Below, piece by piece: positions 1 to 34,595 of a DNA stretch of 34,595 nucleotides (positions are counted from its first letter, which is position 1; every line of letters begins with the position of its first letter). Below the pieces are notes generated by a model. That model was given only the letters and a program-made list of their open reading frames with translations, had not been told where the DNA came from and did not search any database. The translations under genes and the position numbers were made by a program. This DNA is from an uncultured Clostridia bacterium (lineage in GTDB: Bacteria; Bacillota; Clostridia; Lachnospirales; Lachnospiraceae): assembly GCA_947088195.1 (NCBI GenBank), contig CAMUFS010000001.1, positions 1-34,595 of the forward strand. The letters run 5' to 3'.

Positions 1-34
1 CGCGTAAGCGCGGGTTTTGCGAATGTGGGAGTTA

Positions 35-81
35 GGTTGGATGCTCCTTGGAGCGTCCAACCGCACAGGTAGAAATTTTTT
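35..81 (+). terminator. Hairpin followed at a distance by a T-run; possible terminator of a gene upstream of the window
   Basis: GGTTGGATGCTCC (35-47) pairs with GGAGCGTCCAACC (50-62), with one G:T. The T6 run (76-81) lies 13 nt after the stem, which is atypical for an intrinsic terminator. Confidence 0.3.
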
Positions 82-132
82 AGAAAGAATAAATTTTAAA
101 TTTCAGCTAACTGTCACATTCAAGTCACAGGC

Positions 133-162
133 TTGACACAGGTCTTTTTTATATTTTATATA
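133..162 (+). promoter_or_regulatory. Sigma-A-type promoter for the VTC/DUF4956/CotH cluster
   Basis: TTGACA (133-138), 18-nt spacer, TATATA (157-162), about 30 nt upstream of the first CDS. Confidence 0.5.
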
Positions 163-191
163 GATATTTTGATAGGAAAGAGGGGATGTGT

Positions 192-893
192 ATGGAGCCT
201 TGTGAGCAGCCAAGACGAAAATTCCGGCATGAGACAAAGCATGAGTTGAGATATGTGGAATATCTAAGTATACGCAGCAGACTTCGAGCTGTGACTGGGC
301 TGGATGCCCATGTGGGAGAGGAAGGAACGTATCAGATACGGAGTTTATATTTTGACAATTATCGGGATAAAGCGCTACGCGAGAAAATAGATGGAGTAAA
401 TGAGAGAGAAAAATTTCGGCTTCGTTATTACAATGGCAATACAGACTTGATTTATCTGGAGAAAAAGTGTAAACTTGGCGGGCTGTGTAGTAAATTTTCT
501 GAGGAAATTTCAAAAGCTCAGGTGGCAAAGCTTTTAAGAGGAGATATAGAGACTCTTGGCAAATGTGAAAAGAAGCTTTTGATTGAGTTTTACGCAAAGA
601 TAAAGAATGAGCAGCTTAGACCTCGCGTGATAGTAGATTATCTAAGAGAACCATATGTATATGCTCCGGGAAATGTGCGTATTACATTTGACCGCAATAT
701 CTGCACAGGTCTGTCGCCTTCTCAATTCTTTCATTGGTCTTGTCCAACTGTACAGACAGACAAAGTGGAGACTGTTTTGATGGAAGTAAAATATGATGCT
801 TTTATACCGGAGATTATACAGATGTGTATTCGGGAAAATGAGCGGATGCAGGAGGCATTTTCAAAATATGCCGTCTGTCGTAGATTTGGATAA
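192..893 (+). CDS. VTC-domain protein (polyphosphate-polymerase-like, triphosphate tunnel fold)
   Basis: ORF 186-893. N-terminal R-x-E-x-K strand (FRHETKH), plus YQIRSLYFDN, REPYVY, VRITFDRN and LMEVKYD blocks typical of bacterial VTC (PF09359-like) proteins. The ATG at 192 has better spacing from AGAGGGG than the ATG at 186. Confidence 0.75.
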   Translation: MEPCEQPRRKFRHETKHELRYVEYLSIRSRLRAVTGLDAHVGEEGTYQIRSLYFDNYRDKALREKIDGVNEREKFRLRYYNGNTDLIYLEKKCKLGGLCSKFSEEISKAQVAKLLRGDIETLGKCEKKLLIEFYAKIKNEQLRPRVIVDYLREPYVYAPGNVRITFDRNICTGLSPSQFFHWSCPTVQTDKVETVLMEVKYDAFIPEIIQMCIRENERMQEAFSKYAVCRRFG

Positions 894-941
894 TGTAGTA
901 TGTAAGCCTGGCATAAAAATAAAAAGAAATGAGGGATAAAG

Positions 942-1625
942 ATGATAACAGCAGTAACTTTCAAGGATATTTTTAAAAGCAGCTTTACCGAAAACATAGC
1001 TTCCTTTAGTGTAATGGACACGGCGATCGCTATGGTATTGGCATTTTGTGTTGGATTGTTTATATTTATGGTCTATAAAAAAACATTTAATGGTGTTCTG
1101 TATTCAACAAGCTTTGGTGTGTCGCTGATGGCAATGACATTGATCACAACATTTGTTATTTTAGCAGTTACCTCGAATGTTGTACTCTCACTTGGTATGG
1201 TCGGTGCTCTTTCCATTGTTCGATTTCGCACGGCCGTGAAGGAGCCATTAGATATCGCCTATTTATTCTGGGCGATCGCGTCAGGCATTGTGCTGGGAGC
1301 GGGGATGATACCGCTTGCGGTGATTGGCACAGTTTTAATAGGAATTTTAATGTTGGTATTTGTAAACCGCAAGCCGGGGGAAAATCCATATATTGTTGTG
1401 GTGCGCTGTGAAAATGAATCGGCAGAGCAGGCATGTATAAAAGAGATGACAAGCTCTACAAAGAAACAGTTGATAAAGAGCAAAACGGTGTCAGGGGATG
1501 GCATTGAGATCACAGTGGAGGTGCGATTGCTGGAGATGGGAACGGAATTTATCAATCGACTAAGTAGCTTACATGGCGTAAAGAGTGCAGTGCTTGTAAG
1601 CTATAATGGGGAGTATGCAGGCTGA
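942..1625 (+). CDS. DUF4956-family integral membrane protein
   Basis: Several hydrophobic helices and the GALSIVRFRTAVKEPLDI motif characteristic of DUF4956, plus a soluble C-terminal domain. SD GAGGGA lies 5 nt before the ATG. Confidence 0.75.
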   Translation: MITAVTFKDIFKSSFTENIASFSVMDTAIAMVLAFCVGLFIFMVYKKTFNGVLYSTSFGVSLMAMTLITTFVILAVTSNVVLSLGMVGALSIVRFRTAVKEPLDIAYLFWAIASGIVLGAGMIPLAVIGTVLIGILMLVFVNRKPGENPYIVVVRCENESAEQACIKEMTSSTKKQLIKSKTVSGDGIEITVEVRLLEMGTEFINRLSSLHGVKSAVLVSYNGEYAG

Positions 1626-1656
1626 CAAACAGATGGTTACAAGAAATGAGGTAATT

Positions 1657-3429
1657 ATGATTAAAAAAAATTGGATTGATAGAATAGCTGTGGTCAGTAT
1701 TTTATTGGCACTTTTATTTTCTGTCACCCTCACCTATTTCCCACATGTTCTTGCACTTGAGGCAAAAGAGACAACTATGCCATATACAGAGCTGTTTGAT
1801 AAAAATCAGGTTATGACGGTTGATATTTTGATGGAGGATGACGATTGGAATGAGATGCTAGAGCATGCAGTCGAAGAGAATTATTATCGCTGTGATGTGG
1901 TGATCAATGGAATAACTTATTATAATGTGGGAATCCGTCCCAAAGGAAACACCAGCTTAACACAGGTTGCAAGCGATAGTACTACCGATCGTTACAGCTT
2001 TAAGTTGGAATTTGATCATTATGATTCTGCACAGACTTGCATGGGTCTTGATAAGCTGATATTAAACAATATGATAAGTGATGCCACATGCCGCAAGGAA
2101 TATATTTCTTATGATATTATGTCCTATCTTGGAGTGGAAGCTTCTCTGTTCTCTTATGCCAGTGTAAGCAGAAATGGAGAAAATTGGGGAATCTATTTTG
2201 CGCTGGAGGGAATGGAGGAATCCTATGCCACACGGGTATTTGGGGCAGATTATGGTGAGTTATATAAGCCAGAGGGCACTATGATAAGAGATGCAAGTGG
2301 CAGCCAAGGGGCATCCCTTGCTTATGTCGATAATGACCTAGACAGCTACAGTGCAATTTTTGATGGCGCGGTATTTCAGCCATCTAAGACAGATAAGGAA
2401 AGAGTGGTGGAAGCTCTTAAGAAAATAAGCGAAGGAGCAGAGATAAGTGAGGCGGTTGATGTAGATGCTATGCTTCGCTATATTGCGGCAAATACCTTTT
2501 TAATAAATGACGACAGTTATTTTGGCACAATGCTTCATAATTATTATCTATATGAGAAAGATGGCATCCTTACCATGCTGCCTTGGGATTATAACCTTGC
2601 CTTTGGCGGCTTTCAAAACCATAATACCAGTGAGGTGATCAATAGGGGAATTGATGATGTGGTAAGTGGAAATTTAGAAGAACGCCCGATTATAGAAAAG
2701 ATTCTAAAGGTTCCAGAGTATAAAGAGCAATATTATGAATATCTTGAAGAACTGATCTATAGATATTTTGAAAGTGGAAACTTTTCTGAAGTGATGAATA
2801 AACTGGATGTTTTGCTGGATGATTATATCAAGGAAGATCCAACGGCCTTCTTTTCCTATGAAGAATATATAGAAGCAAATGAGATGCTGCAGTTATTTTG
2901 CGAAAAAAGAGCAGCGAGTGTTCGCAGCCAGTTGGATGGTACATTAGAAAAAACGACATCAATGCAGATAAATGAGAATAAAATTGACACAGCCGATTTG
3001 GATATTTCTGTTATGGGATCACAAGGTGGAGCAGGTATGAATGGAAATAGAGGAGGCTTCGCAAAAGAAGTGGGGCAGTTTCCAGATGGAGAGGCCATGT
3101 CAAAGAGAGATGGAATGATGCCAGAAGAAAATAAGAATATGCCAGATGGAGTGATGATGCCAGAAGGGGAGATGCCTAATGAGATGGAAATGCTTGATGG
3201 TAATACAATGCCATTTTCACCAGAAATGGAAGGAGATCAGGGACAAAATCGTAGAGCGCAAGAAGCTGGTAATTTCCCCGGAGAATGGAAAGGAGGCGCA
3301 GGATTTAGGGGAGAGCTCCAAAATGAAACCAGCCAGCAGGACAATCTATGGATGTGGGTAGGAATCTCAGCAGTGGTTATGATTGTAGGTTTGTTATTTG
3401 TAAGATTATATCCGAGAAGTAGGTATTGA
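1657..3429 (+). CDS. CotH-family atypical protein kinase with N-terminal signal anchor and C-terminal TM helix
   Basis: CotH blocks (GIRPKGNTS, FKLEFDHY, ILNNMISDATCRKEY, YFALEGMEESY, LPWDYNLAFGG). Start moved to MIKKNW (GAGGT 6 nt upstream); the track start is 1606. The C-terminus has a Met/Pro/Glu-rich tract followed by hydrophobic LWMWVGISAVVMIVGLLFV. Confidence 0.85.
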   Translation: MIKKNWIDRIAVVSILLALLFSVTLTYFPHVLALEAKETTMPYTELFDKNQVMTVDILMEDDDWNEMLEHAVEENYYRCDVVINGITYYNVGIRPKGNTSLTQVASDSTTDRYSFKLEFDHYDSAQTCMGLDKLILNNMISDATCRKEYISYDIMSYLGVEASLFSYASVSRNGENWGIYFALEGMEESYATRVFGADYGELYKPEGTMIRDASGSQGASLAYVDNDLDSYSAIFDGAVFQPSKTDKERVVEALKKISEGAEISEAVDVDAMLRYIAANTFLINDDSYFGTMLHNYYLYEKDGILTMLPWDYNLAFGGFQNHNTSEVINRGIDDVVSGNLEERPIIEKILKVPEYKEQYYEYLEELIYRYFESGNFSEVMNKLDVLLDDYIKEDPTAFFSYEEYIEANEMLQLFCEKRAASVRSQLDGTLEKTTSMQINENKIDTADLDISVMGSQGGAGMNGNRGGFAKEVGQFPDGEAMSKRDGMMPEENKNMPDGVMMPEGEMPNEMEMLDGNTMPFSPEMEGDQGQNRRAQEAGNFPGEWKGGAGFRGELQNETSQQDNLWMWVGISAVVMIVGLLFVRLYPRSRY

Positions 3430-3613
3430 AAATCTTTCTTTAAGGTGTGAATAAATATATTTGTTATTGAAGAATTGAGGGGACAGGTATTTGAGTTGTC
3501 TGATTATCCATATACAGGTGCGCGGTATTATTATACCAAACAGCTAAAAATTCTTCCAGAAGCTTTTATATAGCAAGTAAATTGCAGGCATAGACAGATC
3601 TGTAAAAATATGG

Positions 3614-3642
3614 TTGACGAAGTCTATAAGATCTGTTATTAT
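3614..3642 (+). promoter_or_regulatory. Sigma-A-type promoter in the cotH/helicase intergenic region
   Basis: TTGACG (3614-3619), 17-nt spacer, TATTAT (3637-3642). Confidence 0.45.
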
Positions 3643-3689
3643 AAAAACTGTAGTGTTATGTACAGATATAATTGAAATAATATTGATTT

Positions 3690-3717
3690 GCGCTCTTCCT
3701 ACAGAAGGGCGCTTTTT
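3690..3717 (+). terminator. Intrinsic terminator-like hairpin about 50 nt downstream of the 3614 promoter (short RNA or leader attenuator)
   Basis: GCGCTCTTC (3690-3698), loop CTACA, GAAGGGCGC (3704-3712), then TTTTT (3713-3717); one G:T pair. Confidence 0.5.
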
Positions 3718-3725
3718 AATGCACA

Positions 3726-3830
3726 GGCCCGTGCAGAGGAAATATGCCACTGATGTGGCGCACGGGCCGCGCGGCGAGTAGGGGCGATAAATCTTCCCTA
3801 CTCGATTGTATAGGGATTGTGAGTATCCCT
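3726..3830 (+). promoter_or_regulatory. Structured 5' leader of the DEAD-box helicase gene (three successive hairpins)
   Basis: GGCCCGTGC (3726-3734) / GCACGGGCC (3760-3768); CGAGTAGGG (3775-3783) / CCCTACTCG (3796-3804); AGGGAT (3812-3817) / ATCCCT (3825-3830). Confidence 0.4.
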
Positions 3831-3882
3831 TGTGTAAGGAAAAACGACTGTAAGGATGCAGCAGAAATGGAGGAACTAGAAT

Positions 3883-5475
<1,593 letters not shown>

Positions 5476-5514
5476 GAGCAGTCGCCAAGAATTGTAAATA
5501 TTTGGAAATTTTAC

Positions 5515-5542
5515 TTGCTTTTTAAGAAGATAATGTTATAAT
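5515..5542 (+). promoter_or_regulatory. Extended -10 promoter for the MerR-family gene
   Basis: TTGCTT (5515-5520), 16-nt spacer, TGtTATAAT (-10 at 5537-5542). Confidence 0.5.
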
Positions 5543-5582
5543 TGAAATAACTGGAAAATATTTACAATTATAGGAGGCGGTT

Positions 5583-6269
5583 ATGGCAGAAAAACGATAT
5601 ATCATATCCGATGCCTCGAAACAGGTAGATGTGGAGGCACATGTATTACGATATTGGGAAGAAGAGCTGGTTTTGGAGATCCCAAGGAATGAGATGGGGC
5701 ATCGTTACTATACAGATGAGAATATCAGGCTGCTAAAGAATATTAAGGAGTTAAAGGATCAGGGATTTCAACTAAAGGCAATCAAGATGGTTCTTCCAGA
5801 GCTGATTAATTCCGGGGAGTATAATTTGGATTATGTGCTTGGGCGCAAGGAGGAGCTGAATAATAAGGTTATGGAGGAGGAAGCAAGAGCTTCAAAGGAG
5901 GCGGAACAGAAAAAAGTGGAGAAGAAGGAAAAGCTTCCTGTCTGTGCGGAATCAAAGAGTGAGGTACATGCCACGGCTCCTATTGCGGAGGACAAGATCC
6001 AACAGTTTCAGGTTATTATGACAAATATTATGTCTCGTGCTCTGGCGGAGAACAGCTCGCAGCTTGGACAGGAGATCAGCGACAGAGTCAGTGAGAGTGT
6101 CCTGAAGGAGATGGACTATTTGATGCGGCTTCAGGATGAAAAAGAGGAACAGCGTTATAAGAAGCTGGATGAGATGATTCGCAGCTATCAAAAGGGAAGG
6201 ATGGAGGCTGCTGCGACATCGGAGAACCCAAAAAAGACAAAGAAGAAACGTTTTTTTAGGAAAGCATAA
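5583..6269 (+). CDS. MerR-family transcriptional regulator (N-terminal HTH, long charged coiled-coil C-terminus)
   Basis: The first ~70 aa match the MerR winged-HTH pattern (VLRYWEEE..., RYYTDENIRLLKNIKELKDQGFQLKAIK). SD AGGAGG upstream. No recognisable effector domain. Confidence 0.8.
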   Translation: MAEKRYIISDASKQVDVEAHVLRYWEEELVLEIPRNEMGHRYYTDENIRLLKNIKELKDQGFQLKAIKMVLPELINSGEYNLDYVLGRKEELNNKVMEEEARASKEAEQKKVEKKEKLPVCAESKSEVHATAPIAEDKIQQFQVIMTNIMSRALAENSSQLGQEISDRVSESVLKEMDYLMRLQDEKEEQRYKKLDEMIRSYQKGRMEAAATSENPKKTKKKRFFRKA

Positions 6270-6273
6270 GCAG

Positions 6274-6301
6274 CAGAGGGTGGACATGCCCTCTGTTTTT
6301 T
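6274..6301 (+). terminator. Rho-independent terminator after the MerR-family gene
   Basis: CAGAGGG (6274-6280) / CCCTCTG (6289-6295) followed by TTTTTT. Confidence 0.75.
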
Positions 6302-6348
6302 ATGTGTATGGCACTTTAAAAAGTATATTGTATTGAGTCATGTTTGGG

Positions 6349-6500
6349 GATGGTCCGCACAGAGAACCGCCTATAGTCCTCCGTCACCGCGCTCCCGCTT
6401 AGTGAAAAACGTAACGGACACTAAGCTCGATAATACCTCGCTAAGTGCCGACGTTTTTCAATAGGTTCCGTAGGACTATGGGCGGTTCTCTGTGCTGTTT
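6349..6500. repeat. Copy A of a ~150-nt repeat whose core (6357-6495) is a 139-nt rod-like hairpin
   Basis: The 24-nt arms GCACAGAGAACCGCCTATAGTCCT (6357-6380) and AGGACTATGGGCGGTTCTCTGTGC (6472-6495) are complementary except for one T:G. The 91-nt interior has further internal pairing (GAAAAACGT/ACGTTTTTC). Confidence 0.9.
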
Positions 6501-6680
6501 TATCGGTAATGTGAGCATAATAGTAGTTGGTTTTATGGACTTTTTTGAAAATAGTGATAGAAAGATTTGGAGATAATAAAGGAAACAAATGGATAGAGCG
6601 ATGAGTAAAAAATAGTTTATAATGTCTTAAAGGTGAAGATATTGAGGGGGGTTAATAATAACATGTGTGGAATACCAAAA

Positions 6681-6832
6681 AAGCAGCACAGAGAATGACC
6701 TATGGTTCTACGGAACCTATTGAAAAACGTCGGCACTTAGCGAGGTATTAGCGAGCTTAGTGTCCGTTACGTTTTTCACTAAGCGGGAGCGCGGTGACGG
6801 AGAACCATAGGTCATTCTCTGTGCGGACCATC
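6681..6832. repeat. Copy B of the same repeat, in inverted orientation (hairpin core 6686-6824)
   Basis: The interior 6710-6800 is the reverse complement of 6381-6471 with a single mismatch (90/91). The arms GCACAGAGAATGACCTATGGTTCT / AGAACCATAGGTCATTCTCTGTGC are perfectly complementary. Outer flank GGACCATC mirrors GATGGTCC at 6349-6356. Confidence 0.9.
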
Positions 6833-6934
6833 TTCAAAAATAACACAAAAAGGTTCTATTTTATTATATATCAGAATATACTGTTAAAGTGTGTGTTTAA
6901 GATGTAAATTAGTAGTGCAGAAATGGGGAGTAAT

Positions 6935-7549
6935 ATGGAAATACAGGAAAAAGAGGAGAAACTTCTATATCAGAAGCTTACTTCTGAGGAGTTTATGGCA
7001 GATAGAAGGGAAGCAATTCGCTTTGTCAAAGAGTTTTTGTGGGATTGGAATCTGAAAGAACAGATACAGCAAAAGCGTATGCCTTTGAAAGCAGTGGAAG
7101 GACGGATTAAAACGCCGGAAAGTATTATAGAGAAGCTTAGAAAAAAGGGATATATGATTTCATTGAAGGGTGTGGAGCAGCTTCATGATCTGGCTGGCGT
7201 GCGTGCTGTGTGTAGTTATCTGGATGATGTGTACAGACTGAAGGAGTATATTGTGACATCAAAGAAAGTACAAGTATTGTCACAGAAGGATTATATCGCT
7301 TTGCCAAAAAAAAGTGGTTATCAGAGCTTGCATTTGCTTTTAAAGACGAGAACAGGTTTGGTAGAGCTTCAAATTCGGACGGTTGCGATGGATTATTGGT
7401 CTAATTTGGAGCATCCAGTTATATATAAGAAGGGGATTTATGCAGATGAAAAAGTGGGAAGAGAGTTAATAAGGTATGCCAGATTTTTAAGGGAAGTAGA
7501 TGGTATGTTAGTGGCGCTTAGAATGGAACGAGAAAAGCGTGTCAGATGA
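6935..7549 (+). CDS. Small alarmone synthetase (RelQ/RelP-like GTP pyrophosphokinase, RelA_SpoT domain only)
   Basis: Synthetase motifs are present: GRIKTPESIIEKL, DLAGVRAVCSYLDDVY, SGYQSLHLLL, ELQIRTVAMDYWSNLEH. The ATG at 6935 follows GGGGAG; the track start is 6923. Confidence 0.85.
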   Translation: MEIQEKEEKLLYQKLTSEEFMADRREAIRFVKEFLWDWNLKEQIQQKRMPLKAVEGRIKTPESIIEKLRKKGYMISLKGVEQLHDLAGVRAVCSYLDDVYRLKEYIVTSKKVQVLSQKDYIALPKKSGYQSLHLLLKTRTGLVELQIRTVAMDYWSNLEHPVIYKKGIYADEKVGRELIRYARFLREVDGMLVALRMEREKRVR

Positions 7550-7562
7550 CACGCCTTTCTTG
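7534..7562. terminator. Bidirectional terminator shared by the convergent alarmone-synthetase and ferredoxin genes
   Basis: GCGTGTC (7537-7543) / GACACGC (7548-7554). It is flanked by A-rich sequence on one side (read as TTTTCT on the minus strand) and CTTTCTTG on the other. It overlaps the synthetase stop codon. Confidence 0.55.
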
Positions 7563-7582
7563 TTCCATTTAACGTTTCTCTC

Positions 7583-7750
7583 TTATAAATTGATTGCGCC
7601 TGTAGGACATGCTGCTGCGCAGCTTCCACATTCAATACATGTGTCTGGATTGATCTCGTACTTTCCATCACCCTCGGAAATAGCGCCTACCGGACATTCC
7701 CCCTCGCATGTGCCACAAGATACACATTCATCGCCGATTACGTATGCCAT
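7583..7750 (-). CDS. Clostridial-type 2x[4Fe-4S] ferredoxin, 55 aa (absent from the ORF track, below its length cut-off)
   Basis: My own translation is MAYVIGDECVSCGTCEGECPVGAISEGDGKYEINPDTCIECGSCAAACPTGAINL*. It has two CxxCxxCxxxCP motifs and SD AAGGAGG 7 nt upstream of the ATG at 7750. Confidence 0.9.
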   Translation of the reverse strand: MAYVIGDECVSCGTCEGECPVGAISEGDGKYEINPDTCIECGSCAAACPTGAINL

Positions 7751-7846
7751 ACTTACATCCTCCTTAAATTCGAAATCAGGAACCTTCTTTGGTTTCTTAT
7801 CTTATTTTAGCAAAAAATATACAAGAAAACAAGTGTTAATTCATGT

Positions 7847-8608
7847 CTATTTCTCTAAATGTAGTTCTTTGCGTTTTTTGTGAAGCTCTTCTAGTATAAT
7901 GCTGCGTGCCTTGACGGCATCTGCTTTGTCAAGTGCAGGAACTCCTTTTAGGGGATATTCTATCCCCAAATTTTCATATTTTACTGCTCCCATGGTATGA
8001 TAAGGAAGTACATCCAGTGCTTTTAGGTTTGTAAGCTCTCCGAGAAAGCTTCCAAGGCGGCGCAGATATAGTTCTTTGTCCGTGATGCCGGGGACCACAA
8101 CGTGCCGTATCCAGAGAGGAATCTGATGCTTTTCCAGATATTTAGCAAATTTAAGAATCTGTTCATTGGGTTGACTGCAGAGCTTCTGGTGCTCCTCTGG
8201 ATCAATGTGCTTAATATCTAACATAACAAGATCTGTGAATGACATAAGCGCGTCCAATTTTTCTATATATGCGTGGTTTGATTCATTGTAGGCTATGCCA
8301 GAAGTATCTATGCAGGTATGAATATCTTGTTTTTTAGCTTGTTTAAATAATGCTAGTAGAAAATCAATCTGCATAAGGGGCTCACCACCTGTAACCGTCA
8401 GACCACCACCTTTTAAGAAAGGGCGATATTTCTCATAGTCGGTGAGAATCTCTTCAACAGTCATAATTGTCCCAGTATTCATCTGCCATGTGTCGGGATT
8501 GTGACAGTACAGGCAGCGCATGGGGCAGCCCTGAAAAAATACAACATAGCGGATGCCGGGACCATCCACGGTGCCAAAGGTTTCAATCGAATGAATTTTT
8601 CCATCCAT
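7847..8608 (-). CDS. pflA: Pyruvate formate-lyase activating enzyme (radical SAM glycyl-radical activase)
   Basis: N-terminal GxGxR plus CPMRCLYCHNPDTW (CxxxCxxC) and GGLTVTGGEP, all typical of PflA. It lies directly downstream of the pfl genes. Confidence 0.95.
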   Translation of the reverse strand: MDGKIHSIETFGTVDGPGIRYVVFFQGCPMRCLYCHNPDTWQMNTGTIMTVEEILTDYEKYRPFLKGGGLTVTGGEPLMQIDFLLALFKQAKKQDIHTCIDTSGIAYNESNHAYIEKLDALMSFTDLVMLDIKHIDPEEHQKLCSQPNEQILKFAKYLEKHQIPLWIRHVVVPGITDKELYLRRLGSFLGELTNLKALDVLPYHTMGAVKYENLGIEYPLKGVPALDKADAVKARSIILEELHKKRKELHLEK

Positions 8609-8624
8609 AATTTTCCTCGCTCTT

Positions 8625-8663
8625 TAAAAATATGGAGCTGTCTTAATGATGACAGCTCCATAT
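8625..8663 (-). terminator. Strong intrinsic terminator between the stand-alone radical-domain gene and pflA
   Basis: Perfect 13-bp stem ATATGGAGCTGTC (8630-8642) / GACAGCTCCATAT (8651-8663), followed by TTTTT on the minus strand (8625-8629). Confidence 0.8.
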
Positions 8664-8697
8664 TTGAAATTCTCTATTGGATCTAATTTCCTGTTCC

Positions 8698-8943
8698 TTA
8701 CATGGATTGATGGAAGGTACGGGAGATAACATCGTTCTGTTGCTCTTTTGTCAGCTTAATAAAGTTTACTGCATAGCCGGATACACGGATGGTAAGCTGA
8801 GGATATTTCTCAGGATGTGCCTGTGCATCTAACAAGGTATCTTTATTTAATACATTTACATTCAGATGATGTCCACCTTTTTCTGCATAACCATCTAACA
8901 TAGAAACAAGGTTGTCGATCTGCTGCTCATTAACTGCTGCCAT
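8698..8943 (-). CDS. Stand-alone glycyl-radical domain protein (GrcA/YfiD-like; corresponds exactly to the missing C-terminus of PFL), 81 aa
   Basis: Contains ...[66 protein letters not shown] with the RVSGY radical glycine motif. A perfect SD AAGGAGG lies 8 nt before the ATG at 8943; the track start at 8967 has no SD. Confidence 0.9.
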
Positions 8944-8956
8944 AGTATTATCCTCC

Positions 8957-9178
8957 TTATGATTCATCGGTGTCGATCCCTACATGAAGAGTAGGGATCT
9001 GACATGCCATATTTTTTGAATTACATTCGTTTGATTTTGTTTCTTCTATTTGTTTTTTTAATTGGTCGCCAAGTGCATTGACATCAATATTCATATGCCC
9101 TCCGCCTTTGGCCATAAACTGATCGAGCATAGCTACAATATCATCCTCAACCGTTTTATCAGAAATTGGCTTTTGCAT
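8957..9178 (-). CDS. 73-aa ORF: degenerate paralogue of the PFL C-terminal segment without the radical glycine motif (may be a decaying remnant)
   Basis: [25 protein letters not shown] aligns with [25 protein letters not shown] of the next ORF. The C-terminus IPTLHVGID replaces QLTIRVSGY. Only a weak, distant SD (AGGGGTGAG, about 10-13 nt). Its frame differs from the core gene. Confidence 0.45.
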
Positions 9179-9210
9179 CTGGTTACGCTCACCCCTTTCT
9201 GCGATACCTA

Positions 9211-11316
9211 TTATTTCAAATCGATCTCAAGATCCCCTGCAAATACAGTATCTTCCTTGCCAAGTGCACCCGGAATAATGGAGAACGTATTGGAAATACC
9301 ATCCTGTGCATCTTTGAATGGCAGTTTTGCCACGGATGACAGAGAAGCAAGAGCACCATGTGTATCACGTCCGTGCAGCGGATTAGCGCCCGGAGCAAAT
9401 GGCTGTGTCTTCTTACGTCCGTCTGGTGTGGAACCAGTGTTCTTGCCGTATACAACATTGGAGGTAATGGTGAGGATGGAAGTTGTCGGAACACTCTCTC
9501 TGTAGGTGTAATGGCTTCTTACCATGCTCATAAATTTGTGTACAATTTCAACGGCAATCTGATCAACACGGTCATCGTTATTTCCATATTTCGGGAAATC
9601 ACCCTCTACTTCATAATCGGTGACAACATTTTTAGCGATACCAATTATTTTAAGCTCAGATTTTGCTGTCTGAGGATTTTTTACCTTCTTTGTGATCTCA
9701 ACATCATTTCTCACTACCTTAACCTTAGCGTACTTGATTGCGGAGAGAGAATCTGCCACAACAGATAAACCAGCAATTCCAGTTGCAAAGTATCTCTTTA
9801 CTTTTCTGTCGTGAAGAGCCATCTGCACTTTCTCATAGCAGTATTTGTCATGCATATAGTGGATAACGTTGAGAGTATTGACATAAACCTCTGCAAGCCA
9901 TTTCATCATAGCAGTATATTTGTCCATAACATCATCATAGTCCAGATAATCACCCTCCACTGGTCTGTACTTAGGTCCTACCTGAACACCTGTCATTTCG
10001 TCTACGCCGCCGTTGATGGCATAGAGAAGACATTTTGCAAGGTTTGCTCTAGCGCCAAAGAACTGCATCTCCTTGCCCACTCTCATGGAGGATACACAAC
10101 ATGCGATAGCATAATCATCACCATGTGTCACTCTCATCAGATCATCGTTTTCATATTGAACAGAAGAAGTCTCAATAGAAACCTTTGCACAGAACTTCTT
10201 GAAGTTTGCTGGAAGTCTTGTGGACCACAGTACAGTCATATTTGGCTCTGGAGCTGTGCCCATATTGTGCAATGTGTGCAGGTAGCGGAAGGAAGACTTT
10301 GTCACAAGAGGACGTCCGTCAACGCCGACACCACCGATGGATTCTGTTACCCAGGTCGGATCTCCAGAGAACAGTGCATTGTATTCTGGTGTGCGGGCAA
10401 ATTTAACCAGTCTTAGCTTCATAACAAAATGGTCGATAAATTCCTGAATCTGAGCTTCTGTAAAAGTACCATTCTTTAGATCTCTCTCTGCATAGCAGTC
10501 AACAAATGTGGAGGTACGTCCCAGAGACATCGCAGCACCATTCTGCTCTTTTACTGCTGCCAAATATCCAAAGTAAATCGCCTGAATTGCCTCCTGAACA
10601 TTGGAAGCTGGCTTAGAAATATCACAGCCATAGATCTCGCCAAGGGTCTTTAGATCCTTCAGGGCGCGAATCTGTTCGGATAATTCTTCTCTGTCACGGA
10701 TGACATCGGGTGTCATAGTGTGAGAAGTGGTTGCCTTCTGCTCTTCCTTATCTTTAATCAGGAAATCAACGCCATAGAGAGCAACACGGCGGTAGTCACC
10801 GATAATACGTCCGCGTCCATAAGCATCAGGAAGACCTGTGATAATGTGATTGGAGCGGCATACTCTCATCTCAGGAGTATATGCATCAAATACACCAGCG
10901 TTGTGTGTTTTTCTGTGAACAGTGAAAAATCTCTCTACATCTGGGTCAATGGTATAGCCATTTGTGGTAAGAGCAGCCTTAGCCATATTGATACCACCAT
11001 AAGGCTGTAAGGAGCGCTTAAAAGGCTTATCTGTCTGGAAGCCTACAATTTTTTCCAGATCCTTGTCAAGATAGCCTGCTGCGTGGGAAGTGATAGTGGA
11101 TGGAACTCTGGTATCCATATCAAGGACGCCACCTGCTTCCCTTTCTTTATTTGAGAGCTCCAGCACCTGTGCCCAGAGCTTTGAAGTAGCTTCTGTCGGT
11201 CCTTCAAGGAAGGAATCATCACCTGCATAAGGGGTATAGTTTCTTTGGATAAAGTCTCTGACATCGACTTCGGTTTCCCATTTTCCGCCGACAAAGTCTT
11301 TCCATTCTGGTCTCAT
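9211..11316 (-). CDS. pflB: Formate C-acetyltransferase (pyruvate formate-lyase) catalytic core, C-terminally truncated relative to canonical ~750-aa enzymes
   Basis: PFL blocks are present throughout, including the active-site Cys-Cys ([10 protein letters not shown]). The ORF ends at ...[24 protein letters not shown] followed by tandem stops TAA TAG, so the GGxHLNVNV...RVSGY domain is absent. SD AGGAGG upstream. Confidence 0.95.
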
Positions 11317-11396
11317 TCGTTATTTCCTCCTAAACATAAAAATTTATAGTTTACTCCGATAGCCGGAGTATTTATCTAAGCTTTGTTTACATCTGT

Positions 11397-11425
11397 ATTA
11401 TATATGAATACTGTATACACGTCAA
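11397..11425 (-). promoter_or_regulatory. Near-consensus sigma-A promoter of the pfl operon
   Basis: On the minus strand, TTGACG (11425-11420), 17-nt spacer, TATAAT (11402-11397), about 80 nt upstream of the pflB ATG. Confidence 0.65.
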
Positions 11426-11507
11426 TATAAAATATATAGATTTCTTGTTCTTTTTTTAGTACAAATGGCATGTTTACAGAGATTGGAAATGGGAGATAAT
11501 GAGAGAG

Positions 11508-11547
11508 AAGAAAACAGCTAACCCGTCAAGAAAAACAGGTTAGCTGT
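11508..11547 (-). terminator. Rho-independent terminator after the DUF1858 gene
   Basis: 10-bp stem ACAGCTAACC (11514-11523) / GGTTAGCTGT (11538-11547), followed on the minus strand by TTTTCTTCTCTC. Confidence 0.8.
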
Positions 11548-11553
11548 GTGTCA

Positions 11554-11763
11554 TTAGCTTGCTTTTGTTGCCAGATATTCGTTTAATGTGTTGACAAGAT
11601 CATCCGCATTAAGTCCATGTACCATTGCAGCTTCCTCAAGGGATTCTCCCTGTGCAGAGGGGCAGCCAATGCAATGCATACCTGCGCTCATCAAAACGGG
11701 CGCGAGATTGGAGTCTATTTGTAAAATATCGTAGATAATCATATCTTTGGAAACCTGTGCCAT
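11554..11763 (-). CDS. DUF1858-domain protein (hybrid-cluster-protein-associated redox disulfide domain)
   Basis: The 69-aa ORF has the DUF1858 pattern (I.DIL...P....VL...[18 protein letters not shown].....L...N). SD AGGAGG upstream. Confidence 0.75.
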
Positions 11764-11803
11764 AATTATATCCTCCTGATTAAAATTTTAAATGTGTTGT
11801 CCA

Positions 11804-12583
11804 TTATAATACATTGCCAAGGATTTGTAAAGCGGAGCCATCAATAATTGTCTGGTAGTGTTCACGAAAATATCGTTCCTTTTCAATGGAAAAGCTCTCT
11901 TTTACTCCGTACTCGGATGTAATATTTAACACCTTATTAAAGTCCTGCGGGGTATGGGAGGACTTTGTGAGTACAAGATGATAGATATGCGTTTTCTCGT
12001 CTTTATAGAGAGAATTTCTTCCATAATAAATATTGCCTAGAATATGCGACAGCTTTTCAATCGTCTCAAAATTCTGAAAAGAATAACAGTGTGTCAGATT
12101 GCTCTGAACCTCCTGCTTCTTTGTGCTTCCGGCTTGGATGCCAGAAGGAAGGGAATCTGTGTTTGGTAAAGAATCTGCTTGTGTAGCATCTGTGTCCGCT
12201 GTCTCAGTAAATAGCTCTAACATATCCTCTGCATTGCTAAAGCTAGGTGCAGCATGGATGTCTTCCAGATCTTCCATGTCATCGAGCTCCTCGTAGGGGG
12301 GAGCAAATTTGGAAAAGCGGGTATCCAGTTCTTCGGGATCATCTACCTTAGTGATAATCAGAACGATGGATTCCGCGGACATGGGAATAGCCTCTATCAT
12401 AAGTGGAAGGTCATCGGTCTCAAAACCGACCTCATAAGAAGCTTGCTGCATCATATCACGAAAAAGGTTCTTTGCCTTCTCCGTACCGTAGGCAAGCTCA
12501 CTGATCTTGATCTCACGAGATGCAAGATCATTTTTATTTAATGTACAGCGGATTTGATTATCGTTTATTTTTTCGATCTTCAT
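11804..12583 (-). CDS. mecA: Adapter protein MecA (ClpC adaptor)
   Basis: The N-terminus MKIEKINDNQIRCTLNKNDLASREIKISELAYGTEKAKNLFRDMMQQA is typical of MecA, with an acidic linker and a C-terminal domain. SD AAGGAG upstream. Confidence 0.85.
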   Translation of the reverse strand: MKIEKINDNQIRCTLNKNDLASREIKISELAYGTEKAKNLFRDMMQQASYEVGFETDDLPLMIEAIPMSAESIVLIITKVDDPEELDTRFSKFAPPYEELDDMEDLEDIHAAPSFSNAEDMLELFTETADTDATQADSLPNTDSLPSGIQAGSTKKQEVQSNLTHCYSFQNFETIEKLSHILGNIYYGRNSLYKDEKTHIYHLVLTKSSHTPQDFNKVLNITSEYGVKESFSIEKERYFREHYQTIIDGSALQILGNVL

Positions 12584-12625
12584 AATTTATACTCCTTACT
12601 GATAAATATCCTCTGGCCTGCCTAT

Positions 12626-12654
12626 AGTATAACCGATAAATTACTTCCCGTAAA
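12626..12654 (-). promoter_or_regulatory. Candidate promoter of mecA
   Basis: On the minus strand, TTTACG (12654-12649), 17-nt spacer, TATACT (12631-12626). Confidence 0.45.
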
Positions 12655-12685
12655 GATAAAATCACTATTTGTCGAAAAAAACAGC

Positions 12686-12714
12686 TTGAATTATAAGAAA
12701 AAAGTTGCTATACT
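12686..12714 (+). promoter_or_regulatory. Divergent plus-strand promoter with no ORF immediately downstream
   Basis: TTGAAT (12686-12691), 17-nt spacer, TATACT (12709-12714). The next credible CDS starts at 13172. Confidence 0.45.
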
Positions 12715-13171
12715 GTGTAGCAAGAGATGGGTTCTCCGAAGAAATACTGTTATTTCGGAAAGGAGGACCATTCCATACATTATCATTTATCAGCATATGC
12801 TGCTATATCTAAGTCAGAATAGAATCGCTGACAATTTCCCAAGATTTTTTAATTTTCGAACAGGTTTTTGCTTTGAGATAAGATAAGGTATACTTCAGGT
12901 AGGGTATCCAAAATAAAAAGAAATATCTACTCAGAACAGTATTCTTTGCTGGAAAAATTTGGAAATACAGAATCTTCTTCAGAACACATCTCTAATTTTG
13001 GCACATTTCATGTGAATCGAATAACTAAATGGTTTTATTCGCATTGGTATGCCATCCAGCCGCCAATAAAAGAGGCTGCCAACGAAGAGGAGCAGATAGT
13101 TATCATTTAAATTATAATATATCACAAAAAATAATATGGGATGTGAAGCAGATTACTGAAAGGAGATAAGC

Positions 13172-13426
13172 TTGAGGGTAGATATTGAATTTACTGAATT
13201 TGTCATTTATCAGGAGAGATGGTTAAAATATGAAGAGCTACTGCGGGAGCTGCTGGCCTATCAGAACAGAAGGATAAGACTGTTTCTTAATGGTAGACAA
13301 AGTACACCATATGAGATCACACATGCCTGCATGGCAGCAGAGGAAGGAGTGGAATATATGCGAGATTATATGGGAGATGATAATGGAAAATTAATACAAA
13401 TATCTTTTGATAGAATAAGAGAATAG
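13172..13426 (+). CDS. Hypothetical 84-aa protein (TTG start)
   Basis: The ORF has SD AAAGGAG 6 nt before a TTG start. No family is recognised. Confidence 0.45.
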   Translation: MRVDIEFTEFVIYQERWLKYEELLRELLAYQNRRIRLFLNGRQSTPYEITHACMAAEEGVEYMRDYMGDDNGKLIQISFDRIRE

Positions 13427-13682
13427 ATACTAATATGCAAAGAAAGCCGGCAGATAAAAATATTTATGGAGTTCCCCTCCGTGTGAAAGGAATCTGCCGG
13501 CCGCTTGGAGCGTGGCTGAAAATTCATTCCCACAAACTGTGACATACATCTTGAGGAAAGCGATTTTCAGGCACGCTCTTGATATGTGAAAAGCTTCATA
13601 GATTCTGGGTATCTTTATGGACATAAAAATTAAGGTATGGTATAATGGCACCAGCAAAGATACTACAATAGGAGGATATGGT

Positions 13683-15461
13683 GTGAAGAGGAAATTAATA
13701 CAGATAACAGTGGTGATGGGGCTAATTCTTATAATTGGCATCGGCGCAGGGATTCATACGTTGATTGAGCGTTATCGTCCTTCTACAGAAAGGGAAGATC
13801 TATACACATATTTTGATATAGAAGAAAATAATAGTGAGGATGTTGTGCTTCTGCTTCAGGATGAAACCTTAATTCCATCACGCGCTGAGATTATGGCGAA
13901 ACGTTCAGAGGAAGAGATATACCTTCCCTATGAGCTGGTGAAAGAAAAATTCAATTCTCGTTTTTATTGGGATGAGTCTGCGCAGGCTATGGTATACACT
14001 ACAGCCTATGATATCTATAAATTTCCTGTTGATAGTGACACCTACACATTAAATGGAACAGAGGAGAACTATGGCTGTGAGATTGTGAAAAGAATGGATG
14101 ATAATCTTTATATAAATCTTGATTATGTGAAGGGATGCTCTGATATTTTATATGAATATTATGCAGAGCCAGCGAGATTATTATTGTATCATCAGTGGGG
14201 AGAGATCTCACAGGCAAGGGCGCTTAAGAAGGGCGTGATCCGTGTGCTTGGCGGCATTAAAAGTGAGATACTGGCCGATGTGGAGCCAGAGGAGCTTTTG
14301 ACGGTTTGCTATGAGATGGAGGAATGGGTATGCGTGCAGAATCAAAATGGCGTTCGAGGTTATATTCAGAAAAAATCGCTTGGAGAGCAGAAAAAGGGTG
14401 TGATAGATAATCCTGAATATCAGGAACCAGAATATCCATCGCTGGTGAGTGGGGAAAAGATTAATATGGCATGGCATCAGATGGGAGGTGTCTGTGATGG
14501 CAGTGTGCTTGCATCTGCAATGAATGGGGTGACAGGTGTGAACGTGATCTCTCCTACATGGTTTTTTATGTCGGATAATGACGGAAATCTAGTCTCACTT
14601 GCCAATAAAGACTATGTGAATCAGGCACACAATATGGGGTTAAAGGTCTGGGGGCTGATGGAGAATATAACTTATGATATTAGCACATATCAGATATTGT
14701 CCAATATGAAGAGCAGGGAACACTTAATTGAAGAATTGATGCATTATGCAGATGAGTATAATTTGGATGGAATTAATGTGGATATTGAGTCCTTGAGCTT
14801 TGATGCAGAGGATGCATATATTCAATTTATCAGAGAGCTTTCCATCGCGTGCCGGAAGGCTGGGTTAGTGCTGTCCGTTGATAATTATGTGCCGACGGCG
14901 TCCAGTGCACACTATAATCGAAAGGAACAAGGGATAGTGGTTGATTATGTGGTAATTATGGCATATGATGAGCATTATTCAGGAATGAGTGAAGCGGGTT
15001 CAACGGCATCCATAGGCTTTGTGAAAGATGGGATTGAAAATACCTTAAAAGAGGTTCCAAAGGAGAAGATTATTAATGCAGTTCCATTTTATACACGAGT
15101 TTTTAAGCAGATCCCAGAGTCTGTGGCCACGGAAGCACAGAAACAGAACCTTCCTCTGGTGGAGGACAGTACTTCGGAGTACGGCAGATATTTGTTAGAC
15201 AGCATAGCAGTATCTATGGGGCAGGCAGAAAAGCTTCTTTCTGATCATAATGTTACACCTGTCTGGAATGAGGCTCTTGGACAGTACTATGGAGAGTACG
15301 TCTCAGAGGGATGTAAATATCTGGTGTGGCTGGAGGATTCGACATCAATCGGTCTTAAAGTGGATCTGATTAAGAAATATGAGCTTGCTGGTATTGCGGA
15401 GTGGAGTTTAGGACTTGCAAAATCTTCGGTGTGGGAGATAATTACACAACATCTGAATTAG
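13683..15461 (+). CDS. Glycoside hydrolase family 18 protein with N-terminal membrane anchor and SH3-like domain (YaaH/YdhD-like peptidoglycan/cortex hydrolase)
   Basis: GH18 catalytic motif LDGINVDIE and a TIM-barrel-like C-terminal half, with N-terminal TM LIQITVVMGLILIIGIGAG. A GTG start at 13683 lies 9 nt after AGGAGG; the track start 13617 lacks an SD. Confidence 0.8.
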   Translation: MKRKLIQITVVMGLILIIGIGAGIHTLIERYRPSTEREDLYTYFDIEENNSEDVVLLLQDETLIPSRAEIMAKRSEEEIYLPYELVKEKFNSRFYWDESAQAMVYTTAYDIYKFPVDSDTYTLNGTEENYGCEIVKRMDDNLYINLDYVKGCSDILYEYYAEPARLLLYHQWGEISQARALKKGVIRVLGGIKSEILADVEPEELLTVCYEMEEWVCVQNQNGVRGYIQKKSLGEQKKGVIDNPEYQEPEYPSLVSGEKINMAWHQMGGVCDGSVLASAMNGVTGVNVISPTWFFMSDNDGNLVSLANKDYVNQAHNMGLKVWGLMENITYDISTYQILSNMKSREHLIEELMHYADEYNLDGINVDIESLSFDAEDAYIQFIRELSIACRKAGLVLSVDNYVPTASSAHYNRKEQGIVVDYVVIMAYDEHYSGMSEAGSTASIGFVKDGIENTLKEVPKEKIINAVPFYTRVFKQIPESVATEAQKQNLPLVEDSTSEYGRYLLDSIAVSMGQAEKLLSDHNVTPVWNEALGQYYGEYVSEGCKYLVWLEDSTSIGLKVDLIKKYELAGIAEWSLGLAKSSVWEIITQHLN

Positions 15462-15536
15462 AATAGCGAGGTCTGGAATGATATGCTATTCCACGCATAC
15501 ATTATAGTAATAGTACGATTGCGGGGAATGGGAAGC

Positions 15537-16217
15537 ATGAATAAAAAATGGGAGCTTTTCATGTCACTTCTGTTGATTCTCACAGTATCTTTTATTGCCA
15601 GAAATATAGGCACGATAGAGAGCATGGCTGAGACAGCAGATAGAATAGTGGTGCTGGACGCGGGGCATGGAGGTTCTGATCCGGGCAAGATCGGTGTGAA
15701 CAACGCACTTGAGAAGGACATTAATTTAAGTATTGTATTGAAGGTAAAAGCATTATTAGAGGAAAAAGGCATTACTGTGGTGCTTACAAGGGAGGACGAG
15801 AACGGGTTATATCAGGAATCAGATACCAACAAAAAGCGTTCTGATATGCAGAAGCGTTGCCAGATTATTGCTGACAGCAAATGTAGCATAGCAGTTAGCA
15901 TACATCAAAACAGCTATCATGAAGAAGGAGTGGCAGGCCCGCAGGTCTTTTACTATACCACCTCCACACAAGGGCAACAACTGGCAACTATTATTCAAAA
16001 TGAATTGATTGAGCAGCTTGCGCCGGAGAAGAAGAGGACAGCAAAGCCAAATGATAGTTATTATCTGCTTAAGAAGGCGATCTGTCCGATTGTGATTGTG
16101 GAGTGCGGCTTTTTGAGTAATTGGAATGAGGCTACGCTGCTTGTGACAGAAGAATATCAGCAAAAAATTGCACAGGCGGTCGCAGATGGAATCGAAAAAC
16201 ATTTAAGCTTGCGATAG
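15537..16217 (+). CDS. N-acetylmuramoyl-L-alanine amidase (Amidase_3, CwlD-like)
   Basis: VVLDAGHGGSDPGKIG, SIHQNS and IVECGFLSN motifs, with an N-terminal signal or TM segment. The start is ambiguous (15483, 15528 or 15537). Confidence 0.85.
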   Translation: MNKKWELFMSLLLILTVSFIARNIGTIESMAETADRIVVLDAGHGGSDPGKIGVNNALEKDINLSIVLKVKALLEEKGITVVLTREDENGLYQESDTNKKRSDMQKRCQIIADSKCSIAVSIHQNSYHEEGVAGPQVFYYTTSTQGQQLATIIQNELIEQLAPEKKRTAKPNDSYYLLKKAICPIVIVECGFLSNWNEATLLVTEEYQQKIAQAVADGIEKHLSLR

Positions 16218-16251
16218 GTTTTAGAAACCTTTAAAAATAAAACAGGGAATC

Positions 16252-16280
16252 TTGTAAAAAAATATATATTCTGATATAAT
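16252..16280 (+). promoter_or_regulatory. Promoter of the chemoreceptor gene
   Basis: TTGTAA (16252-16257), 17-nt spacer, TATAAT (16275-16280). It is followed by a ~135-nt leader with nested stems (AGAGTGTG...CACACTCT; CAAAGAGA...TCTCTTTG). Confidence 0.55.
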
Positions 16281-16417
16281 TACGGGTAGGATACCAACGG
16301 ACGTGCGGTTTACACCAGAGTGTGTCTTTTAATTATTTAAGTGGAAGGTGTGACAAAGAGATAGTTGTCTCTTTGATGGCACACTCTAAGCTCACAGGAT
16401 ATAAAAGGAGACGTATT

Positions 16418-18157
16418 ATGGAAAAAACGGATGTTAGGAGAGGGCCAAGATTTAAGATGACAATGCAGCTTTTGCTTCTGTCTATTCTTCCTATGCTGGT
16501 TGCAGTGGTTGTGATAGCTGGGGGAGCAGTGGAAGCTATGAGGCATGGGATGCAGTCTGAGGCGCTGACAGGGCTTGCTGATCTGACGGATTGCATTGCA
16601 GAAAGCTTTGATGTGATAGATAAGGGCGAGTGGCATCTGGAAGGAAAGGAATTATACAAGGGCGAAACAAATTTTTCTGCCAATTTAGAGATGTTTGATG
16701 AATTTGTGGCAAATTCAGATACGGAGATAACATTGTTTTATGGGGATACTCGGTATGTCACTTCGCTGATAGATAAGACGACAGGAAAAAGGCTTGTGGG
16801 CACGGCAGCGTCCGCGCAAGTGACGGACGAGGTGTTAAATAAACAGAGAGCATACGAATCGACGAGTGTGCAGGTGAATGGGGAGGCATATTATGCATAT
16901 TATATGCCTTTGAGGGATAAAAATACAAGTCAGGTAATTGGCATGGTGTTTGCCGGAAAGCCGAGCCGGGATGTGGATACATTTATTGGCAGTCGAGTCA
17001 ATAATATTATAGGCACGGCGGTAGTGATGATTGTTGTTACAATTATAGTTTGTGTTTTGGTTGGCGGAAGGATCGCAAGGAGCATTAGCAAGATGGAGGA
17101 GGTTGTCCGGGAGCTTGGAACAGGCAACTTGACAGTAAAGCCATCAGCAAGTCTGTTAAAAAAGACAGATGAGATCGGTGCTATGGCGCGGGAATTGGAA
17201 AGCTTTCGAATAACATTGTCGGATATTGTGTCTGACATTAAGCAGTCGGCGGCAGAATTAGCCACGACAGGGGAGAATCTCGATCAGATGGCCGTTCAGA
17301 CAAACAGCTCTACCAATGAGATCAGCATTGCGGTGGAGGGTGTCTCCAAAGGTGCATTGTCGCAGGCTGAGGAGATTGAGACAGCGACACAGCAGATCTC
17401 GAATATGGGAAATGAAATTGGTGAGATTGTGCAGAGAGTGGGCAGGTTGGATCGCATTGCCTCAGAGATGAAAAAGGCGGGAGAGGTCTCTGGTGAGATT
17501 GTACAAGATCTAAGTCATTCTAATGACAAAACTGTGGAGGCGATTGAGCGGATTGGAAGGCAGGTATTTGCCACAAATGAATCGGTGGAGAAGATACGGA
17601 CAGCGGTCAATGCAATCACAGGAATTGCCAATCAGACCAATCTGCTTTCACTAAATGCAAGCATTGAGGCGGCGCGCGCAGGGGATCAGGGAAAGGGCTT
17701 TGCTGTCGTGGCCTCTCAGATTCAAAAGCTTGCGGAGCAGTCTGGGCAATCGGCAAAGGAGATAGAGAATATTGTGAATGTCCTCTACAATGAGTCAGAG
17801 ATGTCGGTGGCTGCCATGGAGGAGATGCGAGGGATTATCAAGGAACAGGAGGATAAGCTTAGCGAGACAACCGAGCAATTTGACAAGGTAAACGAGGGAA
17901 TCATAGTTTCAAGAGATGAGACTTTAAATATTAAAGAAAAAACAGATGGCTGCAACCGTTCTAGGGACAGGGTTGTGGATGTGATGGCGAATCTTTCCGC
18001 CATCTCAGAGGAAAATGCGGCGTCCACGGAGGAGACAATGGCGTCCATGCAGGAGTTGAACGCAACGATTCATATTCTTGCAGATGAGGCGATGAAGGTC
18101 AGGGATATGTCGCAGAAGCTTGAGGATAAGTTTAGAATTTTTAAATTGCAGATATAA
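16418..18157 (+). CDS. Methyl-accepting chemotaxis protein (two TM helices, Cache-like sensor, HAMP, MCP signalling domain)
   Basis: Highly conserved signalling hairpin (IANQTNLLSLNASIEAARAGDQGKGFAVVASQIQKLAEQS). The ATG at 16418 is preceded by AAGGAG; the track start is 16322. Confidence 0.9.
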   Translation: MEKTDVRRGPRFKMTMQLLLLSILPMLVAVVVIAGGAVEAMRHGMQSEALTGLADLTDCIAESFDVIDKGEWHLEGKELYKGETNFSANLEMFDEFVANSDTEITLFYGDTRYVTSLIDKTTGKRLVGTAASAQVTDEVLNKQRAYESTSVQVNGEAYYAYYMPLRDKNTSQVIGMVFAGKPSRDVDTFIGSRVNNIIGTAVVMIVVTIIVCVLVGGRIARSISKMEEVVRELGTGNLTVKPSASLLKKTDEIGAMARELESFRITLSDIVSDIKQSAAELATTGENLDQMAVQTNSSTNEISIAVEGVSKGALSQAEEIETATQQISNMGNEIGEIVQRVGRLDRIASEMKKAGEVSGEIVQDLSHSNDKTVEAIERIGRQVFATNESVEKIRTAVNAITGIANQTNLLSLNASIEAARAGDQGKGFAVVASQIQKLAEQSGQSAKEIENIVNVLYNESEMSVAAMEEMRGIIKEQEDKLSETTEQFDKVNEGIIVSRDETLNIKEKTDGCNRSRDRVVDVMANLSAISEENAASTEETMASMQELNATIHILADEAMKVRDMSQKLEDKFRIFKLQI

Positions 18158-18198
18158 GGGATAACGATGCAGTTTATCACAAGCAGTATTGGCAGAGA

Positions 18199-18226
18199 AT
18201 GGGGTGTTCGGTGTCGGACACCCCAT
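18199..18226 (+). terminator. GC-rich hairpin after the chemoreceptor gene (no U-tract)
   Basis: ATGGGGTGTTCG (18199-18210) / CGGACACCCCAT (18215-18226) with one G:T and loop GTGT. It is followed by CTATGTG, so it is weak as an intrinsic terminator. Confidence 0.4.
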
Positions 18227-18328
18227 CTATGTGCAAGTCTTTGAAAAGAAATATGGCTTAAATATAGGGATATATAGGCAATATAACATAAGAAAAGATA
18301 GGCAGAAAGGAATGGAAGGAGTTAAGGT

Positions 18329-19264
18329 ATGCATAGTGTAAAGCTGTCGAAGGTAATTGAGAAAATGAGGTTAAAAAATCTGACGCCGGATATTGATGTC
18401 AATGGAATCCGCATTACACAGCCTGATATTAACCGGCCGGCTCTTCAGCTCACAGGTTTTTTTGATCATTTTGATTCGGAGCGCATCCAGATCGTCGGTT
18501 ATGTGGAGGCCGCGTATCTGGAGAATCTGGATGATGAGAGGAAGATGAAGATATACAATCAGCTTTTGTCCAGCAATATTCCATGTTTGGTTTTTTGCAG
18601 GGAGCTTAAGCCAGATCAGGAGTTGTTGGATCTCGCCGCGCATTATGCGGTTCCTATCCTGATGACGCCAAACAGCACATCCTCCTTTATGGCGGAGGTA
18701 ATACGTTGGCTGAAGGTTCAGCTTGCGCCTACCATTACGATTCATGGTGTGTTGGTGGATGTGTATGGAGAAGGTGTGCTGATTATGGGAGAGAGCGGGA
18801 TCGGCAAGAGCGAGGCGGCGCTGGAGCTGATAAAAAGAGGACATCGTCTTGTCACGGATGATGTGGTGGAGATTCATAAGGTAAGTGAGGAGACACTGAT
18901 AGGTACTGCCCCAGAGGTGACAAAGCACTTGATTGAGCTTAGGGGAATTGGCATTATTGATGTAAAATCATTGTTTGGTATTGAAAGTGTGAAGGACACC
19001 CAGTCGATCGATATGGTGATTAAGCTGGAAGATTGGAATAAGGACACAGAATACGATCGTCTAGGCATGGAGGAAGAATATACAGAGTTTCTTGGCAACA
19101 AAGTGATATGTCATGCACTTCCTGTGCGTCCGGGCAGAAATTTGGCTGTTATTGTGGAGACTGCCGCGGTCAACTATAGACAGAAAAAGATGGGATACAA
19201 TGCGGCGAAGGAATTGTATAACCGTGTACAGAAAAACTTGGCAAGGCGTGACGAAGAGGATTGA
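18329..19264 (+). CDS. hprK: HPr kinase/phosphorylase
   Basis: Walker A motif GESGIGKSEAALELIKRGHRLVTDD and the signature LRGIGIIDV. SD AAGGAG upstream. Confidence 0.95.
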   Translation: MHSVKLSKVIEKMRLKNLTPDIDVNGIRITQPDINRPALQLTGFFDHFDSERIQIVGYVEAAYLENLDDERKMKIYNQLLSSNIPCLVFCRELKPDQELLDLAAHYAVPILMTPNSTSSFMAEVIRWLKVQLAPTITIHGVLVDVYGEGVLIMGESGIGKSEAALELIKRGHRLVTDDVVEIHKVSEETLIGTAPEVTKHLIELRGIGIIDVKSLFGIESVKDTQSIDMVIKLEDWNKDTEYDRLGMEEEYTEFLGNKVICHALPVRPGRNLAVIVETAAVNYRQKKMGYNAAKELYNRVQKNLARRDEED

Positions 19265-19297
19265 GAAAGAAGCGTGCAGCGCGGAAAAGAGGGTAAG

Positions 19298-20227
19298 ATG
19301 AAAAATATACGAATAGGGATCGATCTGGGAGGGACACAAGTAAAGTTTGGTATTTTTCAAGGAGAGGTTCTGGCAGATAAGTGGGAGATTCCGACAAGAC
19401 GGGAGGATAATGGTTCTTATATATTGAGGGATATCACGGATAGTATAGAGAATCGAATAAAACAGAAGAATATCAGCAAAGAAGAGATTCTCGGTGCAGG
19501 GATAGGTGTGCCTGGTCCTATGGACGAAAAAGGGATTGTCCATAGTTGTGTCAATCTGGGCTGGGGTGTATTCTCCGTAGAGGAAGAGCTTGGAAAGCTT
19601 TTGAACATTCCCGTAAAGGCAGGAAATGACGCGAATGTGGCGGCACTTGGTGAGCTGTGGCAGGGCGGTGGCAAAGGCTATCGTGATATGGTGATGATCA
19701 CGCTTGGAACTGGAGTGGGCGGCGGTATTATACTGGATGGAAAGATCCGGGCAGGTGTTCATGGAGCAGGAGGAGAAATTGGACATATGTCGGTTGTCTA
19801 TGACGAGACAGAGGCATGTAACTGTGGGAAGAAGGGCTGTCTGGAACAGGTGGCTTCCGCAACCGGTATTGTGAGGACGGCGGCAAAGCTTCTTAAGAAC
19901 AGCGATAAACCATCTACCTTGAGAGATATTGCGAATTTTACGGCAAAGGATATTTTCGATGAGGCGAAGAAGGGGGATGCGGTAGCGACTGCAGCGGTGG
20001 AAAAGCTTGGTGAATATCTTGGAATTGCGACCGCTCATATCGCCTGTGTGATAGATCCAGAGATCTTTGTGATTGGCGGTGGTGTTTCTAAGGCAGGTGA
20101 GGTTCTAATCCGCACAATTAAGAAATATTATAAGGAGAAGGCATTTAAGGGGTGCACAGAGACCGTGTTTGCTCTCGCAACTCTGGGAAATGATGCTGGA
20201 ATATATGGGGCGGCAAAGCTTCTGTAA
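19298..20227 (+). CDS. glcK: ROK-family glucokinase
   Basis: IGIDLGGTQVKFG ATP-binding motif and the ROK zinc motif GHM...CNCGKKGCLE. The ATG at 19298 follows GAGGGTAAG; the track start is 19274. Confidence 0.9.
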   Translation: MKNIRIGIDLGGTQVKFGIFQGEVLADKWEIPTRREDNGSYILRDITDSIENRIKQKNISKEEILGAGIGVPGPMDEKGIVHSCVNLGWGVFSVEEELGKLLNIPVKAGNDANVAALGELWQGGGKGYRDMVMITLGTGVGGGIILDGKIRAGVHGAGGEIGHMSVVYDETEACNCGKKGCLEQVASATGIVRTAAKLLKNSDKPSTLRDIANFTAKDIFDEAKKGDAVATAAVEKLGEYLGIATAHIACVIDPEIFVIGGGVSKAGEVLIRTIKKYYKEKAFKGCTETVFALATLGNDAGIYGAAKLL

Positions 20228-20238
20228 CAGCCGCAGAA

Positions 20239-21168
20239 ATGAGGGAAATATTGAGACGGGAGTTTGAAGTGGAGCTTAGGCAGTTGCTTCCTGAGGAGAG
20301 AATTTATTGTGGAGAACCTATGAAGGAACATACGACATTTCGTGTGGGAGGAAAAGCGGAGTATTTTCTTGTACCATCCACGGTGGAGGAGATAGAAGCA
20401 TTGATACGGCTCTGTAAGACTTATCAGCTTCCGTATCTTGTGATGGGAAACGGCAGTAATCTCTTGGTGGGAGACAAGGGCTTTGATGGTGTGATTCTTA
20501 GGCTGGGCAAGGAATTTGGCAAGATAGAGGTGGACGGAAGAACAAGGAGAATCAAGGCACAGGCGGGGGCTCTTCTCACAAAAATAACGCAGGAGGCGGC
20601 CGAGCATTCTCTTTCTGGTCTTGTATTTGCCACAGGAATACCGGGAAGCCTTGGCGGGGCAGTCGCCATGAATGCCGGAGCTTACGGGGGTGAGATTAGC
20701 CATGTGGTGGAATCGGTGCAGATTCTTACTGTGGATGGAGAACAGAAGGTTTTTACTAAGCAGGAGATGAATTTTGGATACCGCCACAGTGTGGTTCAGG
20801 AACAGAGCTGTATTGTGCTTTCTGTCGATTTTAGCCTTGAGGATGGAGATAGGGAGGAGCTTTTCTCTAAGATGAGGGAGCTTTCTGCCCGGCGTAAGGA
20901 AAAACAGCCGTTGGAATATGCAAGTGCCGGAAGCACTTTTAAACGCCCGGAGGGATATTTTGCCGGCAAGCTAATTATGGAGTCAGGGCTTTCTGGCTAC
21001 CGTGTGGGTGGTGCACAGGTATCTGAGAAGCACTGTGGTTTTATTGTAAATACTGGTGGTGCAACTGCGGCTGATGTGGTGGCGGTGATGCGGCATGTAC
21101 AGAAGACAGTGATGGAAAAGCATGGTGTTATGCTGGAGCCTGAGGTGAGGTTTGCCGGAAGGTTTTAG
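20239..21168 (+). CDS. murB: UDP-N-acetylenolpyruvoylglucosamine reductase
   Basis: FAD-binding N-terminus (TTFRVGGKAEYF, GNGSNLLV) and MurB C-terminal blocks (GSTFKRP, GGAQVSEKHCGFIVN). Confidence 0.95.
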   Translation: MREILRREFEVELRQLLPEERIYCGEPMKEHTTFRVGGKAEYFLVPSTVEEIEALIRLCKTYQLPYLVMGNGSNLLVGDKGFDGVILRLGKEFGKIEVDGRTRRIKAQAGALLTKITQEAAEHSLSGLVFATGIPGSLGGAVAMNAGAYGGEISHVVESVQILTVDGEQKVFTKQEMNFGYRHSVVQEQSCIVLSVDFSLEDGDREELFSKMRELSARRKEKQPLEYASAGSTFKRPEGYFAGKLIMESGLSGYRVGGAQVSEKHCGFIVNTGGATAADVVAVMRHVQKTVMEKHGVMLEPEVRFAGRF

Positions 21169-21186
21169 AATGCTTGGAGGTTGAAT

Positions 21187-22074
21187 ATGCGGTTTGTGAT
21201 AGTGACAGGGATGTCTGGTGCAGGAAAAAGTACAGCGCTCAGGGTGCTTGAGGATGCAGGATTCTTCTGTGTGGATAATCTTCCGATTGCGTTGGTTTCC
21301 AAGTTTGCAGATTTGATTTTTACCCGAAACCAAGAGATCACAAAGGCGGCTCTGGGAATTGATATTAGAAGCGGACAGGCTTTGGAGGCAGGGCTTAAGC
21401 AGGTTCTTGAGGAGATGACGGCAAAGAATTATAATTATGAGATTCTGTTTTTGGACGCGATGGACGAGGTTTTGATTAAGCGCTATAAGGAGACAAGAAG
21501 AAGCCATCCATTGTCCGTGGATGGAAGAATTAACAGAGGGCTTGCGACGGAGAGAGAAAGAGTTGAATTTCTAAAAAAACAGGCCGATTATATTCTGGAT
21601 ACGAGCCAGCTTTTGACGCGCGAGCTTAAGATTGAGATAGAAAAGATATTTATACAGGATGAGAGTTTTAAGAATTTATTTATCACTGTGCTTTCGTTTG
21701 GCTTTAAATATGGGATTCCCCAGGATGCGGATCTAGCGTTTGATGTTCGGTTCCTTCCCAATCCCTATTACATTGAAGAGCTGCGTTTTAAGACAGGAAA
21801 TGATAAAGAAATTCAGGATTATGTGATGGGCTTTGAGCCTGCTCATGTTTTTGTGGATAAGCTGGAGGATATGCTTAAGTTTTTAATTCCAAATTATATT
21901 CTGGAAGGTAAAAATCAGCTTGTAATAGCGATTGGATGTACGGGCGGCAAGCATCGATCGGTGACTTTGGCGAATGAGCTATATCGAAGGCTTAAGGTTG
22001 AGGGAGCTGGTTATGGAATTAAGATTGAGCATCGTGATATAGAGAAGGATGCAAAGCGCAAAGCACTAAAGTAG
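21187..22074 (+). CDS. rapZ: RNase adapter / nucleotide-binding protein RapZ (YvcJ)
   Basis: VTGMSGAGKS P-loop, FCVDNLP, FLDA and IGCTGGKHRSV motifs. The ATG at 21187 lies 6 nt after GGAGG. Confidence 0.9.
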   Translation: MRFVIVTGMSGAGKSTALRVLEDAGFFCVDNLPIALVSKFADLIFTRNQEITKAALGIDIRSGQALEAGLKQVLEEMTAKNYNYEILFLDAMDEVLIKRYKETRRSHPLSVDGRINRGLATERERVEFLKKQADYILDTSQLLTRELKIEIEKIFIQDESFKNLFITVLSFGFKYGIPQDADLAFDVRFLPNPYYIEELRFKTGNDKEIQDYVMGFEPAHVFVDKLEDMLKFLIPNYILEGKNQLVIAIGCTGGKHRSVTLANELYRRLKVEGAGYGIKIEHRDIEKDAKRKALK

Positions 22075-22102
22075 AAGGATAACAAAGCATGGAGGCGTGA
22101 TT

Positions 22103-23080
22103 ATGTCTTTTTCCAGTGAGGTTAAGGATGAATTGTCTCGTCAGCTCTCGCAGGCGAGACATTGCCAGATCGCAGAAGCAGCAGCAATTATAAGCTTGTG
22201 TGGCAGAATACTGATATCCGCTGAGGATAAATATTGTATAAAAATTCACACAGAAAATATCGCGGTGGCGAGAAAGTATTTTACTCTGCTTAAGAAAACA
22301 TTTCATGCGGATACGGAAATTTCTATTAAACAGAATGTATACTTTAAAAAAAATAAGCTTTATACTGTGACCGTGGGAAATCATGAGGATGCCATACGGA
22401 TTCTAAAGGCTGTCAGATTGATAGACGAGCATCAGGAGATAGGGGAAAATCTGTCTGTGGTAGGTAATCTTGTGGTGCAGCAGCCATGCTGTAAGCGAGC
22501 TTTTATTCGAGGGGCCTTTCTCGCTGCAGGTTCTATCAGTGATCCAGAGAAGGCATATCATTTCGAGATCGTGTGTGCGACGATGGAGAAGGCGGAGCAG
22601 CTTCGGGAGATTATCGCTGAATTTTCAATCGAGGCAAAGATTGTCAGGCGAAAACAATATTTTATTGTATATATTAAAGAAGGTGCACAGATAGTGGATA
22701 TCCTAAATGTTATGGAGGCTCATGTGGCGCTGATGAATCTTGAGAATGTTCGGATTCTTAAGGATATGAGAAATTCTGTGAACCGCAGAGTCAACTGTGA
22801 GACAGCGAATATTAATAAGACGGTTTCAGCGGCTGTCAGACAGATAGAGGACATTCAATATATCAGGGATACCATAGGGCTTGGCTCACTTTCAGAAGGG
22901 CTCTCAGAGATTGCCAGCAGACGTCTTGAACAACCGGAGGCGACACTGAAAGAGCTGGGAGAGATGCTGCATCCTCCTGTGGGAAAATCCGGTGTGAATC
23001 ACAGACTGAGAAAGCTTAGTGGAATTGCAGAATCTCTCAGAAAGGAAAGAGAGAGAAACGTACAGGAAAAAAAGGAGTAA
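22103..23080 (+). CDS. whiA: DNA-binding sporulation/cell-division regulator WhiA
   Basis: N-terminal SFSSEVKDELS, LAGLIDADG-like middle domains and a C-terminal HTH (SGVNHRLRKL). The ATG at 22103 follows GGAGG. Confidence 0.9.
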   Translation: MSFSSEVKDELSRQLSQARHCQIAEAAAIISLCGRILISAEDKYCIKIHTENIAVARKYFTLLKKTFHADTEISIKQNVYFKKNKLYTVTVGNHEDAIRILKAVRLIDEHQEIGENLSVVGNLVVQQPCCKRAFIRGAFLAAGSISDPEKAYHFEIVCATMEKAEQLREIIAEFSIEAKIVRRKQYFIVYIKEGAQIVDILNVMEAHVALMNLENVRILKDMRNSVNRRVNCETANINKTVSAAVRQIEDIQYIRDTIGLGSLSEGLSEIASRRLEQPEATLKELGEMLHPPVGKSGVNHRLRKLSGIAESLRKERERNVQEKKE

Positions 23081-23086
23081 CAAAGG

Positions 23087-26000
23087 ATGGCATTTACACA
23101 TCTGCATGTGCATACAGAATATAGCCTGTTGGATGGTTCTAGCAAGATAGAAGAGCTGGCGGACAGGGTGAAGGAGCTTCAAATGGACAGCGTCGCTATC
23201 ACCGATCACGGCGTGATGTATGGCGTAATAGACTTTTACCGTGCCTGTAAGGCAAGGGATATTAAGCCTATTATTGGTTGTGAGGTCTATGTGGCTCCCG
23301 GTTCCCGCTTTGATAAGGAAACGAACGGCGGTGAGGACCGGTATTATCATTTGGTTCTGCTGGCGGAGAATAATAAAGGCTATGCCAATTTGATGAAGCT
23401 GGTGTCAAAGGGGTTTGTGGAGGGTTTTTATTATAAGCCTCGTGTAGATTATGAGGTTCTGGAAGCTTATCATGAGGGGCTTATTGCTTTGAGTGCGTGT
23501 CTTGCCGGAGAGATACCAAGGTATCTGGAACGAGGCATGTACGAGGAGGGAAAAAATGCTGCACTTCGATATGAGAAAATATTTGGCAAGGGAAATTTCT
23601 TTCTTGAGCTTCAAGATCACGGGATAGCGGCACAAAAGACGGTGAATCAGCAGCTTTTGCGTCTAAGCCGTGATACGGGGATCGATTTGGTGGCGACAAA
23701 TGATTCTCATTATACGTATGACAGCGATGTGGAGGCACATGATATTCTGCTCTGTATCCAGACAGGCAAACATGTCAGTGATGAGAATCGAATGCGCTAT
23801 GAGGGTGGGCAGTATTACATCAAATCTCAGGAGGAGATGGAAAAACTGTTCCCCTACGCAAAAGAGGCGATAGAAAATACCCATAAGATCGCAGAGCGCT
23901 GTAATGTGGAGATTGAATTTGGTGTGACCAAGCTTCCAAAATATGATGTGCCTGAGGGATTTACTTCTTGGGAATATCTAAATAAGCTTTGCTTTGAGGG
24001 GCTTGCGCGCCGCTATCCAGAGGGCGGCAAGGAAATTCACGATCAGCTCACATATGAATTAAGTGTTATTCAGACAATGGGATATGTGGATTATTTTCTG
24101 ATTGTGTGGGACTTTATTCATTTTGCAAAGGAGAATGGGATTGCTGTGGGACCGGGACGTGGCTCTGCTGCGGGAAGTATCGTTGCGTATTCCTTGGAGA
24201 TCACGGATATAGATCCCATTCGCTATGGATTGGTGTTTGAGCGTTTTCTAAATCCTGAGAGAGTGTCCATGCCTGATATTGATGTGGACTTCTGCTACGA
24301 GAGACGGCAGGAAGTGATTGATTATGTTGTGAGAAAGTATGGGAAAGACCGGGTGGTTCAGATTGTCACCTTTGGTACTCTGGCGGCGAGAGGTGTGATT
24401 CGTGATGTGGGGCGCGTGCTCGATATGCCTTATGCGGCGGTGGATAATATTGCAAAAATGATACCAAAGGATGAGCTGAATATCACAATTAACAGGGCGA
24501 TGGAGATCAACCCTGAGCTAAGGCGAGCGTATGAGGAACAGCCGGAAGTAAAATATTTGATTGATATGGCAAAGCGCCTTGAGGGGCTTCCAAGACATAC
24601 TTCCATGCATGCCGCAGGGGTGGTGATCAGCCAAAAGTCGGTGGATGAGTATGTGCCGCTCTCTCGCGCCTCCGACGGTTCTATCACAACACAATTTACC
24701 ATGACAACGTTAGAAAATCTGGGACTTCTTAAAATGGATTTTCTGGGACTTCGGACTCTCACTGTCATTCGTGACGCGGTCAACCTTTTGAAAAAAAGCC
24801 AAAATATCGAGCTTGATATGATGGCGGTGGATTATGACGATCCACAGGTTTTAAGTTCGCTTGGAACAGGAAGAACAGATGGTGTTTTTCAGCTTGAGAG
24901 CGGTGGCATGAAAGGCTTTATTCGAGAGCTAAAGCCACAGAGCTTGGAGGATATTATCGCTGGAATCTCACTGTATCGTCCGGGACCGATGGACTTTATT
25001 CCTCAGTACTTAAAGGGAAAAAATCACCCTGAGTTGGTAAAATATGACTGTCCGCAGCTTGAACCAATATTAAAACCTACCTATGGCTGTATCGTCTATC
25101 AGGAGCAGGTTATGCAGATTGTCCGCGATCTGGCGGGTTATACTATGTCGCGCAGTGATGAAGTGCGCAAAGCAATGTCAAAGAAAAAGACGGCTGTGAT
25201 GGAGCGTGAGAGAAAGAATTTTGTGTACGGCAATAAGGAGGAGAATGTTCCGGGCTGTTTGGCAAATGGCATAGATGAAAAGACTGCCAATAAGATCTAT
25301 GATGAGATGATTGATTTTGCTAAATATGCTTTTAATAAATCTCATGCGGCTGCATATGCTGTAGTTTCTTATCAGACAGCATATTTAAAATATTATTATC
25401 CAGTGGAATTTATGGCCGCACTTATGACTTCTGTGATAGACAATGCCAATAAAATATCAGAATATGTTCTTACATGCAGACAGATGGAGATCCCCATTCT
25501 TCCTCCTGATATTAATGAGAGTGAGAGCGCTTTCTCCGTGTCAGAGAGCTCCATTCGCTATGGACTAAATGCGGTAAAGAGTGTTGGAAAAACGGTGGTG
25601 GAGGCGATTGTCAAGGAGCGGGAGGAGCGTGGAAGATATAAAAGCTTAGAGGATTTTATTGATCGCATGAGCGGGAAGGATATTAACCGACGCACGGTGG
25701 AAAATCTGATAAAAGCAGGTGCGTTTGACAGTATGGGAGCGACAAGAAAGCAGTATGTCAGCGTTTATGCCGCGATTATGGAACAGATAAGTGAGAAAAG
25801 AAAAAAATCAGTGGCAGGGCAGATGAGCCTATTTGATTTTGTGTCAGAGGAAGAAAAGCAAAATTATGAGATAAAAATACCAGATGTGGGAGAATATAAA
25901 AAAGAGCTTCTTCTTGCGTTTGAGAAGGAGGTTCTTGGCTTTTATATTAGCGGACATCCATTGGAAGAATATGAAGGGTTCTGGAGAAAGAATATAACAG

Positions 26001-26572
26001 CGATGACTTCAGATTTTATTGTGGATGAGGAAACACAGGAGAGTAAGGTATATGACGGACAGCAGGTATGGATTGGCGGTATGATCACTTCAAAAAAGGT
26101 AAAGACGACCAAGACAAATAAGATGATGGCATTTATTGCGGTGGAGGATCTGGTCGGTTCTGTGGAAGTTATTATCTTTCCGCGAGATTATGACAAAAAC
26201 AAGGATAAGCTTACGGAGGAGAATAAGGTATTTATTCGTGGAAGGGTATCTGTGGACGAAGAGGAGAGAGGAAAGCTTATCTGTGAAAAGATTGTGGCGT
26301 TTGATGATGTGCCACGGCAGCTTTGGGTGCAGTTTTCCTGTATGGATGAATACAAAAAGAAAAATCAGTTGTTAAGTGATCTCACAAGAGATTCCGATGG
26401 CAATGACGCTGTGGGCGTATTTCTAGCGAAGGAGAAGGCACAAAAGATCCTTCCGCCAAGTCAAAATGTCAAAATAAACAGAGAGCTGCTTGAAAGATTG
26501 TATCAGGAATTTGGTGAAAATAATGTGAAGGTTGTTGATAAAGGTATTGAAAACATTTCCAAAATGAATTAG
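23087..26572 (+). CDS. dnaE: DNA polymerase III alpha subunit (DnaE type)
   Basis: PHP domain (FTHLHVHTEYSLLDG), the polymerase core (PDIDVDF, GLLKMDFLGLRTL, FNKSHAAAYA) and a C-terminal OB fold. 1161 aa. Confidence 0.97.
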   Translation: MAFTHLHVHTEYSLLDGSSKIEELADRVKELQMDSVAITDHGVMYGVIDFYRACKARDIKPIIGCEVYVAPGSRFDKETNGGEDRYYHLVLLAENNKGYANLMKLVSKGFVEGFYYKPRVDYEVLEAYHEGLIALSACLAGEIPRYLERGMYEEGKNAALRYEKIFGKGNFFLELQDHGIAAQKTVNQQLLRLSRDTGIDLVATNDSHYTYDSDVEAHDILLCIQTGKHVSDENRMRYEGGQYYIKSQEEMEKLFPYAKEAIENTHKIAERCNVEIEFGVTKLPKYDVPEGFTSWEYLNKLCFEGLARRYPEGGKEIHDQLTYELSVIQTMGYVDYFLIVWDFIHFAKENGIAVGPGRGSAAGSIVAYSLEITDIDPIRYGLVFERFLNPERVSMPDIDVDFCYERRQEVIDYVVRKYGKDRVVQIVTFGTLAARGVIRDVGRVLDMPYAAVDNIAKMIPKDELNITINRAMEINPELRRAYEEQPEVKYLIDMAKRLEGLPRHTSMHAAGVVISQKSVDEYVPLSRASDGSITTQFTMTTLENLGLLKMDFLGLRTLTVIRDAVNLLKKSQNIELDMMAVDYDDPQVLSSLGTGRTDGVFQLESGGMKGFIRELKPQSLEDIIAGISLYRPGPMDFIPQYLKGKNHPELVKYDCPQLEPILKPTYGCIVYQEQVMQIVRDLAGYTMSRSDEVRKAMSKKKTAVMERERKNFVYGNKEENVPGCLANGIDEKTANKIYDEMIDFAKYAFNKSHAAAYAVVSYQTAYLKYYYPVEFMAALMTSVIDNANKISEYVLTCRQMEIPILPPDINESESAFSVSESSIRYGLNAVKSVGKTVVEAIVKEREERGRYKSLEDFIDRMSGKDINRRTVENLIKAGAFDSMGATRKQYVSVYAAIMEQISEKRKKSVAGQMSLFDFVSEEEKQNYEIKIPDVGEYKKELLLAFEKEVLGFYISGHPLEEYEGFWRKNITAMTSDFIVDEETQESKVYDGQQVWIGGMITSKKVKTTKTNKMMAFIAVEDLVGSVEVIIFPRDYDKNKDKLTEENKVFIRGRVSVDEEERGKLICEKIVAFDDVPRQLWVQFSCMDEYKKKNQLLSDLTRDSDGNDAVGVFLAKEKAQKILPPSQNVKINRELLERLYQEFGENNVKVVDKGIENISKMN

Positions 26573-26653
26573 AATAGTGCTGGATACGTTGGAGAGGCAT
26601 TTTCCCTTCAGTGAATCGGCAAAGGAACAGACAGGGAATGGGAGGAGTCAGTT

Positions 26654-27628
26654 ATGGCAAAAGAGATAAAAACAATAGGTGTACTGACAAGTGGAGGAGA
26701 CGCTCCGGGCATGAATGCGGCGATACGTGCGGTGGTGCGCACAGCATTGGCGCGCGGAAAACAGGTAAAGGGTATTATGAAGGGATATCAGGGCCTGTTA
26801 AATGAAGAGATTGAGGATATGGAGAAGATTGGTGTGTCCAGTATTATCCAGAGAGGCGGTACCATTCTCGGCACGGCGCGCAGCACAGAATTTAAGACGG
26901 AGGAAGGGCAGAAAAAGGGCGCAGATATCTGCCGTAAGCATGGAATAGAAGGGTTGGTTGTCATTGGTGGCGATGGTTCCTTCCGCGGTGCACAGCGACT
27001 TGCCAATCTGGGAATTAATACAATCGGTATTCCAGGCACAATCGATCTCGATATTGCCTGCACCGATTACACCATAGGCTTTGACACAGCCGTAAATACA
27101 GCAATGCAGGCGATCGACAAGGTCAGGGATACCTCCACCTCCCATGAGAGATGTAGTATTATCGAGGTTATGGGCAGACATGCAGGCTATATAGCATTGT
27201 GGTGTGGTATTGCCAACGGTGCGGAGGATATTTTGTTGCCAGAACGCTATGATAACGATGAACAGGCGCTGATCAACAATATTATCAGAAATAGAAAAAA
27301 CGGAAAAAAACATCACATTATTATAAATGCAGAGGGAATTGGACATTCTGCAAGCATGGCGAGAAGAATCGAGGCTGCGACAGGTGTGGAGACCAGAGCG
27401 ACCATTCTTGGGCATATTCAAAGAGGAGGAAGCCCAACCTGCAAGGACCGTGTCTATGCATCCATTATGGGAAGCTATGCAGTTGATCTGCTCTGTGAGG
27501 GCAAGAGTAAGAGAATTGTCGCTTACGCGGGTGGAAAATATGTTGATTTTGATATTAATGAGGCGCTTGCAATGAAGAAGGATATATCAGAATATCAATT
27601 TAATGTAAGCAAGATATTGGGGCGCTGA
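26654..27628 (+). CDS. pfkA: ATP-dependent 6-phosphofructokinase
   Basis: IGVLTSGGDAPGMNAAIRAVVR, GGDGS, IPGTIDLD and MGRHAG motifs. Confidence 0.97.
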   Translation: MAKEIKTIGVLTSGGDAPGMNAAIRAVVRTALARGKQVKGIMKGYQGLLNEEIEDMEKIGVSSIIQRGGTILGTARSTEFKTEEGQKKGADICRKHGIEGLVVIGGDGSFRGAQRLANLGINTIGIPGTIDLDIACTDYTIGFDTAVNTAMQAIDKVRDTSTSHERCSIIEVMGRHAGYIALWCGIANGAEDILLPERYDNDEQALINNIIRNRKNGKKHHIIINAEGIGHSASMARRIEAATGVETRATILGHIQRGGSPTCKDRVYASIMGSYAVDLLCEGKSKRIVAYAGGKYVDFDINEALAMKKDISEYQFNVSKILGR

Positions 27629-28398
27629 TGATTACGAGCGTCAATAATCCATCTGTGAAGAATATTATCGCACTGAGAAAAAAAGGAAAGCTTCGCAGAG
27701 AGCAGGATGTTTTTTTGGTGGAGGGGCCAAAGATGGCCGCCGAGATACCAGAAGGGTATCTGAAAGAATTGTATATTTCCGAAGATTTTGATAGAGAACA
27801 GTACCATTCGCTTCTTAAGGGCAAAAATTATGAGTTGGTGAGCGAGCGAGTATTCCGTGAGATGAGTGACACACAGACTCCTCAGGGAGTGCTTGCTGTC
27901 GTGCGCCAGCGGCACAGCACCCTTGAGGGGCTTCTTGGTGTGCCAAAAAGTCATATTTTGATCCTTGAGGATGTGCAAGATCCGGGAAATCTTGGAACGA
28001 TGCTTCGCACTGGAGAAGGTGCCGGGGTAACAGGAGTTATCTTGAGCAAGGGATGCGTGGATCTGTATAATCCCAAGGTAATACGTTCCACTATGGGTTC
28101 TATATACCGTGTACCCTTTGTCTACACAGAGGATTTGCATAAGACAATACAAAGGATAAAAGAGAGATGTAAAATATATGCAGCGCATCTGCAAGGAACT
28201 TGTAATTATGATAGAGCAGATTATGCAGATGGCACGGCGATATTGATAGGAAATGAGTCAAAAGGGCTTACAAAAGAAACAGCAGAGATGGCTGATGTGT
28301 GGGTGAAGATTCCCATGCAGGGAAAGGTAGAATCATTGAATGCAGCGATAGCAGCATCTTTGTTGATGTATGAGGTATATCGGCAGAGAAGAATGTAG
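27628..28398 (+). CDS. TrmH/SpoU-family RNA 2'-O-methyltransferase
   Basis: SpoU_sub_bind N-terminal region plus SpoU motifs (LEDVQDPGNLGTMLRT, LIGNESKGL, IPMQGKVESLNAAIAASLLMYE). The start overlaps the pfkA stop (TGATG). Confidence 0.9.
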   Translation: MITSVNNPSVKNIIALRKKGKLRREQDVFLVEGPKMAAEIPEGYLKELYISEDFDREQYHSLLKGKNYELVSERVFREMSDTQTPQGVLAVVRQRHSTLEGLLGVPKSHILILEDVQDPGNLGTMLRTGEGAGVTGVILSKGCVDLYNPKVIRSTMGSIYRVPFVYTEDLHKTIQRIKERCKIYAAHLQGTCNYDRADYADGTAILIGNESKGLTKETAEMADVWVKIPMQGKVESLNAAIAASLLMYEVYRQRRM

Positions 28399-28445
28399 AT
28401 CTGGCAGGAAATATTTTTAAGATATGCTCTAGCTTTTACATATAC

Positions 28446-28474
28446 TTGACAAATTTTAAAGAATTTGTTAAAAT
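28446..28474 (+). promoter_or_regulatory. Promoter of the SleB-like hydrolase gene
   Basis: TTGACA (28446-28451), 17-nt spacer, TGtTAAAAT (-10 at 28469-28474). Confidence 0.6.
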
Positions 28475-28545
28475 GTCCTTGTCACAGTTAATAAGTTTGT
28501 AATATATCAAATTTGTTGCAGTATTTGCAAGGTTGGAGGTTTCAT

Positions 28546-29862
28546 ATGTTAAAGCCGTATAGGGCAGCAGTTATCGGCACAGCTTGTACGATGGCAGCGG
28601 TTGTAGCAACCGGCCTGATTTCGCTTAAAGATGAACAACCAAATAAGGATACTAGCCAAGCTTTGGCGATGGAGAGGAGTATGTCTGCGGATGTAGAACA
28701 GCATGAGGCTGGACCTATCTTGACACTTGCCAGAGCAGCAGATATACCGGTGGTAATTTTAGAGGTATCTGCGGAAGTGGAAGAGCATCGAAATGCAGAG
28801 GCAGAACTTGAGACAGAGGCACAGACAGAACCCTTGCCGGAGGAGACAGCTCCGGTGGAAACCATTCCTGAAGAGACAGAGCCTGAGACGACCGTGGAGC
28901 CATCTGAATTTGATGGTTATGTACTTCCGGTTGTCGATGTCTACCTGAACATTCGGTCAGAGCCATCCACAGAGGCGGCGGTTATCGGAAAGCTTTATGT
29001 GGGCGCTATGGCTAAGATTGTAGAACAAAGTGGAGAATGGACAAAGATCAGCTCTGGTACTGTGGAAGGGTATGTAAATAACGAGTATATTGTGACAGGC
29101 TTGGAGGCAGAAGAGTTAGCCAGACAAGATGGAAGAATGGTAGCGACCGTGCTTGAGAACGGAATTAATGTGCGGGAGAATCCGGGGATGGATGCTGATG
29201 TTCTCAATATAGCTGGTCAAGGAGAGCAATATGAGGTTGCAGAGGAAGCAGAGGGGTGGATTGGAATCCGTTACTCTGAAAATATAACGGCATATATGTC
29301 AGCAGATTATGTCAGTGTTGATTTCTTGCTGGGAGAGGCAATCTCGATAGAAGAGGAGCTAGAACAGATTCGAAAGGCTGAGGAAGAAGCTGCAAGGAAG
29401 GCAGCGGAACAGGCAAAGGCACAGGAGGAAGCCAAGGCAAGAGCGGCAGAGCGCCTTGCAAACAGTCAGCCGGTTGACACTGTGATTACGGAGGGCTACA
29501 GTGCCAGCTATGATGATACGTATCTTTTGGCGTGTCTTGTGCATATGGAGGCAGGTGCAGAGCCATATGAAGGCAAGCTTGCAGTTGCGAATGTTGTTTT
29601 GAATCGTTTGAAGAGTGGTTATGGAAGTACCATAGCAGAGGTTATCTACGCAAAGGGGCAATTTACAGGCGCTAATACAGGTGCGTTGGCTAACCGTCTT
29701 GCGAAAGGACCCAATGACGAATGTCTGCAGGCGGCCGTGGAAGCTCTGAATGGGGTGAATAATATCGGAGATTACCGAAATTTCATCGGTGTGGGCTGGG
29801 CAAATTATGGTTCCTACTCTTCTTATACAATTATAGGAAATCATTGCTTTTATAAAAGATAG
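28546..29862 (+). CDS. Cell-wall hydrolase with N-terminal anchor, acidic linker, two SH3-like domains, coiled coil and SleB-type (Hydrolase_2) catalytic domain
   Basis: The C-terminal block LLACLVHMEAGAEPYEGKLAVANVVLNRLKS...IYAKGQFT is typical of SleB/CwlJ-family hydrolases, with SH3b-like repeats (YLNIRSEPS..., INVRENPG...). The ATG at 28546 follows GGAGG. Confidence 0.85.
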   Translation: MLKPYRAAVIGTACTMAAVVATGLISLKDEQPNKDTSQALAMERSMSADVEQHEAGPILTLARAADIPVVILEVSAEVEEHRNAEAELETEAQTEPLPEETAPVETIPEETEPETTVEPSEFDGYVLPVVDVYLNIRSEPSTEAAVIGKLYVGAMAKIVEQSGEWTKISSGTVEGYVNNEYIVTGLEAEELARQDGRMVATVLENGINVRENPGMDADVLNIAGQGEQYEVAEEAEGWIGIRYSENITAYMSADYVSVDFLLGEAISIEEELEQIRKAEEEAARKAAEQAKAQEEAKARAAERLANSQPVDTVITEGYSASYDDTYLLACLVHMEAGAEPYEGKLAVANVVLNRLKSGYGSTIAEVIYAKGQFTGANTGALANRLAKGPNDECLQAAVEALNGVNNIGDYRNFIGVGWANYGSYSSYTIIGNHCFYKR

Positions 29863-29878
29863 AGAATAAACATATCAG

Positions 29879-29904
29879 GCGGCAGAGTTTTTCTGCCGCT
29901 TTTT
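29879..29904 (+). terminator. Rho-independent terminator after the SleB-like gene
   Basis: GCGGCAGA (29879-29886) / TCTGCCGC (29892-29899) followed by TTTTT. Confidence 0.8.
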
Positions 29905-29984
29905 AGATGCTTGCATTGCTCTGAGAAATGGGGTACAATGGTTGTTATCAATAGGCATATGTGTTGAGATTGGAGGGCGGATAT

Positions 29985-31208
29985 GTGGAATTAAAGTTTG
30001 ATACATCAAAGGAATATGGACTTGTTTTGGAAGGCGGCGGAGCGAGAGGGGCTTATCAGATTGGTGCATGGCGGGCACTTATGGAGGCAGGGATTCAGAT
30101 TAAGGGAGTTTCTGGCACCTCTGTGGGTGCGTTAAACGGTGCACTGGTATGTATGGGAGATCTGGAAAAAGCGGAGGAGGTCTGGGAAAATATTTCTTAT
30201 TCACAGGTGATGTCGGTCGAAGATGAGTTTATGGAGGGGATTATCAAACGTGATTTTAAGAAGATGGGTCAGGCAGAGGTTATCAAAAATTCTCTTCGTT
30301 ACCTCTCAAATGGAGGTATTGATGTGACACCGCTTCGTGAGCTGATTGCAAGTCATATTGATGAGAATAAGATCCGCTATGGAGATGTCGAGTTTTTCTT
30401 TCAGGTCTTTTCGGTGACAGGAATGCGCGAGCTTAATGTGGAAGCAAAGGAAGTACCGGATGGACAGCTTGCAGATATGGTGCTTGCAAGTGCGTATTTT
30501 CCCGTGTTTAAGAAAGAGAAAATCAACGGCAGCAGATTGATAGATGCAGGAATGTTTAATAATGTCCCTGTGGATTCGCTGGTGAATCGCGGCTATACAG
30601 ATATTATATCCATTCGTATCTATGGAATTGGATTAGAAAAAAAGGTGAAGCTGCCAGAGGAGGTGACAGTCACAGAGATAGCACCTCATGTAGAGCTGGG
30701 CAGCATCCTTGAATTTGATAATAAGAGAAGCCGCAAGAATATGACTATAGGCTATTATGACGCCATGCGTGTGTTATATGGGTTAAAGGGAAGAATATAT
30801 TATATTGACAGTGAGTTAGGAGAGCAGGAGTGTCTGGTCCGTTTTCTAATTCCAGCGGCAGAAAGCCAGAGATTTCTTGAGGAATATAGTTTAGAGCTGG
30901 AGAATGGAGCATCGCCCTACCGAGATATTTTGGAGAAGCTTCTTCCGGCAGTCGCCCAAGAATTAAAGCTTGAGAAAAATTGGAGTTATCAGGAGCTATA
31001 TCTTGCTATGCTGGAGGCATCTGCAAAGCTGTTGCGTGTTCAGAAATATCAAATCTATACAGAGGATGAGCTGCTTAGTGAGGTTAGAAGAAAATGGGAG
31101 GCAATGGCAGAAGAAAAAAGAGAGAAGCTACCTGATTTTGTGGAATATATTCTATCGACGGAGGAAGCAGGTGGACCGGCTATGAAAACCTTCTTAGAAA
31201 ATTTATAA
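29985..31208 (+). CDS. Patatin-like phospholipase family protein
   Basis: Oxyanion GGGARG, nucleophile elbow GTSVGA and the catalytic Asp context IDAGMF. The probable GTG start at 29985 lies 7 nt after GGAGGG; the track start is 29961. Confidence 0.85.
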   Translation: MELKFDTSKEYGLVLEGGGARGAYQIGAWRALMEAGIQIKGVSGTSVGALNGALVCMGDLEKAEEVWENISYSQVMSVEDEFMEGIIKRDFKKMGQAEVIKNSLRYLSNGGIDVTPLRELIASHIDENKIRYGDVEFFFQVFSVTGMRELNVEAKEVPDGQLADMVLASAYFPVFKKEKINGSRLIDAGMFNNVPVDSLVNRGYTDIISIRIYGIGLEKKVKLPEEVTVTEIAPHVELGSILEFDNKRSRKNMTIGYYDAMRVLYGLKGRIYYIDSELGEQECLVRFLIPAAESQRFLEEYSLELENGASPYRDILEKLLPAVAQELKLEKNWSYQELYLAMLEASAKLLRVQKYQIYTEDELLSEVRRKWEAMAEEKREKLPDFVEYILSTEEAGGPAMKTFLENL

Positions 31209-31218
31209 ATTTTTATAT

Positions 31219-31322
31219 AAATGAATAAATATGCATTTATTTTATTGCTTGAAATAGACTTTATAAATAAAGGTGATATTAGTGGTATTCCAATGGTAAG
31301 AGAATGATATAAAATGCATAAA
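31219..31322. promoter_or_regulatory. Two ARG-box-like operators (ArgR/AhrC sites) upstream of argF
   Basis: AATGAATAAATATGCATT (31220-31237) has one mismatch to the TGAAT-N4-ATTCA core. TGATATAAAATGCA (31305-31318) is a weaker second box abutting the -35. Confidence 0.5.
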
Positions 31323-31329
31323 AATAAGA

Positions 31330-31358
31330 TTGACAGGAATAAAAAGTTATAGTAATGT
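31330..31358 (+). promoter_or_regulatory. Candidate argF promoter
   Basis: TTGACA (31330-31335), 17-nt spacer, TAATGT (31353-31358). Confidence 0.45.
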
Positions 31359-31449
31359 ATTTTTATTATAATATCGAAAATTGTATTTTGTGCTTGTGCA
31401 TTGCTTGGCACAGAGGTTTTTAATAGAGCAGTGCAGAAATGAGGGTGAA

Positions 31450-32451
31450 ATGGATTTAAAGGGAAGGAATTTTTTGACATTAAAGGACTATACGCCGGAG
31501 GAGATTATGTATCTGCTTGATCTGGCAGCAGAGCTTAAGGAGAAAAAGAAAAAGGGAGTTTTGGTAGATACACTAAGAGGGAAGAATGTTGCACTGATTT
31601 TTGAGAAAACTTCAACAAGAACAAGGTGTTCGTTTGAGGTTGCCGCTCATGATCTGGGGATGGGGACGACATATCTCGATCCGTCTGGCTCTCAGATAGG
31701 GAAGAAGGAGAGTATTGCAGATACTGCACGGGTACTTGGCAGGATGTATGATGGAATTGAATATCGTGGATTTGCTCAGGAGATTGTGGAAGAGCTGGCA
31801 AAATATGCGGGGGTTCCTATCTGGAATGGCTTGACGAATGAATATCATCCAACGCAGATGCTTGCAGATCTGCTGACCATCAGAGAAAAATTTGGTTATC
31901 TAAAAGGCATTGCTTTTACCTATATGGGGGATGCCCGCTATAATATGGGAAATTCTTTGATGATAGCCTGTGCGAAGATGGGGATGCATTATACTGCTTG
32001 TGCACCGGAAAAATATTTTCCTGATAAGGAGTTGATAACATATTGTGAAAAGCTTGCCAAGGAGACAGGAGGAAGCGTGACATTGACGGAGGATAGGGAG
32101 GCAGGCACTCGTGGAGCGAATGTGATCTATACAGATGTCTGGGTGTCTATGGGAGAGCCAGATGAGGTGTGGGAGAGCCGCATTAAGGATTTGCTTCCAT
32201 ATCAGGTAAATCAGGCTGTGATGGATAATGCTTCAAGCAATGCTATCTTTATGCACTGTCTTCCCGCTTTTCATGATCAGAAAACTGGAATCGGGAGAAA
32301 GGTATTCGAACAGTTTGGAATCTCGGAGATGGAGGTTACAGATGAGGTTTTTGAATCCGAACGTTCTGTCGTCTTTGATGAAGCGGAGAATCGGATGCAT
32401 ACCATTAAAGCGGTGATGGCAGCGACATTAGGCTGGGAAAAGACCAGATAG
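31450..32451 (+). CDS. argF: Ornithine carbamoyltransferase
   Basis: STRTRCSFE carbamoyl-phosphate motif, HPTQ and HCLPA motifs. The ATG at 31450 follows GAGGGTG; the track start is 31381. Confidence 0.92.
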
Positions 32452-32465
32452 TAAAGGAGCAGAGA

Positions 32466-32759
32466 ATGTATATAGGGCCGAAAAAGAAGGAAAAGTTCAG
32501 GCACTGGGGGATGGTTGTGGAATGTACCATTATGGGGCTTGGTTTATGCACGATTTTGCTTGCAGTATTGATTTTCTGTAATGCAGATAAGATGCTGAGA
32601 TGGCTTCCACTGATGTTTCTTTTGGCGGCACTGGTAAATGTGATAAGCTCCGTTAAGGCATTATATTATGGCAGGACGCTTGCTGGTATTGGGCTGTTTC
32701 TTGCGTCTGCAGGAATAGCGGCATTTGCGGTGGTAAGCTATATCACACTTTGGATATAG
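32466..32759 (+). CDS. Small hypothetical membrane protein (three predicted TM helices)
   Basis: The 97-aa ORF has three hydrophobic stretches. SD AAGGAG lies 6 nt upstream. Confidence 0.55.
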   Translation: MYIGPKKKEKFRHWGMVVECTIMGLGLCTILLAVLIFCNADKMLRWLPLMFLLAALVNVISSVKALYYGRTLAGIGLFLASAGIAAFAVVSYITLWI

Positions 32760-32790
32760 AGTATGGCTTGTGGAAATAGAGGATTGAATT

Positions 32791-33765
32791 ATGAAAACCC
32801 AGATATTGCGAATATTGCGAAATTCGCCGGACTATGTGTCAGGGCAGGAATTGTGTGAAGAGCTTGGAGTATCCCGCACAGCGGTTTGGAAGAGCATGAA
32901 TAAGCTGAAGGAAGAGGGATATGAGATTGAGGCAGTTCAGAATAGAGGCTATCATCTGATTTCCTGCCCAGATGTAGTGACGGAGAGTGAGATAGGAAGC
33001 AGGCTATCTACCTGCTGGGCGGGGAAAACGATTCTTCATTTTAAGGAAATTGATTCAACCAATAATCAGGCAAAAAGAGAGGCCGAAAAAGCAGAGCATG
33101 GAACGTTACTTGTCGCTGATATGCAGAATGCCGGCAAAGGAAGACGGGGAAGGAGTTGGTCCTCCCCCGCCGGAACGGGGATTTTTATGAGCTTAATTCT
33201 CAAACCCTTGCTTCGCCCAGCCTATGCGTCCATGCTGACATTGGTGGTCGCGCTCAGCACGGCAAGGGCAATAGAGGAGATTGTGGGGCTGGAAGCAGGG
33301 ATTAAGTGGCCAAATGATCTGGTGGTAAACAAGAAAAAAGTGACAGGCATTTTGACAGAGCTGAGTGCAGAGATGGAGCAGATTCACTATATTGTGATAG
33401 GAATAGGCATTAATGTTAATACAGAGAGCCTGCCTGTAGATATTGCTGATACAGCGACGTCGCTGCGGATAGAGTCTGGTCAGAAAATATCTCGTGCTGC
33501 ACTGATTGCCTGCTTTTTAAAACATTTTGAGAAGGATTATGAGATCTTTTTAAGCTCAAATGATCTATCTTTACTGATGGAAGAGTACAATCAAAGGCTT
33601 GTTAATAGAGGAAATATGGTGAGAGTGCTAGATCCAGAGGAAGAGTATGAGGGAAGAGCACTGGGAATTAACGAAAAGGGCGGTCTGTTGGTGCAGCGCG
33701 GGGAACAATTAGAAATTATTACATCAGGTGAGGTATCAGTTAGAGGAGTGTATGGATATGTCTGA
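32791..33765 (+). CDS. birA: Bifunctional biotin-[acetyl-CoA-carboxylase] ligase / biotin operon repressor
   Basis: N-terminal winged HTH (YVSGQELCEELGVSRTAVWKSMNKLKEEGYEI) and the ligase motif GKGRRGRSWSSP. The KWPNDL and C-terminal SH3-like domains are also present. Confidence 0.95.
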   Translation: MKTQILRILRNSPDYVSGQELCEELGVSRTAVWKSMNKLKEEGYEIEAVQNRGYHLISCPDVVTESEIGSRLSTCWAGKTILHFKEIDSTNNQAKREAEKAEHGTLLVADMQNAGKGRRGRSWSSPAGTGIFMSLILKPLLRPAYASMLTLVVALSTARAIEEIVGLEAGIKWPNDLVVNKKKVTGILTELSAEMEQIHYIVIGIGINVNTESLPVDIADTATSLRIESGQKISRAALIACFLKHFEKDYEIFLSSNDLSLLMEEYNQRLVNRGNMVRVLDPEEEYEGRALGINEKGGLLVQRGEQLEIITSGEVSVRGVYGYV

Positions 33766-34111
33766 CAGGGATGAAGTGGTACTTTGCTGCGCAAACTCTT
33801 ATAAGCAGAAATATTATCTGAATCCTGATTTTGCGCGTCTACCAGAGGCGGTTAAGGCAGAGCTTAAGATTATGTGTGTGCTGTTTACAGAGGATATTGG
33901 TGGGGTGCTTCTTCTTATTTTTGATAAGGAAGGAAATCTTAAGATACAAGTTAAGGCGGAGGACATGGATTATCTTTTTGATGAAATTGGATGTGGCTTA
34001 AAGGTGAAACAGCTAAGACAGGATAAATATGAACTGTTTTCAGGGCTTGAGCTTTATTATCAGGTAATTACAGGAAAGAAAGCACCGGAGGAATTTTTTG
34101 AGGAGGGATGA
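33758..34111 (+). CDS. Conserved hypothetical protein between birA and coaX
   Basis: The 117-aa ORF starts at an ATG at 33758, 9 nt after GAGGAG, and overlaps the birA end by 8 nt. No motif is recognised. Confidence 0.6.
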
Positions 34112-34112
34112 C

Positions 34113-34595
34113 ATGCTTTTGGTAGTGGATGTGGGAAATACAAATATTACATTGGGTGTGTTTCGTGACAGTGAGCTTTTGGCAAGCTTTCGCTTAATGA
34201 CAGGAATTGCTAGGACCTCAGATGAATATGGGCTATTGTTATGTGATTTAATTGAGCACCGAGGTATGAAGGTTTCTGATATTGATGCAGTGATAGTGTC
34301 CTCCGTTGTGCCTACCATTATGTATTCCTTTAACAGTGGTGTAAAAAAGTATCTAAACCGCAATCCATTTGAGGTAAAGCCAGGCACAAAGACAGGGATT
34401 AAGATCACAACTGGCAATCCATATGAGATTGGAGCCGATCGGATTGTGGACGCAGTCGGTGCATATGAGCAGTATGGTGGGCCTGTAATTGTGATTGATT
34501 TTGGGACGGCTACCACTTATGATGTCATTTTGGAGGATGGCTCTTTTACGGCAGGAATTACTGCGCCGGGGATACGAACCTTCGCGAAGGCTCTC
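34113..34595 (+). CDS. coaX: Type III pantothenate kinase, 3'-truncated by the window end (not in the ORF track)
   Basis: My own translation is [17 protein letters not shown]...[32 protein letters not shown]...AGITAPGI. The DVGNT, GADR and DFGTAT motifs of CoaX are present. Confidence 0.9.

Follow-up and report, generated by a model that had tools for sequence, protein, structure and literature searches.

A non-coding composite element with two inverted hairpin arms, present in hundreds of copies in mouse-gut Lachnospiraceae

Two long hairpins, inverted with respect to each other, stand between two genes of an uncultured Lachnospiraceae bacterium. Their interiors are almost identical and their outer stems differ but stay paired, which raises the question of what kind of element they form and whether their pairing is maintained at the level of DNA or of RNA. 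The window (the whole 34,595-nt stretch of DNA that we analyzed) belongs to the core chromosome of a low-GC Firmicute, and its genes encode CotH, a DEAD-box helicase, a MerR-family regulator, a small alarmone synthetase (SAS), and pyruvate formate-lyase (PFL) with its activase, and further MecA, HPr kinase, MurB, RapZ, WhiA, DnaE, and PFK. The hairpins lie between the MerR gene (5583 to 6269) and the gene for the SAS, which is of the RelA/SpoT type (6923 to 7549). Sequencing runs that contain the window sequence are mainly mouse-gut metagenomes, and contigs of MAG MGBC164205 (uncultured Lachnospiraceae bacterium) match two stretches of the window at 84.5% identity.

A repeat finder run on the window returned 32-nt inverted arms at 6357-6388/6464-6495 (88%) and 6686-6717/6793-6824 (91%), and a larger inverted repeat of 176 nt (89%) that pairs 6333-6508 with 6673-6848. 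A degenerate pattern of the stem matched four times in the window, against 0.00 matches expected. Both 139-nt units fold as long rods, with energies of -73 to -80 kcal/mol as RNA (z, -10.4 to -11.5) and -48 to -51 kcal/mol as DNA (z, -10.4 to -12.3). When copy A was aligned with the reverse complement of copy B, the interiors differed at 1 of 91 positions (CTCGATAAT versus CTCGCTAAT), and the outer stems had five differences, every one of which is mirrored in the partner arm. Repeat finding, alignment, and folding thus agree with the coordinates and counts that the original prediction gave for hairpins 6357-6495 and 6686-6824, and the covariation of the stems, which it had described for five positions, holds true of the whole family (86 copies). 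The homology between A and B extends past the 139 nt on both sides. An assembly artifact was ruled out as the source of this arrangement, since independent assemblies and Logan contigs show the same layout. The lone T:G of copy A is a strain-specific C-to-T change; three other strains (loci L007, L008, and L010) have C, which makes a perfect pair, and the change is therefore a recent point mutation.

Hairpins A and B are the left and right arms of one non-coding composite element of about 525 bp, at ~6328 to 6852 (Table 1). Its order is an outer end, a 139-nt hairpin, a T-rich inner flank, and an AT-rich center, followed by the mirror image. We recovered 106 full-length hairpins by blastn from 82 fetched loci and recorded the orientation of those lying within 1.5 kb of each other. 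Thirty-three neighboring pairs faced each other, none faced apart, and three were in tandem. The preferred gap between facing hairpins was 130 to 165 nt, and where the gap is longer, other small repeats nested in it account for the excess. Centers, inner flanks, and outer ends are homologous from copy to copy, the center of the window element having weak homology to the centers of the MGBC164205 copies. Outer sequence is kept for ~50 to 70 nt beyond the hairpins and begins with ATAACTTCTTGTA. What had been read as a pair of elements is instead, by the orientation counts and the homologous centers and outer ends, two arms of one. Hairpins without a partner are truncated composites, because part of the center is still present. 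In at least 25 of 32 MGBC164205 composites, one arm carries stem type I (GTCCGGCGAACTGCCTGTGGTCCT) and the other stem type II (GTATAGCCAGTCTGCTGTTTTCCT).

The composite shares several traits with MITEs. At ~525 bp it lies at the upper end of the sizes in PMC3184786, and no ORF of at least 60 amino acids runs across its center. Terminal inverted repeats are present, in the form of the 176-nt arms with 89% complementarity, and ATAACTTCTTGTA stands at both ends of copies. A covariance model built in this analysis scored hairpin A at 163.5 bits and hairpin B at 161.6 bits, and these two were its only matches in the window. Inversion of a hairpin interior between its own stem arms was considered and rejected, as the orientation of the interior relative to the flanks is constant.

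Table 1. Features of the composite element and of related sites, in window coordinates
Feature	Position	Strand	Basis or remark
Intrinsic terminator of the upstream MerR-family gene, outside the element	6272..6297	+	Conserved in sister species
Left outer end	6328..6356	+	Conserved outer ends among copies; sister species read ...AATTATA^GTTCTATTTT without the element; left boundary uncertain by ~3 nt (ATA at 6325-6327 may belong)
Hairpin module A, "+ form"	6357..6495	+	Outer stem of 24 bp, 6357-6380 with 6472-6495
Most conserved family core (CGCTCCCGCTTAGTGAAAAACGT)	6390..6412	+	5' side of asymmetric internal loop and helix 2
Helix 2, 3' side (GACGTTTTTCAATAGGTT)	6449..6466	+	Near-invariant in the family; 6450 is A or G
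Arm A inner flank, T-run right after the stem (TGTTTTATCGGTA)	6496..6508	+	
AT-rich center	6509..6672	no strand	No ORF; no RNA contigs on the center
Arm B inner flank (TGCTTTTTTGGTA on the minus strand)	6673..6685	-	
Hairpin module B, inverted	6686..6824	-	Outer stem, 6686-6709 with 6801-6824
Right outer end	6825..6852	-	Sister-species homology starts again at 6853 (GTTCTATTTTAT)
Deletion remnant of another copy, 50 nt (outer end, 5' stem arm, CCTCCGTC)	31157..31206	-	Alignment

The order of the MerR and synthetase genes is shared by three sister lineages, in which the spacer is only 186 to 243 nt long and contains no element. Alignment of the filled with the empty sites puts the insertion between ...AATTATA and GTTCTATTTT, and this sets the extent of the window element given above. 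Orthologous sites in congeneric species thus differ in whether they carry the element, so that the insertion here postdates the divergence of these species. In locus L007, from a 95%-identical strain, an additional ~38 to 54 nt separate the MerR terminator from the element (~1010 to 1050, equivalent to window ~6305 to 6320), and this insert carries a short palindrome (TGTCACTAGGTGACA). A search for strain-level empty sites, in which contigs of other metagenomes were mapped to the window and to locus L092, gave only cross-mapping between copies.

The deletion remnant elsewhere in the window (Table 1) provides the last codons and the stop codon of a patatin-like ORF (29961 to 31208). Its join to the 3' end of that ORF falls within a short ACGGAGG-like microhomology. 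At this patatin-OTC site, full elements are present in L103, L104, and L113 (two sister species), the window has the remnant, and the outgroup L110 is empty, with a 107-nt spacer. Positions 31190 to 31210 were also considered as an empty site with an AT or TTATAA duplication, and this was rejected, since they hold the remnant, which shares the right junction by descent.

All 25 composites for which both flanks could be scored are intergenic, and their flanking genes are tandem in 18 cases, divergent in 4, and convergent in 3. No target-site duplication was visible at the one clean filled/empty site, and no direct repeat of at least 3 nt recurred at the flanks of 14 complete copies. A possible 2-bp AT duplication has the same letters as the palindromic ends. 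The five bases outside the ends are non-random, with consensus AAAGT and position -4 never G or C among 59 ends; the flank consensus of the insertions (AAAGT|ATAAC) is weak.

In Logan contigs of four metagenomes, flank depth was ~4 to 20 and summed hairpin depth ran into the thousands. The element/flank depth ratios in four unrelated metagenomes, at 90% identity or more, were ~405, 404, 413, and 524. A ratio this constant across samples argues that the hairpin copies belong to this genome, and the summed metagenome depth suggests ~400 to 500 hairpin cores per genome. In the MGBC164205-type sister species, the core/flank ratio was ~150 to 300. A scan of one genome per species found at least 82 loci with a 20-mer from the core, most of them from MGBC164205 and others from the uncultured bin CAMWWW01 and from Ca. 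Fimimorpha excrementavium. In Ca. Fimimorpha, two facing hairpins 70 nt apart have the same core and entirely different stems, and these two copies score 60 to 68 bits with the covariance model. Genomes in a group of mouse-gut Lachnospiraceae carry the element in hundreds of copies.

Contigs from many samples break within the hairpins, and public assemblies with an identical MerR protein nearly all stop within copy A. In loci L001 to L011, this bacterium's public short-read assemblies end within hairpin A or B in nearly every sample. Core patterns had no match in viral contigs, and blastn gave no match for the window element against plasmids and phages or for an MGBC164205 copy against plasmids. 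The terminal pattern GCACAGAGAA..TTCTCTGTGC was also tried in viral contigs and rejected, as it hit only high-GC CACAGAG palindromes without a covariance-model match. These are 124- to 143-nt palindromes of CACAGAGGCACAGAG-type repeats in high-GC contigs (L012, 11529 to 11671; L013, 846 to 969; L014, 4599 to 4726); their only likeness to the window stems is in the CACAGAGAA ends, and the covariance model shows no relationship. A literature search returned no match to the core sequences and nothing relevant on MITEs and Lachnospiraceae.

Is the pairing of the stems maintained across the family? The consensus structure of 86 non-identical hairpins has 48 pairs, and both sides have changed in 28 of them. 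Cells are paired at 97.2%, versus 84.5% after shuffling, and two-sided changes occupy 622 cells, versus 222; none of 500 shuffles reached the observed values. When the partner was slid by 1 to 3 columns, pairing fell to 34 to 42%. Two-sided changes affect 19 of the 23 outer-stem pairs. Covariation in the stems, and with it the general proposal that a hairpin structure is maintained, is therefore supported by the family as a whole.

The other parts of the hairpin hardly vary. Helix 2 (GCTTAGTGAAAAACG with CGTTTTTCAATAGGT) and the 15-nt asymmetric loop that precedes it are nearly free of variation, and the family core (CGCTCCCGCTTAGTGAAAAACG ... CGTTTTTCAATAGG) barely varies even across species, the stems being the variable part everywhere. 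Segment 6390 to 6412 has the highest depth, without common variants, and its columns are invariant in the 86 copies. Collecting the copies with an exact 20-mer from the core makes that segment look more invariant than it is; the 3' partner strand of the core, which was not used in the search, is equally invariant. The 99% likeness between the A and B interiors reflects the near-invariance of this part throughout the family and across species, and not a fresh duplication. The original prediction had read this identity as a sign of recent duplication with which the stems were in conflict; that conflict disappears, as the interior is almost invariant in every copy.

Mismatches found in only one or two copies comprise 21 G:T, 18 A:C, and 20 of the transversion type. 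They are strand-symmetric, with the ordinary transition bias and no G:U bias. This symmetry indicates that resident copies decay neutrally and that neither strand shows RNA-type wobble tolerance. The T:G of copy A, which the original prediction noted would be a wobble only in a plus-strand RNA, is no evidence for such an RNA, being a young mutation in a family whose rare stem mismatches are symmetric. Fully compensated rare stem variants, including C-G to G-C swaps, number 17 against 59 rare mismatches, and independent mutation predicts well under one. Compensation fits both pairing-constrained source copies, whose descendants would inherit paired stems, and arm-to-arm template switching, and does not separate the two.

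We think it likely that the hairpins are the structured arms of long terminal inverted repeats, and that they belong to one non-autonomous element of ~525 bp that is MITE- or foldback-like and has the layout of a REPIN. In this scenario, an enzyme encoded elsewhere would make new element copies from source copies. The enzyme or process would need the invariant core (the asymmetric loop and the GTGAAAAACG/CGTTTTTCA helix) on a paired stem of free sequence, and the arm would most likely fold as a DNA hairpin or cruciform during mobilization. If only source copies with intact pairing propagate, the stem changes of their descendants would look compensated, and the inserted copies would then decay neutrally. 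Template switching inside the palindrome arm may speed the compensation; in quasipalindromes, such switching converts imperfect inverted repeats towards perfect ones (PMC7202029). As a side effect, the inward hairpin with its T-run, which is terminator-like, would shield the center and the neighbor genes from read-through.

It is unlikely, in our judgment, that the hairpins act primarily as RNA, either as a structured noncoding RNA family or as terminators or 3'-end stabilizers useful to the host, with selection on RNA folding. Such a role would agree with the very stable RNA fold and with the T-runs. Runs of at least four T occur at 64 of 98 inner flanks versus 17 of 98 outer flanks, and 10 nt on the inner side, read from outside to inside, hold 6.1 T on average versus 3.3 the other way. 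The pair of hairpins with T-runs looks like putative intrinsic terminators facing each other. It also counts for an RNA role that some 2-kb metatranscriptome contigs run from genes into a hairpin and that other bacterial MITEs act at the RNA level (PMC3184786). However, the mismatch counts above (21, 18, and 20) reveal no G:U tolerance on either strand. Each strand of the composite has one "+ form" and one "- form," so that a read-through RNA cannot use both arms, and convergent gene pairs are not in excess among the flanking genes (18 tandem, 4 divergent, and 3 convergent).

The RNA signal itself is low. In three metatranscriptomes, the MerR gene had a depth of 27 to 38 and all hairpins summed had 380 to 640, which is ~10 to 17 times one gene although the DNA copies are at ~400 times. 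Per copy, the hairpin signal is about 1/30 of that of the modestly expressed neighbor gene, and DNA carry-over could account for it. No RNA contigs fell on the center and outer ends of the window copy, although assembler contigs cannot show absence or transcript ends. A comparison with Rfam, which the original prediction had put forward, gave no family match at the gathering score for the window and 16 composite loci. A DNA-level or inherited constraint is favored over an RNA gene because there is no G:U bias, the RNA signal is low, and Rfam has no match.

A second alternative dispenses with selection on structure. A copying process, such as intramolecular template switching or the correction of mismatches within a hairpin extruded during replication, would keep the arms alike, and the covariation would be a mutational by-product. 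We doubt this reading, which leaves two things unexplained: that the unpaired 15-nt loop and helix 2 are near-invariant while the stems vary freely, and that a distant genus has the same paired layout with unrelated stems. In its favor is the excess of compensated rare variants (17 against 59 mismatches, where independent mutation predicts well under one), but these may be unsampled small subfamilies. Mismatches without an RNA-type bias also agree with it, and template switching is documented for imperfect inverted repeats (PMC7202029). Such copying could act alongside selection rather than in its place.

A third alternative is that the hairpins are structure-specific sites of recombination, recognized in folded single-stranded form by an HUH or tyrosine enzyme, much as in REP/REPIN with RAYT or integron attC with IntI; this would make the composite a giant REPIN-like replicator in Firmicutes. 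The odds seem to us to be against it. The layout is that of REPINs, namely, inverted palindromes with a spacer, compensatory changes, and decayed singlets (PMC3116915). The free stem sequence, fixed pairing, and invariant asymmetric loop are attC-like, and no target-site duplication is visible. On the other hand, no RAYT, IS200-type, or integrase gene lies beside the sampled copies, the units are ~5 times longer than REPs, and the conserved outer ends with the terminal inverted motif ATAACTTCTTGTA are absent from REPINs and attC. A bolder reading along these lines, to which we likewise assign a low probability, makes the hairpin module (stem of free sequence, invariant asymmetric loop, and GTGAAAAACG/CGTTTTTCA helix) a structure-specific DNA site that some enzyme would read in folded single-stranded form, the composite a new class of hairpin-dependent replicator in Firmicutes, and the junction TACAAGAAGTT-AT-AACTTCTTGTA the site of strand exchange. 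The logic of such a replicator would be like that of attC/IntI or REPIN/RAYT, with a sequence unrelated to both.

Two further alternatives are very improbable. If the 176-nt repeats flanked an inverton controlling the downstream alarmone synthetase gene, as inverted repeats on both sides of a short AT-rich stretch directly upstream of a gene might suggest, the other orientation of the center should be seen, but it occurs in 0 contigs of eight metagenomes; moreover, the center has a constant orientation relative to the arms in ~30 composites with distinguishable arms, there is no promoter-like site in the window center, and the element occurs in hundreds of copies in all gene contexts. Two chance neighboring insertions of a 139- to 176-nt MITE in opposite orientation would fit with each hairpin having its own terminal inverted repeats and folding alone, but they are effectively refuted by the orientation counts (33 facing versus 0 apart, at spacings of ~130 to 165 nt), by the homology among copies of the sequence between and outside the hairpins, and by the part of the center that solo hairpins carry.

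The search for a mobilizing enzyme gave no candidate. Across ~565 kb of sampled loci, no ORF resembling a transposase was recurrent beside the copies, and no autonomous insertion sequence with the same ends was found there. The window has no transposase, and a scan of 20 window proteins gave no integrase domain. No sampled copy has a RAYT, IS200-type, or integrase gene beside it, and no RAYT candidate was recurrent or flanked by the repeat. The view that no ORF or transposase is tied to the element is thus borne out for both the window and the sampled loci. ORFs of at least 90 amino acids were clustered across the loci as transposase candidates and rejected, since the clusters held only ordinary paralogues and one spurious ORF across a hairpin. 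The start of an ISL3-family transposase gene in L025 (~1640 to 2000) was rejected as well; it has its own GGCTCTTTG inverted repeat and no shared ends. This gene start lies ~480 nt from a solo hairpin.

The ends of several copies abut an inverted, degenerate terminal motif, giving TACAAGAWRTT-AT-AAYTTCTTGTA, sometimes within a 37-nt extension. This conserved extension (GGGGCTGTTGCATTAAGAAAAACCTATACAAGATATT) is present at ~10 ends (L018, L024, L042, L059, L067, L071, L079, L082, L086, and L090). The extension repeats part of the terminal region in inverted orientation, which makes the end a palindrome centered on AT. Targets that resemble the joined ends of the element would fit an enzyme that pairs like sites, candidates being a site-specific recombinase or an IS30-like transposase. 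The IS30 family prefers palindromic AT-rich targets and its own ends, and its abutted ends lie 2 bp apart. This preference may resemble the TACAAGAWRTT-AT-AAYTTCTTGTA junctions beside several copies. Neither an IS30-type transposase nor a matching inverted repeat was seen here.

We file the element as a new variant of the MITE/REPIN kind, outside the named families. REPINs are REP doublets that form hairpins and are mobilized by RAYT transposases (Bertels and Rainey 2011, PMC3116915). As in REPINs, an inverted palindromic doublet with a short spacer is the replicating unit and singlets are decayed doublets, and as in REPINs there are hundreds of extragenic copies in which compensatory hairpin changes are common (PMC3116915). 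The differences are that the arms are 139-nt rods with an invariant asymmetric core rather than palindromes of ~20 to 35 nt, and that the element is ~525 to 630 bp long, has extra conserved outer ends, and lives in a Firmicute host, with no RAYT found in the sampled loci.

The kinship with MITE-type elements suggested in the original prediction was right. Like bcr1 of the Bacillus cereus group and MITEs of the Correia, ERIC, and YPAL type, the element is non-coding, multicopy, and intergenic, with terminal inverted repeats and long stem-loops (PMC3184786), and compensatory base changes are likewise reported for bcr1 (Delihas 2011, PMC3184786). However, those elements are single hairpins of ~100 to 170 bp that make defined target duplications, of 5 bp in bcr1 (PMC3184786), whereas the present element has two hairpins, one per arm, with differing stems and no clear duplication; it is by these descriptions that we set it apart. 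Typical bacterial MITEs are smaller and simpler than this element, with its ~525 bp and its arms of ~180 nt.

Two other systems share single features with it. Integron attC sites are likewise imperfect palindromes, up to ~140 nt long, in which structure is conserved, stem sequence is free, and a few asymmetric unpaired features are fixed. Unlike attC, the present units are inverted pairs, without R'/R'' core motifs, integrase, cassette ORFs, or direct-repeat arrays, and a search by eye of the stem bases for GTTRRRY/RYYYAAC gave no fit. PATEs derived from IS200/IS605 also have hairpins just inside their ends and no visible target duplication. However, IS200/IS605 ends are not mutual inverted repeats and their hairpins are on the same strand, whereas the present element is symmetric, with inverted arms. 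The earlier idea of an IS200/IS605-type element does not fit this layout, with its inverted arms and terminal inverted repeats.

If the depth estimate is right, the element family makes up ~3% of the genome in several uncultured mouse-gut Lachnospiraceae. This figure is our own estimate, from ~200 to 250 composites of ~550 bp in an assumed genome of 3 to 4 Mb. The family is a main and systematic reason for the breaks in short-read assemblies of these MAGs. Its hundreds of copies per genome are a natural data set, in which a 24-bp stem that is free in sequence and fixed in pairing stands beside an invariant core. With it, what reads a DNA hairpin during Firmicute transposition becomes directly testable. 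The inward design of hairpin and T-run suggests a stop to transcription in both directions wherever the element inserts. This would matter for the expression of neighbors, which at this site are the genes for the MerR-family regulator and the alarmone synthetase.

Other small repeats and genes were seen at the same loci. A second repeat of ~105 nt (TGCCTGCTAAAGCAGGCGGATGG...CCCGCTGAAGCGGGCAGATGGGAGTTAG; L097, 2258 to 2375, and also L098 and L102) lies in this same spacer between the MerR and synthetase genes of the MGBC164205-type species. Nested copies of it stand in L037, L040, L060, and L068, in apical parts of hairpins and in composite centers. A third repeat of ~250 nt (AATCATGCCGATGCACTAATTGTTCAGTCGGCAATTTGAGTCAGAGC...; L103, 1735 to 1990; L096, 780 to 1030; and the spacer of L042) stands upstream of an ornithine carbamoyltransferase gene and inside another composite. 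These genomes have several nested families of small repeats. At L001, 2217 to 2462 (equivalent to window ~8698 to 8943, minus strand), a separate gene, of 81 residues and with a glycyl-radical domain, lies between the gene for the PFL-activating enzyme and the full-length PFL gene, and its product is like a spare-part glycyl radical protein.

Follow-up and report, generated by a model that had tools for sequence, protein, structure and literature searches.

The pyruvate formate-lyase (PFL) locus found in the window, i.e., the whole 34,595-nucleotide stretch of DNA that was analyzed, very likely constitutes a GrcA3-type split PFL operon composed of a pflB-core gene, a middle gene, grcA3, pflA and probably a ferredoxin gene (Table 1). 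Glycyl radical enzymes are usually described with the radical glycine at the C-terminus of the catalytic chain. Here, the RVSGY glycyl-radical loop is absent from the core polypeptide and is located on a separate 81-aa protein. While the GrcA3 family and the core structure 38lb from the PDB were known already, the additional element described here is an uncharacterized third subunit in split PFL.

Table 1. Features of the split PFL locus, with positions numbered along the window.
Feature	Position	Strand	Description
pflB core	9211..11316	minus	701-aa pyruvate formate-lyase without radical glycine loop
middle gene	8957..9178	minus	73-aa GrcA3 paralogue without radical glycine loop
grcA3	8698..8943	minus	81-aa stand-alone glycyl-radical domain
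pflA	7847..8608	minus	253-aa radical-SAM pyruvate formate-lyase activating enzyme
ferredoxin gene	7583..7750	minus	55 aa, 2x[4Fe-4S], directly 3′ of pflA
promoter-like site	11397..11425	minus	TTGACG, 17 nt, TATAAT; 5′ of core gene
grcA3 Shine-Dalgarno	8952..8958	minus	AAGGAGG, 8 nt before ATG at 8943
hairpin	8628..8665	minus	15-bp stem and UUUUU, between grcA3 and pflA
core insertion	9628..9696	minus	23 residues, core residues 541-563

A PFL core and its separate radical domain

An initial annotation of the locus had described a 701-aa PFL ORF bearing a Cys-Cys motif (ACCVSS) and stopping at tandem TAA TAG codons ahead of the radical domain, and both the ORF and the position of the stops (9208..9213) were confirmed. 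The core matched the Pfam PFL-like family (PF02901, E = 4.2e-211) and scored 1057.3 with NCBIfam TIGR01255 (cut-off 994.2; profile positions 2-665 of 744), while the Gly_radical model was matched at positions 1-50 of 106 only. Within the motif YAIACCVSS, residues 404-410 (IACCVSS) aligned to the same motif in PDB structures 38lb and 1h16, and the catalytic residues Cys406 and Cys407, encoded at 10096..10101, are invariant in the core alignment; the catalytic pair of E. coli PFL is C418/C419. The polypeptide ends with an acidic tail about 14 residues past ALGK. The missing part is longer than the ~60 residues first attributed to canonical PFLs, as E. coli PflB has ~78 residues after ALGKDDEV. 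Structure 38lb is ~80% similar to the core over residues 1-697 and lacks the insertion listed in Table 1, as do many related loci whose cores measure ~680 aa. Structure prediction of the core from a 25-sequence alignment yielded a pLDDT of 37.5.

The 81-aa protein accounts for the remainder of the domain. It matched Gly_radical positions 50-106, so that this Pfam model is divided between the two polypeptides, together with TIGR01255 positions 663-744. Alignment to E. coli PflB and GrcA, which had been suggested as a check, placed it on PflB residues 680-759, RVSGYAV included, and on residues 67-126 of the GrcA structure 6owr. The protein is a member of the NCBIfam family GrcA3 (NF038360; 169.0 bits, cut-off 158, positions 1-78 of 78), whereas its score with TIGR04365 (spare_glycyl, GrcA/YfiD) was below the cut-off (98.6 vs 170 bits; positions 65-126 only). 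Its predicted radical site is Gly56 (codon 8776..8778), within the motif TIRVSGYAV. As originally stated, the radical domain forms its own cistron with a perfect Shine-Dalgarno sequence. The latter overlaps the TAA stop codon of the middle gene (8957..8959).

The core and 81-aa ORFs do share one reading frame in the window and are separated by seven in-frame stops. However, this common frame is a coincidence: the relative frame of core and grcA3 varies in many related loci. Moreover, the 267-nt interval between them, initially taken for a spacer, codes in another frame for a conserved 73-aa protein. A search of positions 7500..12000 against Rfam (E≤1) returned no intron or structured RNA family in this interval, the sole match being a weak ylbH hit located outside of it (11417..11549).

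Upstream of the core gene, a terminator-like hairpin (11514..11547) ends a DUF1858 gene and is followed by a promoter-like site with 11 of 12 consensus matches. This is no more than a consensus match, sites of this kind being no more numerous in the region than in shuffled sequences. The strong terminator reported ahead of pflA was recovered as a hairpin with a U-run (−25.1 kcal/mol, z = −5.6; none of 200 shuffled sequences folded equally well), which is probably a partial terminator or an attenuator. The pflA product scored 302.1 with TIGR02493 (cut-off 231.75) and matched Pfam Radical_SAM and Fer4_12; in 76 of 84 loci, its gene comes after either grcA3 or the middle gene. The adjacent 55-aa protein matched Fer4 families, and 48 of 85 loci have a homologue 3′ of pflA in the same orientation. 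The ferredoxin gene is a possible fifth gene of the operon, and its product would be a candidate electron donor for PflA. The neighbors of the middle gene thus code for a radical-SAM enzyme and a ferredoxin, and in many cases also for a DUF1858 protein with a CxxC motif.

Conservation of the split in Clostridia and Coriobacteriia

Whether the split is conserved in relatives, a check suggested at first, was answered positively by all 88 related loci outside the window (Clostridia and Coriobacteriia; two phyla), in which the core is truncated and devoid of the radical glycine loop. A wider search for GrcA3 gave at least 8000 hits at E≤1e-10. Among 84 loci examined for gene order, core>mid>grcA3>pflA was found in 75 and was interrupted by a contig end in 6, while the remaining 3 have the order core>grcA3>mid. 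Every core in these loci (673-706 aa) terminates 10-25 aa past ALGK with a tail resembling VFAGDLDxDL, and GrcA3 is 77-83 aa long. Both small genes have ATG and Shine-Dalgarno sites, grcA3 being preceded by AAGGAGG or AGGAGG in most loci. Among the 84 are loci from cultured species with complete genomes, namely Hungatella hathewayi and Anaeromicropila herbilytica. In the Coriobacteriia Olsenella and Thermophilibacter, truncated cores are followed by GrcA3 then PflA with no middle gene, and the small subunits of these loci as well as those of the swapped-order loci belong to NF038360 too. All genes of the operon are under purifying selection, with dN/dS values of 0.007-0.083 for the core, which is the most constrained, 0-0.11 for grcA3 and 0.04-0.42 for the middle gene.

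The unusual gene structure, and nothing else, would point to an assembly or sequencing error or to a very recent pseudogenization of an ordinary ~760-aa pflB. We give this reading practically no chance: it has to contend with seven in-frame stops, with a conserved protein encoded in the interval, and with the recurrence of this structure both in complete isolate genomes and across hundreds of assemblies made independently, which, together with the 84-locus layout, refutes it. An index of the assembly collection places the exact 81-aa protein in 509 blocks, of which 20 contigs were read, and the four sites displayed share the gene layout 701+81+81+253.

Production of a fused full-length PFL over the 267 nt, whether by RNA or protein splicing or by readthrough, frameshift or bypass during translation, is hardly more credible. 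The common frame of the two ORFs in the window would agree with it; introns and inteins are known in phage nrdD genes, and locus L091 contains an intein-bearing nrdD. However, the lack of any Rfam intron family, the tandem arrangement of the core stops, the varying frames, the swapped gene order in three loci, the start and Shine-Dalgarno sites proper to each small gene and the presence of a protein-coding gene under selection in the interval all argue against a fusion. The initial view that the split is natural, rather than an artefact, a pseudogene or an intron-interrupted gene, therefore stands, given its recurrence in hundreds of assemblies, purifying selection and the absence of Rfam introns.

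The locus of Clostridium phytofermentans (L071) has the same layout. In this species, Cphy_2823 is listed as pfl and cphy2820 as the activase gene, and formate is excreted (PMC3561251, PMC9765743), which is indirect support for a glycyl-radical-dependent conversion of pyruvate and CoA to acetyl-CoA and formate. The spacing from Cphy_2823 to cphy2820 leaves room for two genes. A further alternative takes GrcA3 for no more than a spare part of the E. coli type: the core would be a decaying or inactive remnant, and the working PFL a full-length one encoded elsewhere in the genome. The NCBIfam label "autonomous glycyl radical cofactor" and short name rad_fix indicate that the curators had repair in mind. 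Yet the only other pfl genes listed for C. phytofermentans are Cphy_1174 and Cphy_1417, which we presume to be microcompartment-locus genes and no true PFLs. Furthermore, the core retains its Cys-Cys pair, exceeds the PFL equivalog cut-off, is more constrained than any other gene of the operon and is truncated at the same point in all 88 related loci of two phyla, making a decaying remnant improbable. Despite the repair-oriented name of NF038360, the core lacks a radical domain in 89 of 89 GrcA3 loci with an adjacent core (window plus 88).

The 73-aa middle protein

The middle protein is composed of a first module (helix and strand), a variable linker, a second module and an acidic tail. Comparison with GrcA3 using hhalign (97.3%, E = 2.7e-11) was confident over the N-terminal ~33 aa only and identifies it as an apparently ancient paralogue of GrcA3, related through the N-terminal helix-strand of the latter. 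The radical glycine loop is absent and a conserved Cys-x6-Cys motif is present: Cys52, Cys59 and Thr63 are invariant in a 29-sequence alignment, and Gly67 nearly so. Because the linker ranges from ~12 to 60 aa across the family, the middle protein cannot mimic the whole radical domain. AF2 prediction of the protein alone (29 sequences) gave a pLDDT of 55, with helix 7-23 as the sole element.

The gene was found in 80 genome loci and in 4 of 4 loci picked via GrcA3. Its homologues form 28 clusters at 90% identity and 207 at 50% identity, nearly all of which are stand-alone proteins of 60-90 aa; no fusion to the core or to GrcA3 was found among the 207 representative clusters, and most of the longer members examined have longer linkers or acidic tails. 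Pfam and NCBIfam searches assigned the middle protein to no family, Fe-S families included, and comparison with PDB sequences gave no meaningful match. A frameshift fusion of the core and middle ORFs was considered and rejected, as a TGA occurs in the middle frame 17 codons 5′ of the ATG and other loci have a 10-130-nt gap and a separate ATG. We also compared the Cys module with the Cys-rich tails of Coriobacteriia cores (...IENPAPDCGCC), but the module HMM scored the real tails no better than 2000 shuffles, so that the likeness is a resemblance only. The Coriobacteriia systems do without a middle gene, which is therefore not essential to the split design.

Our best guess is that the middle protein may be a non-radical placeholder or a regulator of the core socket. 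More specifically, and quite tentatively, it could be a dedicated substitute, itself non-radical, for the glycyl-radical domain; its GrcA3-like helix-strand would occupy the empty socket of the core while the tethered Cys-x6-Cys peptide, in place of the radical loop, would reach the active-site region. It could then play one or more of three roles: keeping a new or damaged core competent until activated GrcA3 swaps in, filling the second protomer of a half-of-sites dimer, or quenching or protecting the radical and thiol chemistry on oxygen arrival. If true, the enzyme would be a glycyl radical enzyme built from three parts, whose C-terminal modules can be exchanged, and would offer a natural system for studying how activases reach the radical glycine.

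Alternatively, the middle protein may not be a socket subunit at all, but rather a protein that PflA or a different enzyme uses as substrate or partner, such as a modified peptide or a redox or metal-binding factor, its likeness to GrcA3 serving PflA recognition. Two conserved modules joined by a very variable linker do resemble a recognition element with a tethered peptide, and both the invariant residues of the second module and the neighboring radical-SAM, ferredoxin and DUF1858 genes are compatible with such a function. Conversely, the C-terminal module, far from being variable, is highly conserved, the operon has no peptidase, transporter or extra maturase, and the homologous segment of PflB is, as we understand the structure, part of the barrel socket and no known PflA recognition element. 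We thus regard this alternative as unlikely, although less so than the spare-part and fusion explanations considered above.

Proposed assembly and comparison with known systems

As a natural feature that is both conserved and selected for, the split implies that the radical domain would have to be supplied to the core in trans. We infer the following assembly and activation. The core would contribute the barrel and the Cys-Cys site but no radical glycine, whereas GrcA3, produced separately and probably strongly translated, would be the missing C-terminal glycyl-radical domain. PflA would place the radical on Gly56 of GrcA3, and activated GrcA3 would then yield the active enzyme by docking into the core, whose C-terminal socket is empty, much as GrcA/YfiD of E. 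coli completes oxygen-cleaved PflB. Oxygen damage would require replacement of the 9-kDa piece only, so that GrcA3 may act as a cheap, replaceable radical subunit; in principle, it could also serve another enzyme in the genomes that carry it. The middle protein, which keeps the helix-strand, should suit the same socket. The obligate two-piece enzyme envisaged at first agrees with the absence of the radical loop from the core in every related locus, but overlooked the third conserved piece of this lineage.

The phage T4 protein Y06I is the viral counterpart of GrcA/YfiD, which, like GrcA3, is a small protein that reproduces the glycyl-radical domain of PFL on its own. In E. coli, free YfiD is activated by PFL-AE and then completes cleaved PFL (PMC13450708, PMC8683613), i.e., a PFL body without a working radical loop (PMC13450708). 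However, in E. coli a radical domain is part of PflB itself, and GrcA comes into play only once damage has occurred, whereas the core of the window never has such a domain. GrcA (~127 aa) also has a 60-residue disordered N-terminus that GrcA3 lacks.

PDB entries 38lb (739 residues) and 38la (687 residues), both named "Formate acetyltransferase", are solved PFL bodies without an RVSGY domain, and neither contains a GrcA3-like chain. The sequence of 38lb is 100% identical to that of P0299, the gene for which precedes those for GrcA3 then PflA, and the entry is the structure of a split PFL core from Coriobacteriia. It differs from the window locus by its Coriobacteriia-like lineage, its long Cys-rich C-terminal tail and the lack of a middle gene. 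The belief that no natural example had been described is thus only partly correct: the small subunit is curated as NF038360 and a core is deposited as 38lb, yet our literature searches (split or truncated PFL, GrcA3/GrcA2, PDB codes and C. phytofermentans locus tags) found no description of a split PFL and no paper using the name GrcA3; split PFL is also absent from a review on glycyl radical enzymes dated June 2026.

Small subunits also occur in other glycyl radical enzymes. The beta and gamma subunits of benzylsuccinate synthase and the gamma subunit of 4-hydroxyphenylacetate decarboxylase bind a [4Fe-4S] cluster via four or more Cys, and the small subunits of benzylsuccinate synthase influence the radical domain. 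Like them, the middle protein is a small Cys-containing protein encoded beside the catalytic subunit. Unlike them, it is a paralogue of the N-terminal part of the radical domain, to which they are unrelated, and with only two invariant Cys (C52 and C59) its family falls short of four-Cys [4Fe-4S] binding.

In abundant gut Clostridia and Coriobacteriia, the radical domain of a central fermentation enzyme is thus a separate small protein, while current annotation labels the cores as ordinary formate C-acetyltransferase and the small subunit as a repair cofactor, and neither Pfam nor NCBIfam holds a model for the third conserved protein. Split PFL offers a natural system for addressing how the activase gains access to a glycine buried in the assembled enzyme, how half-of-sites reactivity originates and how anaerobes curb the cost of oxygen damage. 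GrcA3-like genes are also present on phage contigs, and their products could plug directly into the cores of split-PFL hosts.

Core, radical subunit and operon

Domain models divided pyruvate formate-lyase (PFL) over two proteins. The 701-aa core matched Pfam PFL-like (E 4e-211) and exceeded the cut-off of the NCBIfam PFL equivalog TIGR01255 (1057 bits, cut-off 994), covering only profile positions 2-665 of 744. Pfam Gly_radical was split, with positions 1-50 at the C-terminus of the core and positions 50-106 in the 81-aa protein, GrcA3. The latter passed NF038360, "autonomous glycyl radical cofactor GrcA3" (169, cut-off 158), fell below the cut-off of the NCBIfam model for E. coli-type GrcA (98.6 vs 170), and aligned with residues 680-759 of E. 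coli PflB, RVSGYAV included, as well as with the GrcA structure 6owr. These results bear out all the main points of the initial annotation, which had described a core without radical domain plus an 81-aa radical ORF. The catalytic cysteines are on the core, the radical glycine is not; a cistron of its own, conserved and strongly initiated, encodes the radical domain, and the activase gene is adjacent. The gene row is compact and lies entirely on the minus strand. Between the 701-aa and 81-aa ORFs there are seven in-frame stops, and the Shine-Dalgarno sequence of the 81-aa ORF shares bases with the stop codon of a 73-aa ORF. Residues 541-563 of the core form a 23-residue insertion that neither PDB 38lb nor the ~680-aa cores of many related species contain.

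Features of the pfl locus and its flanks in the window
Feature	Position	Strand	Remarks
RelA_SpoT-type small alarmone synthetase gene, 208 aa	6923..7549	+	flanks operon
Ferredoxin, 55 aa	7583..7750	-	2x[4Fe-4S]; directly 3' of pflA
pflA (activase)	7847..8608	-	above NCBIfam TIGR02493 cut-off
Hairpin, 15 bp	8628..8665	-	-25.1 kcal/mol, z -5.6; U-run after
grcA3, 81 aa	8698..8943	-	AAGGAGG-N8-ATG ahead of start
Middle ORF, 73 aa	8957..9178	-	frame other than core's
Core, 701 aa	9211..11316	-	...YAIACCVSS... inside; ends ...[22 protein letters not shown], then TAA TAG
Core insertion	9628..9696	-	[23 protein letters not shown]
ylbH leader, weak Rfam match	11417..11549	+	23 bits vs gathering score 50, E 0.08
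DUF1858 protein, 69 aa	11554..11763	-	HCIGCP (CxxC) motif; adjoins core gene
MecA adaptor gene, 259 aa	11804..12583	-	flanks operon on other side

We propose that PflA would activate GrcA3 at Gly56, and that GrcA3 would then dock in the open C-terminal socket of the core to give an active enzyme in which oxygen cleavage would call for replacement of the 9-kDa subunit alone. Clostridium phytofermentans shares the layout (L071). Its genome has Cphy_2823 listed as pfl and cphy2820 as the activase, and formate is excreted by this species (PMC3561251, PMC9765743). This listing leaves two genes between Cphy_2823 and cphy2820. Layout and formate excretion together lend the proposed scheme indirect support.

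Conservation of the split

In the assembly index, 509 blocks from independent assemblies contain the exact 81-aa sequence; of the 20 contigs read, the four places shown share one 701+81+81+253 gene layout. With the 73-aa family as seed, a scan of genomes yielded 80 species-level loci, most of them in Clostridia, Lachnospiraceae included. Hungatella hathewayi DSM 13479 and Anaeromicropila herbilytica, both represented by complete genomes, are among the carriers, as are Cuneatibacter caecimuris, Lachnoclostridium phytofermentans and Mobilisporobacter senegalensis. The same layout in independent assemblies and complete genomes excludes an assembly artefact. Low pairwise dN/dS values (core, 0.007-0.083; grcA3, 0-0.11; pflA, 0.03-0.20) likewise exclude a pseudogene, and an intron is excluded by an Rfam scan in which, even at E<=1, the interval between core and grcA3 matched neither an intron nor any other RNA family. 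All three alternatives raised in the initial annotation are thus ruled out.

The order core>mid>grcA3>pflA, where mid is the 73-aa gene, was found in 75 of 84 loci and was interrupted by a contig end in six. The remaining three (L079, L082 and L083, three Clostridia genome assemblies) have the order core>grcA3>mid; the small genes are therefore independent cistrons. In every one of the 84 loci the core ends 10-25 residues past ALGK with a conserved acidic tail (e.g. VFAGDLDxDL). The reading frames of core and grcA3 vary from locus to locus, which excludes recoding and makes their common frame in the window a coincidence. Truncated core and separate grcA3 are kept in related Clostridia, supporting the main inference of the initial annotation, a PFL in separate pieces; by comparative sequence analysis, the locus is a real, conserved GrcA3-type split PFL.

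In 48 of 85 loci pflA is followed on its own strand by a ferredoxin homologue, as it is in three of four loci chosen through GrcA3; the 55-aa ferredoxin is a candidate reductant for the activase. L110 has a Flavin_Reduct gene in its place. Homologues of the DUF1858 protein lie beside the core, in either orientation, in 40 of 85 loci. The alarmone synthetase and MecA neighbours recur in the closest related loci (L001-L004). The ylbH match, on the strand opposite the pfl operon, is probably due to chance.

The gene between core and grcA3

The ~270-nt interval, initially taken as a gap, is a gene; it instead encodes a conserved 73-aa protein. At 90% identity, homologues of this ORF form 28 clusters; a profile search with the family gave 207 at 50% identity, consisting almost entirely of stand-alone proteins 60-90 aa long. 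Its dN/dS is 0.04-0.42 (11 measurable pairs), its start is almost always ATG preceded by a Shine-Dalgarno-like motif, and it was present in all four loci picked via GrcA3 homologues rather than via the middle protein. Two conserved modules, N-terminal [23 protein letters not shown] and C-terminal SxxCxxxNMACQVPTLHxGxD plus an acidic tail, are joined by a linker of ~12 to ~60 residues. A redox link between the latter Cys motif and DUF1858 is conceivable.

Profile-profile comparison related the middle protein to the GrcA3 family (97.3% probability, E 2.7e-11), with confidence over its first ~33 residues, the counterpart of the radical-domain helix and GGxHxNVxV strand; the RVSGY loop is missing. 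Searches of Pfam and NCBIfam gave a weak GrcA3 match and no other family, and the PDB search matched no solved structure. The protein is a predicted third, uncharacterised subunit in this lineage. In oxygen-cleaved E. coli PFL the retained strand overlaps that of YfiD, and removing this region impairs rescue (PMC13450708). The resemblance of the middle protein to the retained region offers a lead towards a socket role, and our best guess is that it would be a non-radical occupant of the same core socket, acting as placeholder, regulator or protector.

Split enzymes beyond this lineage

Among PDB entries, the core best matched 38lb (739 residues) and 38la (687 residues); each is called "Formate acetyltransferase" and is devoid of the RVSGY domain. 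The 38lb sequence, rebuilt from the alignment and used as query, retrieved a 100% identical 718-aa protein (P0299), whose nearest relatives are ~695-aa proteins of Olsenella and Thermophilibacter. The loci of these relatives have the order core>GrcA3>PflA, and the middle gene is absent; the split reaches beyond this lineage into Coriobacteriia. All 120 of these cores (P0299-P0418) have a Cys-rich C-terminal tail, typically ...IENPAPDCGCC; examples of such split cores, to which 38lb belongs, are L085 4001-6157 and L088 4001-6091. These tails scored no higher than shuffles against an HMM of the middle-protein Cys module; tail and module may be functionally analogous.

The literature searched held no description of split PFL, GrcA3 or 38lb/38la, and a review on glycyl radical enzymes from June 2026 takes up E. 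coli YfiD as the sole spare part, leaving split PFL unmentioned (PMC13450708). The initial annotation was not aware of a described natural example; this holds for the literature searched, but the GrcA3 family and a solved core are already public in databases.

Nineteen viral contigs (IMG/VR, L089-L107) encode GrcA3-like stand-alone radical domains; a PFL core is absent from the fetched flanks in 16, and a truncated core adjoins the GrcA3-like gene in L094, L095 and L106. In L091 this gene (3989-4249) lies between a 1313-aa, apparently intein-bearing nrdD and nrdG, with GroES- and GroEL-like genes next.
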